Assembly: GCA_902521355.1 (NCBI GenBank)
Contig: CABYRT010000001.1
Coordinates: forward strand, 57,800-121,799
DNA from: an uncultured Pelagibacteraceae bacterium
GTDB lineage: Bacteria > Pseudomonadota > Alphaproteobacteria > Pelagibacterales > Pelagibacteraceae
DNA: 64,000 nucleotides
Direction of reading: 5' to 3'
Shown here in pieces: positions 1 through 64,000 of the stretch. Under the pieces are notes generated by a model that was not told the origin of the DNA, did no database searches, and worked only from the letters and a program-made list of their open reading frames with translations. The position numbers and the translations under genes are program-made. Numbering within the stretch: position 1 is the stretch's first letter; every line of letters starts with the position of its first letter.

Positions 1-511
1 TTTTAGAATTATTTTTCATGTTATCATAAAGTTTCTGTAAATCACTTAAAACTGTATTGTAACTATGTCCTCCATCTAAAAATACGAAATCAATTTCACT
101 TAAAGGAACTTTTTCTAAAGTCACCCTTGTGTCTCCTTCTACAAGCTCAATATTTTGTGAAAATTTCTTTAAAAAATTTTGAACAGATATCTTTGAATTT
201 AAATTTTCTTTTTTTATGAAATTATAATAGATAGTTTTAAGTGGATTCGAAAACTTTTGATTTTCAAGAAATTTCGGTTCGATCTCATCTACACTTGATG
301 TTTTAGTAGATCCAAATAAATCTAATCCGTAATATCTGAAATCACTACCAAAATTTGTCTTTAATAATTCACATATATTTCTTGATGTAACACCACAAAA
401 AACACCAATTTCTAATACATTTTTTGGCTTATATTCCTCAACTAAACTCAAAAAATTATCCCCATAAGGTTTTTTTAAACCTGATTTTCTCCAGTAATAA
501 TTATATTTCAT
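1..511 (-). CDS. Class I SAM-dependent methyltransferase (Methyltransf_24-like); partial, 3' end runs off the window
   Basis: Not in the ORF track. Manual translation from ATG at 511 gives MKYNYYWRKSG...VLEIGVFCGVTS...GLDLF...IELVEGDT...IDFVFLDGGHSY, i.e. EIGxxxG SAM motif I and a DFVFLDGxH motif. Confidence 0.8.
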   Translation of the reverse strand, partial: MKYNYYWRKSGLKKPYGDNFLSLVEEYKPKNVLEIGVFCGVTSRNICELLKTNFGSDFRYYGLDLFGSTKTSSVDEIEPKFLENQKFSNPLKTIYYNFIKKENLNSKISVQNFLKKFSQNIELVEGDTRVTLEKVPLSEIDFVFLDGGHSYNTVLSDLQKLYDNMKNNSK

Positions 512-562
512 TTGATCTATTTATATATTTTTAAGATATAAAAAAACTAAAATTAAATATTT

Positions 563-2518
563 ATGAAATATCCAGTTTTGTTGCCAAATATATTTGATTA
601 TCCTTTTACATATGAAAGTAATATTAAATTAAAAGCAGGAGATTATGTAAAAGTTCCATTTGGTAAGAAAAATATTATTGGAGTAATTTGGGATTTTTTT
701 GAAGAAAAGAATAATAAGGAATTTAAATTAAAATCTATAATTGAAAAAATTGAAATTGAACCACTAAGTAAAAAAACAATGAATTTTCTAAAGTGGTTTT
801 CTAATTACAATCTTGTACCCCTAGGAATGTGTTTAAAACTACATTTGATTAATGACGAAAATTTAAAAATAAAAAATGACAGCGATCTATTAAAATATGC
901 TCTATCAAGCGAAAAAGAAAGTTATCAACTTTCTGAAGAGCAAGATAAGGCCTATAAAGAGTTATCTAAAAACCATAGCAGTTTTAGAGTTCATTTACTT
1001 CAAGGTACAACCGGTTCAGGAAAAACAATAGTTTATTTTAAAGCTATTGAAAAAATTATAAATATAGGATTGCAATCTTTAATTTTATTACCAGAAATAG
1101 GACTAACAAATGAATTTGAAAAAAAATTTAAGTCTTATTTTGGATTTGAAGCTGCAGTTTGGCATTCAAAAGTCAGCCCAAAAAAAAGAAAAATTATATG
1201 GAATGGATTATCAGCAGGAAAAATTAAAGTAGTAATCGGAGCAAGATCATCCTTATTTCTGCCATTCAAAAAATTAGGTTTGATAACTGTGGATGAAGAG
1301 CACGATCAATCTTATAAACAAGATGAAGGAATTATCTATAACGCTAGAGATATGGCAATATCAAGAGCTAAACACGAAAATATTCCAATAAATTTAGTAA
1401 CTGCAGTTCCATCAATCGAAACATATGAAAATATTAAAATTAAAAAGTATAATTACTCAAGATTGCTTAATCGATATAAAGGTGCAAATTTACCCAAACA
1501 CCATGTTATCGATCTTTATCAAAATCAACTAGCGACCAAAAGTTCTATATCTCTTAAAACTCTTGAAAAAGTAAAAGAACATTTAAATAAAAAAGATCAA
1601 GTTCTCTTTTTCATAAATAGAAGAGGTTTTGCACCCTATGTTTTATGTAAAAAATGTTTAAATGTTTTTACATGCCCAAGGTGTTCTATAAATTTAGTAT
1701 TTCACAAAAATAAAAAAATTCTTTTGTGTCATTACTGTGGATATAATTCAAAATTAAATAGAGATTGTAAAAAAGGAAATGTTTGTGAATTTGTATTTAG
1801 TGGACCTGGTGTAGAAAAAATTGCAGAGGAAGTTAAAAACCTCTTTCCTAATAAAAAAACAATAATTTTTTCTAGCGACACAATGAATAAAGCATCTGGC
1901 AAAGATAAATTGAATAAAATTATATCTGGTGAAATAGATATTCTTGTAGGCACTCAATTAATATCAAAAGGATTTCACTTTCCAAAATTGAATTGTATTG
2001 TTGTATTAGACATTGATTTAACTTCTCAAGGACACGATCTTAGGAGCACTGAAAAAAATTTACAACTTTACCATCAGTTATCGGGAAGAGCAGGTAGAAC
2101 TGGAAAACCAGCTAATATTTATTTCCAAACATACAACTTAAAACCAGAAGTTATAAATCAAATTACAAATGAAGATCCTTTTAAATTTTTAGAAAATGAA
2201 TTAAATTTAAGAAAGATGAATAACTTACCACCCTACGAAAGATTTATTGCTTTAATTTTATCTTCATCAAATGAAAAAAAACTTGATATAGATGCTTTAA
2301 AACTTAAAAATGTTTTATCAAAATCTATAGATGCAAAAATTTTAGGACCAGTAAACGCTCCAATATATAGAATTAATCAAAAATTCAGAAATAGACTATT
2401 AATAAGGGCAAAAAAAACATCTAGTGTTCAGAAAAAATTGAAAGATGTATTGAAAGATTTTCAACTCTCCAAAGGAATGAAACTTTCAGTTGATGTTGAC
2501 CCTATCAGCTTCAATTAG
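563..2518 (+). CDS. priA: Primosomal protein N' (replication restart helicase)
   Basis: GTTGSGKT Walker A, DEEH, Cys clusters, GTQLISKG, QLSGRAGR, C-terminal DVDP. Confidence 0.97.
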   Translation: MKYPVLLPNIFDYPFTYESNIKLKAGDYVKVPFGKKNIIGVIWDFFEEKNNKEFKLKSIIEKIEIEPLSKKTMNFLKWFSNYNLVPLGMCLKLHLINDENLKIKNDSDLLKYALSSEKESYQLSEEQDKAYKELSKNHSSFRVHLLQGTTGSGKTIVYFKAIEKIINIGLQSLILLPEIGLTNEFEKKFKSYFGFEAAVWHSKVSPKKRKIIWNGLSAGKIKVVIGARSSLFLPFKKLGLITVDEEHDQSYKQDEGIIYNARDMAISRAKHENIPINLVTAVPSIETYENIKIKKYNYSRLLNRYKGANLPKHHVIDLYQNQLATKSSISLKTLEKVKEHLNKKDQVLFFINRRGFAPYVLCKKCLNVFTCPRCSINLVFHKNKKILLCHYCGYNSKLNRDCKKGNVCEFVFSGPGVEKIAEEVKNLFPNKKTIIFSSDTMNKASGKDKLNKIISGEIDILVGTQLISKGFHFPKLNCIVVLDIDLTSQGHDLRSTEKNLQLYHQLSGRAGRTGKPANIYFQTYNLKPEVINQITNEDPFKFLENELNLRKMNNLPPYERFIALILSSSNEKKLDIDALKLKNVLSKSIDAKILGPVNAPIYRINQKFRNRLLIRAKKTSSVQKKLKDVLKDFQLSKGMKLSVDVDPISFN

Positions 2519-2553
2519 CCCATTAAATCTTACCATTTTTCACAATCTGAGCC

Positions 2554-2582
2554 TTGAAGACTGATAATTCGTATGTTATCTA
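2554..2582 (+). promoter_or_regulatory. Putative sigma70 promoter of the atp operon
   Basis: TTGAAG-N17-TATCTA upstream of atpH. Confidence 0.4.
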
Positions 2583-2620
2583 AGCGAAATTTTAAACATC
2601 TTCACAATTGAGAGTATAAA

Positions 2621-3175
2621 TTGAGCGAAAATAAAATATCAATAACTTCTAACAACAGTTATGCTCAAGCATTGTTTGAGCTGGCTAGCGAAGATAAATC
2701 TCTATCAAAAGTAGAGGAACAAGCCGTTGCAATAAGTAGACTCATAAATGAAAGTGAAGAATTTAGATATTTAATCAAAAACCCCACGACAAGCATTGAG
2801 GATTTAACTAGAGTTATTGAAACAATTTCTGAAAAAAATAATTTTGACAATCTTTTAAAAAGATTTCTAGTTTTTTTAATTCAAAAAAGAAGATTTTTTT
2901 ATTTAGAAAAAATTTTAAGTGATTTTATAGAGGTATGTTCTAAAGCTAGAGGTGAAATAAAAGCAGAGCTTTTTTCAGCTAAAGAACTTAATGAAACAGA
3001 TATTTCTAAAATTAAAGAAGAGCTATCTCAAAACTTTGGAGCGAAGATACAGTTAAATTATAAATTTGACCCAAGTTTAATTGGTGGCTTGGTATTAAAA
3101 GTGGGAAGTACAATGGTAGATAATTCTATTAAAAATAAACTGCAACAAATTCAAAAACAAATGATAGAGGCATAA
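2621..3175 (+). CDS. atpH: F1 ATP synthase delta subunit (TTG start)
   Basis: YAQALFELA, DPSLIGG...VDNSIK; first gene of the F1 operon. Confidence 0.95.
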   Translation: MSENKISITSNNSYAQALFELASEDKSLSKVEEQAVAISRLINESEEFRYLIKNPTTSIEDLTRVIETISEKNNFDNLLKRFLVFLIQKRRFFYLEKILSDFIEVCSKARGEIKAELFSAKELNETDISKIKEELSQNFGAKIQLNYKFDPSLIGGLVLKVGSTMVDNSIKNKLQQIQKQMIEA

Positions 3176-4696
3176 ATGGAAATAAATCCTTCAGAAGTAA
3201 CAAAAATATTAAAAGAACAGATAAAAAAACTTGGCGATAGAGCTGAAGTTTCAGAGGTCGGACAAGTATTGTCTGTTGGAGATGGAATTGCAAGAATTTA
3301 TGGTTTGGATAATGTTCAAGCAGGAGAAATGGTTGAGTTTTCTGATGGCTCTAAAGGAATGGCATTAAACTTAGAGAGTGACAACGTTGGTGTTGTTATA
3401 TTTGGCGATGATAGAGAAATTAAAGAGGGCGATACTGTAAAAAGAACTGGTGCGATTGTTGATGTACCAGTTGGAAAACAACTTTTAGGAAGAGTTGTTG
3501 ATGGATTAGGAAATCCAATTGATGGAAAAGGAGCTTTAGATAAAAGTTTAGAAAGAAAAAGAGTTGAAGTTAAAGCTCCTGGTATTATTCCACGACAATC
3601 AGTTGGTGAACCAATGCAAACAGGTTTAAAAGCAATTGATAGTTTAATTCCTGTTGGAAGAGGACAAAGAGAACTTATAATTGGTGATCGTCAAACAGGC
3701 AAAACTGCAGTTGCTATCGATACAATTATCAATCAAAAGAAAATTAATGAGTCAGACGATGAAAGTAAAAAACTTTATTGTATATATGTTGCAATTGGAC
3801 AAAAAAGATCAACGGTTGCTCAGATTGTAAAAACTTTAGAGGATGCTGGTGCAATGGAATATACGACTATAGTTTCCGCAACAGCCTCAGACTCTGCACC
3901 TCTTCAGTTTTTAGCTCCTTACACAGGATGTACTATGGGAGAATATTTTAGAGATAATGGAATGCATGCTTTAATTATTTACGATGATTTATCTAAGCAA
4001 GCAGTTGCATATAGACAAATGTCATTATTATTAAGAAGACCACCGGGGCGTGAAGCATACCCTGGGGATGTGTTCTATTTACATAGTAGATTATTAGAGA
4101 GAGCCGCTAAATTAAGTGATGAAAATGGCGGAGGTTCTTTAACTGCGCTACCAATTATTGAAACACAAGCAGGTGATGTTTCTGCATATATTCCAACAAA
4201 TGTAATATCTATTACAGATGGGCAAATATTTTTAGAAACTGAACTATTCAATCAAGGAATAAGACCAGCAGTAAACGTTGGATTATCCGTATCTAGAGTA
4301 GGATCAGCTGCACAAACTAAAGCTATGAAATCTGTAGCTGGATCAATTAAATTAGAGTTAGCTCAATACAGAGAAATGGCAGCTTTTGCTCAATTTGGAT
4401 CTGATTTAGATGCATCTACTCAAAAACTTTTAAATAGAGGTTCGAAGTTAACTGAACTTTTAAAACAAGGACAATATTCTCCCATGACAGTTGCAGAACA
4501 AGTTATATCAATTTTCTGTGGTGTAAAAGGTTATTTGGATGATATTGAACTTAAAGATGTAGCCGACTTTGAAAATAAAGTTCTACAAAAGTGTAAATCT
4601 GATAAGCCTGAGATTATGGAGTCTATTGCCAAAACTGGGAAGATTGAGGAAGACATTGAAAAACAATTAGTAGAATTAATTAAAGGAATTAAATAA
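3176..4696 (+). CDS. atpA: F1 ATP synthase alpha subunit
   Basis: [32 protein letters not shown]. Confidence 0.99.
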
Positions 4697-4702
4697 TTAT
4701 AA

Positions 4703-7007
<2,305 letters not shown>

Positions 7008-7008
<1 letters not shown>

Positions 7009-7406
7009 TGAGTAATCATTTTAATATAGATATTGTTAATCCAGAACAATCTTTTCTTTCTAAAGATAATGTATTCGAGGTTGTAATACCTGCTGTAGAA
7101 GGAGAGATTGGTATTCTTAAAGACCATATTCCAATTATCTCTTTTTTAAAACCAGGTATAATTAGAGTATTCTCTGAATCTGAGGAACAAAGTTTCTATG
7201 TTGAAGATGGTATTGTCGAATTTAAAGACAATACATTATCTGTATTAACTAGTTCAATTTTTGATTTAAAAGATGCTGATAAAAATTTTGTATCTGAGTC
7301 GATAAGCAGTGCTGAAGCAGAATTATCAAAAGATAATATCGATGATCAAAAAAGATTTCTTTTAAATCACAAAGTCGAAGTTCTAAAATCTATAAGTATT
7401 AATTAA
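7008..7406 (+). CDS. atpC: F1 ATP synthase epsilon subunit
   Basis: IVNPE...GEIGILKDHIP; TAATG overlap with atpD. Confidence 0.95.
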
Positions 7407-7875
7407 CTACTTTTTCTAGTTCTTTTTGAATTTCTTGGTAAACATGAAGTTTAAAATCTACAACTTTAGTTGTTAAATCTTTAATATCTATCCATTTCCA
7501 ATCTAAAAATTCAGGATGTTTAGTTTTAATGTTAATTTCATTTTCCTTTCCATTAAACTTTACTATAAACCACTTTTGCTTTTGGCCTTTATATTTTCCT
7601 TTCCAAATAATTCCTAAGAGGCGATCAGGAAGATCGTAAGTTGTGTATTTGCTTATTTCTTTAATTAGCTCTACTGACTTTATGCTTGTTTCCTCTTTAA
7701 GTTCCCTCAACGCTGCATCAAAATAATTTTCACCTTCATCAATACCGCCTTGAGGCATCTGCCAAAAATCAGCAGGATTATCAATTCTTTTTGCAACAAA
7801 TATCTTATTTTCTTTATTTAAGACTGCGATACCAACACCATTTCTTAATGGAAGTTTTTGAAATTTTTCTTTCAT
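7399..7875 (-). CDS. rppH: RNA pyrophosphohydrolase (Nudix)
   Basis: WQMPQGGIDEGE...ALRELKEET Nudix box, GQKQKWF. Confidence 0.95.
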   Translation of the reverse strand: MKEKFQKLPLRNGVGIAVLNKENKIFVAKRIDNPADFWQMPQGGIDEGENYFDAALRELKEETSIKSVELIKEISKYTTYDLPDRLLGIIWKGKYKGQKQKWFIVKFNGKENEINIKTKHPEFLDWKWIDIKDLTTKVVDFKLHVYQEIQKELEKVVN

Positions 7876-7877
7876 TC

Positions 7878-9011
7878 TTAACCATTTAATAATTTAAGAG
7901 CAAATTCCAACTGGTTATCAGTATCTGTATTTATTCTAAATTCATCTGAACCTTCAGCAATAACTATATCTGGATTTACACCTACTCTTGAAATTGATTT
8001 ACCTGATGGGAGATAATATTTAGAAACAGTAAGTCTTATGGCACCTTCATTTTCTAAAGGAATAATTGACTGAACTGACCCTTTTCCATATGTACTCTCT
8101 CCTACTAATATTGCTCTTTTGTGATCTTGTAGTGCTCCTGCAACAATTTCAGATGCTGATGCAGACCCATAATTAATCAAAATAACCATCGTTTCTCCAT
8201 CAATAATGTCTCCTTTTTTTGCAAACCATTTTCTATTTTCATACTTCCTTTTACTTTTTGTAGAAACTATTTCTCCATTTTCTAAAAAATAATCTGAAAT
8301 TTTTATTGCTTGAGATAACAATCCACCAGGATTATTTCTTAAATCTAATATGTAATTTTTAATTTTCTTATTTTTCTTAAATTCTTTGATTTTATTTTTT
8401 ATTTGTTTACTACTATTCTCATTGAATGATGTTAATCTTATATAAGCTGTTTGATTATCTTTAATTTCTGACTTTACAGATGCAACTTGTATAATCTCTC
8501 TTGTAATTGTAAATATAAGTGCCTTTCTTTCTCCCCTTCTTCTAACAGTAATCTCTATATCGGATCCAACTGGGCCTCTCATTAATTCTACAGCTTCAGA
8601 AAGAGTTTTTCCTTGAACTTGAACATCATCAATTTTAACGATGTAATCTCCGGCTTTGACACCAACCTCCTCAGCTGGCGAGTTATCAATTGGAGAAATT
8701 ACTTTTACGACACCAGCCTCCATACTGACTTCAATGCCCAATCCTCCAAATTCTCCGCTAGTCTCAGTTTGCATATTTTTAAACGAGTCCGGAGACATAT
8801 ATGCTGAATAAGGATCCAAAGATTGCAAAACGCCGTTTATAGCAGCATCCATTGCTTCACTCTGGTTTACTTCATCAACATATTCTTTATTAATTTTATC
8901 TAAGACTTCGCTAAATAAATCAATTTTTTTGTAAATATCGTTTTCATTACTCAAAATTGGATTTGTAAATATGAAAAAAAATAATGAAGCTATAAAGTAT
9001 ACTTTTTTCAT
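7878..9011 (-). CDS. ctpA: Carboxy-terminal processing protease (S41) with PDZ domain
   Basis: Signal peptide, GLGI, DLRNNPGG, SASASEI, GKGSVQ. Confidence 0.95.
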   Translation of the reverse strand: MKKVYFIASLFFFIFTNPILSNENDIYKKIDLFSEVLDKINKEYVDEVNQSEAMDAAINGVLQSLDPYSAYMSPDSFKNMQTETSGEFGGLGIEVSMEAGVVKVISPIDNSPAEEVGVKAGDYIVKIDDVQVQGKTLSEAVELMRGPVGSDIEITVRRRGERKALIFTITREIIQVASVKSEIKDNQTAYIRLTSFNENSSKQIKNKIKEFKKNKKIKNYILDLRNNPGGLLSQAIKISDYFLENGEIVSTKSKRKYENRKWFAKKGDIIDGETMVILINYGSASASEIVAGALQDHKRAILVGESTYGKGSVQSIIPLENEGAIRLTVSKYYLPSGKSISRVGVNPDIVIAEGSDEFRINTDTDNQLEFALKLLNG

Positions 9012-9358
9012 ATGATCAGTTTTTCTTTAGGAATTAATTCTGACCACATTTTTTCTAATTCGTAAAATTTTCTTTTTTCAGGATTAAAAATATGAACTAT
9101 TAAGTCTATTCCATCTACAAGCTTCCAATCATTGCTATCTTTTCCCTCAATTTTACAATTATTCACACCATTAATTTTTAATTTTTCAAAAACTTGTTCA
9201 GATAAAGCTTGAATATGTCTTGATGATGTACCACTAGCTATAATCATGAAGTCCGCAACTGATGACTTTCCTTCGAGATCTATTGAAACTATGTCCAAGG
9301 CTTTATTAATATCAAGCGTTTTGATTATTTCATCTTTAAGAGCTGATATTTTTTCCAT
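9008..9358 (-). CDS. rsfS: Ribosome silencing factor (Iojap)
   Basis: ADFMIIASGTSSRH, WKLVD..DLIVHIF, FYELEKMW. Confidence 0.95.
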   Translation of the reverse strand: MEKISALKDEIIKTLDINKALDIVSIDLEGKSSVADFMIIASGTSSRHIQALSEQVFEKLKINGVNNCKIEGKDSNDWKLVDGIDLIVHIFNPEKRKFYELEKMWSELIPKEKLII

Positions 9359-9375
9359 TAATTAAATTAAGAGTA

Positions 9376-9918
9376 TCAAATTTTTCTTAATTGAGAAGAT
9401 GAAATATTGACTTTATTAAACTTTATAAATTCAACTGCTTTTTTATTATATTTCTTAAATGATTTAGATCTAAAAGCCTTTGATTTGTATCCATTTCGAT
9501 CAAATACCAATATTTTGCACATTTTAGTTATTGAATTGTACCCTTTCCATTTATGAAAATTTATTAGGTTATCAGCCCCCATTAAAAAAAATATTTCTGA
9601 ATGTTTAAATTTTTTTTTTAAATATTTAATTAAATCTACTGTACGATTAGATTTTATTATTTCTTCAAAACATTTAACTTTTATAAATTTATTATTTTTA
9701 TTAATTTTTTTTGCATAAGCTGTTCTTTTATATAGGTCATTTGGATTATTTTTTTTAAATGGATTTTGTTTTGTTATAGCCCATATAACTTGGCTCAAAT
9801 TATAATTTTTTTTTGCTAATTTAGAAATTCTTACATGACCAACATGTGCTGGATCAAACGATCCACCGAGTATACCAATCTTTTTATTTTCTAATTTGCC
9901 CTGAACCATAAACTTCAT
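9376..9918 (-). CDS. nadD: Nicotinate-nucleotide adenylyltransferase (start may be 9909)
   Basis: GGSFDPAHVGH, MGADN, ISSSQLR. Confidence 0.93.
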   Translation of the reverse strand: MKFMVQGKLENKKIGILGGSFDPAHVGHVRISKLAKKNYNLSQVIWAITKQNPFKKNNPNDLYKRTAYAKKINKNNKFIKVKCFEEIIKSNRTVDLIKYLKKKFKHSEIFFLMGADNLINFHKWKGYNSITKMCKILVFDRNGYKSKAFRSKSFKKYNKKAVEFIKFNKVNISSSQLRKI

Positions 9919-11131
9919 ATTTATAACTTACTAACTGATTTAGACCGACAGGACCTCTTGGTGGCAATGTGTTTGTTGAAATTCCAACTTCTCCACCAAA
10001 ACCAAATTCTCCTCCGTCAGCAAATTGTGTTGATGAATTTTGAATAGCAATAGAGCTTTTTACATTCTTAATAAAGAATTTTGCTGTATTTTTGTTTTTG
10101 GTTACTATTGCATCTGTATGCATAGTTCCATATTTGTTGATATGGGCAACTGCTTCTTCGACATTATTCACTAATTTAACTGAAATAATCGGTGAAAGAT
10201 GTTCTTTTGACCAAGTATTATTATTTGCAGGATATGTTTTGCCTTTAAATAATTTACTTATTTTTTTATCAGCTAAAATTTTACAACCGCTTTTAGCTAG
10301 TGAATTTAAAATTAAATTCACTGATTTCGATTTACTTTTATGTATTAAAAGAGTTTCAGTTGCACCACATATACTAGTATTTCTCAACTTAGCATTTAAT
10401 ACTATTTTGTTTGCCATATTATCTTCTGCCTCTTTATCAATATATGTATGACAAATTCCTTCTAAATGACCAATAACTGGAACCTTTGAAAGTTGTTTAA
10501 CTTTTTTTACTAGATTTTTTCCACCTCGTGGTATTACAACATCAATGGAGTTTTCCATTTTTGACAATAAATAATCGACGAGTTTTCTGCTCTTGTTATT
10601 TATAAACTGGACATAATTTTCGTTTACTTTATTTTTTTTTAGAGCTTTCCTAAATAAATTTACTAAAATTTTATTACTATTGTAGGCTTCGGAACCACCT
10701 CTTAATATAACAGCATTTCCAGATTTAAAACATAGTGCTGATACATCCGAAGTAACATTGGGTCTACTTTCAAATATTACACCTATAACTCCTATTGGTA
10801 TTGTAACTCTTCTAATTTCAAGTCCATTTGGCCTTTTCCATTTGGAAGTTACTTGATCTATAGGATCTTTAAAAGAAGTAATAGTTTTAATAGAGTCAAT
10901 TATACTTTTTAATTTATTATTACTAAGAGTGAGTCTTTGAATTAAGTTTTCTTTTATTTTTTTTCCTCTTGCATAAAAAATATCTTTCTTATTTTCGCTA
11001 ATAATTTTATTCTTATTAATCTCAATTAATTTTACAAAATCTTTTAAAACTTTATTCTTTTTTTTTGGACTAATACTTGAATTCAAAGCTTTTCTAGAAT
11101 TCAATCCAATTTTTTTAAGTAGTTTACTCAT
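9884..11131 (-). CDS. proA: Gamma-glutamyl phosphate reductase
   Basis: ESRPNVT, SICGATET, FADGGEFGFGGEVGIST. Confidence 0.97.
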   Translation of the reverse strand: MSKLLKKIGLNSRKALNSSISPKKKNKVLKDFVKLIEINKNKIISENKKDIFYARGKKIKENLIQRLTLSNNKLKSIIDSIKTITSFKDPIDQVTSKWKRPNGLEIRRVTIPIGVIGVIFESRPNVTSDVSALCFKSGNAVILRGGSEAYNSNKILVNLFRKALKKNKVNENYVQFINNKSRKLVDYLLSKMENSIDVVIPRGGKNLVKKVKQLSKVPVIGHLEGICHTYIDKEAEDNMANKIVLNAKLRNTSICGATETLLIHKSKSKSVNLILNSLAKSGCKILADKKISKLFKGKTYPANNNTWSKEHLSPIISVKLVNNVEEAVAHINKYGTMHTDAIVTKNKNTAKFFIKNVKSSIAIQNSSTQFADGGEFGFGGEVGISTNTLPPRGPVGLNQLVSYKYEVYGSGQIRK

Positions 11132-12237
11132 TAAATTTTAACCATATCATCTTTATGTATAACTTCAGACTTTGTAACATAACCTAAAAGATTACTAATT
11201 TTGTTAGAATGTTCTCCTTTTATTTTGGATATCTCATCAGATGTAAAACTGCTCAACCCTCTAGCAAATTCTTTGTTATTTTTATCTAAAATTCTAACAT
11301 GATCACCTTTAACAAATTTTCCTGAAACTTTTCTAATACCTGCAGCTAATAAACTTTTTCCATTTTTTAAAGCATTTAAAGCACCATCATCTATAATAAT
11401 TTCTCCTTTTGGAGATATAGAGCTAATTATCCATTTTTTTCTTGCATCTAATTTAGATACTTTTGGCAAAAACCATGTCCCAGAATTATGTTCCAGTATA
11501 TTTTTAATTGGTCTTTTAATTAAACCATTTGCAATAGCCATATAGCAACCTGAGACTTGACATACTTTTGCAGCATCAATTTTCGTTTTCATTCCACCAG
11601 TACCATACTCACTTGTGCTTTTACTTGAAAAATTTTCAATTTTAGAATCAATATTTTTTATTTCTTTAATCAATTTAGCATTTTTATGAATTTTTGGATT
11701 TTTAGAATACAATCCATCAACATCAGATAGTAATATTAAGCAATCTGCACCTGATATTTGTGCAACTCTTGATGCTAATCTGTCATTATCTCCGTATTTA
11801 ATTTCAGAAGTTGCAATACTATCATTTTCATTAACAACAGGTACAAAATTAAGCTCAAATAAGTTTTCGAAAGTTCTTTTAGCATTTATAGCTCTTCTTC
11901 TTTGTTCAGTATCTTCTAAAGTAATTAGAATTTGAGAAATATTTATTTTATTTGAGCTAAATGTCTTTTTAAAAAGATTCATTAATTCTATTTGTCCAAT
12001 TGATGCAACAGCTTGGCTTTTATCAAGCTTTAAAGTTTTTTTATTTAATTGTAATTTTTTACACCCTAAAGCAATTGCTCCAGAACTCACTATAACAATG
12101 TTCTTTTTAAGTTTTTGTAACTCTTTAATATCTTTAGCAAATTCCAAAAGCCATTTTTCTCTAATAATTTTATTGTCATTTATTAATAAAGATGAACCTA
12201 TTTTTATTACTACAGTTTTGGAGTCCTTAAGATACAT
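11131..12237 (-). CDS. proB: Glutamate 5-kinase with PUA domain
   Basis: VIKIGSS, NENDS, GDNDRL, GTGGMKTK. Confidence 0.97.
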   Translation of the reverse strand: MYLKDSKTVVIKIGSSLLINDNKIIREKWLLEFAKDIKELQKLKKNIVIVSSGAIALGCKKLQLNKKTLKLDKSQAVASIGQIELMNLFKKTFSSNKINISQILITLEDTEQRRRAINAKRTFENLFELNFVPVVNENDSIATSEIKYGDNDRLASRVAQISGADCLILLSDVDGLYSKNPKIHKNAKLIKEIKNIDSKIENFSSKSTSEYGTGGMKTKIDAAKVCQVSGCYMAIANGLIKRPIKNILEHNSGTWFLPKVSKLDARKKWIISSISPKGEIIIDDGALNALKNGKSLLAAGIRKVSGKFVKGDHVRILDKNNKEFARGLSSFTSDEISKIKGEHSNKISNLLGYVTKSEVIHKDDMVKI

Positions 12238-13210
12238 AGTTTACCAACTTTGACTTTATATCTGATACTGATTTTTTATCCATTGTTGACATGAAAAAGA
12301 TATTTTTTTTTAATTTTTTCTTGAGTTTTTTTATCTTCTCTTTTTTTTCCTCTTCATCTATTAAGTCAGTTTTATTTAAAACTACTATTTCTTTTTTTTT
12401 AACTAAATCTTTACTGTATTTTGATAATTCTTTTCGGACTTGATTGTAAGAAATAAATAAATCATCTTCAGTTATATCTATTAAATGCAGCAAAGTTTTG
12501 CACCTTTCAATATGTTTTAAAAATTTTATCCCAAGACCAGTTCCGGTATGTGCGCCCTCAATTAAGCCTGGTATATCTGCTAAAGTAACTTCTTTGTCAT
12601 CATAACTAGCAACCCCAAGATTTGGATTAATTGTAGTAAATTTATAGTTTGCTATTTTTGGATTTGCACTCGTCATTGATGCAAGCAAGCTGGATTTCCC
12701 AGCATTGGGCAATCCTATGATACCGATATCAGCAATTGTTTTTAGTTGAAGCCAAATCCAAAATTCCTCTCCTTGACCCCCTTTTGTAAATTTCTTTGGA
12801 GCTCTATTGGTTGAGGACTTAAACCTTGTATTTCCAAATCCTCCTTTACCTCCACTTGCTACTAAAAATTCCTCTTTCTGACTTTTAAAATCATAAATAA
12901 GTGTTTTATTATCTTCTTCAAATACTTGTGTTCCCAAAGGTACTTTTAAATATAAATCTTCACCACCTTTGCCAGTTTTGTTTTTTCCGCTGCCATCCTT
13001 TCCTCTTTCAGCTTTGAAGTGTTGTTGATACCTGTAATCAATCAAAGTATTAAGATTTCTTTCACTAATAAGAATTACAGATCCTCCTTTCCCTCCATCG
13101 CCGCCATCAGGGCCACCAAATTCTACAAATTTTTCCCTACGAAAACTTGGAGATCCCGACCCTCCGTTGCCAGCTTTTACATATATCTTAACTTGATCTA
13201 GAAATTTCAT
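12227..13210 (-). CDS. obgE: GTPase ObgE/CgtA
   Basis: Gly-rich Obg domain, GLPNAGKS, DIPG, NKTD. Confidence 0.98.
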   Translation of the reverse strand: MKFLDQVKIYVKAGNGGSGSPSFRREKFVEFGGPDGGDGGKGGSVILISERNLNTLIDYRYQQHFKAERGKDGSGKNKTGKGGEDLYLKVPLGTQVFEEDNKTLIYDFKSQKEEFLVASGGKGGFGNTRFKSSTNRAPKKFTKGGQGEEFWIWLQLKTIADIGIIGLPNAGKSSLLASMTSANPKIANYKFTTINPNLGVASYDDKEVTLADIPGLIEGAHTGTGLGIKFLKHIERCKTLLHLIDITEDDLFISYNQVRKELSKYSKDLVKKKEIVVLNKTDLIDEEEKKEKIKKLKKKLKKNIFFMSTMDKKSVSDIKSKLVNYVS

Positions 13211-13237
13211 ATAACAACTATGTGAGTGTTGTATCTA

Positions 13238-13492
13238 TTAATTGGGCTTTACAGAAACGTAGGTTCTATCAGATTTTGATTTTTTAAACTCTACTTTACC
13301 TTTAACAACTGAAAATATCGAATGGTCTTTACCCATGCCAACATTTTCTCCAGGAAATATTTTAGTTCCTCTTTGTCTTACAATAATGTTACCAGGCACA
13401 ACCATCTCGCCACCATATTTTTTCACACCAAGTCTACGACCTGCACTATCTCTTCCGTTTCTTGACGATCCACCTGCTTTTTTCGTTGCCAT
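13238..13492 (-). CDS. rpmA: 50S ribosomal protein L27
   Basis: [21 protein letters not shown]. Confidence 0.99.
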
Positions 13493-13502
13493 AAATTACT
13501 TT

Positions 13503-13904
13503 TTATTTAGCTGCTTCCTTAGTTTCAACTGTTTTTTTTGATGGTATTTCTTTTCTTTTTTCTGCTTCAGAAATAACTTTACCATCTTTTGAATAGATTT
13601 TACTTATTCTTACCATTGTAAATTTTTGTCTATGACCATTTTTTCTTCTCGAATTTTGCCTTCTCCTTTTTTTAAAAATAAGAACTGTTCTATTTTTTCC
13701 ATTTTTTATTAATTCAGCTTCAACTTTAGCTCCACTAATTGTCGGCTCTCCTAACTCTAAATTTTTATCATCTCCGTAAGCTAGTATTTCATTAAACTCT
13801 ATTTTTGAATTTTCTTCTGAATCTTCGAGCTTTTCAACTTTGAGAATCTCTCCAGCTTTCACTTTATACTGTTTACCACCTGTTTGAATTACTGCGAATG
13901 ACAT
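13503..13904 (-). CDS. rplU: 50S ribosomal protein L21 with Lys/Glu-rich C-terminal extension
   Basis: FAVIQTGGKQYKV, KNGHRQ. Confidence 0.98.
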   Translation of the reverse strand: MSFAVIQTGGKQYKVKAGEILKVEKLEDSEENSKIEFNEILAYGDDKNLELGEPTISGAKVEAELIKNGKNRTVLIFKKRRRQNSRRKNGHRQKFTMVRISKIYSKDGKVISEAEKRKEIPSKKTVETKEAAK

Positions 13905-13930
13905 AGTTAGCCCTAATTTTTATAGGGAGC

Positions 13931-13958
13931 AATATAGTCTGGGTTGCATCATAGTCAA
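13931..13958 (-). promoter_or_regulatory. Putative sigma70 promoter of the rplU operon
   Basis: Minus strand (C)TTGACT-N16-TATATT. Confidence 0.6.
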
Positions 13959-13968
13959 GGTTAATAAC

Positions 13969-14688
13969 TTAGAAATTATCCTTTAAATCCCTCAATTTTT
14001 TGAAATTTTCTAGATCGTTTGACTTTAGAAAAATGTTACAATTAAGTTCCTCACCAATCGTTGATGGCATACTAGTTTTACCTAGTTTAATTTTTTCTTT
14101 AATTTCTTTAATTTTGTTTAGTAATTCATTGTTATTGGAATCTTGTGCTAAACAAAATTCAGAATTCTTTAAAGTATATTCATGTCCACAATAAATTTTT
14201 GTATCTTTATCTAAACTTTTTAAAACTTGTAGTGAGTTGTACATTTGCTCATAACTCCCTTCAAAAATTCTTCCACATCCCATAGAGAACAAAGTATCTC
14301 CTGTAAAAATTAACTTATTTTTAAAAAAATGAAAACAGATATGACCTATTGTATGGCCAGGGACATGATATATTTTTGCTTCAAAAATATCCTTCTTCCA
14401 AATTTCACCATCACTTAAGCAAATATCAATTTGAGGTATTCTATTTTTATCTCCAATATAACCTATTACCTCTGCATTAAATTTTTTTTTTAATTCTTCA
14501 TTCCCGCCAACATGGTCATGATGATGATGTGTATTTAATATATATTTTAAATTTAATTTATTTTTCTGTAAATAATTTATAATTGGTTCTGCTTCACCAG
14601 GATCAACAACACAACAATTTCTATTAGCTTCATTAATTAAAATGTAAGAAAAATTATCTTCAAGACACTTAATAATTTCTACTTTCAT
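13969..14688 (-). CDS. gloB: Hydroxyacylglutathione hydrolase (glyoxalase II)
   Basis: THHHHDHVGG, PGHT, FTGDTLF..GCGR, CGHEYT. Confidence 0.95.
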   Translation of the reverse strand: MKVEIIKCLEDNFSYILINEANRNCCVVDPGEAEPIINYLQKNKLNLKYILNTHHHHDHVGGNEELKKKFNAEVIGYIGDKNRIPQIDICLSDGEIWKKDIFEAKIYHVPGHTIGHICFHFFKNKLIFTGDTLFSMGCGRIFEGSYEQMYNSLQVLKSLDKDTKIYCGHEYTLKNSEFCLAQDSNNNELLNKIKEIKEKIKLGKTSMPSTIGEELNCNIFLKSNDLENFKKLRDLKDNF

Positions 14689-15285
14689 TTAATTTTCTAT
14701 TAAAAATATACCCAAATGAGAGTCAAGATTTTTATAATTTAAATTTGATTTATTTATTTCTGAAATTCGACTTTTTTTTAAAGCGATAGACTTAAATATT
14801 TTAATTTTCTTAATACTGCAAAAATTATAAAAATCTTTAATTGTGCACATATGTAAATTTGGCGTATTGTACCATTCATGAGGTAAATTTTCTGTTACAG
14901 GCATTGTGCCTTTAAATAGTAATTGTAGTCTAACTCTCCAGTAACCAAAATTAGGTATAGTAACAATTACTTTTTTTCCTACTTTTAGTAATTCATTAAT
15001 TACTAATTCAGGATTAAGAAAAGCTTGTAATGTTTGGCTTAAAATAACATAATCAAAAGACGATTTAGGAAATTGTTTTAAATCGCTTTCAGCATTCCCC
15101 TCAATTACAGTTAATCCTTTTGATAAACAATTTTGAACTTTTTCTTTAGAGATTTCTAGTCCACGAATATCTTTAGTTTTGTTTTCTTGTAAAAATTTCA
15201 TTAAGTCTCCATTGCCACAACCGACATCTAGAACTCTAGTATTTTCCTCTATCAAATTAGATATAATGTTAAATTCTTCTTTCAT
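14689..15285 (-). CDS. metW: Methionine biosynthesis protein MetW
   Basis: [29 protein letters not shown]; follows metX. Confidence 0.95.
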
Positions 15286-16402
15286 TTATAACTTTGTAGG
15301 TTGAATTAATATAATCGCCAAGTGTCTTTAGGAAACTTGGAACATCAAGCAAAAATGAGTCATGCCCCTTATCAGATTCTATTTCTACAAATCCGACATC
15401 TGCACCAATAGAATTTAGTGCTATAACTATTTCTCTATTCTCCGATGTTGGATATAACCAATCTGATGTAAATGATATTACAAAAAATTTTGTTTTAGTT
15501 TCTTTGAATGCATCAGATAAGTTTCCTTTGTACTGTTTGGATAAGTCAAAATAATCCATTGCACGAGTTATATATAAATAACTATTAGCATCAAATCTAT
15601 CAACAAACACAGATCCTTGGTATCTAAGATAACTCTCAATTTGAAAATCTGCCTCAAATCCATATCTTAGGCTATCCCTATCTTGCAATTTTCTTCCAAA
15701 TTTTTCCTGCAATCCTTTTTCAGAAAGATAAGTAATATGTGCTGCCATTCTTGCTACCGCTAACCCTTTGTCAGGATTTAATTTGTAATTACTATAAAAT
15801 CCATTTTCCCACTTACTGTCAGCCATAATTGCCTGTCTTCCTAATTCATTAAACGCTATGTTTTGTGCCGAGTGACTAGATGTGCAAGCAATCGGTATTG
15901 CAAGTTTTGCTTTATCTGGAAAATTGGCAACAAATTGAAGTACTTGCATTCCACCCATTGAACCACCTACTACAGCAAAAAGTTTTTCAATTTCTAAATA
16001 TTTAATTAGCTCATATTGAGCGTTAACCATGTCGTTAATAGTTATAATTGGAAAATCAGTTCCTATTTGTTTACCAGTGGACTCAATTATTGTGCTAGGT
16101 CCGTAAGATCCCATGCAGCCTCCAATAACGTTTGCACAAATCACAAAAAATTTATTTGTATCAATTGGCTTATTTTCTCCAACAACATAACTCCACCAAC
16201 CATCTTTATTAGTTATTGGGTTTTTTCCAGAAACATATTGATCTCCAGTCAAAGCATGGAAAACTAATATTGCATTACTTTTTTCACTGTTTAATTCCCC
16301 ATATGTCTCGTATGCTATTGGAAAGTTATTAATTTCCTTACCACAATCCAATTTAAGGGGATTTGATATAATTATTTTTTTTGTATCAATATTCTTATTC
16401 AT
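15269..16402 (-). CDS. metX: Homoserine O-acyltransferase
   Basis: HALTG, GGSMGG nucleophile motif, DWLYP, GHDSFL. Confidence 0.96.
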
Positions 16403-16435
16403 AATAATTGTACTGATTGAATTGTGAGAAAAAAA

Positions 16436-16487
16436 ACATTTTAGCGGTTTTTTTATAGCGCTCGCAATTCAGTATAAATCAGCGCAT
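16436..16487 (-). ncRNA. SAM-II riboswitch aptamer upstream of metX
   Basis: Minus strand GCGCU-GAUUU-AUACUGAA-UUGCG-AGCGC-UAUAAAAAAAC-CGCUAAA-AUGU: P1 GCGCU/AGCGC, GAUUU loop and UUGC/GCUAA pseudoknot, all SAM-II hallmarks. Confidence 0.9.
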
Positions 16488-16491
16488 GCAG

Positions 16492-16520
16492 CTTTTACTT
16501 CAAAGGAATTTATATGTCAA
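16492..16520 (-). promoter_or_regulatory. sigma70 promoter for the riboswitch-metXW leader
   Basis: TTGACA-N17-TAAAAG; the predicted start site coincides with the first bases of P1. Confidence 0.65.
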
Positions 16521-16582
16521 ATATTGCTCAATTAATTATTGTTTTATCTAGTTAAAAGACTATTTATAGTGAAATATTTACT

Positions 16583-17665
16583 ATGACATTGCTAAGATTT
16601 AAAAACATAAAATTACAGAGTTACAAACCAGGAAAATCCTTATTGGCTGGTAATAAATATATTATTAAGTTATCTGCAAATGAATCTGCTTTAGGTGTCA
16701 GTAAAAATGTCGAAAAAATTGTTAAGTCTAAATTTGATATATCAAAATATCCAGATAGTAAATTTTCGGAATTAACACAAAAAATATCAAAGAAGTATGG
16801 TTGTGATAAATCCAAGATAATTTGTGGCTCTGGTTCTGACGAAGTAATTCAAATGCTTTGTCAATTGTTCCTTAGAGAAAATGATGAAGTTGTTGTTCCT
16901 CAGTACAGTTTCCTCATGTATAGGATATACTCCAAAATCGTTGGGGCAAATGTAAAATTAGCTAAAGAAATTAATTTTAAAGTTTCAGTTAAAGAAATTC
17001 TTAAAAAGACATCAAAAAAAACAAAAATTGTTTTTATTGCAAATCCAAATAATCCAACAGGCACTTATTTAACAAAAAACGAGCTATTAGACTTAAGGAG
17101 AAGATTAAATAAAAATATTTTATTGGTTGTTGATGATGCATATTTTGAATATATGAAGAATAAAGATTACAAATCTGGAATTGAGTTATTTAAAAACTCT
17201 AAAAATGTATTTATTTTAAGAACATTTTCAAAAATCTATGGTCTAGCTTCATTAAGGATAGGCTGGGGATACGGCGATAAATCTATAATTAAAGAATTAT
17301 ATAAAATTAAACCACCTTTTAACGTAAATAAATTTGCTCAAATTTGTGCTGTTGAATCTCTTAAAGATGATAAATTTGTTAAAAAGTCAGTAATACATAA
17401 TCTTAAATGGTGCAAAAAAATTAAAAATGAGATGTTAAAATATAATATTGGTACAAACAAAATATCTGGAAATTTCTTTTTGTTAGATTTCAAAAAAGCA
17501 AAATTTACAGCAGACACAACTTTAAAAAAATTACAGAAATATGGAATTATACTAAGAGAAATGAATTCATATGGCATAAAAAATTGTCTAAGACTTACAA
17601 TTGGCAACACAAAAGAAAACCAAATATTCCTTAAAAGAATGAATACTATTTTTAAAAATGTTTAA
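16583..17665 (+). CDS. hisC: Histidinol-phosphate aminotransferase
   Basis: LSANES, NPNNPTG, DDAY, RTFSKIYGLASLRIG. Confidence 0.93.
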   Translation: MTLLRFKNIKLQSYKPGKSLLAGNKYIIKLSANESALGVSKNVEKIVKSKFDISKYPDSKFSELTQKISKKYGCDKSKIICGSGSDEVIQMLCQLFLRENDEVVVPQYSFLMYRIYSKIVGANVKLAKEINFKVSVKEILKKTSKKTKIVFIANPNNPTGTYLTKNELLDLRRRLNKNILLVVDDAYFEYMKNKDYKSGIELFKNSKNVFILRTFSKIYGLASLRIGWGYGDKSIIKELYKIKPPFNVNKFAQICAVESLKDDKFVKKSVIHNLKWCKKIKNEMLKYNIGTNKISGNFFLLDFKKAKFTADTTLKKLQKYGIILREMNSYGIKNCLRLTIGNTKENQIFLKRMNTIFKNV

Positions 17666-18551
17666 TAATATTCTTATTATTGGTTGTGGATTAATAGGCT
17701 CATCAATATTAAAGGCTTCAATACAAAAAAAAATTTCTAAAAATTTTTTTGTATTTGAAAAGTCTAAAAAATATAGATCTATTATTAAAAAATTTAACAA
17801 AAAAATTAAATTTTTAACAAGGTTAGATAAAAATTTAAATAAAATTGATCTTGTGATTTTAAGCACTCCTATGAGTGAATATCCTAAATTTTTTTCGTCA
17901 TTAAATAAAAATCTAAATCATAATTCAATTATAACTGACGTTGGTTCAACAAAAAAAAATCTAATTTCTTTAAAAAAAAAAAAATTATCAAAAAATCTTG
18001 ATTGGGTGATGAGTCATCCTATCTCAGGATCTGAAGTTAGTGGGCCCAAATATGGTAATACTAATTTGTTCAAAAACAAGTGGTGCATAATAATAAAAGA
18101 TAAAAATGTTCTAAAACAAAAAAAAGTAGAGAGATTTTGGAAATCTTTAGGATCTAAAATAATTATTATGAATCCCGATGATCATGATAAAATTTTTTCA
18201 GTCACTAGCCATCTACCTCATTTGATTGCTTACAATTTAATAAAAACTGCTCAGGATTTTCAGAAAAAAAAGAATAAAAATTTGATTAAATTTAGTGCAG
18301 GTGGATTAAGAGATTTCTCAAGAATTGCTGCTTCCAACGAAATAATGTGGAGAGACATATTTTTCGAGAATAAAACTAATATGATTGAGGCAATAAATCT
18401 TTTTATGAAAAATTTAAAAGATTTTAAGAAGAATATAAGTAAGAAAGAAAATTCAAATATAATAAAAAAATTAATCAATTCGAAAGTAGTAAGAAAACAA
18501 ATAATTTCTCAAAAACAAGATATTTCTAAACCTGATTTTGGTCGAGAGTAA
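17658..18551 (+). CDS. tyrC: Prephenate/arogenate (cyclohexadienyl) dehydrogenase
   Basis: GCGLIGSS, TDVGSTK, SHPISGSE, SHLPH, GGLRDFSRIA. Confidence 0.9.
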   Translation: MFNNILIIGCGLIGSSILKASIQKKISKNFFVFEKSKKYRSIIKKFNKKIKFLTRLDKNLNKIDLVILSTPMSEYPKFFSSLNKNLNHNSIITDVGSTKKNLISLKKKKLSKNLDWVMSHPISGSEVSGPKYGNTNLFKNKWCIIIKDKNVLKQKKVERFWKSLGSKIIIMNPDDHDKIFSVTSHLPHLIAYNLIKTAQDFQKKKNKNLIKFSAGGLRDFSRIAASNEIMWRDIFFENKTNMIEAINLFMKNLKDFKKNISKKENSNIIKKLINSKVVRKQIISQKQDISKPDFGRE

Positions 18552-18552
18552 T

Positions 18553-19299
18553 TCAGATCCTTATTACTTTCTTTACATCTAATTTCGCCGTTTCTTTAAT
18601 TAGTTTTATCGTTTTTTTAATTGGCATTATGATCACTCTTTTTTTTGGACCATAAGCGTGGATAAGATCATTTGTATTGATGCATATAGCAACATGTCCT
18701 TTCCAAAAAATAATATCACCTTTTTTAAATTTTTTTTTGTATCCCACACCTTTTTTTAATTTAACTTGATCAATCGTGTCTCTTGGAAAAAAATTATTAT
18801 TAAATTTATAAAATATTTGCAATAGAGCTGAACAATCAATTCCTTCGAATGTTTTTCCACCCCATTTATATTTACAATTTAGAAAACTTTTAAATATCTT
18901 TACAAAATCAGAATTTTTTTTTTGGATTGGAAATATGTCTTTTGATCTTAGCCATTTATCTTTTTTATACATAATGAAATTTTGATCCTTTTTTAAAATT
19001 TGTATTTTGCTCGTAAATGGTAAAAACTTTTTTGATTTCTTTTTTTTATTACCTAAATAAATTCTAGCTTTTAAAATTCCAACTTTGTGAGTTGGATTGA
19101 TTTTTTCGTAGCTATCAATTTTTTTTATAAAGCCTGAATATTTGTCATATGAAGTCTTTATTTTAAAATAATTATTTTTTTTACTAATTATTTTAAAACT
19201 CTCACCGTAGATAAGTTGAGAGCTAACATTAGAGTTCTTCTTTGGTTCCTCTAATATATCGACAAAAGGCTCTTTTAAAAAAAAACTATTTTGCACCAA
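18553..19299 (-). CDS. SH3 + NlpC/P60 cysteine peptidase without signal peptide (YkfC-like)
   Basis: YKWGG..GIDCSAL, GHVAI, IHA catalytic triad. Confidence 0.88.
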   Translation of the reverse strand: MVQNSFFLKEPFVDILEEPKKNSNVSSQLIYGESFKIISKKNNYFKIKTSYDKYSGFIKKIDSYEKINPTHKVGILKARIYLGNKKKKSKKFLPFTSKIQILKKDQNFIMYKKDKWLRSKDIFPIQKKNSDFVKIFKSFLNCKYKWGGKTFEGIDCSALLQIFYKFNNNFFPRDTIDQVKLKKGVGYKKKFKKGDIIFWKGHVAICINTNDLIHAYGPKKRVIIMPIKKTIKLIKETAKLDVKKVIRI

Positions 19300-20659
19300 T
19301 TTTAATTTTATTCCTTATAAACCATAAACAAATTAAAGATGGGATAACCATTAAAGTGGTAATTATAAAAAAGGTTCCCCAGTCTCCATTTAGCCAATCA
19401 ACTAAAGCACCCGATGAAGAAGCAAGTGTCGTTCTTCCTGCAGTTCCAATTGAAGCTAGAAGTGCATACTGCGTAGCGGTATAAGTCCTATCCACTAAAA
19501 GAGAGATAAAGGCTACAAAAGCAACAGTTGCAAATGCTGCAGATATATCGTCAGCGATAACCGCTAAAGCAAACAACCATTCAGATTTTCCTGACCACGC
19601 GAGAGCAGCAAATAATAAATTTGTTGCTGCCATAAATCCACCAGCAACAAACATTGTTTTTATTGTGCCAGCTCTCATAGCAAATATTCCACCTAATAAT
19701 GTAAATACAACTGTCGTTATCCAGCCAAGAGTTTTAGAGTATATCGCTATTTCACCTTTTGAAAATCCTACCTCTTTATAAAAAACTATGGACATTCTTC
19801 CAAGAAAGGCTTCTCCAATTTTAAAGAGAAAGACAAAGCCAAGGATTCCAACTGCAATTGAGAAACCATTTTTTTTGAAGAAACTAATTATTGGACCTCC
19901 TATTGTACCAGTAATATAAGCAACAAATTTTGTTACTACATTATTTGATCCAAGTTTTGATTGTATTATTTCGTCTGTTTCTTTTTGTTTGTTTTGCCTA
20001 TCTGTTGTTATAGGCTCGTGTATAAACATTAAACCTATATTCATCAGGATTACTACAACGCCAAGAACTAAAAAAGTAGTTTGCCAGTAATCTTCAATTC
20101 CAATGTTTTGAAAAAATTCGGCAGTAAACAATGCTATAACACCACCTAACTTATATCCGGTCCACCATCCAACTACAGCCATAGCAGCTCCTGCTGCCAT
20201 AGATTTTCCTTCATCAGCATTAATTTGTTCAATTCTCAACGCATCAACTGTAATATCTTGTGTAGCCGAAGCAATTGCTATAACTAATCCAACACTAATT
20301 AGTAACGCCAAATTTTCTGTAGGGTTAATAAAACTCCAAACAATTAAACTAAATAAAATTATAATTTGCATAAGGACAATCCAGCCTCGTCGATGCCCTA
20401 ATCTTTTTGTTAAAAATGGAATTTGTATTCTATCAATTATTGGTGCCCACAAATAATTAAAGGCGTACACCCCAAATATTAAACCTGCCCATCCAATAGT
20501 TGATCTACTTAAACCTTCTTCTTTTAGCCAAAGGCTTAAACTGCTGGCAATTAAAACCCAAGGAAATCCACTAATTGCACCAAGAAGCAATATTCTTAGC
20601 ATTCGAATATCCTTGTAAACTAAAATAGATTCTGACCAGGTTTGTTTTTTTTCAAACAT
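19286..20659 (-). CDS. ampG: AmpG-family muropeptide MFS permease (start reassigned to 20659, MFEKKQTW)
   Basis: LGAISGFP, YLWAPIID, GHRRGW, SATQDITVDA, ATQYALL; TAATG overlap with the trkH stop. Confidence 0.92.
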   Translation of the reverse strand: MFEKKQTWSESILVYKDIRMLRILLLGAISGFPWVLIASSLSLWLKEEGLSRSTIGWAGLIFGVYAFNYLWAPIIDRIQIPFLTKRLGHRRGWIVLMQIIILFSLIVWSFINPTENLALLISVGLVIAIASATQDITVDALRIEQINADEGKSMAAGAAMAVVGWWTGYKLGGVIALFTAEFFQNIGIEDYWQTTFLVLGVVVILMNIGLMFIHEPITTDRQNKQKETDEIIQSKLGSNNVVTKFVAYITGTIGGPIISFFKKNGFSIAVGILGFVFLFKIGEAFLGRMSIVFYKEVGFSKGEIAIYSKTLGWITTVVFTLLGGIFAMRAGTIKTMFVAGGFMAATNLLFAALAWSGKSEWLFALAVIADDISAAFATVAFVAFISLLVDRTYTATQYALLASIGTAGRTTLASSSGALVDWLNGDWGTFFIITTLMVIPSLICLWFIRNKIKIGAK

Positions 20660-22107
20660 TAATATTTTCTCCAAAAAGATGGAATAAATAATACTAGAAT
20701 TGCAAATAATTCCAACCTTCCAAGTATCATAGCAGCACTGAGAACCCATTTAGAAAAATCAGACAGGCTTGAAAAACTTCCGTTTGGACCAATAATATCA
20801 CCTAAACCTGGACCAACATTTGAAATTGACGTGGCAGCTGCTGAAATTGCAGTAATAAAATTTAATCCATCAAGCGATAAAAGCGCAGTCACAACAAAAA
20901 ATATTAATATATAAAGAAATATAAAAGAAATAATTGAGTCCATAAATTTTTCATCCACATTATTATTTTGATATTTAATTTTGAAAATTCCTCGAGGGTA
21001 AATTATTTTTTTCAGCTGGTTTGATATGAATTGATACAAAATTTGAACTCTAAAAATCTTTATTCCGCAAGTTGTAGAGCCTGCACAGCCTCCAATGAAC
21101 ATTAAAATAATGAAGTATACTAGTGGAAATTGACCCCAATTACTAAAATTTTCTGTAGCATACCCTGTTCCAGTTAAAATAGAAATTATATTAAAGCTAA
21201 CAGACAAAAAACTTATCTCAGTTAAGCTTTTATTTATAACAGATAAATAAAAAAACATTAAAAGAATTGAAATAATAACCAAAATTATAAAAGTTTTTAT
21301 TTGTGTGTCTTTGAAAAATATTTTCTTATCTCCAGCCAAGTATTTGATGTAACTAATAAAAGGTATACTTCCAAGAATAATAAATATTATTGCATTAATT
21401 TCTATTAACGAGCTATTAAAATAACCTATAGATTCATTATAATTTGCAAAACCTCCAGTCGCTATTGTTGTCATAGCATGCACGATGCTATCAAAAAAAC
21501 TCATCCCAAATATAAAATAAAAAAAAGCACAAGTTAAAGTTAATAAGGAATATATAGACAATAATCTCAAAGAAACTTCTTTAGTTTTAGGAAAAATTTT
21601 TTCAGAAGTATCATTAGATGAAATATTGAAAAGTTGCATACCCCCTATATTCATTAAAGGCATTAAAGTGATTGCCATTACAATAATTCCAATACCACCA
21701 AACCATTGTAACATTCCTCTCCAAAGTAATATCGCTTTAGACGTTTCATTTAGATTCGTGATAATTGTAGATCCTGTTGTTGTAATACCAGACATGCTCT
21801 CAAAAAACGCATCTGTAAAACTCAAATCCGTACTAGAAAAAATTAAAGGTAAAGAACCAAATATAGCAATACTTAACCACGAAAGTGCTGTGAGCAAAAA
21901 AGCTTGAGGTAAACTTATCTTTTTATCGTGATCATAATTAGAAATGAAAAATAAAAATCCAAAAACAATAGTAACAATCATTGATCCGATAAATCCTGCA
22001 TCAATTTGATCAAATATTAATTGAACCAAAATAGGTACAATCATTGAAAGACCTAAAATAATTTGCAAAACCCCTAATGTAAAAAAGACAGTTTTATAAT
22101 TGGACAT
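20659..22107 (-). CDS. trkH: Trk potassium uptake membrane protein
   Basis: FESMSGITTTG, TIATGGF, GGCAGST, SNVGPG, GRLE. Confidence 0.95.
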   Translation of the reverse strand: MSNYKTVFFTLGVLQIILGLSMIVPILVQLIFDQIDAGFIGSMIVTIVFGFLFFISNYDHDKKISLPQAFLLTALSWLSIAIFGSLPLIFSSTDLSFTDAFFESMSGITTTGSTIITNLNETSKAILLWRGMLQWFGGIGIIVMAITLMPLMNIGGMQLFNISSNDTSEKIFPKTKEVSLRLLSIYSLLTLTCAFFYFIFGMSFFDSIVHAMTTIATGGFANYNESIGYFNSSLIEINAIIFIILGSIPFISYIKYLAGDKKIFFKDTQIKTFIILVIISILLMFFYLSVINKSLTEISFLSVSFNIISILTGTGYATENFSNWGQFPLVYFIILMFIGGCAGSTTCGIKIFRVQILYQFISNQLKKIIYPRGIFKIKYQNNNVDEKFMDSIISFIFLYILIFFVVTALLSLDGLNFITAISAAATSISNVGPGLGDIIGPNGSFSSLSDFSKWVLSAAMILGRLELFAILVLFIPSFWRKY

Positions 22108-22193
22108 TTTGAATGGACATTATTTTATGGTAAATAAATTTCAACTCTATATGAATTATTAAAAAGGCTGATATTAAGGATATTTAAGTAGTT

Positions 22194-23762
22194 GTGATAG
22201 ACAAAACAAATTTTGACAAAACAAACGCCTGGCCATTTGTTGAGGCTAAAAAGCTATTAAGAGAGAGAAAATCGAACATAGAGAAAAAAAATAAAATAGT
22301 TTTACAAACTGGTTATGGTCCTAGTGGACTACCACATATAGGTACATTTGGAGAAGTTGCAAGGACGACAATGATTGTCAACGCTCTTGATCATTTAACA
22401 GATATTCCAAAGGAAATTATTACATTTTCTGATGATATGGATGGTCTTAGAAAAGTACCTGAAAATGTTCCAAATCAAGAAAAGCTCAAATATAATCTTC
22501 ACAAACCTTTAACGGATGTCCCTGATCCATTTGAAAAGTTTAGTAGTTTTGGAGAACATAATAATAATATGTTGAAACAATTTCTTGATAATTTTAAATT
22601 TAAATATTCATTTAAAAGTTCTACAGAACTCTACAAGTCTGGTTATTTTAATGACACCCTAAAATTAGTTCTAGAAAATTATGAAAAAATTATGGAAATA
22701 ATTCTTCCAACTTTAGGCAAAGAAAGACAGAAAACCTATTCCCCCTTTTTACCAATATGCCCAGAAACTGGAAAAGTTCTTGAAATACCTGTTTTAGAAA
22801 TTGATTCTAAATCTTCTAAAATCATATTTGATAATAATGGATCAAAATTGGAAAAAAGTATTTTAGACGGGAACTGCAAATTGCAATGGAAAGTTGATTG
22901 GGCAATGAGATGGTACGCTTTAGATGTTGATTTTGAAATGTATGGAAAGGATTTAATTGAGAGTGCAATTCTTTCAACTAAGATTATTAAAACATTAGGT
23001 AAATCTAACCCATCTGGTTTTGCGTATGAACTTTTTTTGGACGAAAAAGGTGAAAAAATATCTAAATCAAAAGGTAATGGAGTAACTATAGATGAATGGC
23101 TGAATTATGCATCTCCTCAAAGTCTATCTCTTTACATGTATCAAAATCCAAAAAGAGCAAAAAAATTGTACAGAGAAGTTGTTCCAAAAGCTGTTGATGA
23201 ATATCTAGATTTTATAGAAAAAGGAAAAACTCAAAATGATTTACAGAAGTTAATGAATCCAGTTTGGCATGTACATAATGGATCAATGCCAGAGGAAAAT
23301 ACAATTATGACTTTTTCAATGCTTTTAAATTTAGTTGAAACAAGTAATGCGGACAGCAAACAATTACTTTGGAAATTCGTAAAAAAATACAAGTCAGAAA
23401 TTAATGAAAATGATCATCCAATTTTTGATAATTTAATTGAATATGCAATAAAATATTTCAATGATGTTATAAAAACAAAAAAAATTTACAAAACTCCAAA
23501 TGAAAAAGAGAAAGTTGCACTGAAAGCATTAATTAAGTCTTTAGATAATTGTAATGATAAAATGGCTCCTGAAGATATTCAGACAAATATTTTTACCGTA
23601 GGAAAAGAAAATGGTTATAAAGAAAATTTAAGAGAATGGTTTAAGCTTATCTATGAGGTTGTATTTGGTGACGAAAATGGACCCAGAATGGGCTTCTTCA
23701 TTAGTTTTTTTGGAGTAAATGAAACCAAAGAATTGATAAGAAAAAAGGTTGAAAATGTTTAA
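22194..23762 (+). CDS. lysS: Lysine--tRNA ligase, class I (GTG start)
   Basis: GPSGLPHIG, KLQWKVDW, KISKSKGN. Confidence 0.96.
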   Translation: MIDKTNFDKTNAWPFVEAKKLLRERKSNIEKKNKIVLQTGYGPSGLPHIGTFGEVARTTMIVNALDHLTDIPKEIITFSDDMDGLRKVPENVPNQEKLKYNLHKPLTDVPDPFEKFSSFGEHNNNMLKQFLDNFKFKYSFKSSTELYKSGYFNDTLKLVLENYEKIMEIILPTLGKERQKTYSPFLPICPETGKVLEIPVLEIDSKSSKIIFDNNGSKLEKSILDGNCKLQWKVDWAMRWYALDVDFEMYGKDLIESAILSTKIIKTLGKSNPSGFAYELFLDEKGEKISKSKGNGVTIDEWLNYASPQSLSLYMYQNPKRAKKLYREVVPKAVDEYLDFIEKGKTQNDLQKLMNPVWHVHNGSMPEENTIMTFSMLLNLVETSNADSKQLLWKFVKKYKSEINENDHPIFDNLIEYAIKYFNDVIKTKKIYKTPNEKEKVALKALIKSLDNCNDKMAPEDIQTNIFTVGKENGYKENLREWFKLIYEVVFGDENGPRMGFFISFFGVNETKELIRKKVENV

Positions 23763-24795
23763 TCTTATAAGACCTTTTATATTTAAATTTAGCCCTGAAG
23801 TTGCTCACTCACTAGCAATAAAGGCTTTAAAGTTAAATCAGATACCAGCTATAGATAAAACAACCAGAGTTACTATCCAAACTAAATTTTTAAACAAAAC
23901 CTTAAATTCTCCTCTAGGTGTAGCTGCTGGATTTGATAAAAATGCAGAAGTTTACAATCCTCTATACAAACTAGGATTTGGTTTTGTTGAGGTAGGTACA
24001 ATTACACCCAAACCACAAATAGGAAATCCGAAGCCAAGAGTGTTCAGATTGGAGGAAGATGAGGCTTTAATTAATAGACTTGGATTTAACAATATTGGAT
24101 CAGAAGAAAGTAAAAAAAATATTGAAAATAATTCACCTAATGGATTACTTGGTATTAATATAGGACCTAATAAAGATACTGAAAACAGAGTTGAAGATTA
24201 TTTAATTTGTTTCAGAAAATTTCACAATTTAGCAGACTATATTACAATTAATATCTCTTCTCCTAACACAGAAAATTTAAGAAACTTTCACAAAAATGAA
24301 GAGTTAGATAATCTTTTAAAATGCATAAATGAAGAAAAGAAAAATTTAAATTCAAATGTGCCAATAGCAGTCAAAGTATCTCCTGATATTGATGAAAAAA
24401 GTATTGATGAAATCTCAGAACTTTTTTTAAAATATAATGTTAAAATAGTTATAGTTTCAAATACGACAGATAGAAATAGAGAAAATATATCTAATATAAA
24501 TAAATTAGAGAAAGGCGGTTTGTCTGGAAAACCACTTGAAAATATCTCTAATGAATTGATTAATAAATTTTTTAAATTAGTTGGAAAAAAAATCTTAATA
24601 ATTGGAGTTGGAGGCGTTGACTCTGCCGATGGCGTTTTTAATAAAATTGTAAGCGGTGCAACTCTTGTGCAATTGTATACAGGTATGGTTTATAAAGGAC
24701 CAACTATTGCTTCAAAGATTAATAAAGATCTTGACGAAATTGTAAAAAGAGAAGGTTTTAAAAATATTTCTGAAGCTATTGGAACAAAAAATTAA
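23755..24795 (+). CDS. pyrD: Dihydroorotate dehydrogenase (quinone), class 2
   Basis: AAGFDKN, INRLGFNN, NISSPNT, GGLSG; ATG at 23755. Confidence 0.96.
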   Translation: MFNLIRPFIFKFSPEVAHSLAIKALKLNQIPAIDKTTRVTIQTKFLNKTLNSPLGVAAGFDKNAEVYNPLYKLGFGFVEVGTITPKPQIGNPKPRVFRLEEDEALINRLGFNNIGSEESKKNIENNSPNGLLGINIGPNKDTENRVEDYLICFRKFHNLADYITINISSPNTENLRNFHKNEELDNLLKCINEEKKNLNSNVPIAVKVSPDIDEKSIDEISELFLKYNVKIVIVSNTTDRNRENISNINKLEKGGLSGKPLENISNELINKFFKLVGKKILIIGVGGVDSADGVFNKIVSGATLVQLYTGMVYKGPTIASKINKDLDEIVKREGFKNISEAIGTKN

Positions 24796-24797
24796 TC

Positions 24798-24826
24798 TTG
24801 ACTGGTATTCTTTAAGACCATATACA
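24798..24826 (+). promoter_or_regulatory. Putative sigma70 promoter of rpmB-yhhQ
   Basis: (C)TTGACT-N17-TATACA. Confidence 0.55.
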
Positions 24827-24838
24827 TCTTGAAAATTT

Positions 24839-25120
24839 ATGTCTAAAAAATGCGAACTTACTGGTAAAATCCCTCTAAAAGGCCATAATGTTAGTCACGC
24901 TAACAATAAAACTAAGAGAAGATTTCTTCCAAATTTAAAGAAAGTAAAATTTAAAAGTGAACTTTTAAAAAAATCTATGAGATTAACAGTTTCAAATGCA
25001 GGTGTTAGATCTGTAGATAAAAAAGGTAGCTTTGATAATTTCTTAAAATCTGCAAAATCAAGAGATTTATCGTTAAGATTAAAAAAGCTTAAAAAATCAA
25101 TAATCGCAAAAACAGCATAA
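24839..25120 (+). CDS. rpmB: 50S ribosomal protein L28
   Basis: CELTGK...[19 protein letters not shown]. Confidence 0.98.
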
Positions 25121-25668
25121 TGAATAAAGTTTTCCTTACTCTCTCATTTTTAATGGGATTGGTTGTGCTGGCATCTAATTATTTAGTTCAATTTCCTATA
25201 AAATATTACGGTTTAGAGGAAATTTTAACTTACGGTGCTTTTAGTTATCCAATTGCATTTTTAATTACAGATTTAGCCAACAGATCCTTTGGAAAATTAG
25301 TAGCTAGAAAAATTGTCTATATAGGCTTCACAATTGGAATTTTGTTTACTTTAATATTTTCAACTAATTTTACTGATCTTATTTCTATAAGAATAGCAAT
25401 TGGTTCAGGAACAGCTTTTATAATTGCTCAACTTTTAGATGTTCAGATATTTGATCAATTAAGACAAAAAAAGTGGTTTATAGCACCTTTAACATCTTCT
25501 TTGATAGGTTCAACTGTTGATACTTTTTTATTTTTCTCAATATCATTCTATGGAACTGGAATTCCTTGGGTAACTTTATCGTTAGGAGATCTTGCGGTAA
25601 AAATATTTGTAGCACTTGTAATGTTGATACCTTTTAGATTATTACTCGGCACACTAAAAGCAGCATAA
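25120..25668 (+). CDS. yhhQ: Queuosine precursor transporter (YhhQ/VUT family)
   Basis: Hydrophobic protein with LASN, YPIAFLITDL, AQLLDVQIF, VDTFLF motifs. Confidence 0.85.
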   Translation: MNKVFLTLSFLMGLVVLASNYLVQFPIKYYGLEEILTYGAFSYPIAFLITDLANRSFGKLVARKIVYIGFTIGILFTLIFSTNFTDLISIRIAIGSGTAFIIAQLLDVQIFDQLRQKKWFIAPLTSSLIGSTVDTFLFFSISFYGTGIPWVTLSLGDLAVKIFVALVMLIPFRLLLGTLKAA

Positions 25669-26721
25669 CTAAATTTTAGGTTCTTGTTGGGTCATGCAAT
25701 GTATTGCACCAAATCCCCATATCAATTTGCTACAGTCAACTGTTTCGATTTTTCTATTTCTAAAGTAATTTTTGAAAATTTTAATTACAATATTGTCTTC
25801 TTTTACTTTGAATATTGGAAGAATTATTTTTTTATTACAAATATAAAAATTCATATAACTTGCAGGAACTCTAGTATTCTCAATATAAATTGGTGAAGGC
25901 ATAGGAACTTTTATAATTTTGAATTTCTTTCCTTTCTCACATTTACTTTCTTTCAATATATTTAAATTCTTATTTAAGTTTTTGTAATTTATATCTTTTT
26001 TATTATTTTCAACCGCAGTCATAATCGTATTTCTTGAAACAAATCTTGATATGTCATCAACATGTCCATGCGTATCATCGCCAGCAATTCCTTTTTTAAG
26101 CCATATAAAGTTTTTTATATTTAAGTATTTATTAAACATTTTTTCGTAGTCTTTTTTTTTAAAATTTTTATTTCTTTCTTGAATTTTGCTTAACAAACAT
26201 TCTTCAGTTAATAAAATTGTACCTGAGCCATTTACATCAAATGCACCTCCTTCCATGATTATTTTTCTAATTCTGCCTTTTTTTTTGATTATTGGATCAA
26301 TCTTTTTAAAATTAGTAATTTTACTAATACTATTATTGATTTTATTGTCATTTTTATAATTTTTATACTTTGACCATCCGTTAAAACCAAAATTTAGTAT
26401 TACTTTTTTCTTTTCGACCTTGTTTGTTATAAATATGGGTCCAGAATCTCTTAACCATATTCTATCAGTTTTAATATAGTGGAAGTTGATATTTTTTATT
26501 TTATTAAGTTTTATTAATTTTTTTATATTTTTTATATTTCTGCTAACGATTAAGTTTATTTTTTGATTTTTTGAAATTTTTTTTATAATCTTTAAAATTA
26601 CTTCAGGAATAAATTGATATAATCCAGGCCAATCATTTTTATTATAAGGCCAAGCAATCCAAACTGAATTTTGAGGCTCCCATTCAGCCGGCATTCCAAA
26701 TCCATTAAAGTTTTCATTCAT
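25669..26721 (-). CDS. aguA: Agmatine deiminase
   Basis: MPAEWEP, WLRDSGP, EGG, DDTHGHVD, GAIHCMTQQEP (catalytic Cys). Confidence 0.93.
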   Translation of the reverse strand: MNENFNGFGMPAEWEPQNSVWIAWPYNKNDWPGLYQFIPEVILKIIKKISKNQKINLIVSRNIKNIKKLIKLNKIKNINFHYIKTDRIWLRDSGPIFITNKVEKKKVILNFGFNGWSKYKNYKNDNKINNSISKITNFKKIDPIIKKKGRIRKIIMEGGAFDVNGSGTILLTEECLLSKIQERNKNFKKKDYEKMFNKYLNIKNFIWLKKGIAGDDTHGHVDDISRFVSRNTIMTAVENNKKDINYKNLNKNLNILKESKCEKGKKFKIIKVPMPSPIYIENTRVPASYMNFYICNKKIILPIFKVKEDNIVIKIFKNYFRNRKIETVDCSKLIWGFGAIHCMTQQEPKI

Positions 26722-27595
26722 CTGCAGGATTTTTTAGTATGCCTTTATAAAAATCGATTCTTCTATCTCTTAAAAAAGGCCAATGCTCTCTGGCTGAATC
26801 AATTTTTTTATAGTTTATTTCACGAATTAAAATTTCTTCTTTTTTATTCCCAAGTTTTCCAATTATTTGCCCACTAGGATCTATGATCATTGAGTTTCCC
26901 CAGAATTCTATTTTCTTCTTACCTTTTTTTTCTGTTCCAACTCTGTTTATAGCAACCACATAAGTACCATTTGCGATTGCGTGAGATTTTTGCATTGTTA
27001 TCCAAGAGTCTAGTTGAGATTTTCCAAATTTTTTTTTCTCTTTAGGATGCCATCCAATAGCAGTAGGGTAAAAAATTATTTGTGCACCTTTAAGTGCAGT
27101 CAATCTTGCAGCTTCCGGAAACCATTGATCCCAACAAATTAAAGGTCCAATTTTACCAAATTTTGTTTTAACAGATTTAAAACCTAAATCTCCAGGAGTA
27201 AAATAAAATTTTTCATAATAACCAGGATCATCTGGTATATGCATTTTTCTATATTTCGATAAAATTTTACCTTTCTCGCTAATAACGATACTAGTATTAT
27301 GATAGAAGCCATGTGTTTTTTTTTCAAATAATGAAATCATTAATACTATTTGTAAATCTTTGGCTAATTCACAAAATATTTTTGTAGTTCTGCCAGGTAT
27401 TTTTTCCGCTAGCTTAAAGTTGGAATGACTTTCTGTTTGACAAAAATAATTTGATAAAAATAGTTCTGGTACACAAATTATTTTAGCTTTTTTTGATGCT
27501 GCTTTTTTTATATTTTTAATAGCTGAATTTATATTTTTTTGAATATTATCCGAAATTTTACTTTGAATAATTCCAATTTTTACTTTTTTGATCAT
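26714..27595 (-). CDS. aguB: N-carbamoylputrescine amidase (nitrilase superfamily)
   Basis: PELF, YRKMHIPDDPGYYEKFYF, ICWDQWFPE (Glu-Lys-Cys triad). Confidence 0.92.
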   Translation of the reverse strand: MIKKVKIGIIQSKISDNIQKNINSAIKNIKKAASKKAKIICVPELFLSNYFCQTESHSNFKLAEKIPGRTTKIFCELAKDLQIVLMISLFEKKTHGFYHNTSIVISEKGKILSKYRKMHIPDDPGYYEKFYFTPGDLGFKSVKTKFGKIGPLICWDQWFPEAARLTALKGAQIIFYPTAIGWHPKEKKKFGKSQLDSWITMQKSHAIANGTYVVAINRVGTEKKGKKKIEFWGNSMIIDPSGQIIGKLGNKKEEILIREINYKKIDSAREHWPFLRDRRIDFYKGILKNPADE

Positions 27596-27598
27596 CAA

Positions 27599-28639
27599 TC
27601 AAAATATTTTGGAAAAGTTTTTTCTTTCTCTATTTTTCCACTCTCCAGTATGATAGGCGTCACTTGCTATTAATGGTAAAACACTGGTAGCTTCAGCAAA
27701 TACCATTTGTTCTTTGGTAGTATCAACCTTACCCCATGAACTTGCTTCTTTTAATGTTGAACTACTGCAAGCTCCATCTCTTGAGTCAGCAACAGTAATT
27801 TGTATTGCATATTTGTGCATATCTACATTTTTTCCCAAAAGTTCAGCACAAATTACCGTGTCTTGTATAAAGTTTTTAGGAACTCCACCACCAATCATAA
27901 ATAATCCTGACCCTTTAGATTTAATTTTAATCTCTGTTAATTCTCTAAATTCTCTAATTGAGTCTATTGTAATGTGATTTTTTGGATTTCTCTCTTGATG
28001 CATGACTAATCCAAAACCTGCACTTGAGTCTGTAAATGCAGGACAGAATATAGGTACATCGTTATCAAAAGCTGTTTCAATTAAAGAACCTTTCTTTTTA
28101 GAATTAGTTTTTAGATATTTGCCAATCTCTTTAATAAATTCTCTCGATGTGTAAGACTTTGGCTCAAGTTTGTCTGCTATTTCTCCTATTGTTTTATCAC
28201 AAACCTGGAGCTCCTCTTCATCGATGTAAGTATCATAAATCCTATCTATATAATTGTCTCTAAGTTCATTATCATTTTGATATTGAGATCCTTGGTAATG
28301 TTTAAATCCAAGCGCTTCAAAAAAATCCATATCTATTATAGATGCTCCAGTTGCTACAATTGCATCTACCATGTTGTATTTAACCATATCTCTATAAATA
28401 TGCATACATCCAGCGGCAGAAGTAGACCCTGCAAGAGTTAAGAATATTGTACAATCTTTATCTTTAAGCATTTCATTATATATCTTGGATGCATTAGCAG
28501 TTTCTCTTGAAACAAAAGACATTTTTTCCATAGAAGATATAATTTTTCTAGAGTCAAAAGATGTAATATCAATATGTTCAACCTCTTTACTTAAAAAGTC
28601 TTTTTTTCTGTTATGATTAAGATTTTTTGTATCTGACAT
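27599..28639 (-). CDS. Deoxyhypusine synthase-like protein (SpeY-type aminobutyltransferase)
   Basis: IDRIYD, PIFCPAFTDS, GGGVPKNF, EASSWGK (catalytic Lys), AEATSVLPL. Confidence 0.9.
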   Translation of the reverse strand: MSDTKNLNHNRKKDFLSKEVEHIDITSFDSRKIISSMEKMSFVSRETANASKIYNEMLKDKDCTIFLTLAGSTSAAGCMHIYRDMVKYNMVDAIVATGASIIDMDFFEALGFKHYQGSQYQNDNELRDNYIDRIYDTYIDEEELQVCDKTIGEIADKLEPKSYTSREFIKEIGKYLKTNSKKKGSLIETAFDNDVPIFCPAFTDSSAGFGLVMHQERNPKNHITIDSIREFRELTEIKIKSKGSGLFMIGGGVPKNFIQDTVICAELLGKNVDMHKYAIQITVADSRDGACSSSTLKEASSWGKVDTTKEQMVFAEATSVLPLIASDAYHTGEWKNRERKNFSKIF

Positions 28640-29817
28640 TATGCAACAAGAAACTCTTTATTTGTTTCTTTGTCATACATCGTCATAATTGGATCATCAC
28701 AAACTTCGTAAATACTATCAGAATAATATCCATTAAATTGAGTTCTAAATGTCAATCCGTATGCTCCTAATTGACCTAATTCAATGTAATCTCCTTCTTT
28801 AATATTATTAGGTAGAATAAAAGGTCCCTTCATATAATCCATGCTATCACATGTTGGTCCATAAAAATCAAATGAAGTCAATTTTTTTGATATAATTCTT
28901 CCACTTGTAATTATCCTTGATGGATAAACTATATTAGGCACACCTGCATCAAATAAAGTTCCGTATGTTCCATCATTAATATATAGCTTTTGTTTTTTTC
29001 TTAAGTTTACTCTCACAATTGTCGAACCACTTTCTGCAACAATTGCTCGACCTGGCTCACATATAATTTCTGGTTTTTTTTCTAATTTTAATTTATTTAA
29101 TGAATTTTTTATTTCCTCAAAATAAGAGTCTAATGATTGAGGAACTAAGTCAGGATAGATTGTTGGAAATCCTCCACCTATATTTATAACATCTGGAACT
29201 ATTTTTGTTTTTTTTATTACATATTTAATTTCATTAATCCCTTTTGAATAGGATATTGGATGCATACATTGCGAACCTACATGAAAACTTAATCCTATTT
29301 TTTTTGCATACTGTTTTGTTAATCTATAAAGTCCTATTGCTTCAGAAGTTTGTGCGCCAAATTTTTTAGATAAATCTATTTCTGCGTGTTCATTAGAAAC
29401 TGCAACTCTCACAAATAACTCTAAATCCTTAGCTTGATTAGTACTATTAAGAATTTTTATTAATTCATCTTTTGTATCTATTGAATAAGTCTTAATATTA
29501 TATTTGAAATATGCTTCGTTTATACTTTCCTTGCTTTTTACAGTATGCATGTAGGAGCATTTTGCATCTGGGCTAACACTTCTAATTGCCTCAACTTCTT
29601 TAATTGAAGCGATATCAAAATCATTAATTCCGCTTTCCACTATAGTTTTTAATACTAATGGATGCGGGTTAGTTTTAACTGCATATAGGATTTTACCAGG
29701 AAATTTATTCTGAAAAAATTTAGAAGCTATGTTTATAGAATCTCTTCTAATACAATAAACAGGTTCTGTTGGTTTCAGTTGATTTACTAATTTATCAACT
29801 GATTTAAATTTTTGCAT
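28639..29817 (-). CDS. Fold-type III PLP basic amino acid decarboxylase (ODC-like; substrate uncertain)
   Basis: YAVKTN (PLP Lys), SFHVGSQ, IGGGF, EPGR, GPTCDSMD, GAY. Confidence 0.92.
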   Translation of the reverse strand: MQKFKSVDKLVNQLKPTEPVYCIRRDSINIASKFFQNKFPGKILYAVKTNPHPLVLKTIVESGINDFDIASIKEVEAIRSVSPDAKCSYMHTVKSKESINEAYFKYNIKTYSIDTKDELIKILNSTNQAKDLELFVRVAVSNEHAEIDLSKKFGAQTSEAIGLYRLTKQYAKKIGLSFHVGSQCMHPISYSKGINEIKYVIKKTKIVPDVINIGGGFPTIYPDLVPQSLDSYFEEIKNSLNKLKLEKKPEIICEPGRAIVAESGSTIVRVNLRKKQKLYINDGTYGTLFDAGVPNIVYPSRIITSGRIISKKLTSFDFYGPTCDSMDYMKGPFILPNNIKEGDYIELGQLGAYGLTFRTQFNGYYSDSIYEVCDDPIMTMYDKETNKEFLVA

Positions 29818-29841
29818 TTAAAGCTCCAAAAAAAATTTAAC

Positions 29842-29873
29842 AAAAAAAACCGGCATAACTGCTATGCAAGTTT
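29842..29873 (-). promoter_or_regulatory. Terminator-like hairpin plus U8 tract in the 5' leader of the polyamine operon
   Basis: AAACUUGCAUAG-CAG-UUAUGCCGGUUU running into the U tract. Confidence 0.4.
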
Positions 29874-29885
29874 ATATAAAACGAG

Positions 29886-29914
29886 CATTTATGCTGAAAA
29901 TGAGCCAATGTAAA
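29886..29914 (-). promoter_or_regulatory. Putative sigma70 promoter of the polyamine operon
   Basis: TTTACA-N17-TAAATG; the -10 lies inside the inverted repeat AGCAT-AA-ATGCT. Confidence 0.4.
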
Positions 29915-29927
29915 GTAAAAATGTACC

Positions 29928-29955
29928 CTTGAAATAATTTAGAATGTTTCCATAT
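29928..29955 (+). promoter_or_regulatory. Putative RpoH-type promoter of regA (probably leaderless mRNA)
   Basis: CTTGAA-N16-CCATAT ending 7 nt before the ATG. Confidence 0.45.
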
Positions 29956-29962
29956 AAGGCCC

Positions 29963-30526
29963 ATGCCAGAAGCAGATGTATTAAAAAAAATAACTGAATT
30001 TGAGGATAAATCTCTACTTATAGTAGATGATGATAACCCTTTTAGAGAAAGACTAGCTCGAGCAATGGAGAAAAAGGGCTTTTCTGTTTCACAAGCAGAG
30101 GGTGTAAAAATTGGAATAGAGTCTGTGAAATCAAAAAAACCTGCTTTTGCAGTTGTTGACTTGAGACTAAACGATGGAAACGGACTAGAGGTTGTAAAAG
30201 AAATCCAGAAAAATAACTCAGAGAGCAGAATAGTGATGCTTACTGGTTATGGAAATATACCAACTGCAGTAGCAGCCATTAAAGAAGGTGCAATAGACTA
30301 TTTAGCTAAACCAGCAGATGCAGATGACGTAGAAAAAGCACTTTTAGCTGATCCAAATAAAAAAGCTGCTCCACCAGAAAATCCAATGTCCGCTGATAGA
30401 GTTAAATGGGAACATATTCACAGAGTTTTTGAGTTATGTAACAGAAATGTATCTGAGACTGCAAGAAGACTTAAAATGCATCGAAGAACACTTCAAAGAA
30501 TTCTATCAAAAAGATCTCCTAGGTAA
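29963..30526 (+). CDS. regA: RegA/PrrA/ActR redox response regulator
   Basis: Receiver domain plus PMSADRVKWEHIHRVFELCNRNVSETARRLKMHRRTLQRIL. Confidence 0.96.
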   Translation: MPEADVLKKITEFEDKSLLIVDDDNPFRERLARAMEKKGFSVSQAEGVKIGIESVKSKKPAFAVVDLRLNDGNGLEVVKEIQKNNSESRIVMLTGYGNIPTAVAAIKEGAIDYLAKPADADDVEKALLADPNKKAAPPENPMSADRVKWEHIHRVFELCNRNVSETARRLKMHRRTLQRILSKRSPR

Positions 30527-30528
30527 TT

Positions 30529-31080
30529 CTAAATATATTTTCTAAGTTTAATAATTTTATTAACTAAAGCTGTTAGTAATAATATCTTAAATAATTCAGC
30601 ATAAAGAAATGGGTAAACACCAAATTCTAATATTGGTTTATCCCAACCGATTAAATTTCCAAGCCACAAAATACCCAAAATATATATTACTGATGTTGCA
30701 ATTATAATTTTTAAAAAATTTAATATATGGTTTTTATCGTATGTAAATATGCCTGCTATGAGACATGCAAATATAAAACCTATTAAATATCCCATTGTGG
30801 GACCAACAAAATAAGCTAATCCTATTCCTTTCTCTGGTGAGTTAGAAAATACCGGTAATCCCACGATTCCTTCTATCAAATAAAAAACTACCGAAAGCAC
30901 CCCGACTTTATATCCAAAGGAAATTCCTAAAAACAAAACTATAAATGTTTGCATAGTCATAGGAACTGGATAAAAAGGTATTTTAATTTTTGCGGATATT
31001 GTCAATAAAATAGAACCTATTAATGCAAATATTATGATTTTAATTATTTTATTATTAGAAATTGAATTTACTAATTCCAT
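30529..31080 (-). CDS. bioY: Biotin transporter BioY
   Basis: PVPMTMQTF, GLPVF, GPTMGYLIGF. Confidence 0.93.
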   Translation of the reverse strand: MELVNSISNNKIIKIIIFALIGSILLTISAKIKIPFYPVPMTMQTFIVLFLGISFGYKVGVLSVVFYLIEGIVGLPVFSNSPEKGIGLAYFVGPTMGYLIGFIFACLIAGIFTYDKNHILNFLKIIIATSVIYILGILWLGNLIGWDKPILEFGVYPFLYAELFKILLLTALVNKIIKLRKYI

Positions 31081-31180
31081 TAGCTTTAAATTACTATTTT
31101 AATAAAGTTTAATCCACTAATATTTATTAACAGGATGTTTTATTCTTACTATAATACTTCAATTTATTATAAATTAAATT

Positions 31181-33946
31181 ATGGGTAAAATTAAAAAAAC
31201 AGATCATTTCTATCTTATTGATGGGTCCGGATACATATTTAGAGCCTATTATGCATTACCACCATTAACACGAAAAAGTGATGGTTTGCCAGTAGGAGCA
31301 GTAAGTGGATTTTGTAACATGCTGTTTAAATTATTAGAGGACTCTAAATCTAGCGAAAATTTAGAAAAACCAACTCATTTTGCGGTAATCTTTGACTCTG
31401 CAAGAAAGAATTTTCGAAACGAAATTTATTCAGATTATAAAGGAAATAGGTCTGATGCTCCCGATGATCTAATTCCACAATTCGATTATATTAGAAAGTC
31501 AGTATTAGCATTCAATTTACCCTCTATAGAAATGTTAAATTACGAGGCTGATGATTTGATAGCCACCTATGTAGAGCAAATATTAGATGAAGGTGCAAAG
31601 GTTACGATTGTATCATCTGACAAAGATTTAATGCAACTTTTCAAAAAAAAGGTTCGTATATACGATCCAATGAAGAATAAATTTATATCTAATGACGATG
31701 TAATCAATAAATTTGGGGTTGGTCCGGATAAAGTAATTGATGTTCAATCACTAGCAGGAGATAGTACAGACAATGTACCTGGCGTTCCAGGTATTGGTGT
31801 AAAAACAGCAGCAGAATTAATTAAGGAATATGGAAATTTAGAAAACCTTCTCAAAAATGCAAATAAAATAAAACAGAATAAAAGAAGAGAAACACTTTTA
31901 GAAAATAAAGATAAGGCTCTGGTAAGTAAAAAACTGGTCACATTAAAAAATGATGTTCCGGTGAAAGACAAATTAACTGACTTTGTTCTAAAAAAAGTAG
32001 ACGTAGACAAGTTATACAATTTTTTGAGAGAAATGGAATTTAATAGGTTATTGAGTTCGGCAATTTCGACGTATGGTCAATCCAAATTTAGTGATGAAAT
32101 AGAAGTCAAAAAAGAAACATCTAAAATATCAAAAGATAAATATGTTTTGATAAAAAATTTATCTGAAATAAAAGATTGGATGCAAGAAGCCGAAGAGGCT
32201 GGTGAATTTTCTATTGATACTGAAACAGATTCTCTTGACCCACATCAGGCAAATTTAGTTGGTATCTCAATTTCTAGCAAAATAGGTAAAGCTTGTTACA
32301 TTCCAACAGGTCATATTGATAAAAATAACCTAAATGAAAAAGATGTTTTGAGAATTTTAAAACCATATTTAGAGGATAAAAGTTTAAAAAAAATTGGGCA
32401 AAATATTAAATTTGATTACATAATATTTCGTAAAAGGGATATAGATATTCAAAGCATGGAAGATACAATGTTGATGTCATACGTTTTAGATGCTGGGAAA
32501 AATAGACATAATATGGATACCCTTTCAGATATTCATCTTGGTCACAAAACAATTAAATATAAAGATCTTGTTGGATCTGGAAAAAAAGAAATTAAATTCA
32601 GTCAAGTAGAGTTAAATATTGCAAAAGATTATGCGGCAGAAGATGCTGATATAACTTACCGTTTATATAAAATATTTTTGAAATCGCTTAAATCTGAAAA
32701 ATTACTTAATATTTATGAAATTTTCGAAAAACCTTTAATTAAAATTTTAGCATCAATGGAAATCAATGGCATAAAATTGGATAATAATTTTCTTAAAAAA
32801 TTATCTGTTAAGTTTGAAAAAAAACTTCATGATTTAGAAAAAAAAATTTTTAAAATTTCAAAAAAAAAATTTAATATTGCATCGACTAAACAGTTGGGTG
32901 AAATAATGTATAATGACCTCAAAATTGCATCGCTAAAAAAGACAAAAAAAGGGAGTTTTGCAACTGGTGCAGCAGTTCTAGAGGATTTAGCTTACAAAGG
33001 GAATGAATTCCCTAAACTGGTTTTAGAATGGAGGCAATCTAGTAAATTGAAAAATACATATTCAGATTCTTTGCCAGAGCATTTAAATCCCAATACAAAA
33101 AGAGTGCATACATCTTTTCTGTTAGCAGCTACTACAACAGGTAGACTTGCATCTAGTGATCCAAATTTACAAAATATTCCTATTAAAACTGAGGAGGGCA
33201 AAGATATCCGTAAAGCCTTCATATCAGAAAAAAATAAAAAACTTATATCAGCAGACTATAATCAGATCGAAATGAGAATTTTGGCTGATCTAGCTGATGT
33301 AAAAGAACTAAAAAAAGCTTTTAAAAATAATGAGGATATTCACTCATTAACCGCTAGCCAGGTTTTCAGTGTAGACATAAAAAAAATTGATGCTGATATG
33401 AGGAGAAAAGCGAAAGCTATTAATTTTGGAATAATTTATGGAATATCTCAATATGGTTTGGCCAAACAAATTGGTGTATCAAACAATGAAGCCGAAGAAT
33501 TTCTAAATTCATATTTTATTAAATTTCCAGAAATTAAAGAATACATGAATAACACAATTAAATTCTGTAGAAAAAGTGGATATGTAAGAAATATTTTTGG
33601 TCGAAAAACTCATATTCCAGGAATCAATGACAAAAATTTTAATGTTAGAAATTTTCAAGAAAGGGCAGCTATAAATGCACCTATCCAAGGATCTGCATCA
33701 GAAATAATGCGACTTGCTATGATTAGAATCAACGATGAGCTTGATACTAAAAAAGCAAATGAATTTAATATGTTGCTTCAAATTCACGATGAATTGATTT
33801 TTGAGGTAATTGATAATGGTACTAAATCTGCTTCTAAAAAGATTAAAGATATTATGACAAGTGTGAAAGATAGTGATTTGCATTCATTTTCAATACCATT
33901 ATCGGTAGATGTAAACATAGGTGATAACTGGGGAGAGCTTCATTAA
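31181..33946 (+). CDS. polA: DNA polymerase I
   Basis: 5'-3' exonuclease (LIDGS, EADD), 3'-5' exonuclease (DTET, YAAED), polymerase motifs (DYNQIE, KAINFGIIYG, QIHDEL). Confidence 0.99.
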   Translation: MGKIKKTDHFYLIDGSGYIFRAYYALPPLTRKSDGLPVGAVSGFCNMLFKLLEDSKSSENLEKPTHFAVIFDSARKNFRNEIYSDYKGNRSDAPDDLIPQFDYIRKSVLAFNLPSIEMLNYEADDLIATYVEQILDEGAKVTIVSSDKDLMQLFKKKVRIYDPMKNKFISNDDVINKFGVGPDKVIDVQSLAGDSTDNVPGVPGIGVKTAAELIKEYGNLENLLKNANKIKQNKRRETLLENKDKALVSKKLVTLKNDVPVKDKLTDFVLKKVDVDKLYNFLREMEFNRLLSSAISTYGQSKFSDEIEVKKETSKISKDKYVLIKNLSEIKDWMQEAEEAGEFSIDTETDSLDPHQANLVGISISSKIGKACYIPTGHIDKNNLNEKDVLRILKPYLEDKSLKKIGQNIKFDYIIFRKRDIDIQSMEDTMLMSYVLDAGKNRHNMDTLSDIHLGHKTIKYKDLVGSGKKEIKFSQVELNIAKDYAAEDADITYRLYKIFLKSLKSEKLLNIYEIFEKPLIKILASMEINGIKLDNNFLKKLSVKFEKKLHDLEKKIFKISKKKFNIASTKQLGEIMYNDLKIASLKKTKKGSFATGAAVLEDLAYKGNEFPKLVLEWRQSSKLKNTYSDSLPEHLNPNTKRVHTSFLLAATTTGRLASSDPNLQNIPIKTEEGKDIRKAFISEKNKKLISADYNQIEMRILADLADVKELKKAFKNNEDIHSLTASQVFSVDIKKIDADMRRKAKAINFGIIYGISQYGLAKQIGVSNNEAEEFLNSYFIKFPEIKEYMNNTIKFCRKSGYVRNIFGRKTHIPGINDKNFNVRNFQERAAINAPIQGSASEIMRLAMIRINDELDTKKANEFNMLLQIHDELIFEVIDNGTKSASKKIKDIMTSVKDSDLHSFSIPLSVDVNIGDNWGELH

Positions 33947-33997
33947 TAAACATTTAATTGCCCAATTTTAAACATTTTAGTATTTTTATAGTTAAAC

Positions 33998-34696
33998 ATG
34001 AAACAAACAATTGCCCTTGTTGATGATGATAGAAATATATTAACTAGTTTAAGTATTGCTCTAGAGAAAGAGGGTTTTAATATTCAAACTTATTTGGATG
34101 GAGAAAGTGCCTTAATAGGTTTGTCAAGAAATCCCCCAGATCTCGCAGTCATAGATATTAAAATGCCAAGAATGGATGGAGAAGAATTGTTAAAAAAATT
34201 GAGAAAAAAAACATCTATGCCTGTTATCTTTTTAACTTCAAAAGATGAAGAGGTGGATGAGCTCTTAGGACTAAAACTAGGGGCTGATGATTTTGTAAAA
34301 AAATCAGGTGGCTTTTCAACTAAAGTTCTTATTGAAAGAATTCGTGTCCAACTTAGAAAAAAAGATAATAATTTAGAGGATAATAGAAATATAATTTCAC
34401 ATGGAAAATTAAAACTTGACCCTTCACAGCTAGAGTGTGAATGGGATGGCAAGCAATTACCAGATAAATTAACAACAACAGAATTCTTAATTGTAAAGGA
34501 ATTAGCAAAAAGACCTGGAATTATTAAAGAAAGATCTCAATTAATGGATGTTGCTTACAGAGAAGATACAGATATTGAAGATAGAACAATAGATAGTCAC
34601 GTAAAAAGGATTAGAAAAAAGTTTAAAAAAGTAGATAATAACTTTTCAGCGATAGAAACCAGATATGGCAGTGGTTATCGTTGGAATGTTAAATAA
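33998..34696 (+). CDS. chvI: Response regulator ChvI
   Basis: IALVDDDRNILTS, DIKMPRMDG, DRTIDSHVKR. Confidence 0.92.
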   Translation: MKQTIALVDDDRNILTSLSIALEKEGFNIQTYLDGESALIGLSRNPPDLAVIDIKMPRMDGEELLKKLRKKTSMPVIFLTSKDEEVDELLGLKLGADDFVKKSGGFSTKVLIERIRVQLRKKDNNLEDNRNIISHGKLKLDPSQLECEWDGKQLPDKLTTTEFLIVKELAKRPGIIKERSQLMDVAYREDTDIEDRTIDSHVKRIRKKFKKVDNNFSAIETRYGSGYRWNVK

Positions 34697-36228
34697 TGGC
34701 TACTTCAAAATATAATAATCAATCTATTTTAAAAAAATTCTTAGTTATCAACTTTATTGTTTTTTTAGTGATAGGTGTATTAACATTATTTTACCTTAAC
34801 ACAGTAAAACCTACGCTCATAAAAAATAAAACTGCCTCGCACATAAAAATTATTGATAATACAACAGAAAATATTGATCGTTTAAAAATAAGTTTTTCAT
34901 CTGAAGATATTAGAGAGTTTCTGTTTTCCACTAAATTTTTATTTCAAAGTATAGATAGAGTACAGATATTTGATAGTGAATTTAATCTATTAGGAGATAC
35001 CGACACATTAGACTTAGATCCAAATGCTTTCTCAAGAAGTCTAAACATAATTGAAATGAGTGACTTGAATAATCAAAGTATTCAAAATAAGAATTTGGAA
35101 GAGAGCAATAAAAGCTTTGAAAGTAAAGAAATATTTGAAGATTTAAAAAAGTACTCATATTCATCAGATTATGGAAAACCGTTAACTTACTCTAAAGAAA
35201 ACTATGATCAATTTTTATTAGTAACTGTTAAAAATGTAGTCAGTGAAAACAAAACAATAGGCTATTTAGCTATTACTGAAAATGCCAATGAGATTAAGGT
35301 TGCAATAGATGAAAGAAGAAATTTTATAATTAGAACTGCTTTGCTTGTTGCATTAGTAATTTTAATTTTTTCATATGTATTAAATAGATACTTCTTAAAA
35401 CCAATAAAAAATTTGGTTCAATATACAAATATTATAAAAAACAAAAGTAAGGAAAAGACCAATATTGGAAATATAAAAAAAAGAAATGACGAATTGGGAA
35501 AATTATCAAATTCTCTTGATGAAATGACTAATGAATTAAACAAAAGAATTACTACAGCAGAAAATTATTCAACAGATCTTTTGCATGAAATCAGAAATCC
35601 ATTAGCATCTTTAAAAAGTGCCTCTGAGATAATTTCTGAAACAAATGATAAATCTCAAAGAAACAAATTAATTAAAATAGTATCACATGACGTAGAGAGA
35701 ATTGAAAGATTAATAACTGATTACTCTCAAATGCTAAGAGACGAGGCTGCAATTTCCTCTGAGAAAATGCAAAAATTAAATTTAAAAGAGATTGCTCAAT
35801 CTGTTGTTGACGATTTTAACAGTATCTATGAAACAAAAAAATCGATTGGAATTAAATTGAAATCTAACGGAATTAAAAATTATAGTATCTTAGGGATAGA
35901 AAATAGAATTGAACAAATCATTGCAAACTTATTAGAAAACTCAATTTCTTTTAGTGAAAATAATCAAGAAATTACCGTTGAAATATCAAAAGATAAAAAT
36001 GACAAAATTAAATTAGTTGTCGTTGATCAGGGATCTGGATTTAGTGAAAAGGATACAAATAAGATATTTAATAGATTTTATAGTAATAGACCTGAAAACT
36101 TTGGAGAACATTCGGGTTTGGGATTAAATATTGTCAAAAATTTAGTCGAAATTCATGGTGGTGAAATCAACGCATCTAATAATAAAGATAAAGGGGCAAG
36201 AATTGAAATAATTTTCCCAGAAGCATAA
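34696..36228 (+). CDS. chvG: Sensor histidine kinase ChvG
   Basis: Two TM segments, HAMP, HEIRNPL, RFYSNRP, HSGLGL; coupled to chvI. Confidence 0.9.
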   Translation: MATSKYNNQSILKKFLVINFIVFLVIGVLTLFYLNTVKPTLIKNKTASHIKIIDNTTENIDRLKISFSSEDIREFLFSTKFLFQSIDRVQIFDSEFNLLGDTDTLDLDPNAFSRSLNIIEMSDLNNQSIQNKNLEESNKSFESKEIFEDLKKYSYSSDYGKPLTYSKENYDQFLLVTVKNVVSENKTIGYLAITENANEIKVAIDERRNFIIRTALLVALVILIFSYVLNRYFLKPIKNLVQYTNIIKNKSKEKTNIGNIKKRNDELGKLSNSLDEMTNELNKRITTAENYSTDLLHEIRNPLASLKSASEIISETNDKSQRNKLIKIVSHDVERIERLITDYSQMLRDEAAISSEKMQKLNLKEIAQSVVDDFNSIYETKKSIGIKLKSNGIKNYSILGIENRIEQIIANLLENSISFSENNQEITVEISKDKNDKIKLVVVDQGSGFSEKDTNKIFNRFYSNRPENFGEHSGLGLNIVKNLVEIHGGEINASNNKDKGARIEIIFPEA

Positions 36229-36272
36229 ATCTTTGTTGATATATTAAATGAAATTGTTAAAAGCCTCTTTCT

Positions 36273-37559
36273 ATGGAAGATTTTAAAGTAAAAGATATAT
36301 CCCAAGCGGAATTTGGAAGAAAAGAAATTTCACTGGCTGAAACTGAAATGCCAGGATTAATGGCTCTTAGAGAAGAATATAAGGGTAAAAAACCTTTAAA
36401 TGGAGCTCGGATTGTTGGTTGTTTACACATGACAATACAAACAGCTGTCTTAATAGAAACTTTAGTTGAGTTAGGAGCCGAAGTAAGATGGTCCTCATGT
36501 AATATTTTTTCGACACAAGACCATGCAGCAGCAGCAATTGCAAAAGTTGGCATTCCTGTATTTGCTTGGAAAGGCGAAACAGAAGAAGAATATTGGTGGT
36601 GTGTAAAGCAAACTATTGAAGGAAAAGATGGCTGGAAACCAAATATGATACTTGATGATGGTGGCGATCTTACAGCATTGATGCACAAAGATTATAAAGA
36701 ATTATTAAATGATGTTAAAGGTTTATCAGAAGAGACAACTACAGGAGTTTTAGCATTAAAAAAAATGGAAAGTGAAGGCAATTTACTTGTCCCAGCAATA
36801 AATGTTAATGACTCAGTAACAAAATCTAAGTTCGACAATTTATATGGTTGCAGAGAAAGTTTAGTTGATGGAATTAAAAGAGCCACTGACGTCATGATGT
36901 CAGGTAAGGTAGCTATTGTAGCTGGATTTGGAGATGTTGGAAAGGGAAGCGCTGCTTCTCTTCGTCAAAGCGGTGCAAGAGTTATGGTTACAGAAACAGA
37001 TCCAATTTGTGCTCTCCAAGCTGCAATGGAAGGTTATGAAGTAGTCTTAATGGATGAGATGATAAAAGAAGCCGACATTGTTGTTACTGCAACAGGAAAT
37101 AAAGATATTGTGACAGCTGACCATATGAGAGAAATGAAAGATAGAGCAATCCTATGCAATATTGGTCACTTTGATAATGAAATCCAAGTAGATGCTCTTA
37201 AAAATTATAAATGGGATGAAATAAAACCACAAGTTCACGAAATTACATTGCCAGATGGAAAAAGAATTATTTTATTAGCAGAAGGTAGATTGGTTAATCT
37301 TGGATGTGCAACAGGACACCCTAGTTTTGTAATGAGTGCTTCTTTTACAAATCAAGTAACAGCTCAGATAGAATTATGGAATAACTCAGATAAATATGAG
37401 AAAAAAGTATATGTTTTACCTAAACATTTAGATGAGAAAGTAGCCAGACTTCATTTAGAAAAAGTTGGAGCTAAATTAACCAAATTATCAGATGATCAAG
37501 CAAAATATATAAGCGTAACACCAGAAGGACCTTATAAACCAGATGCCTATCGCTACTAA
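36273..37559 (+). CDS. ahcY: S-adenosylhomocysteine hydrolase
   Basis: [29 protein letters not shown]. Confidence 0.98.
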
Positions 37560-38025
37560 AAGTAGCAAAATAGATATTTCAAAAGAAATTATCACACAAA
37601 AAATTGCTGAAAAAATTGCAAGTAAAGTTAGTAAAAATACAACTTTGCTTTTTTATGGAAATATCGGAGTAGGTAAGACTACATTTATCAGGTATCTAAT
37701 CAATTATCTTCAAACAAAAAATGGTTTAGAAAGAACAGAAATACCTAGTCCAACTTTTAATATTATAAATGAATATGAGATTAATTCCTTGATTGTTAGA
37801 CATTTTGATCTTTACAGGATTAAAGATAAAAAAGATTTAAATAATTTAGGAATTAATGAAAATCTAGAGGATTATGCTAGACTAATTGAATGGCCTGAAA
37901 TCTTAGGTAAAAATATAGAAAGTACTTTTACATTAAAGTTTGAATATGATGAAAAGCTTGAAAATAGGTACTTAATTATATCTAATAATATTGATTTTGA
38001 TTTTAATGAATTTGAAAAAATTTAA
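37543..38025 (+). CDS. tsaE: tRNA threonylcarbamoyladenosine biosynthesis ATPase
   Basis: [23 protein letters not shown]. Confidence 0.93.
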
Positions 38026-38938
38026 AAAGTTATCAGGAGATGCATCTTTTAGACAATTTTATAGAACAAACAATTCAGTATTAGTTTATAGCAAAATTCA
38101 AAAGCGATCAAACTTGTTAAATTATGACGCTGTTAACAAAATATTGATTAAAAATAAAATATTAGCACCAGATTTAATTAGTCAAAATTATAAAAAAAAT
38201 TTTATAGAAATTGAGGATTTTGGCAATAAAAACATGTTGAATAAAATTAAATCTTCAAAAACTAAATTAAATGAATACAAAAAAATACTAAAAATTTTAT
38301 ATCAAATTCAAAAAATTAAAAATTTTAAAACTCAAAATTTTCTTAAAAAAAAATTTAATTTATCAAACTATTCAAAAGCTAAAATACTTAAAGAGTCATA
38401 CCTTTTTTTGGATTGGTACTTAGCAGCAAATAAATTAATTATTCAAAAAGGACATTTAAAAAAAAATCTCAAAAAAATAATAGATAATTTGTATTTAAAT
38501 TTAAAAATCAAACAGAAAGTATTTGTACATAGAGATTTTCACGTCTCAAACATGATGTTTTATAAAAATAAAATCGCTTTAATAGATAGTCAAGATGCTG
38601 TCTTGGGTAATCCAGCATATGATTTGGCCTCGCTTATAGATGATGTAAGAATTAAAACTTCAAATAGTTTTAAGTCAAATATTTTAAAAATATTTCTTAG
38701 TAAATTTAAGTATAAAAATGAATCTCAATTTATTAATGATTTTGAAATTTTATCTGTTTTAAGAAATCTAAAAATAATTGGTATATTCACAAGACTTGCA
38801 AAAAGAGATAAAAAAAGAAAATATCTAAAATTAATACCTTACGCTTGGAAATTAATCGATAATCGTATCAAAAATAATACAAATTTTCATGATTTAAAAA
38901 ATTTTCTACAAAAAAACCCAAGAATAAAAAAAATATGA
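38006..38938 (+). CDS. amgK: MurNAc/GlcNAc anomeric kinase (APH family)
   Basis: GDASFRQFYR, EDFG, HRDFH..N, IDSQDA, RNLKIIGIF; lies between tsaE and murU. Confidence 0.82.
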   Translation: MNLKKFKKLSGDASFRQFYRTNNSVLVYSKIQKRSNLLNYDAVNKILIKNKILAPDLISQNYKKNFIEIEDFGNKNMLNKIKSSKTKLNEYKKILKILYQIQKIKNFKTQNFLKKKFNLSNYSKAKILKESYLFLDWYLAANKLIIQKGHLKKNLKKIIDNLYLNLKIKQKVFVHRDFHVSNMMFYKNKIALIDSQDAVLGNPAYDLASLIDDVRIKTSNSFKSNILKIFLSKFKYKNESQFINDFEILSVLRNLKIIGIFTRLAKRDKKRKYLKLIPYAWKLIDNRIKNNTNFHDLKNFLQKNPRIKKI

Positions 38939-39627
38939 GAGTTAAAACAGCAATAATTTTATGTGCAGGATTTGGAAAAAGATTAATGCCATTAACTGAG
39001 AAAACCCCAAAACCACTCTTAAAAATCAATGATACTAGCTTATTAGAAAATACTATAAATTTGATAAAAGTATTAGAAATAAAATCTTTAAAAATTAATA
39101 CTTTTTATTTAAGTGAGAAAATTAAAGATTTTATATTTTCAAATAATTTTGGTTTAGAAATTCAAATCATAGAAGATGGTACTGAAATATTAGATACAGG
39201 GGGCGGTCTTTTAAATGTTGTAAATAACTCAGTTGAAACAGATTTTATAGTTTTTAATCCTGATACAATTTGGAACACTGAATATGCAAATGAAATTAAG
39301 CTAATGGAAAATATATATTTTAAAAATAACTTAGAAAATATTTTAATGGTTGTAAAAAAAGATTTAAGTTTTGATAAAAGACTTAAAGGCAATTTTTCTC
39401 TTGCTGGTAATAATTTAAATAAAAATAATGATAAAAATTATATTTATACGGGATGTCAAATTATAAATAAAAATATTTTAAAAAATTTATCAAAAAAAAT
39501 ATTCTCAATGAATGAGATTTGGGACAACCACATTGAAAAGGAAAGTTTGCATGGTTTCGAAAGTAATATTGAATTTCTACATTTGACAGATAAAGAGATT
39601 TACGAAAAACTTTTGCAAAAAGGTTAG
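38935..39627 (+). CDS. murU: MurNAc-alpha-1-phosphate uridylyltransferase
   Basis: AGFGKRLMPLT..PKPL, LDTGGG; adjacent to amgK. Confidence 0.8.
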   Translation: MRVKTAIILCAGFGKRLMPLTEKTPKPLLKINDTSLLENTINLIKVLEIKSLKINTFYLSEKIKDFIFSNNFGLEIQIIEDGTEILDTGGGLLNVVNNSVETDFIVFNPDTIWNTEYANEIKLMENIYFKNNLENILMVVKKDLSFDKRLKGNFSLAGNNLNKNNDKNYIYTGCQIINKNILKNLSKKIFSMNEIWDNHIEKESLHGFESNIEFLHLTDKEIYEKLLQKG

Positions 39628-40334
39628 AATTTAATTAAATCTCTAGATCTACTCTGATCGAGGTATTTAGCTTCTTTTATATTCTTTTTTTCAAATTTCA
39701 AAAGCAGAGGATTTCCGGTTGGTATTTCAAGTTTGGAAATTTCATTGTCATCAATTTTAAATAAATATTTTAAAAGCGATCTAATAGAATTTCCATGAGC
39801 AGATATAATTGTGTTATCGTGTAAATTTTTCTCTATGTTTTTAACGAAATAGGGCACAACTCTATCATAAGTATCTTTTAAGGACTCTGTATCTGGAATT
39901 AAGTTACGAGGTATATCATTATAAATACTTATATTTTTTGGATGATATGGACTATTTGTGTTCAATGGTTTCGGCGGATTATCCCAAGATCTTCTGAATT
40001 TGTGAACTTCTTCTTCTCCTAGTTTTTTTCTCATTTCATTTTTATTTAATCCTGTAAGTGACCCGTAGTGCCTTTCATTTAATTGCCAGGCCTTAATTAT
40101 ATTATTTGGTTTTACTCTGATAGTATTTAAAATGAGCTTCAAGGTATCAATCGATCTTAGTTGATATGAAGTATAAAAATGTTTTATTTCTAAATTTAAT
40201 TTTTTTATAAACTCTCCAGCTTTACAGGCTTCTAATTTACCTTGAGGTGCGAGCTCAACGTCGACCCATCCTGTAAATTTATTTTCTACATTCCATTCGC
40301 TTTGACCATGTCTAACAAGTATTAAGTGACTCAT
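39624..40334 (-). CDS. gpmA: 2,3-bisphosphoglycerate-dependent phosphoglycerate mutase
   Basis: RHGQSEWN, LNERHYG, AHGNS. Confidence 0.95.
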   Translation of the reverse strand: MSHLILVRHGQSEWNVENKFTGWVDVELAPQGKLEACKAGEFIKKLNLEIKHFYTSYQLRSIDTLKLILNTIRVKPNNIIKAWQLNERHYGSLTGLNKNEMRKKLGEEEVHKFRRSWDNPPKPLNTNSPYHPKNISIYNDIPRNLIPDTESLKDTYDRVVPYFVKNIEKNLHDNTIISAHGNSIRSLLKYLFKIDDNEISKLEIPTGNPLLLKFEKKNIKEAKYLDQSRSRDLIKF

Positions 40335-40360
40335 TTGTGAAAATTTAATATAGATTAACT

Positions 40361-40732
40361 ATGAATTACTTAAAGCAGTTTTTTTATCTGTCTAACGTAG
40401 TTTTATTTATTTTTTACTTATATCCCGGTAGTATTTTTGGATGTTTTATTTATAGTGATTGTAAAATTCAACCACAATTAACAAGAGATTTTTTAGTATC
40501 TTCAAATCATGTTTATGTTTTCTTTATTATATCAATTCTAGGATTAATTATTTTTAAACATAAATTAAAAAATATATTTATTTATCTTATTTGTATTTCT
40601 ATTGTTTTAGAAATTCTGCACTTAATAATTCCAGAAAGAGGATTTGAATTAGGTGATTTGTTTGGTAATATAATAGGTGTATTTATATCGTTTTTAGTTT
40701 TTAAAATAATTTATAAAGGTAGATTGCAATGA
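40361..40732 (+). CDS. VanZ-like small membrane protein
   Basis: Hydrophobic; LEILHLIIPERGFELGDLFGN. Confidence 0.65.
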   Translation: MNYLKQFFYLSNVVLFIFYLYPGSIFGCFIYSDCKIQPQLTRDFLVSSNHVYVFFIISILGLIIFKHKLKNIFIYLICISIVLEILHLIIPERGFELGDLFGNIIGVFISFLVFKIIYKGRLQ

Positions 40733-41037
40733 GTTCATTCGATGAAAGAAAAAAAGGTTTTGAAAAAAAATTTGCTCATGATGAGGAAAAACAATTTAAA
40801 ATTAATGCAAGAAAAAATAAATATTTAGGAGAGTGGGCCTCACAAATTCTTGGATATGATGAGGAAAAAAAAAATCAATATATTCAAGATGTAATTAAAG
40901 CAGATTTTGCTGAGGCAGGCGATGAAGATGTGTATAGAAAGCTTTATGAAGATTTAAAAGATAAAAATATATCCGAAGATCAAATTAGAAAAAAAATGCA
41001 AGAATGCAATGAAAAAGCAACTACTGAAGTTAGCTAG
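40729..41037 (+). CDS. DUF1476 protein = F1Fo-ATPase inhibitor zeta subunit homolog
   Basis: MSSFDERKKGFEKKFAHDEE..FKINARKNK.LGEWA matches the Paracoccus zeta inhibitory N-terminus. Confidence 0.88.
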   Translation: MSSFDERKKGFEKKFAHDEEKQFKINARKNKYLGEWASQILGYDEEKKNQYIQDVIKADFAEAGDEDVYRKLYEDLKDKNISEDQIRKKMQECNEKATTEVS

Positions 41038-41521
41038 TTTTCTATTTTTATTTACATTTGTGGCAACAAATTACTTACTATCAGAAACAATCCTAATTTC
41101 AGATAAGATTAAAATAATTGATGGTGATACAATTTTATTAGATAATAAAAAAATTCGTTTTTCAGGTATAGATGCTCCAGAAACTAAATTTAAAGGGAAG
41201 CAACAGTTTTGCCTAAAAAATAAAAAAAAAATTAATTGTGGAAAAATTTCAAAAAATTCTCTTACAGAAAAAATTATAAATAAAAAATTAAAATGTCTAA
41301 TAGAGCCACAAAAGGACTATTTTGGTAGGTATTTAGGTGAGTGTTTTATCAATAATGAAAGTGTTTCAGCTTACATGGTAAGAAATGGATTAGCCTTCGA
41401 CTATCCAAAATATTCAAAAAAAAAATATTCTAAAGATCAAATTTATGCAAAAAACAATAAGTTAGGTTTATGGAGTATGGAATTTGATTATCCATGGATA
41501 TGGAGAAAAAATAATAGATAA
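41009..41521 (+). CDS. Exported thermonuclease (SNase-like)
   Basis: Signal peptide, IIDGDT, IRFSGIDAPE, DYFGR, AKNNKLGLW. Confidence 0.9.
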   Translation: MKKQLLKLASFLFLFTFVATNYLLSETILISDKIKIIDGDTILLDNKKIRFSGIDAPETKFKGKQQFCLKNKKKINCGKISKNSLTEKIINKKLKCLIEPQKDYFGRYLGECFINNESVSAYMVRNGLAFDYPKYSKKKYSKDQIYAKNNKLGLWSMEFDYPWIWRKNNR

Positions 41522-41534
41522 TTTATATTAAACT

Positions 41535-42134
41535 GTGATTCTTTTTAGAAAGTATTTTTTATTTTTTGGTCTATTATTTTTAACTGCTTGCTCATCGATA
41601 CCACAAAATACAGCAGATGGCTGTTCAATATTTTCTGAGAGATATCTTTGGTATAAACACGCGAAAAAAACTGAAAAAAAGTGGGGAACACCAATCAACT
41701 TACAATTAGCAATAATAAAAATGGAATCTGATTTTGACTGGCTCGCTAAGCCTGCACGTCAAAAATTATTTAAAGTTATACCTTATAAAAGACCTTCTAG
41801 TTCATTTGGATACTCACAAGCTATTAAAGGTACTTGGAAACAATATAAAGATGAGACTGGAAATAAATATGCTTTAAGATCTAGATTTAAAGATAGTGTT
41901 GATTTTATTGGCTGGTATACAAACAAAACGGAAAAAATTTTAAAGGTTTCAAAAAAAGATGCTTTCAGACAATATATTGCTTATCATGAAGGCTGGGGAA
42001 ATTATAAAAATTATAAAAACAATCAGAAAGTTATAGTATTGGCAAAAAAAGTAGAGGGTTATTCAAATAAATTCAAGAAGCAGCTTAATAAATGTCGTAA
42101 ATCTTTGACTACTAGAAAATATATTATTTTTTAA
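41535..42134 (+). CDS. Lipoprotein with lytic transglycosylase (SLT-like) domain
   Basis: Lipobox LTAC; MESDF, GYSQA, AYHEG motifs. Confidence 0.8.
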   Translation: MILFRKYFLFFGLLFLTACSSIPQNTADGCSIFSERYLWYKHAKKTEKKWGTPINLQLAIIKMESDFDWLAKPARQKLFKVIPYKRPSSSFGYSQAIKGTWKQYKDETGNKYALRSRFKDSVDFIGWYTNKTEKILKVSKKDAFRQYIAYHEGWGNYKNYKNNQKVIVLAKKVEGYSNKFKKQLNKCRKSLTTRKYIIF

Positions 42135-45100
42135 TCAGCTGTTTTTCTAGCTCGAGATCTACTGCATCTATTCTCTTTGTATTTTTTGCTAGTGTTAAGT
42201 ACATAGTTGGCGTCACATATAATGTAAAGAATGTTGAAATAATCATTCCACCAAAGATTGTTGATCCAACTGCTAATCTAGACGCCTCACCTGCGCCTGG
42301 ACCTATGTTGCCTACTATAAGAGGTAACATTGCAATCATGGTGCTTAATGAAGTCATTATGATTGGTCTTATTCTTAATTTGCAAGCTTCCATCAATGCT
42401 TCCTCAATTTTTGCACCTGTTGTTCGAATTTGATTAGTATAGTCGACGATTAAAATACTATTTTTAGTGGATATACCGATTAATATAATCAAGGCGATTT
42501 GTGAAAATATATTTATCGAACTATTTAGAAATAAAATGAATACAAGACCTCCAAAAACTGCAAGAGGCACAGTCAATATTATAATAAAAGGATGGACAAA
42601 CGAGTTAAAAGTAGCAGCCATTACTAAATATGCAGTTATTAATGCTAAAGCGAAAATAAGAAATATTTCGTTACTAGTCTCTTTTAGTTCTTCGGACTTA
42701 CCTTTCCAAGTTATTTGATTTTGAGGAGCAACTCTCAACATTACATCTTCTAAATATTTTATAGCTTCAGACAATGTGTATTCTTCAGATAAAGCTGCTG
42801 ATATAGTTACTGCTCTTTGTCTATTATATCTAGGTAATGACTCAGCAGTTCCTTTCTCTTCAAATTCTACCAAACTTGCAACAGACACTAATTTTCCTGT
42901 AGTTTCAGATCTTACAAAAATCTTTGATAAGCCATCTTTATCTCTTCTATCTGCTAAATACTGCTGAAGAATAATGGGATATTCTCTTCCTTCTTTATTA
43001 TATGTTGTAACCCTCTTTCCACCGTATAATGTTTCTAATGTTCTGCCTATATTCTCTATTGAAACTCCTAAATCATTTGCTCTATTTTTGTTAGTAATTA
43101 ATTTTACTTCAGGTTTATTTTTTGTGTAATCACTTTCAATTCTAAACATATTTCTATTTCTTCTTAGCTCTCTTAAAACTTGGCTTTGAATTTGTTCTAA
43201 CTCTTCATAACTTGTCCCATAAATCACCATTTGAACTGGTTTATTGTAGCTAGAAACTCTTATAGATTGAGGTGATATAGGAAACGCAAACGTTTCTGGC
43301 ACACTAACAACTTGACCAATAGCTTCTCTTAAAACAACTTGTGTACTCTTTTCTCTATTTTTCCATTCATCTAAAAGTGCAATTATAATAAAAGTATTAT
43401 ATGAAGTTGCGGACTTACCGAAACCAGGTACCCTCATAATTAATCTTTGATAAGGGCTATCCTCTGCTTGTAACAATTTTAGTATTCTTCCCTCAATTAT
43501 TTGGGCTTTTTCTTGTGTGTACTCAAATGAACTTCCTTCATCTGTAGAGCCAATTATTAAATAAGCCCCCCTATCTTCTAATGGTATCAATTCTTTTTTA
43601 GTGAAGTTAAATAAATAAACTGAGGCTGCAATTAACAGAATTATAAATATCGAAATTGTTTTCTGTTTATTAATCCAATATTTTAAGGTGTCGGTATAAA
43701 ATTCTGTAAAAGATTTAAATCCATTATTGAATTTTTTTACAAAAAAATTAAGTTTTTCTTTTTTATTTAAAAACTTACTTCCTAACATTGGTGATAGGGT
43801 TAAGGCCACAAATGAAGAAACAACAATTGAGAAAGATAGTGCTATTGCAGTTTCCTTAAATAAAGTACCAGCTATACCCTCGATAAAAATTAAAGGTAAA
43901 AAAACTGCAACTAAAATTAAAGTTGTAGCTATTATGGCAAATGTTATTTGTCTTGAGCCTTTATAAGCAGCTACAAGTGGCGTTTCTCCTTTTTCAATTC
44001 TTGTATAAATCGCATCTGTCATTATTACAGAATCATCAGTTATTATTCCAATTGCTAAAATAAAACTTAGGAGAACAAATATATTTATAGAAAGATCAAA
44101 TATATATAAACCTAAAAACGAACCAATTAAACTTACTGGCAAAGCTACAGCTGGTACAATTACAGCTTTTAGGTTTCCTAAAAACAAGTAAATTATTACC
44201 ACAACCAAAATAAAAGCAATAATTAAACTTTTATAAACTTCCTGTATTGCAGTTCCTACATAAGTTGCTCTATTAAATGCTATTTCTAACTTTAAACCAT
44301 CTGGTAAAGATTGATTTAAAACGTTTATTTTCTCTTTAATTTGATTTGAAAGTTCGACAGTTGATGCTCCACTTTTTGCGTATATTCCAATGCCAACTGT
44401 TCTTAAATTAGCTGCATTTTTTCTTTGAGCTTTAAATAAAGTTTTCTCAGAAACTGGACCAAGCTCAACATTTGCAATATCAGAAAGGGTTGTGACTTTA
44501 TCTTTGTTTTTCTTAAGAGGAAGCTGCTTGATTGTTTCAATGTTAGAGTAAGACTTATCAATATTAAGAGTTAAATCTTTGTTACTAGCTTCTAAAGTTC
44601 CAGCGGGGATATTTATATTTTCATTTCTTAATGCTCTCTCGACTTCCTGAATAGTAAGATTATTGGCTGCTAATTTGATAGGATCTACCCAAACTCTAAC
44701 ACTTAGCTCTCTTAATCCACCGACTAAAATTCTACCAACATTTGGTACACTCGAAAAGGCATCTATAAGATATCTTTCTGCATAATCACCCAAATCTAAA
44801 TCATTCCAAGTTGGTGACGATAGAGCAACCCACATTGTAGTTGTAAAACCTGCTGCTTGTTTCAAAATTTGAGGTGGGTTAGCTTGATCTGGCAAATTGT
44901 CCGCAACTCTTGATACTCTTTCTCTTATGTCATTTGCTGCATCATCTAAATCTATATCTGTATTAAAATAAATATTTATTCTACTTCTTCCATTAAGCGA
45001 ACTAGAATCAATGTTCTTAATTCCTTCTGCTCCTCCTATAACATCTTCTATTTTTTGTGTTATCTCTTCATCAACAATTTCAGCTGAAGCAGATTTATAA

Positions 45101-45252
45101 TCGGTTTGTACCTGTACCACTGGAGGCTGAATGCCATCTGGTAATTCCCTAACAGGTAATTCCCAAAATACAAAAATTCCAAAAATAATTAGTATCATTG
45201 ACATTACCCATGCAACGACAGGTCTTTTAATACTAACTTCAGTTATATACAT
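42124..45252 (-). CDS. RND efflux permease (AcrB/HAE1 family)
   Basis: 1042 aa; intact proton relay GIITDDS, STKNSIL, RPIIMTS. Confidence 0.95.
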   Translation of the reverse strand: MYITEVSIKRPVVAWVMSMILIIFGIFVFWELPVRELPDGIQPPVVQVQTDYKSASAEIVDEEITQKIEDVIGGAEGIKNIDSSSLNGRSRINIYFNTDIDLDDAANDIRERVSRVADNLPDQANPPQILKQAAGFTTTMWVALSSPTWNDLDLGDYAERYLIDAFSSVPNVGRILVGGLRELSVRVWVDPIKLAANNLTIQEVERALRNENINIPAGTLEASNKDLTLNIDKSYSNIETIKQLPLKKNKDKVTTLSDIANVELGPVSEKTLFKAQRKNAANLRTVGIGIYAKSGASTVELSNQIKEKINVLNQSLPDGLKLEIAFNRATYVGTAIQEVYKSLIIAFILVVVIIYLFLGNLKAVIVPAVALPVSLIGSFLGLYIFDLSINIFVLLSFILAIGIITDDSVIMTDAIYTRIEKGETPLVAAYKGSRQITFAIIATTLILVAVFLPLIFIEGIAGTLFKETAIALSFSIVVSSFVALTLSPMLGSKFLNKKEKLNFFVKKFNNGFKSFTEFYTDTLKYWINKQKTISIFIILLIAASVYLFNFTKKELIPLEDRGAYLIIGSTDEGSSFEYTQEKAQIIEGRILKLLQAEDSPYQRLIMRVPGFGKSATSYNTFIIIALLDEWKNREKSTQVVLREAIGQVVSVPETFAFPISPQSIRVSSYNKPVQMVIYGTSYEELEQIQSQVLRELRRNRNMFRIESDYTKNKPEVKLITNKNRANDLGVSIENIGRTLETLYGGKRVTTYNKEGREYPIILQQYLADRRDKDGLSKIFVRSETTGKLVSVASLVEFEEKGTAESLPRYNRQRAVTISAALSEEYTLSEAIKYLEDVMLRVAPQNQITWKGKSEELKETSNEIFLIFALALITAYLVMAATFNSFVHPFIIILTVPLAVFGGLVFILFLNSSINIFSQIALIILIGISTKNSILIVDYTNQIRTTGAKIEEALMEACKLRIRPIIMTSLSTMIAMLPLIVGNIGPGAGEASRLAVGSTIFGGMIISTFFTLYVTPTMYLTLAKNTKRIDAVDLELEKQLIKK

Positions 45253-45259
45253 GTATTAA

Positions 45260-46276
45260 TTATTTTTTATTTTCTTGTTTTTCGGAGTCAGACTTTTTAA
45301 ATATATTTAATTTTTGTAACCACGCAAACATACCATTCTTGATTTCTTTAGTATCTTTTTTCTTTTTTCCACCCCAGCCAGATTTGTTTTGATTAGCTAC
45401 TTTAGCACCCTTTTTTATAGGTCTTATTATTAAATTTGGTCTGACTTTTTTTGTACCCTCAGCAACAACTTTGTCACCAACTTTTAGACCATTTAAAACT
45501 TCAACAAAACCCAGGTATCTATCTCCGGTATCAATATTTGTTTTTAATACTTTATTTTTTTCGTCAACTTTATAGATAAATATATTATCACCTTCCACTA
45601 TTGTGCTGGTATCAGGGATACTTAAGCTTTCTCTTGTGTCATATTTTATTGAAATTTCTAAAAATGAGCCAGGCAAAATTTCACCAGATGTATTATCCAT
45701 TTTTATCCTTGTTGGTAATGATCTAGTATCCTCACTAATTCGACTAGCTAACGAGTCAACTTCACCTTTATAGGTTTTATCTTTGTATCCAGAAAACTTT
45801 ATATCAACAGGTAAACCAACTTTAATAAATGGTACAAACATTTCAGGTATATCTACATCACAATAAATAATACTGGTATTTTCGAGATTAACTAAGATTG
45901 AAGATTTTGAAACTTCGATGTCTTCTGAAAATTCTCTTTTTCCAATTGTTCCATCAAACTGAGCAGTAATTTTTCTATTTTTAAGTTCTGCAATTACATC
46001 CCCCCTTTTTACTTTTTGATTAAAGTTGATAGGTTTAAGTATTTCATACTTCTCAATTTTATAGGATTGTGTTTTAAATGGTCTTGCTGTTCCGTATGTG
46101 CTTATTAAATTTTCAAAAACTCTATTTTTAGCTGCAGTAACAATTATTCCTGGAGGTGGTCTTTTACTAAATTTCTTCTTAAAATGATTTCCAATCATTG
46201 TTCTACCAACAATCACTGTAGCTATAATTAAAAAGAAAATTATTATTATGCTTGTAATTTTTGTTGATCTTTTCAT
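45260..46276 (-). CDS. RND periplasmic adaptor (MFP) lacking the alpha-helical hairpin
   Basis: N-terminal TM, lipoyl halves QKVKRGDVIAEL / ITAQFDG, beta-barrel (IPE, LPGSF), GLKVGDKVVAEG. Confidence 0.88.
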   Translation of the reverse strand: MKRSTKITSIIIIFFLIIATVIVGRTMIGNHFKKKFSKRPPPGIIVTAAKNRVFENLISTYGTARPFKTQSYKIEKYEILKPINFNQKVKRGDVIAELKNRKITAQFDGTIGKREFSEDIEVSKSSILVNLENTSIIYCDVDIPEMFVPFIKVGLPVDIKFSGYKDKTYKGEVDSLASRISEDTRSLPTRIKMDNTSGEILPGSFLEISIKYDTRESLSIPDTSTIVEGDNIFIYKVDEKNKVLKTNIDTGDRYLGFVEVLNGLKVGDKVVAEGTKKVRPNLIIRPIKKGAKVANQNKSGWGGKKKKDTKEIKNGMFAWLQKLNIFKKSDSEKQENKK

Positions 46277-46279
46277 ATT

Positions 46280-47092
46280 TTATATTTTACCATATTCAGC
46301 CCATGAACCATCATAAATGACTGGAAGATACTTATTATTTACTTGAGAATATGCAAGTGCCAAAACACATGCTGTGATCCCAGAACCGCACGAAAACACT
46401 ACATTTTCTGGGTCATTTAAAGATAAATCTTTAAAATAAGAAGAAATTTCAGATTTACTTTTAAAAGTAAAATCGTCATTGATAAGGGTTTTAAACGGTA
46501 AGCAAATTGAATTAGGTATTGAACCACTTCTTACATTTTTTCTTGGGTCTGGAGTTGTGCCATTAAAACGATCTTTGCTTCTCGCATCAACTAAATCAAA
46601 TTTTTTTTTAATTATATTTTGGTCAATCTGATCTTTGCTCTTTACCATTCCATTATTTTCTTTTGCTTTATAGCTAGTAGTTTGAATAATTATATTATTA
46701 GCAGAGGTAATTCTTTTTTCTTTTTTCCATCTATTAAAACCTCCATCTAAAACATGTACTTTCTTTTTATCATGGCCAAAGTAAATTAAATTAAACCATA
46801 CTCTACAAGCACTTAAAACGTCAGAATTATCATAAATCACAATTTCGTCTTCGTTAGATATGCCCATAGATGATAGTATATTTTCCCACGAACTAATATC
46901 CGTTAACATATGTGGTATGTCAGTTGATTTATTAGAATTTTTGTCAATATCAAAAAAAATTGCATTTGGTATATGCTCTTTATTAAATTCTTCTTTACCA
47001 CTTCTATTTGTTGCAGGCATATGCCAAGACCCATCAATTATTTTTACATTTGAGAGATTTTTTTCTAGCCACTCAGTTGATATAAGTGACAT
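46280..47092 (-). CDS. sseA: 3-mercaptopyruvate/thiosulfate sulfurtransferase
   Basis: HIPNA, CGSGITAC, YDGSWAEY. Confidence 0.92.
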   Translation of the reverse strand: MSLISTEWLEKNLSNVKIIDGSWHMPATNRSGKEEFNKEHIPNAIFFDIDKNSNKSTDIPHMLTDISSWENILSSMGISNEDEIVIYDNSDVLSACRVWFNLIYFGHDKKKVHVLDGGFNRWKKEKRITSANNIIIQTTSYKAKENNGMVKSKDQIDQNIIKKKFDLVDARSKDRFNGTTPDPRKNVRSGSIPNSICLPFKTLINDDFTFKSKSEISSYFKDLSLNDPENVVFSCGSGITACVLALAYSQVNNKYLPVIYDGSWAEYGKI

Positions 47093-47538
47093 TAGAAACT
47101 TTTTTCCAAATATTTCTGATGATAATCTTCGGCTTTGTTATAATTTTTTGATTTTGATATTTTGGTAACGATTTTACCCTTAAATTTTTCATTAATTTCT
47201 TTCAATACTTTGTTAGCGATTTTATTTTGATTTTCATCATGAACAAATATTTCACTTCTATACTGAGTACCTACATCTGGACCTTGCCGGTTTAAAGTAG
47301 TTGGATCATGAAATTCAAAAAAGTTTCTTATTATTTCCTCATAAGAAATTTTATTATTGTCAAATTCAACTTTAACTACTTCTGCGTGATTGGTGTCACC
47401 ATAACATACTTCTTTATAAGATGTCTTCTCAGTATTACCTCCACAATATCCAACCTCTGTATTTATTACTCCATCTAACTTGCTAAATTTTATTTCGGGT
47501 CCCCAAAAACATCCAAGTGCTAAAGTTGCTATTTCCAT
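47092..47538 (-). CDS. msrA: Peptide methionine sulfoxide reductase A (short form)
   Basis: GCFWG, HDPT..NRQGPD.GTQYRS, AEDYHQKY. Confidence 0.95.
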   Translation of the reverse strand: MEIATLALGCFWGPEIKFSKLDGVINTEVGYCGGNTEKTSYKEVCYGDTNHAEVVKVEFDNNKISYEEIIRNFFEFHDPTTLNRQGPDVGTQYRSEIFVHDENQNKIANKVLKEINEKFKGKIVTKISKSKNYNKAEDYHQKYLEKSF

Positions 47539-47572
47539 TGCTAAAAATTTTAATTAATCTAAAGTTATTATC

Positions 47573-48454
47573 ATGCTTTCCAAAAATCAATTAGGCTTTT
47601 TTTACATGTTTTTATCAATATGTGCCTTTTCATTTATGGATGTAATAGTCAAGTGGTCATCAGATTATCCAATTGGACAGGTAATGTTCTTTAGAGGCCT
47701 ATTTGGTATTTTGCCAATAATTTTTTTAGTTCCTAAGACAAGATTTAGAGATTTTTACAAAACAAATAGACCAGGATTACATTTAATTAGATGTTGTTCA
47801 GGACTGATAGCTTTAGCTGCAATATTTTTGGCACTAAGAAACCTACCACTTGCAACAGTGACAAGTATTTCATTTGCTGCACCTATATTTACAACTTTGT
47901 TATCAATATTTTTACTAAGTGAGAAAGTAGGAGTATATAGATGGGCTGCAGTATTTGTTGGTTTTATTGGTGTTTTAGTAATTACCCAACCAGGATTTTC
48001 TAGCTTAAATATTTATTACATATTTCCAATAATCTTTTGTATTGGAATGTCTTACGTTGCAATTACAATTAGAAAACTTTCATCCACAGAACCAGTCTGG
48101 TTGATCTCATTCTTTTTTTCTTTTGCAATTACAATTGTTGGAGTTTTATCAATACCATTTGGGTGGATCATGCCAACTTTCAATGATTTCTTACTATTAT
48201 GTACAATTGGCTTGTTGGGAGGGACAGCTAATTTATTATTAAGTCAATCATATAAATTATCCGAGGTTTCTCTGGTTACACCTCTTAAATATTTAGGGTT
48301 AATATTTGCAATATCTTTTGGATATTTTATTTGGGATGAAATTCCCACAATTAAAACACTGATGGGTGCTTCACTGGTAATAATATCATCAATCATTATA
48401 TTTCGAAGAGAAATATATTTAAATAAACAAGTAACGGTAAGTAGAAATGAGTAA
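47573..48454 (+). CDS. DMT/EamA family transporter
   Basis: About 10 TM segments, two EamA repeats (LLSEKV..RW, IWDEIP). Confidence 0.88.
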   Translation: MLSKNQLGFFYMFLSICAFSFMDVIVKWSSDYPIGQVMFFRGLFGILPIIFLVPKTRFRDFYKTNRPGLHLIRCCSGLIALAAIFLALRNLPLATVTSISFAAPIFTTLLSIFLLSEKVGVYRWAAVFVGFIGVLVITQPGFSSLNIYYIFPIIFCIGMSYVAITIRKLSSTEPVWLISFFFSFAITIVGVLSIPFGWIMPTFNDFLLLCTIGLLGGTANLLLSQSYKLSEVSLVTPLKYLGLIFAISFGYFIWDEIPTIKTLMGASLVIISSIIIFRREIYLNKQVTVSRNE

Positions 48455-49073
48455 GGCACCGACATATTGGAAAAAAGCCAGAACATATCTTTCAAAAAAA
48501 GATAGTGTTATGAGATCATTGATTAAAAAATATAAAGATAATAATTTAACTACTAGAAAAGATGTCTTTTATTCTTTGTGCAAAAGTATAATAGGACAAC
48601 AAATAAGTGTTGCTGCTGCAGACTCTGTCTTCAAAAAATTTGAATTGGCATGTAAAAAAAAAATTAATCCAAAAATTGTTTCAAAGCTTAAAACATCACA
48701 ACTTAAAAAATGCGGTCTTAGTCGTCAAAAAATAAAGGGTATCTTGGAAATGTCTCAAAAATTTAAAGATAAAAGTTTTAATCCAAGATTAATTTCGAAA
48801 ATGAGCGATGAAGAAGCAATTATATACCTATCAACTTTAAGACAAATTGGAAGATGGTCAGCAGAGATGATTTTGTTATTTACTTATAATAGGTCTAATA
48901 TCTGGCCAGTTCAGGATATTGGGTTATTAAGAGCAATATCAAACAACTATAAAAAAAAATATTTTCCACCTGAAACTTTTGTGAAAAAGCTTGAAAAAAG
49001 ATTTTCTCCATACTGCTCTGTTGCCACTTGGTATTTGTGGCGTTCTATTGATGACGATACTATTCAGTATTAG
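48447..49073 (+). CDS. alkA: DNA-3-methyladenine glycosylase II (HhH-GPD)
   Basis: IIGQQIS, QIGRWSAEM, WPVQD, PYCSVATWYLW. Confidence 0.85.
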   Translation: MSKAPTYWKKARTYLSKKDSVMRSLIKKYKDNNLTTRKDVFYSLCKSIIGQQISVAAADSVFKKFELACKKKINPKIVSKLKTSQLKKCGLSRQKIKGILEMSQKFKDKSFNPRLISKMSDEEAIIYLSTLRQIGRWSAEMILLFTYNRSNIWPVQDIGLLRAISNNYKKKYFPPETFVKKLEKRFSPYCSVATWYLWRSIDDDTIQY

Positions 49074-49356
49074 CACCCTCCACAATAAACATATGTCTTT
49101 TTGTAGTTTGTTCAGCATAAGACCAAGCTTTTAAATAATCTTCTGAGTCATGACAAGATATGGCCATGTCATAACTGGGAAATTCCCAAATGACGGTCCT
49201 TAATATTTTGTCACCACTATAATATTTTAGTTTGCCTCCTCTAACTACAGGAGTACCACCAAATTTTTTTATAACTGGTATTGCATTTTCACCATATTTT
49301 TTTAGCTTATCTTGATCTGAAATTTCTGTATACAAACTCACCCAATATGCCTTCAT
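49060..49356 (-). CDS. DUF1330 family protein
   Basis: MKAYW..FGG...RGG...VIWEFPS...SEDY. Confidence 0.85.
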   Translation of the reverse strand: MKAYWVSLYTEISDQDKLKKYGENAIPVIKKFGGTPVVRGGKLKYYSGDKILRTVIWEFPSYDMAISCHDSEDYLKAWSYAEQTTKRHMFIVEGANTE

Positions 49357-49374
49357 ATTTGCCCCTTTTTTAAG

Positions 49375-49665
49375 TTATTCCATTCCCTCAAATATCATAT
49401 GTTCTCTAATTACATTATCTTTAAGATATGTTCTTGCCTCAACATATTCTTCAGAATCGTAGCATTTTTTGGCAGTTTCCACGTCTGGGAACTCTGCAAG
49501 TGCTATTCTAACCATTTCTCTACCCTCTAGTGCAATGTTATTAGCACTTCGAGCTAAAATTTTTCCAGAATGTTTTAATACAGCTTCCTTTGCTTTATCT
49601 GCATATTTTTTCATTCTCTCAGGGTCTTTAATTTCACTGTAAGTTGCAATCCAATAACCTTTCAT
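49375..49665 (-). CDS. DUF1330 family protein (tandem paralog)
   Basis: MKGYWIA...GKILAR...EG...EFPD...CYDSEEY. Confidence 0.85.
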   Translation of the reverse strand: MKGYWIATYSEIKDPERMKKYADKAKEAVLKHSGKILARSANNIALEGREMVRIALAEFPDVETAKKCYDSEEYVEARTYLKDNVIREHMIFEGME

Positions 49666-49707
49666 AATTCTCCTTTTTAATTTTTTTTTTTTATGTTACC
49701 AAATTTT

Positions 49708-50229
49708 ATGGCAGAAAAATTAATAATCAATTATGAAGATTATAAATTAGCAGTTGAAAAGTTAGCTCTTACAATTGAAAAAAATTACAAACCATCTGTT
49801 TTAGTAGGAATAATGAGGGGTGCAGCACCTATAATTGATATGCTATCAAGAATATTTAAATTGCCCACTGCTTATGTTGTTATTCAAAGTTATTCTGGAG
49901 AAACCGTAGAAAATAAACAGGGCGAACTTATTTTTGCAAGAGACATAAGCTCAATAGCTAAAAATGAAGACTTTAAAAATGTTTTATTAGTTGATGACTT
50001 ATCTGATACTGGACTTACTCTAAATGAAAGTATTAAATGGTTAAAAAATTATGCTCCAGTGAAAAATCATATTCAAGAAATAAAAACAGCTTGTCTTTGG
50101 AAAAAAAAATCCTCTTCTTTTACTCCAGATTTTTGTCCAATTTTATTAGATGGAGATCCTTGGATAGTTCAACCTTCAGAATATTATGATGAAATAGATA
50201 TTAATGGCTTAAAGAAAAAACATTCATAA
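49708..50229 (+). CDS. Purine phosphoribosyltransferase (XGPRT/HPRT-like; start 49708 or 49693)
   Basis: GIMRG, VLLVDDLSDTGLTL PRPP-binding motif, WIVQP. Confidence 0.82.
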   Translation: MAEKLIINYEDYKLAVEKLALTIEKNYKPSVLVGIMRGAAPIIDMLSRIFKLPTAYVVIQSYSGETVENKQGELIFARDISSIAKNEDFKNVLLVDDLSDTGLTLNESIKWLKNYAPVKNHIQEIKTACLWKKKSSSFTPDFCPILLDGDPWIVQPSEYYDEIDINGLKKKHS

Positions 50230-50260
50230 AAAAAGGCCAACTTATATAGTTGGCCTTTTT
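50230..50260. terminator. Bidirectional intrinsic terminator
   Basis: AAAAAGGCCAACT-tatat-AGTTGGCCTTTTT between convergent genes. Confidence 0.9.
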
Positions 50261-50276
50261 AATTTTTTTTTGAAAA

Positions 50277-51341
50277 TTATTTTGGAATATCTCCTTCAAC
50301 ACCTTTTACATAAACACTCATTCCAGCCAACATTCCATCATCAGCAACTTTTCCTTCGGCAACTAATATATTACCTTTTTGGTCATATATAGGACCTGTG
50401 AAAGAATGAACTTTTCCAGATGCTAGGTCTTTTTGAAGCTGCTCTACTTCTTTAACTAAGTCAGCACCCATTGCAGAATTATATGGTCCCATAGCTACCA
50501 TACCTTCCTTTAATCCATGCCATGTATCTTGTTGTTTCCATGTACCGTCCCTTGCGGCAATAGCTCTTTCGACATAATATGGTGCCCAATCATCAATAAT
50601 TGAAGTCAAAATTGATTTAGGAGCAAATCTCTGCATGTCACTTGCTTGACCAAATGACCATACACCTGCTTTCTCTGCAGTTTGAACTGGTGCCGTACTA
50701 TCTGTATGTTGCATAATTACATCTGCACCTTGATCGATTAAAGCTTGCGCTGCTTCAGCTTCTTTACCTGGATCGTACCAAGTAAACACCCATACAATTT
50801 TAGTTTTAATATTTGGATTGACCTTTTGTGCAGCAAGAGTCATTGCGTTAATTCCTCTTATTACTTCGGGAATTGGAAAAGATGCAATATAGCCAATTGT
50901 GTTAGTTTTGGTCATCTTTCCAGCAATATGGCCTAAAAGAGTTCTTCCTTCGTAAAATCTTGCAGAATAAGTAGAAACATTTGAATGCTCTCTTTTATAA
51001 CCTGTTGCGTGTTCAAATTTTACGTTTGGAAAATCTTTTGCAACTTTGTTAGTTGGATCCATATATCCAAAACTAGTTGTAAAAATTAAGTCGTGGCCAG
51101 ATTGAGCCAGTTGTCTTATTACTCTTTCTGCGTCAGCACCTTCTGGAACACTTTCAACAAATGTTGTTTTTATTCCAGCTGCCTCTACAGCGTTTCTACC
51201 TTCGTGATGTTGAAATGTCCATCCATGGTCACCAGTTGGGCCAACATAGACAAAACCAACTTTAAAATCTGCATTTGAGTTTACACTAAACCCAAGTAGA
51301 AAAATTGCAGAAATTAAATATCTAAAAAAGTTTTTATACAT
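50277..51341 (-). CDS. BMP-family ABC substrate-binding protein, purine/nucleoside (start reassigned to 51341)
   Basis: GAGGGG RBS before MYKNFF plus signal peptide; GDHGW, TSFGYMD, WYDP, QHTDS. Confidence 0.9.
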   Translation of the reverse strand: MYKNFFRYLISAIFLLGFSVNSNADFKVGFVYVGPTGDHGWTFQHHEGRNAVEAAGIKTTFVESVPEGADAERVIRQLAQSGHDLIFTTSFGYMDPTNKVAKDFPNVKFEHATGYKREHSNVSTYSARFYEGRTLLGHIAGKMTKTNTIGYIASFPIPEVIRGINAMTLAAQKVNPNIKTKIVWVFTWYDPGKEAEAAQALIDQGADVIMQHTDSTAPVQTAEKAGVWSFGQASDMQRFAPKSILTSIIDDWAPYYVERAIAARDGTWKQQDTWHGLKEGMVAMGPYNSAMGADLVKEVEQLQKDLASGKVHSFTGPIYDQKGNILVAEGKVADDGMLAGMSVYVKGVEGDIPK

Positions 51342-51429
51342 TTTGAATTTCCCCTCTAAATTTTTTTTGTGAAGCTTCAAGTTAATCAAAATTCAAAAAA
51401 AAAAAATAATTATTTTCGAATAGCTAACA

Positions 51430-52362
51430 TTACTTTTCCTTATAGAATATTCTTCCTAAGGAAGTTGGGGTATTCAGTTTTATTTTTCTACTGTCACGAG
51501 AGATTACAACTAAAACTATTATTGTCATCAGATAAGGTAATGCACTTAAAAATTGAACCGGTATTCTAAACCCAATTGCTTGCATATGTAATTGTAGAAT
51601 TGTAATCCCACCAAAAATTAAAGCACCAATTAAAACTTTTATAGGACTCCAGGTTGCAAATACAACCAAAGCCAAAGCTATCCATCCTCTTCCAGCTGTC
51701 ATATTTTCAATCCACTGGGGAGTGTATATTAAAGATAGATATGCACCTGCTAAGCCACACATAGCTCCTCCATAAAGAATACAACAGTATCTAACTAGAA
51801 TAACATTTATACCTTGATTAGATGCCGAAACAGGCGAATCACCAACAGCTCTAACAACTAAACCTAATTTAGTTTTTTTCAAAAAATAATTAGTTAAAAA
51901 TGGTAAAGCAAAAGCAAAATATAAAACTATAGAGTGTCCAAATAATATTGGACCAAAAAACGGAATACTTTCTCTTAAACTTGAAAATAAAATTGGAAAA
52001 TCTTTTCCAGGGATACCAACAAAATTTTTTCCTAACATTGCAGATAAACCAATGCCAAAAATAGTTAAAGCCAAACCTGTTGCAACATGGTTTGTAAGAA
52101 GAGATTGCGTTAAAAATCCAAAGATTAGTGAGATTATAACTCCTGATAACATAGAGCCTATGATTGCTATAAAAAGGTTATCTGTTATTACCATTAAGGC
52201 AAAACCAGATATTGCTCCGATTATCATCATCCCTTCGACACCTAAATTTAAAACACCCGATCTTTCAGTAATCAATTCACCTGACGCAGCAAGTATTAAT
52301 GGCACTGATGAAGCCATTATTGATCCTATCAGAATTCCTATAAAACTAATGTCTAAGCTCAT
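51430..52362 (-). CDS. Nucleoside ABC transporter permease
   Basis: ERSGVLNLGVEG, GRGWIALA, ALPY. Confidence 0.92.
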   Translation of the reverse strand: MSLDISFIGILIGSIMASSVPLILAASGELITERSGVLNLGVEGMMIIGAISGFALMVITDNLFIAIIGSMLSGVIISLIFGFLTQSLLTNHVATGLALTIFGIGLSAMLGKNFVGIPGKDFPILFSSLRESIPFFGPILFGHSIVLYFAFALPFLTNYFLKKTKLGLVVRAVGDSPVSASNQGINVILVRYCCILYGGAMCGLAGAYLSLIYTPQWIENMTAGRGWIALALVVFATWSPIKVLIGALIFGGITILQLHMQAIGFRIPVQFLSALPYLMTIIVLVVISRDSRKIKLNTPTSLGRIFYKEK

Positions 52363-53425
52363 TTTTTTTTAAATTTAAAATTTTAACTTTGAAAAAAAGC
52401 AAATAATCAGATGCGAGTAAAAAAAATAAGATCATACCCTGAAAGACTTGGCCGGTATATTTTGGTATTTGTAAAAAAATTTGAGCCGTTTCAGCACCTA
52501 GGTATGTCAATGCAACAACCAAAGATGCAAAAATTATGCCGAAAGGATTAAGACGACCTAAAAAGGCGACAATAATTGCTGTAAAACCGTAATCGGGGGA
52601 TATCATTCTATGCAGCTGTCCAATAGGTCCAGTAATTTCACCAACTCCAGCTAATCCCGCACAAGCACCACTAATCATAAAAACAACCAAAATCATAGTT
52701 TTTCCTTTAAACCCAGCATACTTAGCAGTTTTTAAACTTAGACCAGATACTTTAATCTGAAAGCCTAAATAGGTTTTATAAAGAATAAACCAACTCAGCA
52801 TAACTGCTGCGAGAGCTAAAAAAATACCAGCATGAATTCTCAAACCCTCAAATAATAATGGCATTCTAGATGAGTCACTAAATTGTCTTGTTTCAGGAAA
52901 GTTAAAACCTTCAGGATTACTCCATGGCCCAACTACCAAGTAATCTAGGAGTAGCTTTGAAACGTAAACCAACATAAGACTAACTAAAATCTCGTTTGTA
53001 TTAAAATATGTTTTAAGGATTGCTGGGATAAGTGCAAAGATCATCCCTCCGATTGCTCCAGCAAGTATAACTAAAGGCAGTATATAAAAACCTTCTTGAT
53101 TATAAAATAAAAGAGCAACTCCTCCTCCTACAATCGCACCAAACGTTAATTGTCCTTCTGCGCCAATATTCCAATTATTACTTTTAAAACAAAATGATAA
53201 ACCAATAGCAATTAAGCATAGGGGGGTTGCTTTGAGTAGCAATTCACTGAATCCATATAAATTTGAAATTGGAGTTATAAAGTAAAACTTAAGTGCTTCT
53301 ATTGGATTAAAACCTAAAATATAAAAAATTATACCACCACCTAAAATTGTAAGTATGATTGCAATAAAAGGAGTAAAAAAATATAATGCCATTGGCACAT
53401 CATTTCTTTTTTCAATTTTAATCAA
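52346..53425 (-). CDS. Nucleoside ABC transporter permease
   Basis: WNIGAEGQ, NEILVSLM, YGFTAIIVAFLG. Confidence 0.92.
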   Translation of the reverse strand: MIKIEKRNDVPMALYFFTPFIAIILTILGGGIIFYILGFNPIEALKFYFITPISNLYGFSELLLKATPLCLIAIGLSFCFKSNNWNIGAEGQLTFGAIVGGGVALLFYNQEGFYILPLVILAGAIGGMIFALIPAILKTYFNTNEILVSLMLVYVSKLLLDYLVVGPWSNPEGFNFPETRQFSDSSRMPLLFEGLRIHAGIFLALAAVMLSWFILYKTYLGFQIKVSGLSLKTAKYAGFKGKTMILVVFMISGACAGLAGVGEITGPIGQLHRMISPDYGFTAIIVAFLGRLNPFGIIFASLVVALTYLGAETAQIFLQIPKYTGQVFQGMILFFLLASDYLLFFKVKILNLKKNELRH

Positions 53426-54917
53426 TGGAACCTCCTCCCATTAGAACCCCTAATTTTTCTGGAGTGACTTCCTCTGAAGGCATTATTTTTGAAAGCTTGC
53501 CTTTGTAAATAACTGCAATTCTATCACTGAGTTTTAATAACTCCTCCGTATCTGTAGAAATTAAAATCGTTGATTTTTCTTGATCATTAATTTTTATAAG
53601 TGTTTCATGAATATAATTGATTGCACCTACATCGAGCCCCCATGTTGGATTGTAACAAATTAATAATTCTGGAGCTGTAATTAACTCTCTCCCTAAAATA
53701 AGTTTTTGTAAATTTCCACCCGATAGAAATTGACTTTTTAATTCAACATTGTCTGTATTTACCGAGAAGTCTGATAATATTTTCTTTGAATGATCCTTAA
53801 TTTTTCTTTCATTTACCAAACCTTTTTCAAAAAAATTTGATGACTTGAAATTATTTAAAGCTACATTTTCATATATTTTTAATTCAGGTACAGCTGCTTG
53901 AGATATTCTATCTTCAGGAGAAAAAGCCATTAAATACTCTCGTCGTTGCTTTGGATTTAGTTTAGCAATTTCCTTATTTCGAAAAATGATTGATGTATTA
54001 GGTGTAATTATTTCTCCACTCAAAATTTGAAAGAGTTCGTTTTGACCATTGCCAGAAATACCTGCTATACCCAAACATTCTCCTTTCTTTACAGAAAAAT
54101 TAAGATTAACTAAATTTGTTTCAAAAGGATCATCGCTATAAAAATTTAAATGTTTTACTTTAAATATCTCGTCTTTATTTTTAGAAATATTAATTTTTTT
54201 CTTAATTTTCGCTAGTTTTTGACCAACCATCTTATTTGCGAGAGTTTCAACTCTTTCATTTTGTGTTTGGCTAACAGATACGACCTTACCTTTTCGCATT
54301 ACTGCAACTTCATCGCATAAAGACAAAACTTCTTTTAGTTTGTGAGTAATGTAAATAATTAATATTCCTTCATCACAGAATTTTTTTAAGGATATAAATA
54401 ATTCCTCTGTTTCTTGCTCAGTCAAAACAGATGTAGGCTCGTCCATGATTAGAACTTTAGGGCTTCTTAAAAGACATCTTATAATCTCAACTTTTTGCTT
54501 TTGTCCTGCTGATAAATTTAATACAGGAACATCAAGGTCAATACTAAAGTTATATTTTTTAAATATTTCGTTTATTCTTACCCTTAAACTTTTGTTATCT
54601 TCATTTGCATCTATACTTAAGTTTTCAAATACTGATAAAGTTTCAAATAAATTGAAATGCTGAAAAACCATTCCAATTTTATTTTTTTTGGCATCGAGTG
54701 GAGAGCTTAATTTTAAATTTTTTTCATTTAAAAAAACCTCACCATTATCTGGGCTTATTACACCAGACAAAATTTTTACTAATGTAGATTTTCCAGCTCC
54801 GTTCTCTCCTAATAGCGCGTATATTTTTCCACTTTTAAATTGAAGAGATACATTATCATTAGCTATACACCCTGGATATATTTTTGATATATTTGATATT
54901 CTTAAGTCTGTTGCCAT
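53418..54917 (-). CDS. ABC ATP-binding protein, tandem-domain CUT2 type
   Basis: GENGAGKST, DEPT, LSGGNLQK. Confidence 0.95.
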   Translation of the reverse strand: MATDLRISNISKIYPGCIANDNVSLQFKSGKIYALLGENGAGKSTLVKILSGVISPDNGEVFLNEKNLKLSSPLDAKKNKIGMVFQHFNLFETLSVFENLSIDANEDNKSLRVRINEIFKKYNFSIDLDVPVLNLSAGQKQKVEIIRCLLRSPKVLIMDEPTSVLTEQETEELFISLKKFCDEGILIIYITHKLKEVLSLCDEVAVMRKGKVVSVSQTQNERVETLANKMVGQKLAKIKKKINISKNKDEIFKVKHLNFYSDDPFETNLVNLNFSVKKGECLGIAGISGNGQNELFQILSGEIITPNTSIIFRNKEIAKLNPKQRREYLMAFSPEDRISQAAVPELKIYENVALNNFKSSNFFEKGLVNERKIKDHSKKILSDFSVNTDNVELKSQFLSGGNLQKLILGRELITAPELLICYNPTWGLDVGAINYIHETLIKINDQEKSTILISTDTEELLKLSDRIAVIYKGKLSKIMPSEEVTPEKLGVLMGGGSID

Positions 54918-55055
54918 AACATTTCTTTAATATAATAAATCAATAACTTAATAATCTTTAAAATTTCCTATCTTTTCAAATTTGTATTAAATTCAAACAA
55001 TTTAATGAAAGTTTTGAACAAATTGTTAACATAATTCAACTTTAGGTATGTATTA

Positions 55056-55388
55056 ATGATTATTGCTTTTAAAAATAATACTTTATCAAAAAAATTTATT
55101 GCTCTGTTTATCACTTTAACAATAATTTTTTTAACTGGATGCCAGACAATTAAAAAGAAATCTGATGAAGTGGCTGAAAAAGAGAATGAAAAATTTGGTC
55201 AATTTGTTGGAAAAGAAGTTAATGAGATGAGATTAGAATTAGGCTCACCTTCAGAAGATTTTGTCAATGAACTCGGAAATGAAATGCTTATCTACAAAAC
55301 AAAAAAATATGGAATTCCTTGTGAAAGAAAATTTGAGGTGAATGCATCAGGGGTTATTATCGGATTTAGCTCTAGCGGATGCATTTAG
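55056..55388 (+). CDS. Small lipoprotein, possibly SmpA/OmlA-like fold
   Basis: Lipobox LTGC; LGSP...LIY...C..F pattern. Confidence 0.65.
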   Translation: MIIAFKNNTLSKKFIALFITLTIIFLTGCQTIKKKSDEVAEKENEKFGQFVGKEVNEMRLELGSPSEDFVNELGNEMLIYKTKKYGIPCERKFEVNASGVIIGFSSSGCI

Positions 55389-55389
55389 T

Positions 55390-55412
55390 CTTGTGGGGAC
55401 TAGCCCCACAAG
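55390..55412. terminator. GC-rich hairpin between convergent genes (terminator or 3' stabiliser)
   Basis: CTTGTGGGG-actag-CCCCACAAG, perfect 9-bp stem, no clear U tract. Confidence 0.65.
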
Positions 55413-55420
55413 CAAGGTAC

Positions 55421-55867
55421 TTATTTAATTTCAATAAGTTTCTTTTTTTTATGGTCTGGAATAATCCTTTCACATGCAATTGTTAAAAGACCATCTTTTA
55501 ACTCTGCACCATTCACTTTTACATCATCAGCAATTGTAAATGATCTTGCAAATTGTCTTTGCGATATACCTTTGTGGATTATCTCTCCATCTTGGTTTTT
55601 GTTTTCACTTCTATCAACTTGTTTAGTTCTTACAGTTAATAGATTATCTTCAAACTCTACCTCAACATCTTTTTTGCTAAAACCAGCTAAAGCAACTTCA
55701 ATTGAGTAGTTATCTTTGCCAGTTCTTCTTATGTTGTAAGGCGGGTAGTTTGATTGCATACTTAAACCACCATTGCCCAACATGCTTTCGAATTGGTCAA
55801 ACATATCGTCAAAACCAATTGAGAAAGGCCGAAGTGAGTTGAAAATTGATAGATCCTTACTTGTCAT
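55421..55867 (-). CDS. ibpA: Small heat shock protein (Hsp20)
   Basis: IGFD, NYPPYNI, ALAGF, HKGISQRQF, DGLL. Confidence 0.95.
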   Translation of the reverse strand: MTSKDLSIFNSLRPFSIGFDDMFDQFESMLGNGGLSMQSNYPPYNIRRTGKDNYSIEVALAGFSKKDVEVEFEDNLLTVRTKQVDRSENKNQDGEIIHKGISQRQFARSFTIADDVKVNGAELKDGLLTIACERIIPDHKKKKLIEIK

Positions 55868-55927
55868 ATTATCCTCCTTTAATTAAGCAAGTTTATTTAT
55901 TGCTAGCCCCATTAGGCGACTAACAAG
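55868..55927 (-). ncRNA. ROSE-like RNA thermometer in the ibpA leader
   Basis: 5' hairpin UUGUUAGUC...GGCUAGCAA, then CUUGCU-UAAUUAA-AGGAG (U(U/C)GCU motif opposite the SD). Confidence 0.7.
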
Positions 55928-55931
55928 GTTC

Positions 55932-55959
55932 ATATGGTAATTAATTTTGATAATTCAAG
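55932..55959 (-). promoter_or_regulatory. RpoH (sigma32) promoter of ibpA
   Basis: CTTGAA-N16-CCATAT. Confidence 0.7.
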
Positions 55960-55960
55960 A

Positions 55961-58042
55961 TCAAGTGTTTAATTTTCCAGCTATTTTCAAAGCGAATGCG
56001 TAGTCAATTGCAATCTCTTCAATTGCTCCATCTCTTCCAGATTTCCCTCCATGACCTGCATTCATTTCTGTTTTTAATAAAAGTAAATTATTATCAGTTT
56101 TGTAATCCCTTAATTTTGCAGTAAATTTTGCTGGCTCATCAAATAATACCCTGTTATCACTTAGACTTGTTGTTATCAAAATGTTTGGGTAATCCATCTT
56201 TTTAATATTGTTATAAGGTGCATATGAAAATATGTAATCAAAGTGTTCTTTTTTATCTTTGGCATTTCCAAATTCATCAAATTCGCCGACTGTTAATGGC
56301 AACGAATGGTCTAAGTTCGTGGTCAACGAGTCAACGAAAGGAACAGCCATAACAATACCCAAAAATAAATCAGGCGCTTGGTTAACAACGGCTCCCATTA
56401 AAAGACCTCCGGCTGATCCGCCCATTCCAATAATATTACCTTTAGACGTAAACTTTTTTTCAATTAAAAAGTTTGCAGAAGCAATGTAATCTTCAAATGT
56501 ATTTTTCTTGTTTAATAATTTTCCCTCTTTCCACCATTTCATTCCTTTTTCCATACCACCTCTAATATGAGAAGTTACCCATATAATATCTCGCTCAATT
56601 AAACTTATTCTGGTTGAAGAAAAACTTGGTGACATAGAACTACCATAAGATCCATACCCATATAATAATAATTTTGCAGATCCATCTAATTTAGTTTTTT
56701 TATGTCTTGTTATAGTTATAGGAACCATTCTTCCGTCATGAGAGGTACACTCTAATCTTTCAACTATGTAGTCATCAGAATTATGGCCACTAGGAATCTC
56801 TTGTTCTTTAACTAATTTTTTTTCTTTTGTTTTAAGATTGTATAGGTAAGTCCTTCCAGGAGTTTTTGGTGATGAATATGATAAATAAACGGTATCAGTA
56901 TTTCTATCTCTTTGGTTTAACGACACACCAGGAACAATAACTTTTTCATCTGAAAAAAATATTTCTTCTTCTTCATCATTTTTTGGATTTCTTAATATTA
57001 ATTTTGATAATGCATTAGAAGTTTCAGATCTTATAATCCAATCATTTAAAAAAATTAATCCTCCAATTAAAACCTCTTCTCGTGCAGGTATAAATATTTC
57101 CCACTCCTTTTTTTCTAGATCATTTGTCTTTTCGATCTTAAAATCTTCTGCATCTTCATTTGTATGTTTGTAAAAATTACCATTCCATGAATTAACAGAA
57201 TATATTATCCCTCTTTTTCTTTTATCAATTAATTTTGGTTTTGGAATTATTTCATCTGCTTTAAAATAATACTGTTCGGACGTATTATGATCAGATGACG
57301 TAATAAAAAAATACTTTTCGTCAGAACTAAGACCTATTCCTACAGTAAATGCTTCACTTTCTTCTTTAAATATAAGAATATCTTTATTAGTAGGAGTTCC
57401 AATTTCATGCCTGTAAATTTCTCTTGGTCTGTGATTGTCATCAAGCTTAGAGTAAAAAATATATTTGTCATCTAAGCTAAATGTTATTCCACCACTTGTA
57501 TTTTCAATTTTTTCACCAACTTGCTCTCGACTTTTAATATCTCTTATATGTATGGTGTAATATTCAGATCCTTTTAAATCTAATGAATAAGCTAGTAATT
57601 TATCATTATAGCTAACTTCTAAGTCTCCAAGCCCAAAATATTCTGTTTTAAGCTTTGCTTTTTCTAAATCACCATTCCAAATTTCTTCTATTTCATCAGA
57701 ATCAATTTTTTTTCTTAACTTTATAGAATAATTTCCTTTTGTTGTTGTTTTTGTCCAGTAACTATATCTTACATCTTTGAATGGAAGAGACTCATCATCA
57801 AGTTTAATTCTTCCTTTAATCTCATCGAATAAAACTTTTTGAATTTCTTTTGTATCTGACATTTGATGACTAAAATAATCATTTTCATCTTCAAGATATT
57901 TTCTCACCTCTGGCAATAATTTGGAACTATCTTTCAATACTTCAAGTATATTTTCCTGATGTATCCAACTATAATCGTCTTCCCAAGTTACGTTGTGACA
58001 AGATTTTAATTCTGGTTTTTTTTTAAGCTGTGGTATTTTCAT
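55961..58042 (-). CDS. ptrB: Oligopeptidase B (S9A)
   Basis: DDYSW, LYGYGSYG, GGSAGG, DNRV, AGHGG. Confidence 0.95.
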   Translation of the reverse strand: MKIPQLKKKPELKSCHNVTWEDDYSWIHQENILEVLKDSSKLLPEVRKYLEDENDYFSHQMSDTKEIQKVLFDEIKGRIKLDDESLPFKDVRYSYWTKTTTKGNYSIKLRKKIDSDEIEEIWNGDLEKAKLKTEYFGLGDLEVSYNDKLLAYSLDLKGSEYYTIHIRDIKSREQVGEKIENTSGGITFSLDDKYIFYSKLDDNHRPREIYRHEIGTPTNKDILIFKEESEAFTVGIGLSSDEKYFFITSSDHNTSEQYYFKADEIIPKPKLIDKRKRGIIYSVNSWNGNFYKHTNEDAEDFKIEKTNDLEKKEWEIFIPAREEVLIGGLIFLNDWIIRSETSNALSKLILRNPKNDEEEEIFFSDEKVIVPGVSLNQRDRNTDTVYLSYSSPKTPGRTYLYNLKTKEKKLVKEQEIPSGHNSDDYIVERLECTSHDGRMVPITITRHKKTKLDGSAKLLLYGYGSYGSSMSPSFSSTRISLIERDIIWVTSHIRGGMEKGMKWWKEGKLLNKKNTFEDYIASANFLIEKKFTSKGNIIGMGGSAGGLLMGAVVNQAPDLFLGIVMAVPFVDSLTTNLDHSLPLTVGEFDEFGNAKDKKEHFDYIFSYAPYNNIKKMDYPNILITTSLSDNRVLFDEPAKFTAKLRDYKTDNNLLLLKTEMNAGHGGKSGRDGAIEEIAIDYAFALKIAGKLNT

Positions 58043-58059
58043 TTAAATTTAATTAATTT

Positions 58060-58569
58060 ATGAATATTTTTTTTGCAATACTAATAATCTTTATAATTCT
58101 TTATATTTTACTCAATTGGTTTGCCAAAACCTCAACAAAAAAAATATCAAAATTTGTAAGAACATTTATTATAATTTCTTCAATATTGTTAGCGGTAATA
58201 ATGGCATATGCAGGAAGATATATATTTTCCTTACCATTTATGTTGGCTATTTTGCCTTTAATTAAAACGAAAGCAGGTATTTCTTTATTTCAGCTATTTA
58301 GATTATGGGGACTTTTTAGAGTTTTAAAAAATTCTGGCAGATTTAATTTTAATCAATTTAATCAAAATATGTCATCTCAGAATATGAGTTTAGATGAAGC
58401 ATATAGAATTTTAAATTTAGATCCCAAAAAAAAATATACAAAAGATGAAGTGATGAATTCTTATAAAAAAATTATGAAAAAAATTCATCCAGATAGAAGT
58501 CCAGAATTAAATAATATTGCTACTTTAGTGAACCAAGCCAAAGACACAGTCTTAAAATCGGTTGTTTAA
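58060..58569 (+). CDS. Membrane-anchored J-domain protein (TimB/Pam18-like)
   Basis: N-terminal TM segments; MSLDEAYRILNL...HPD...VNQAKD. Confidence 0.82.
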   Translation: MNIFFAILIIFIILYILLNWFAKTSTKKISKFVRTFIIISSILLAVIMAYAGRYIFSLPFMLAILPLIKTKAGISLFQLFRLWGLFRVLKNSGRFNFNQFNQNMSSQNMSLDEAYRILNLDPKKKYTKDEVMNSYKKIMKKIHPDRSPELNNIATLVNQAKDTVLKSVV

Positions 58570-59501
58570 GTATAACTTAGTATTGATTTGTACACTTGTT
58601 CGACCTTAATTAAATTTGGATCAATTTCACTTCCATGTGTAATATTATTAACATTATATCCTTCAGGAATAATTCTAATATGATTAGGAGTATAATCCGT
58701 ATATGCTTTTGGTGAGTCCAATAAAATCACAAGGCTTGGTTTGCCAGATTGTGATGAAATATGTGAACCAAATGAATCATTCCCCACATACATATCTGCA
58801 GAAGCTATAAAAGGTATTACTTCCGAGATATTTTTGTTACTAAGATCTGTAATATTATCTCCTTCAACTTTATCCATTATTTCTTGAGCAATTAATTTTT
58901 CATTAGGACCACACAAAATAAAAAAATTAAATTTATTTAGTTTATTTAACTCATTTATTAGATTTGAGTAATTATCAGTGCCCCATTTTGTTGTTGGACC
59001 TGAAGATCCAGCCCCTATTACAATGTTAAATTTTGATTTATCAAAATAAGTTGAGACACTTTTAAGTTTATTTTCATTTATGTGAATTTTTGTGTATGTT
59101 TGACATTTCTCTATGTTTAATACACTCTCAGTAAACTTTTGTGCTGCGTTGATTAAATGAAGATTTTTCTTTTTAAATAAAGGATAGTGATAAATATCTT
59201 TTATTCCAGCTAACTTACACGCGATGAATATTCTAGGACTTGGATAATAAATAAATATTTTATCAAAATTGAATTTTTTTAATTCCGATGAAAAACTAAA
59301 TATATTTTTAAATTTATTATATTTTTTATCTATTACTATTACTTCTTTAATTTTAGGATCATCCTCCAATGCATCCGACAAATTCTTGCATAACGTAAAA
59401 ACTGTTATAGGTCCAAACTTTTCAGATAACTGATGTAAATAACTTAGATGTAACAAATTTGCTCCAAGACCTATATAGCTAAGATAAACACAAACTTTCA
59501 T
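58566..59501 (-). CDS. Glycosyltransferase family 9 (heptosyltransferase-like)
   Basis: DPKIKEV, KW...Y, GPNE, VGNDS..SH. Confidence 0.8.
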   Translation of the reverse strand: MKVCVYLSYIGLGANLLHLSYLHQLSEKFGPITVFTLCKNLSDALEDDPKIKEVIVIDKKYNKFKNIFSFSSELKKFNFDKIFIYYPSPRIFIACKLAGIKDIYHYPLFKKKNLHLINAAQKFTESVLNIEKCQTYTKIHINENKLKSVSTYFDKSKFNIVIGAGSSGPTTKWGTDNYSNLINELNKLNKFNFFILCGPNEKLIAQEIMDKVEGDNITDLSNKNISEVIPFIASADMYVGNDSFGSHISSQSGKPSLVILLDSPKAYTDYTPNHIRIIPEGYNVNNITHGSEIDPNLIKVEQVYKSILSYT

Positions 59502-59574
59502 AAGTATTTAGAATATATTTTTTTATTATTTTTTTCTTAAATCTATTCTATAATTATAGTCATATAATTAAGTT

Positions 59575-60453
59575 ATGATTAATGGAATATATGCAGCTAC
59601 ATTGTCAGTATTAGATAAAAATCTGGCGTTAAATAGTGAAAAAACGATTAAATATGCAGAAAATCTAATCGACAAAGGTTGCCATGGAGTAGTTTTTTTT
59701 GGAAGTACTGGACAATCACAACTCATATCTCTTTCGGAAAAAATTCAATTAATCAATTTGTTACCAAAAAGTAATTATAAGGATAAATTTATAATTGGAA
59801 CCGGTCTTAATTCGCTAGTTGATAATATTAATTTGATAAAAATAGCCAAATCAAATGGGTTTAATAAATTTTTAATTATGCCCCCTGCCTATTATAAGTA
59901 TAGCGATTACGATGTGATTAATTTTTACTCAAGAATTATAGATGAAATTAATGAATGTAAAATAATTTTATATAATTTCGAAAAACTCTCAGGATATAAA
60001 TTTAGTATTGATTGTGTTGAAGAGCTAGTAAAAAAATTTCCAAGTCAAATAGTTGGAGTAAAAGACAGTTCTTATAATTTGTATGAAAATTTGAAAATAG
60101 ATAATTTTTCAGTAATGCCAGGTTCAGAATCAAAATTATTGAAAGGACTCGAATTAGGTTGCTCTGGAATAATTACAGCAACAACAAATGTTACTTCAAT
60201 TTTGGCAAGAGATGTTTACGATAAATTTCAAAATGGATCAGATCAATCTTCAAATGAAAAGTTGTGTTTAGTAAGAAGCATTTTCGATAAATTTAATTTA
60301 ATCTCTGGATTACATACTTTTATGGCGCAAATTGATCAGGACTACCAGAATTTAATTCCACCATTGAAGTTATTAAATGAAAACGAAAAAAAAATATTTT
60401 TTGATGAACTTCAAAAGCTTGATTTTGACTTTAAGCACTTAAAAGCAGCATAA
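59575..60453 (+). CDS. DapA/NAL-family aldolase or dehydratase (probably not true DapA)
   Basis: GSTGQ, PPAYY, LYNF, GVKDSS (Schiff-base Lys). Confidence 0.8.
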   Translation: MINGIYAATLSVLDKNLALNSEKTIKYAENLIDKGCHGVVFFGSTGQSQLISLSEKIQLINLLPKSNYKDKFIIGTGLNSLVDNINLIKIAKSNGFNKFLIMPPAYYKYSDYDVINFYSRIIDEINECKIILYNFEKLSGYKFSIDCVEELVKKFPSQIVGVKDSSYNLYENLKIDNFSVMPGSESKLLKGLELGCSGIITATTNVTSILARDVYDKFQNGSDQSSNEKLCLVRSIFDKFNLISGLHTFMAQIDQDYQNLIPPLKLLNENEKKIFFDELQKLDFDFKHLKAA

Positions 60454-61640
60454 TGAAACTTATAAATTTTTTAAATGATTTATTCAAAGAAGATGGCTTT
60501 ATCTTAATAGATTATAATTCTAACAGATATGTTATAGGAAAGCCTTTGAAAGAAATTCCTATAGAATTACAATTGTTAGACAAAAGTTTGCATAAAAAAT
60601 TACTTTTCCATCCTGATTTATATTTTGGTGAAGCGTATACCAATGGCTCTTTAAGATTAAAAAATGGAACCTTGACGGAATTTCTTGATATAGCTTTTAA
60701 AAATATTGGAAGAGCAGATATTAATATTTATGGAAAGACATTAAATAAAATAAAGGGAACTTTAAAATATTTAACAAGTTTTAATAAAATTGTTAAATCT
60801 AAAAAAAATGTTGCACACCATTATGATATTTCAGAAAAATTATATGATTTGTTTCTTGATAAAAAAAGACAATATTCATGTGCATACTTCAAAAATGAGA
60901 ATGATACTTTGGAAACTGCCCAAGAAAATAAAATTGATCACATAATAAAAAAACTTCATATACAACCTAACCAAAAAGTTTTAGATATTGGATCTGGTTG
61001 GGGAACACTTGCAATTGACATTGCAAAAAAAACAAAAGCTTCGGTTACTGGAATTACACTTTCGGAAAATCAATTAAAATATAGTCAAGAAAAAGCTAAA
61101 GAATTAAATTTAGATAATCAAGTTGAATTTAAGTTAATAGATTACAGACAATTGAATGAAAAATTTGATAGGATAGTCAGTGTTGGAATGTTTGAACATG
61201 TTGGAAAAAAATTTTATCAAACCTATTTTAATAGAGTGTCTCAAATGTTAAAAAAGGATGGAGTAGCTTTGATACACACAATTGGATCAAATCTACCACC
61301 TAGAGACCCACAGCCTTGGATAACAAAATATATATTTCCTGGTGGATATACCCCTAGTTTAAGCGAAATAGCGAGGCCAATAGAGGATTCTGGACTTATA
61401 GCTACAGATATAGAGATTTTAAGGATGCACTATGCTCACACTTTAAGAAATTGGAAAGAAAGATTTCTATCAAAAAAAGATCAAGTTTTAGAAATGTTTG
61501 ATGAAAAATTTTTAAGGATGTGGGAATTTTATCTTACAAGTTGTGAAATGGCTTTTAAATGGGGAGATCAAGTAGTATTTCAACTTCAGCTAACTAAAGA
61601 TATTAGATCTGTTCCTAATACTAGAGACTATATTTATTAA
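60453..61640 (+). CDS. cfa: Cyclopropane-fatty-acyl-phospholipid synthase family methyltransferase
   Basis: HHYD, YSCAYF, LDIGSGWG, SVGMFEHVG, YIFPGG. Confidence 0.9.
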   Translation: MKLINFLNDLFKEDGFILIDYNSNRYVIGKPLKEIPIELQLLDKSLHKKLLFHPDLYFGEAYTNGSLRLKNGTLTEFLDIAFKNIGRADINIYGKTLNKIKGTLKYLTSFNKIVKSKKNVAHHYDISEKLYDLFLDKKRQYSCAYFKNENDTLETAQENKIDHIIKKLHIQPNQKVLDIGSGWGTLAIDIAKKTKASVTGITLSENQLKYSQEKAKELNLDNQVEFKLIDYRQLNEKFDRIVSVGMFEHVGKKFYQTYFNRVSQMLKKDGVALIHTIGSNLPPRDPQPWITKYIFPGGYTPSLSEIARPIEDSGLIATDIEILRMHYAHTLRNWKERFLSKKDQVLEMFDEKFLRMWEFYLTSCEMAFKWGDQVVFQLQLTKDIRSVPNTRDYIY

Positions 61641-61669
61641 AAATTAGCTGATAAAGCTGTATTTCTTAA

Positions 61670-62827
61670 ATGAAAAAAAAGAAAAAAAAAACTAAAAAAA
61701 AAAGTCTAAAAATAAAAGTTAAAAAATCAAAAAAAAAAATCAAATCAAAATTAAAAAAAAAAATAACAAAAAGATCAAATCGAAGAAAAAAAATAAAAAA
61801 AGTTAAGTTAAAGACAAGTACTGAAAAGGGTATTATTTCAAGAACGGTCAGACTTGAGGAAGATTTAAAAAATAAGTTTTCTTTCAAATTTAGTTTTAAT
61901 TTACTGGCGGTTGATAAATTAATACAAAAATTTTTTCAAAGTATAGAATTTAGATTAATTCGTTTTAAAGAAATAAGAGCTGAGGAAAAAAGGCAAATTA
62001 AACTTGAGAAAATTGAGCAAGCAGAAAAGGAAAAAATCGAAATTGAAAAAAAGAAGAAAGCAGATGAGTTAGCCTTTTTAAAAGAAAAAGAAATCCAATT
62101 AAAACAAGAACAAAAATTAGAAAGAGAAAGAGCAAAAGATATAAAATTATTCTTAAGAAAAGAACAGGCTATACTAAGAAAAGAGCAGGCGGAGAGACAA
62201 AAGAAATTTTTACAAGAATTAAAATTAGAAAAGCAAATAGAAAAGTTTAGAATAAGAGAGGTAAAAGAATTAGAACAACTAGAAAAATTAGCGTTAAGAG
62301 AAAAGAGAGAGGATTATTCTGGATTACAAGAGCGTATCGAAAAACTAAAATTAAAATATCAACAAATAAGAGATCAGAAAATAAGAGAACGAGTTGAAGC
62401 GTTAGGCGTAGAAACACAAGAAGGAGACGATAGAGCAAAATTACTTCAAAGAGAAAGGGAGTATACTTTAGCTAGGCAAAAAATTGAGTTTGCACTTGAA
62501 AGCTTTTACAGAAGTGCGAATAGTTTAGTTTTTCAACTTAATAAAAGATATATAACTAAACATATGTCTATCTTGAGATGCATAGACAGAAGATTCGAAA
62601 CTGGAGAGATATTTATAAAATGGGATGAGACAATTGATGATGAGTGGTTAATACTAATTTATATTAAAAATAATTCTCCAGATGAAGGTATAGTCATTGA
62701 AGATAAAACAAATGAAGAAAAAAATATTTCACATGAATTTAAACCAAAAGAAATTTTTAAAGCCTCAGATTTAATGGTAGATTCATTAACCCAGCTGATT
62801 GCAAAAAAAAGATCTAAGGACAATTAA
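61670..62827 (+). CDS. Hypothetical protein: Lys-rich head, long charged helical/coiled-coil rod, C-terminal globular domain
   Basis: 385-aa ORF that fills the gap between cfa and the TPR gene; composition read directly from the translation. Confidence 0.8.
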   Translation: MKKKKKKTKKKSLKIKVKKSKKKIKSKLKKKITKRSNRRKKIKKVKLKTSTEKGIISRTVRLEEDLKNKFSFKFSFNLLAVDKLIQKFFQSIEFRLIRFKEIRAEEKRQIKLEKIEQAEKEKIEIEKKKKADELAFLKEKEIQLKQEQKLERERAKDIKLFLRKEQAILRKEQAERQKKFLQELKLEKQIEKFRIREVKELEQLEKLALREKREDYSGLQERIEKLKLKYQQIRDQKIRERVEALGVETQEGDDRAKLLQREREYTLARQKIEFALESFYRSANSLVFQLNKRYITKHMSILRCIDRRFETGEIFIKWDETIDDEWLILIYIKNNSPDEGIVIEDKTNEEKNISHEFKPKEIFKASDLMVDSLTQLIAKKRSKDN

Positions 62828-63372
62828 ATTTGTTGGTCTTTGATAATTTTTTCTATTAACTTTATATTTTCTCCACTTTTGATTAATGGATAAATAGATT
62901 TTGCTTTTCTCAAGTCATCAACTGCTTTTTCATATTCCTTTAAGCTTAAGTATATTTGCGCTCGTCCTGATAATGCTCCAAAATGTCTTGGCTCTAGATT
63001 TAAAACTTTTTCAATATCATCTAACGATTTCTCATAATCCCCCAATATAAATAGTAATGTTGCTCTCTTATTCCAACCCTCCGCCCATTTTGGGTCCTCA
63101 TTAATCACATCTGTAAATAGTTTTAATGCCATTCTATATTGCTGATGGTACATGGAATAAGTTCCGTTCTCTAATTTGTTCGTCAGATAATCATTGTTTG
63201 GATGTCTTGTCCATTTATTCCAAATTTGATCCTCTAGCTTTTCTGCTTGTTGTAAATTTTTTGCATTAAGCAATTCTTTAAACAATATATTTAAATTGTC
63301 TGAATACACATTATTTGTACTTACAAATAAAAATATAATTATAAAATTTACATATTTTTTAATCACTGACAT
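62824..63372 (-). CDS. Exported TPR protein
   Basis: Signal peptide; PKWAEGWNKRAT, LEPRHFGALSG. Confidence 0.85.
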   Translation of the reverse strand: MSVIKKYVNFIIIFLFVSTNNVYSDNLNILFKELLNAKNLQQAEKLEDQIWNKWTRHPNNDYLTNKLENGTYSMYHQQYRMALKLFTDVINEDPKWAEGWNKRATLLFILGDYEKSLDDIEKVLNLEPRHFGALSGRAQIYLSLKEYEKAVDDLRKAKSIYPLIKSGENIKLIEKIIKDQQI

Positions 63373-64000
63373 ATACAGATACTCCTCTAGAATTAATGTC
63401 TACATCAAATTTTTTATGCAATGGTGGAAAAGCTCTTTGAGAACAATCCAGTCTATCACAAGTTCTACATGAAACCCCTACAGGTATCTCTGATTTTTTA
63501 TCATTCAAATCTAAGTTTTCCGTATAAACAAAATCTCTTGCATATTTGGCTTCACATCCAAGTCCAATAGATAACATACTTTTTTTTTGTCCATATCTTC
63601 CTATACCTTTTTCAACAGTTCTTGCTATACATACATACTTTTCACCATTAGTCATTTTACTTACTGCAGCCTGTATAACACCAGGTCTAGAAAAAGCCGA
63701 ATATACATTCCATCGAGGACAAGCACCACCATAACGTGGTATTTCTATACCTGACAATGAAAATCTTTTTGAAATATTACCAGCTACATCAACTCTCAAA
63801 AAATGAAATGGAACCCCAGGTAATTTTGGATCGTTCAAACATGTTACTCTATGTGTGACTTGTTCGAATGAAGTTGCAAAAGTATTTTGCAATAACTCTA
63901 AATCATATTTAAGTTTTTTACATTCATAATGAAATAATTTGTAGGGCATTAAAATTGCTGCACCACAATAATTTAATAAAGCAACTTTTGTTAATTTTTT
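63359..64000 (-). CDS. Short-chain fatty acyl-CoA regulator (ScfR/PrpR/RamB family); partial, 5' end beyond the window
   Basis: Frame is open to 64000 (NYCGAAILMPY); RVDVAGNISKR, GACPRW, CRTCDRLDCSQRAFP. Confidence 0.9.
   Translation of the reverse strand, partial: KKLTKVALLNYCGAAILMPYKLFHYECKKLKYDLELLQNTFATSFEQVTHRVTCLNDPKLPGVPFHFLRVDVAGNISKRFSLSGIEIPRYGGACPRWNVYSAFSRPGVIQAAVSKMTNGEKYVCIARTVEKGIGRYGQKKSMLSIGLGCEAKYARDFVYTENLDLNDKKSEIPVGVSCRTCDRLDCSQRAFPPLHKKFDVDINSRGVSVYVSD

Follow-up and report, generated by a model that had tools for sequence, protein, structure and literature searches.

The locus described here raises the question of how a polyamine would be produced by four adjacent genes whose products resemble ornithine decarboxylase (ODC), deoxyhypusine synthase (DHS), AguB and AguA. 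It lies in the window, the whole 64 000-nucleotide stretch of an uncultured Pelagibacteraceae genome that was analysed, whose lineage was taken as marine because one cluster member is from Tara. SAR11 is the ocean's most abundant bacterial lineage, so the way it makes polyamines matters for the fluxes of arginine, urea and ammonium in the sea and for the auxiliary genes of pelagiphages, among them phage-borne arginine decarboxylases (ADCs).

The locus very likely encodes the agmatine/SpeY-dependent homospermidine pathway in its iminohydrolase form, here carried by a marine Pelagibacter-type genome. The preliminary description had treated the route as undescribed, but the pathway and its gene cluster have already been published for close SAR11 relatives and are not new. 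The ADC–SpeY cluster was drawn for Pelagibacter and Fonsibacter in PNAS in 2023 (PMC9992855), and the SpeY/AIH chemistry was reported for Fonsibacter by Li et al. in JBC in 2026 (PMC13625781). What is added here is the confirmation of the Fonsibacter-type (AguA/AguB) variant in a marine Pelagibacter-type genome, together with a count of mutual exclusion between hydrolase modules and evidence for their repeated swapping.

Gene layout and leader region

Four minus-strand ORFs filled positions 25669–29817 in the ORF listing (Table 1), and the ORF limits, junctions and residues all agreed with the original account of four tightly coupled genes with intact catalytic motifs. The ADC and SpeY genes share the sequence TAATG, the SpeY stop codon TGA is followed without a gap by TTG ATG, and an 8-nt overlap (ATGAATGA) joins the AguB and AguA genes. 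Translation of all four genes is coupled, and they probably form a single transcript starting in the region divergent to regA. Synteny extends to 16 related loci, with the order BioY/RegA, ADC–SpeY–hydrolase module and Vut1–L28–PyrD–LysS.

Table 1. Features of the polyamine locus, with positions numbered along the window
Feature	Position	Strand	Details
'ODC' homologue of the alanine-racemase fold, interpreted as an arginine decarboxylase (ADC)	28639..29817	-	392 aa; PF02784 + PF00278
SpeY, homologue of deoxyhypusine synthase, interpreted as the enzyme that homocouples agmatine (G44G/diagmatine synthase)	27599..28639	-	346 aa; NF002699
AguB-like carbon-nitrogen hydrolase, putatively a C44C amidohydrolase	26714..27595	-	293 aa; PF00795
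AguA-like iminohydrolase, interpreted as acting on diagmatine (G44G)	25669..26721	-	350 aa; PF04371
Leader/intergenic region, common to divergent regA-like gene	29818..29962	-	hairpin, U tracts and SD

The listed AguB ORF begins at TTG 27598 (26714..27598, 294 aa). The ATG at 27595 is the more likely start and gives a protein of 293 aa, the length found in the Fonsibacter locus L021. The TTG-start protein was not found in a collection of 15 billion proteins in which the other three proteins are present.

The leader contains a hairpin at approximately 29872–29850, a U8 tract at 29849–29842, a second U8 tract and the SD sequence GGAG at 29827–29824. The hairpin and U tract recur in eight same-genus loci with differing stem sequences. 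Single-sequence folding of the leader was unremarkable (z = -0.22), and an Rfam scan returned no match at E values up to 1. A 12-codon uORF was considered as a leader peptide and rejected, as it is not conserved in the 16 related loci.

Predicted arginine decarboxylation and agmatine coupling

The catalytic residues of the decarboxylase are intact, comprising K48 (YAVKTN), GGGFP, E254/R257 (EPGR), D282 and C323-D324. In profile searches the protein scored under all NCBIfam equivalog cut-offs, and its best PDB sequence matches were the lysine/ornithine decarboxylases 2plj and 5gjm. When the sequence was aligned with human ODC and L/ODC structures, no marker emerged that discriminates arginine from ornithine specificity. 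D282 and C323-D324 of the true-ODC substrate site are kept in the alignment, and because this ODC-type Asp and Cys-Asp are retained, arginine specificity is not readable from sequence alone. The enzyme is a syntenic orthologue (63–84 % identity) of the Pelagibacter and Fonsibacter lineage enzymes, for which L-arginine was the sole substrate decarboxylated, with ornithine and lysine activity undetectable (PMC9992855). These orthologues support the earlier proposal of an ODC-fold arginine decarboxylase.

SpeY scored 577.6 bits against NF002699, the curated model for the synthase of N1,N9-bis(guanidino)homospermidine (G44G), with a cut-off of 500. Against the DHS equivalogs its scores reached at most 303 bits, below their cut-offs of 304–434. 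The catalytic lysine is K304, within SWGK, and F209 and C291 align with D243 and D316 of human DHS; all three residues were invariant in an alignment across 17 loci. The corresponding positions in Thermus CdmS are F204 and L286, non-acidic as in the window SpeY. Assignment as deoxyhypusine synthase proper, the eIF5A-modifying and spermidine-using enzyme, was rejected on the basis of the non-acidic F209/C291 at the spermidine-binding Asp positions. Fonsibacter SpeY couples two agmatines to give G44G, and in Escherichia coli lacking speB its expression leads to G44G accumulation, with no homospermidine unless a hydrolase is present (PMC13625781). A role of the DHS-like enzyme in homospermidine synthesis, as first suggested, is supported by an orthologue that works on agmatine.

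Hydrolase assignment and the predicted pathway

Catalytic residues were also intact in the two hydrolases, namely C342 of the AguA homologue (GAIHCMTQQEP) and the E-K-C triad of the AguB homologue (E45, K118 and C155, TTG numbering). The AguA homologue scored 243.4 bits against TIGR03380 (equivalog cut-off 381.8) and the AguB homologue 301 bits against TIGR03381 (cut-off 410.25). The canonical AguA and AguB labels were rejected on these scores. The inferred Fonsibacter homologues of both proteins are likewise well under the canonical cut-offs (252 bits for AguA against TIGR03380), and aguB from a sister family without SpeY passes TIGR03381 (460 vs 410). The best PDB matches, 1xkn for AguA and 6mg6 for AguB, are not characterized AIH or NCPAH enzymes. 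In all 36 genomes carrying the aguA homologue, it sits one gene from speY. Co-expression of Fonsibacter SpeY and AIH gave the bis-carbamoyl form, C44C, and the only SpeY-associated AIH to have been purified, from R. wittichii, was inactive on agmatine (PMC13625781). Release of homospermidine by the AguB homologue is a proposal of the same study (PMC13625781), and this C44C amidohydrolase step is the field's one remaining biochemical gap.

In the predicted pathway, L-arginine would be decarboxylated to agmatine by the ODC-fold enzyme, and SpeY would join two agmatines into G44G (caldomycin) using NAD and a lysine-imine intermediate. The AguA homologue would then deiminate both guanidino groups of G44G, yielding N1,N9-bis(carbamoyl)homospermidine (C44C) and two NH3, and the AguB homologue would hydrolyse both carbamoyl groups to release homospermidine, two CO2 and two NH3. 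The first three steps are experimental on orthologues; the fourth step, and the extension of the whole pathway to the window locus, we infer. An ODC-fold arginine decarboxylase and a replacement of the ureohydrolase by AguA/AguB had been put forward as alternatives, but both act within this one pathway. The replacement itself stands in so far as the Fonsibacter AguA homologue acts on a guanidino-polyamine in place of a ureohydrolase (PMC13625781); the intermediates are G44G and C44C, not aminobutylagmatine as had been supposed.

The same genes could also be arranged as a classical linear route, likened to that of PBCV-1 or to side reactions of plant and eukaryotic DHS, in which agmatine from ADC is converted by AguA/AguB through N-carbamoylputrescine to putrescine, and the DHS-like enzyme condenses putrescine, or putrescine and spermidine, to homospermidine. 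At the Pfam level the families match those of the canonical AguA/AguB route, and canonical AIHs are able to use both agmatine and G44G (PMC13625781). This arrangement is nevertheless improbable, given that Fonsibacter SpeY, which was equated with the L021 gene (80 % identity), produced G44G and no homospermidine in the agmatine-rich speB-null host and that the window SpeY is non-acidic where a spermidine-using DHS has Asp. The sub-threshold scores of both hydrolases also argue against it, as does the single ureohydrolase that fills the same slot in 99 sister genomes; SpeY-associated ureohydrolases tested elsewhere are reported to be inactive on agmatine.

That the first enzyme is a genuine ornithine (or lysine) decarboxylase, with AguA/AguB catabolizing or salvaging imported agmatine for nitrogen and with an incidental clustering with speY, is very improbable. 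The lysine/ornithine decarboxylase structures among the best matches and the retained substrate-site Asp residues would fit such an enzyme, but the lack of detectable ornithine or lysine activity in the Pelagibacter and Fonsibacter orthologues (PMC9992855) stands against it. Profile searches at the locus found neither a putrescine transcarbamylase nor a carbamate kinase nor an antiporter, and the translational coupling and strict co-occurrence with speY, seen in all 36 genomes that carry the AguA homologue, are also contrary to an incidental association. For homospermidine formation through G44G, a further point is that a search of the genome (85 % complete) with PF03435 for an HSS-type protein gave no match above the cut-off.

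Related systems and hydrolase module exchange

The closest described system is that of Ca. Fonsibacter ubiquis LSUCC0530 (ADC–SpeY–NCPAH–AIH; Fig. 2 of PMC9992855 and Fig. 2A of PMC13625781), with the same four families, order and strand as the window, overlapping or abutting genes and the same flanking slot beside RegA and BioY. ADC, SpeY and AIH were tested there, which supports the first three steps. For comparison, locus L021 of genome G023, one of the 16 syntenic loci, was taken as LSUCC0530, an inferred identity; its ADC ORF is 396 aa, the same as WP_099339815. Fonsibacter is another genus, and identities between the window proteins and those of L021 ranged from 54 to 80 % (ADC 63 %, SpeY 80 %, AguB 64 %, AguA 54 %). 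The Ca. Pelagibacter ubique ADC–SpeY–agmatinase cluster (ureohydrolase or DUH branch; PMC9992855) shares ADC, SpeY and the chromosomal slot with the window, and identities to same-genus loci were 76–84 % for ADC and 85–93 % for SpeY. It differs in having a single arginase-fold gene in place of aguB–aguA, and hence gives off urea where the window's form would give off ammonia and CO2.

More distant systems share individual components. In the caldomycin route of Thermus thermophilus (CdmS and SpeB; PMC10981699) a DHS homologue also joins two agmatines, and CdmS has in common with the window SpeY the catalytic Lys as well as the non-acidic residues noted above. N1-aminobutylagmatine is a half-hydrolysed minor intermediate in that organism (PMC10981699). 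Unlike the window, T. thermophilus combines a ureohydrolase with a canonical ADC of the long SpeA type, lacks AguA/AguB and does not have its genes grouped in an operon of this kind. Chlorovirus PBCV-1 resembles the window in combining an ODC-fold-derived ADC with AIH and NCPAH homologues (PMC9992855), but it uses a homospermidine synthase, which PMC13625781 places in the putrescine-dependent branch, and its ADC is reported to have evolved independently, out of an algal or plant ODC (PMC9992855). The canonical putrescine route of Pseudomonas aeruginosa has AguA and AguB with the same folds and catalytic residues; the window homologues score far under the TIGR03380 and TIGR03381 cut-offs built for it.

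The distribution of hydrolase modules was surveyed in 136 SpeY-bearing Pelagibacteraceae genomes. Beside speY, aguB–aguA was found in 36 and speB in 99, and none had both. A 17-locus tree required at least five switches between the two. At this single slot the two modules exclude each other, and several swaps between them have taken place.

For each homospermidine made, four nitrogens come back as ammonia in the AguA/AguB form and are lost as two urea in the SpeB form. The release of ammonia instead of urea, part of the ecological rationale first offered, is chemically right. Its companion argument, that sulfur is saved, is weakened because an AdoMetDC–aminopropyltransferase fusion is encoded in the same genome, so that decarboxylated SAM is used anyway; this fusion is functional in Pelagibacter (PMC11107197). 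A nitrogen advantage as the selective reason for the AguA/AguB form is unproven. It is a tentative and rather doubtful proposition that the AguB homologue is a dedicated C44C amidohydrolase and that the exchange of aguB–aguA and speB at the SAR11 slot is driven by nitrogen economy; most of the cells, having no urease, could not recover the urea shed by the SpeB form. Among the 99 SpeB-type genomes 14 have urease, and these 14 may well be close kin; urease was found in none of the 36 AguBA-type genomes. A simple correlation between urease and module type was rejected, and the count is neutral on the nitrogen-economy idea because most SpeB-type genomes also lack urease.

An agmatinase-family gene is also present elsewhere in the genome (G000:C3:79621-80574; NF002564, 311.7 bits against a cut-off of 302). 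Were its product a genuine agmatinase, it would draw on the same agmatine. This stand-alone gene was kept in all 18 of the same-genus genomes sampled.

Organization of the operon and its leader

The four-gene minus-strand operon of the preliminary description was recovered with exactly the same ORF limits and with the complete set of catalytic residues in all four proteins. The window is AT-rich (G+C about 29%) and comes from a genome of 1.16 Mb in 31 contigs, 85% complete. The products are an ODC-fold decarboxylase (ADC; Pfam Orn_Arg_deC_N and Orn_DAP_Arg_deC), the DHS homologue SpeY (DS), an AguB-like amidase (CN_hydrolase) and an AguA-like iminohydrolase (PAD_porph); the latter two fall far short of the canonical equivalog cut-offs (301 vs 410 and 243 vs 382, respectively). 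The junctions in gene order are TAATG, TGA-TTG-ATG and an 8-nt overlap (ATGAATGA), and the four genes are therefore translationally coupled. For aguB, an ATG start at 27595 is more likely than the TTG at 27598; it gives a protein of 293 aa, the same as at the inferred Fonsibacter locus, and the TTG-start product had no entry in the protein collection searched, in which the other three operon proteins were present. The convergent gene for Vut_1, a queuosine-precursor transporter, ends at 25668, leaving zero spacer between its stop codon and that of the aguA homologue.

Coordinates of the operon and related features (window positions unless a genome or locus is named)
Feature	Position	Strand	Source
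ADC ORF	28639..29817	minus	ORF listing
SpeY ORF	27599..28639	minus	ORF listing
AguB-like ORF (TTG start)	26714..27598	minus	ORF listing
AguA-like ORF	25669..26721	minus	ORF listing
Vut_1 gene to end of aguA homologue	25120-25669		
Leader of ADC gene	29818-29925		
Leader hairpin with first U8	29842-29872	minus	
AdoMetDC-aminopropyltransferase fusion	G000:C8:39795-40835 (L011:5796-6836)		
Stand-alone agmatinase-family gene	G000:C3:79621-80574 (L012:5622-6575)		
PhzF-family ORF	L026:7792-8574 (G069)		
Probable second PhzF insertion	G193:C9, between 38802 and 39622		
Possibly frameshifted speB	L027:7323-8194 (G134:C1:1148322-1149193)		
aguA-aguB pair, second family	L030:5624-7554 (G018)		

The leader 5' of the ADC gene contains a hairpin with a U8 tract immediately 3' of it; next come RUUAAA, another U8 tract and the SD GGAG. 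This layout is repeated at eight loci of the same genus, where the stems are of two clearly distinct types (GCAUA...UAUGC and AAAGUUUUU...AAAAACUUU), and it looks like a conserved terminator or attenuator. An Rfam scan of the leader gave no match, its single-sequence fold was unremarkable, and no conservation of a 12-codon uORF was found in related loci.

Relation to the published homospermidine route

The operon had been put forward as a candidate undescribed route, but the pathway and its clusters are in print (2023, 2024 and 2026), and the route is therefore a published one (PMC9992855, PMC13625781, PMC10981699). In Thermus, the DHS homologue CdmS joins two agmatines to give caldomycin, N1,N9-bis(guanidino)homospermidine or G44G (Kobayashi et al. 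2024, PMC10981699); hydrolysis of caldomycin by a ureohydrolase then yields homospermidine, and the half-hydrolysed N1-aminobutylagmatine is a minor intermediate. The cluster drawings of Li et al. 2023 (PMC9992855) have ADC-SpeY-agmatinase in Pelagibacter and ADC-SpeY-NCPAH-AIH in Fonsibacter, NCPAH being AguB-type and AIH AguA-type. In speB-null Escherichia coli, Fonsibacter SpeY caused G44G to build up, with homospermidine formed only when a hydrolase was supplied (Li et al. 2026, PMC13625781); with its own AIH the product was N1,N9-bis(carbamoyl)homospermidine (C44C), and the SpeY-associated AIH of Rhizorhabdus wittichii was active on G44G and inactive on agmatine (PMC13625781).

At the window locus the route would run from agmatine through G44G and C44C to homospermidine, as already published. 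It is highly probable that this is the mechanism of the operon, the steps to agmatine (ADC), G44G (SpeY) and C44C (AguA) being taken from experiments on orthologues. Amidohydrolysis of C44C by AguB has so far been inferred in every organism; pure C44C was lacking, hence the step went without assay in Li et al. 2026 (PMC13625781). An ODC-fold arginine decarboxylase and the replacement of the ureohydrolase by AguA/AguB had been offered as alternatives; on the orthologue evidence both hold, but they act together rather than excluding one another. The ADC retains the ODC-type Asp and Cys-Asp, and its arginine specificity therefore rests on orthologue experiments and not on a sequence marker. SpeY has Phe and Cys at the human DHS D243 and D316 positions in 17/17 loci, and the catalytic Lys is kept in all 17; the corresponding residues of Thermus CdmS are Phe204 and Leu286. 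The residual value lies in the predicted C44C amidohydrolase and in the census of mutual exclusion and module swapping.

Other polyamine genes of the genome

Besides the operon ADC, just one AR-fold decarboxylase is encoded, and no homospermidine synthase-type match above cut-off was found in the 85%-complete genome. The genome also encodes a 346-aa AdoMetDC-aminopropyltransferase fusion, whose gene immediately precedes those for an Arg/Lys/Orn-type ABC transporter and a Nit-family amidase; such a fusion is functional in Pelagibacter (PMC11107197). The proposal that decarboxylated SAM is not needed thus stands for the route itself but not for the cell. The cell has no evident source of putrescine; candidate amine acceptors for the fusion are agmatine and homospermidine. 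A stand-alone agmatinase-family gene beside an aldehyde dehydrogenase (NF002564, 311.7 bits vs 302) would, if a true agmatinase, encode a competitor for agmatine. Its product was present in 18/18 sampled same-genus genomes (84-94% identity), and the gene was not found among the Fonsibacter-side genera searched.

Synteny and module exchange beside speY

Neighbourhoods of speY were taken from 16 same-family genomes, giving 17 loci with the window. ADC-SpeY was flanked on one side by BioY/RegA in 16/16 loci and, in same-genus loci, on the other by Vut1-L28-PyrD-LysS. In G023, inferred to be Ca. Fonsibacter ubiquis LSUCC0530, the order was ADC-SpeY-AguB-AguA, with identities to the window of 63, 80, 64 and 54%, respectively, and an ADC of 396 aa, matching the length given for WP_099339815. 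The nearest relative differs by gene: the window ADC is closest to G180 (84%, vs 76% to G199) and AguA to G199 (81%, vs 62% to G180). This mosaic suggests recombination inside the cluster.

The question of mutual exclusion between aguAB and speB beside dhs was answered in the affirmative by a search of 200 Pelagibacterales genomes. In the family of the window speY was present in 136/139 genomes, of which 36 had an AguA homologue one gene from speY (53-98% identity to the query), 99 a SpeY-adjacent arginase-fold SpeB (55-100%) and none both; in the one genome where neither was found, speY lay at a contig end. Three genera each contain both types, and well-supported branches of an ADC+SpeY tree force at least five module-type changes, a count that denotes recurrent switching and gives no rate because the 17 loci were picked to cover both types. 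Urease was found in 14/99 SpeB-type and 0/36 AguBA-type genomes, which is compatible with the nitrogen-economy idea but is no test of it.

In some Pelagibacter genomes of the SpeB type, namely G069 and probably also G193, speY is separated from speB by an inserted ORF for a PhzF-family isomerase (260 aa). In the closed genome G134, the SpeY-adjacent speB matches as two overlapping pieces with in-frame stops and is possibly frameshifted or decaying.

No speY was found in the 60 genomes of a second family, where aguA and aguB form a pair that looks more canonical and lies in a different genomic context (AguB 460 bits, exceeding the cut-off of 410, and AguA 331). This fits a specialized SpeY-linked subfamily. 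Several genomes of this family also carry a second, more distant PAD_porph gene.
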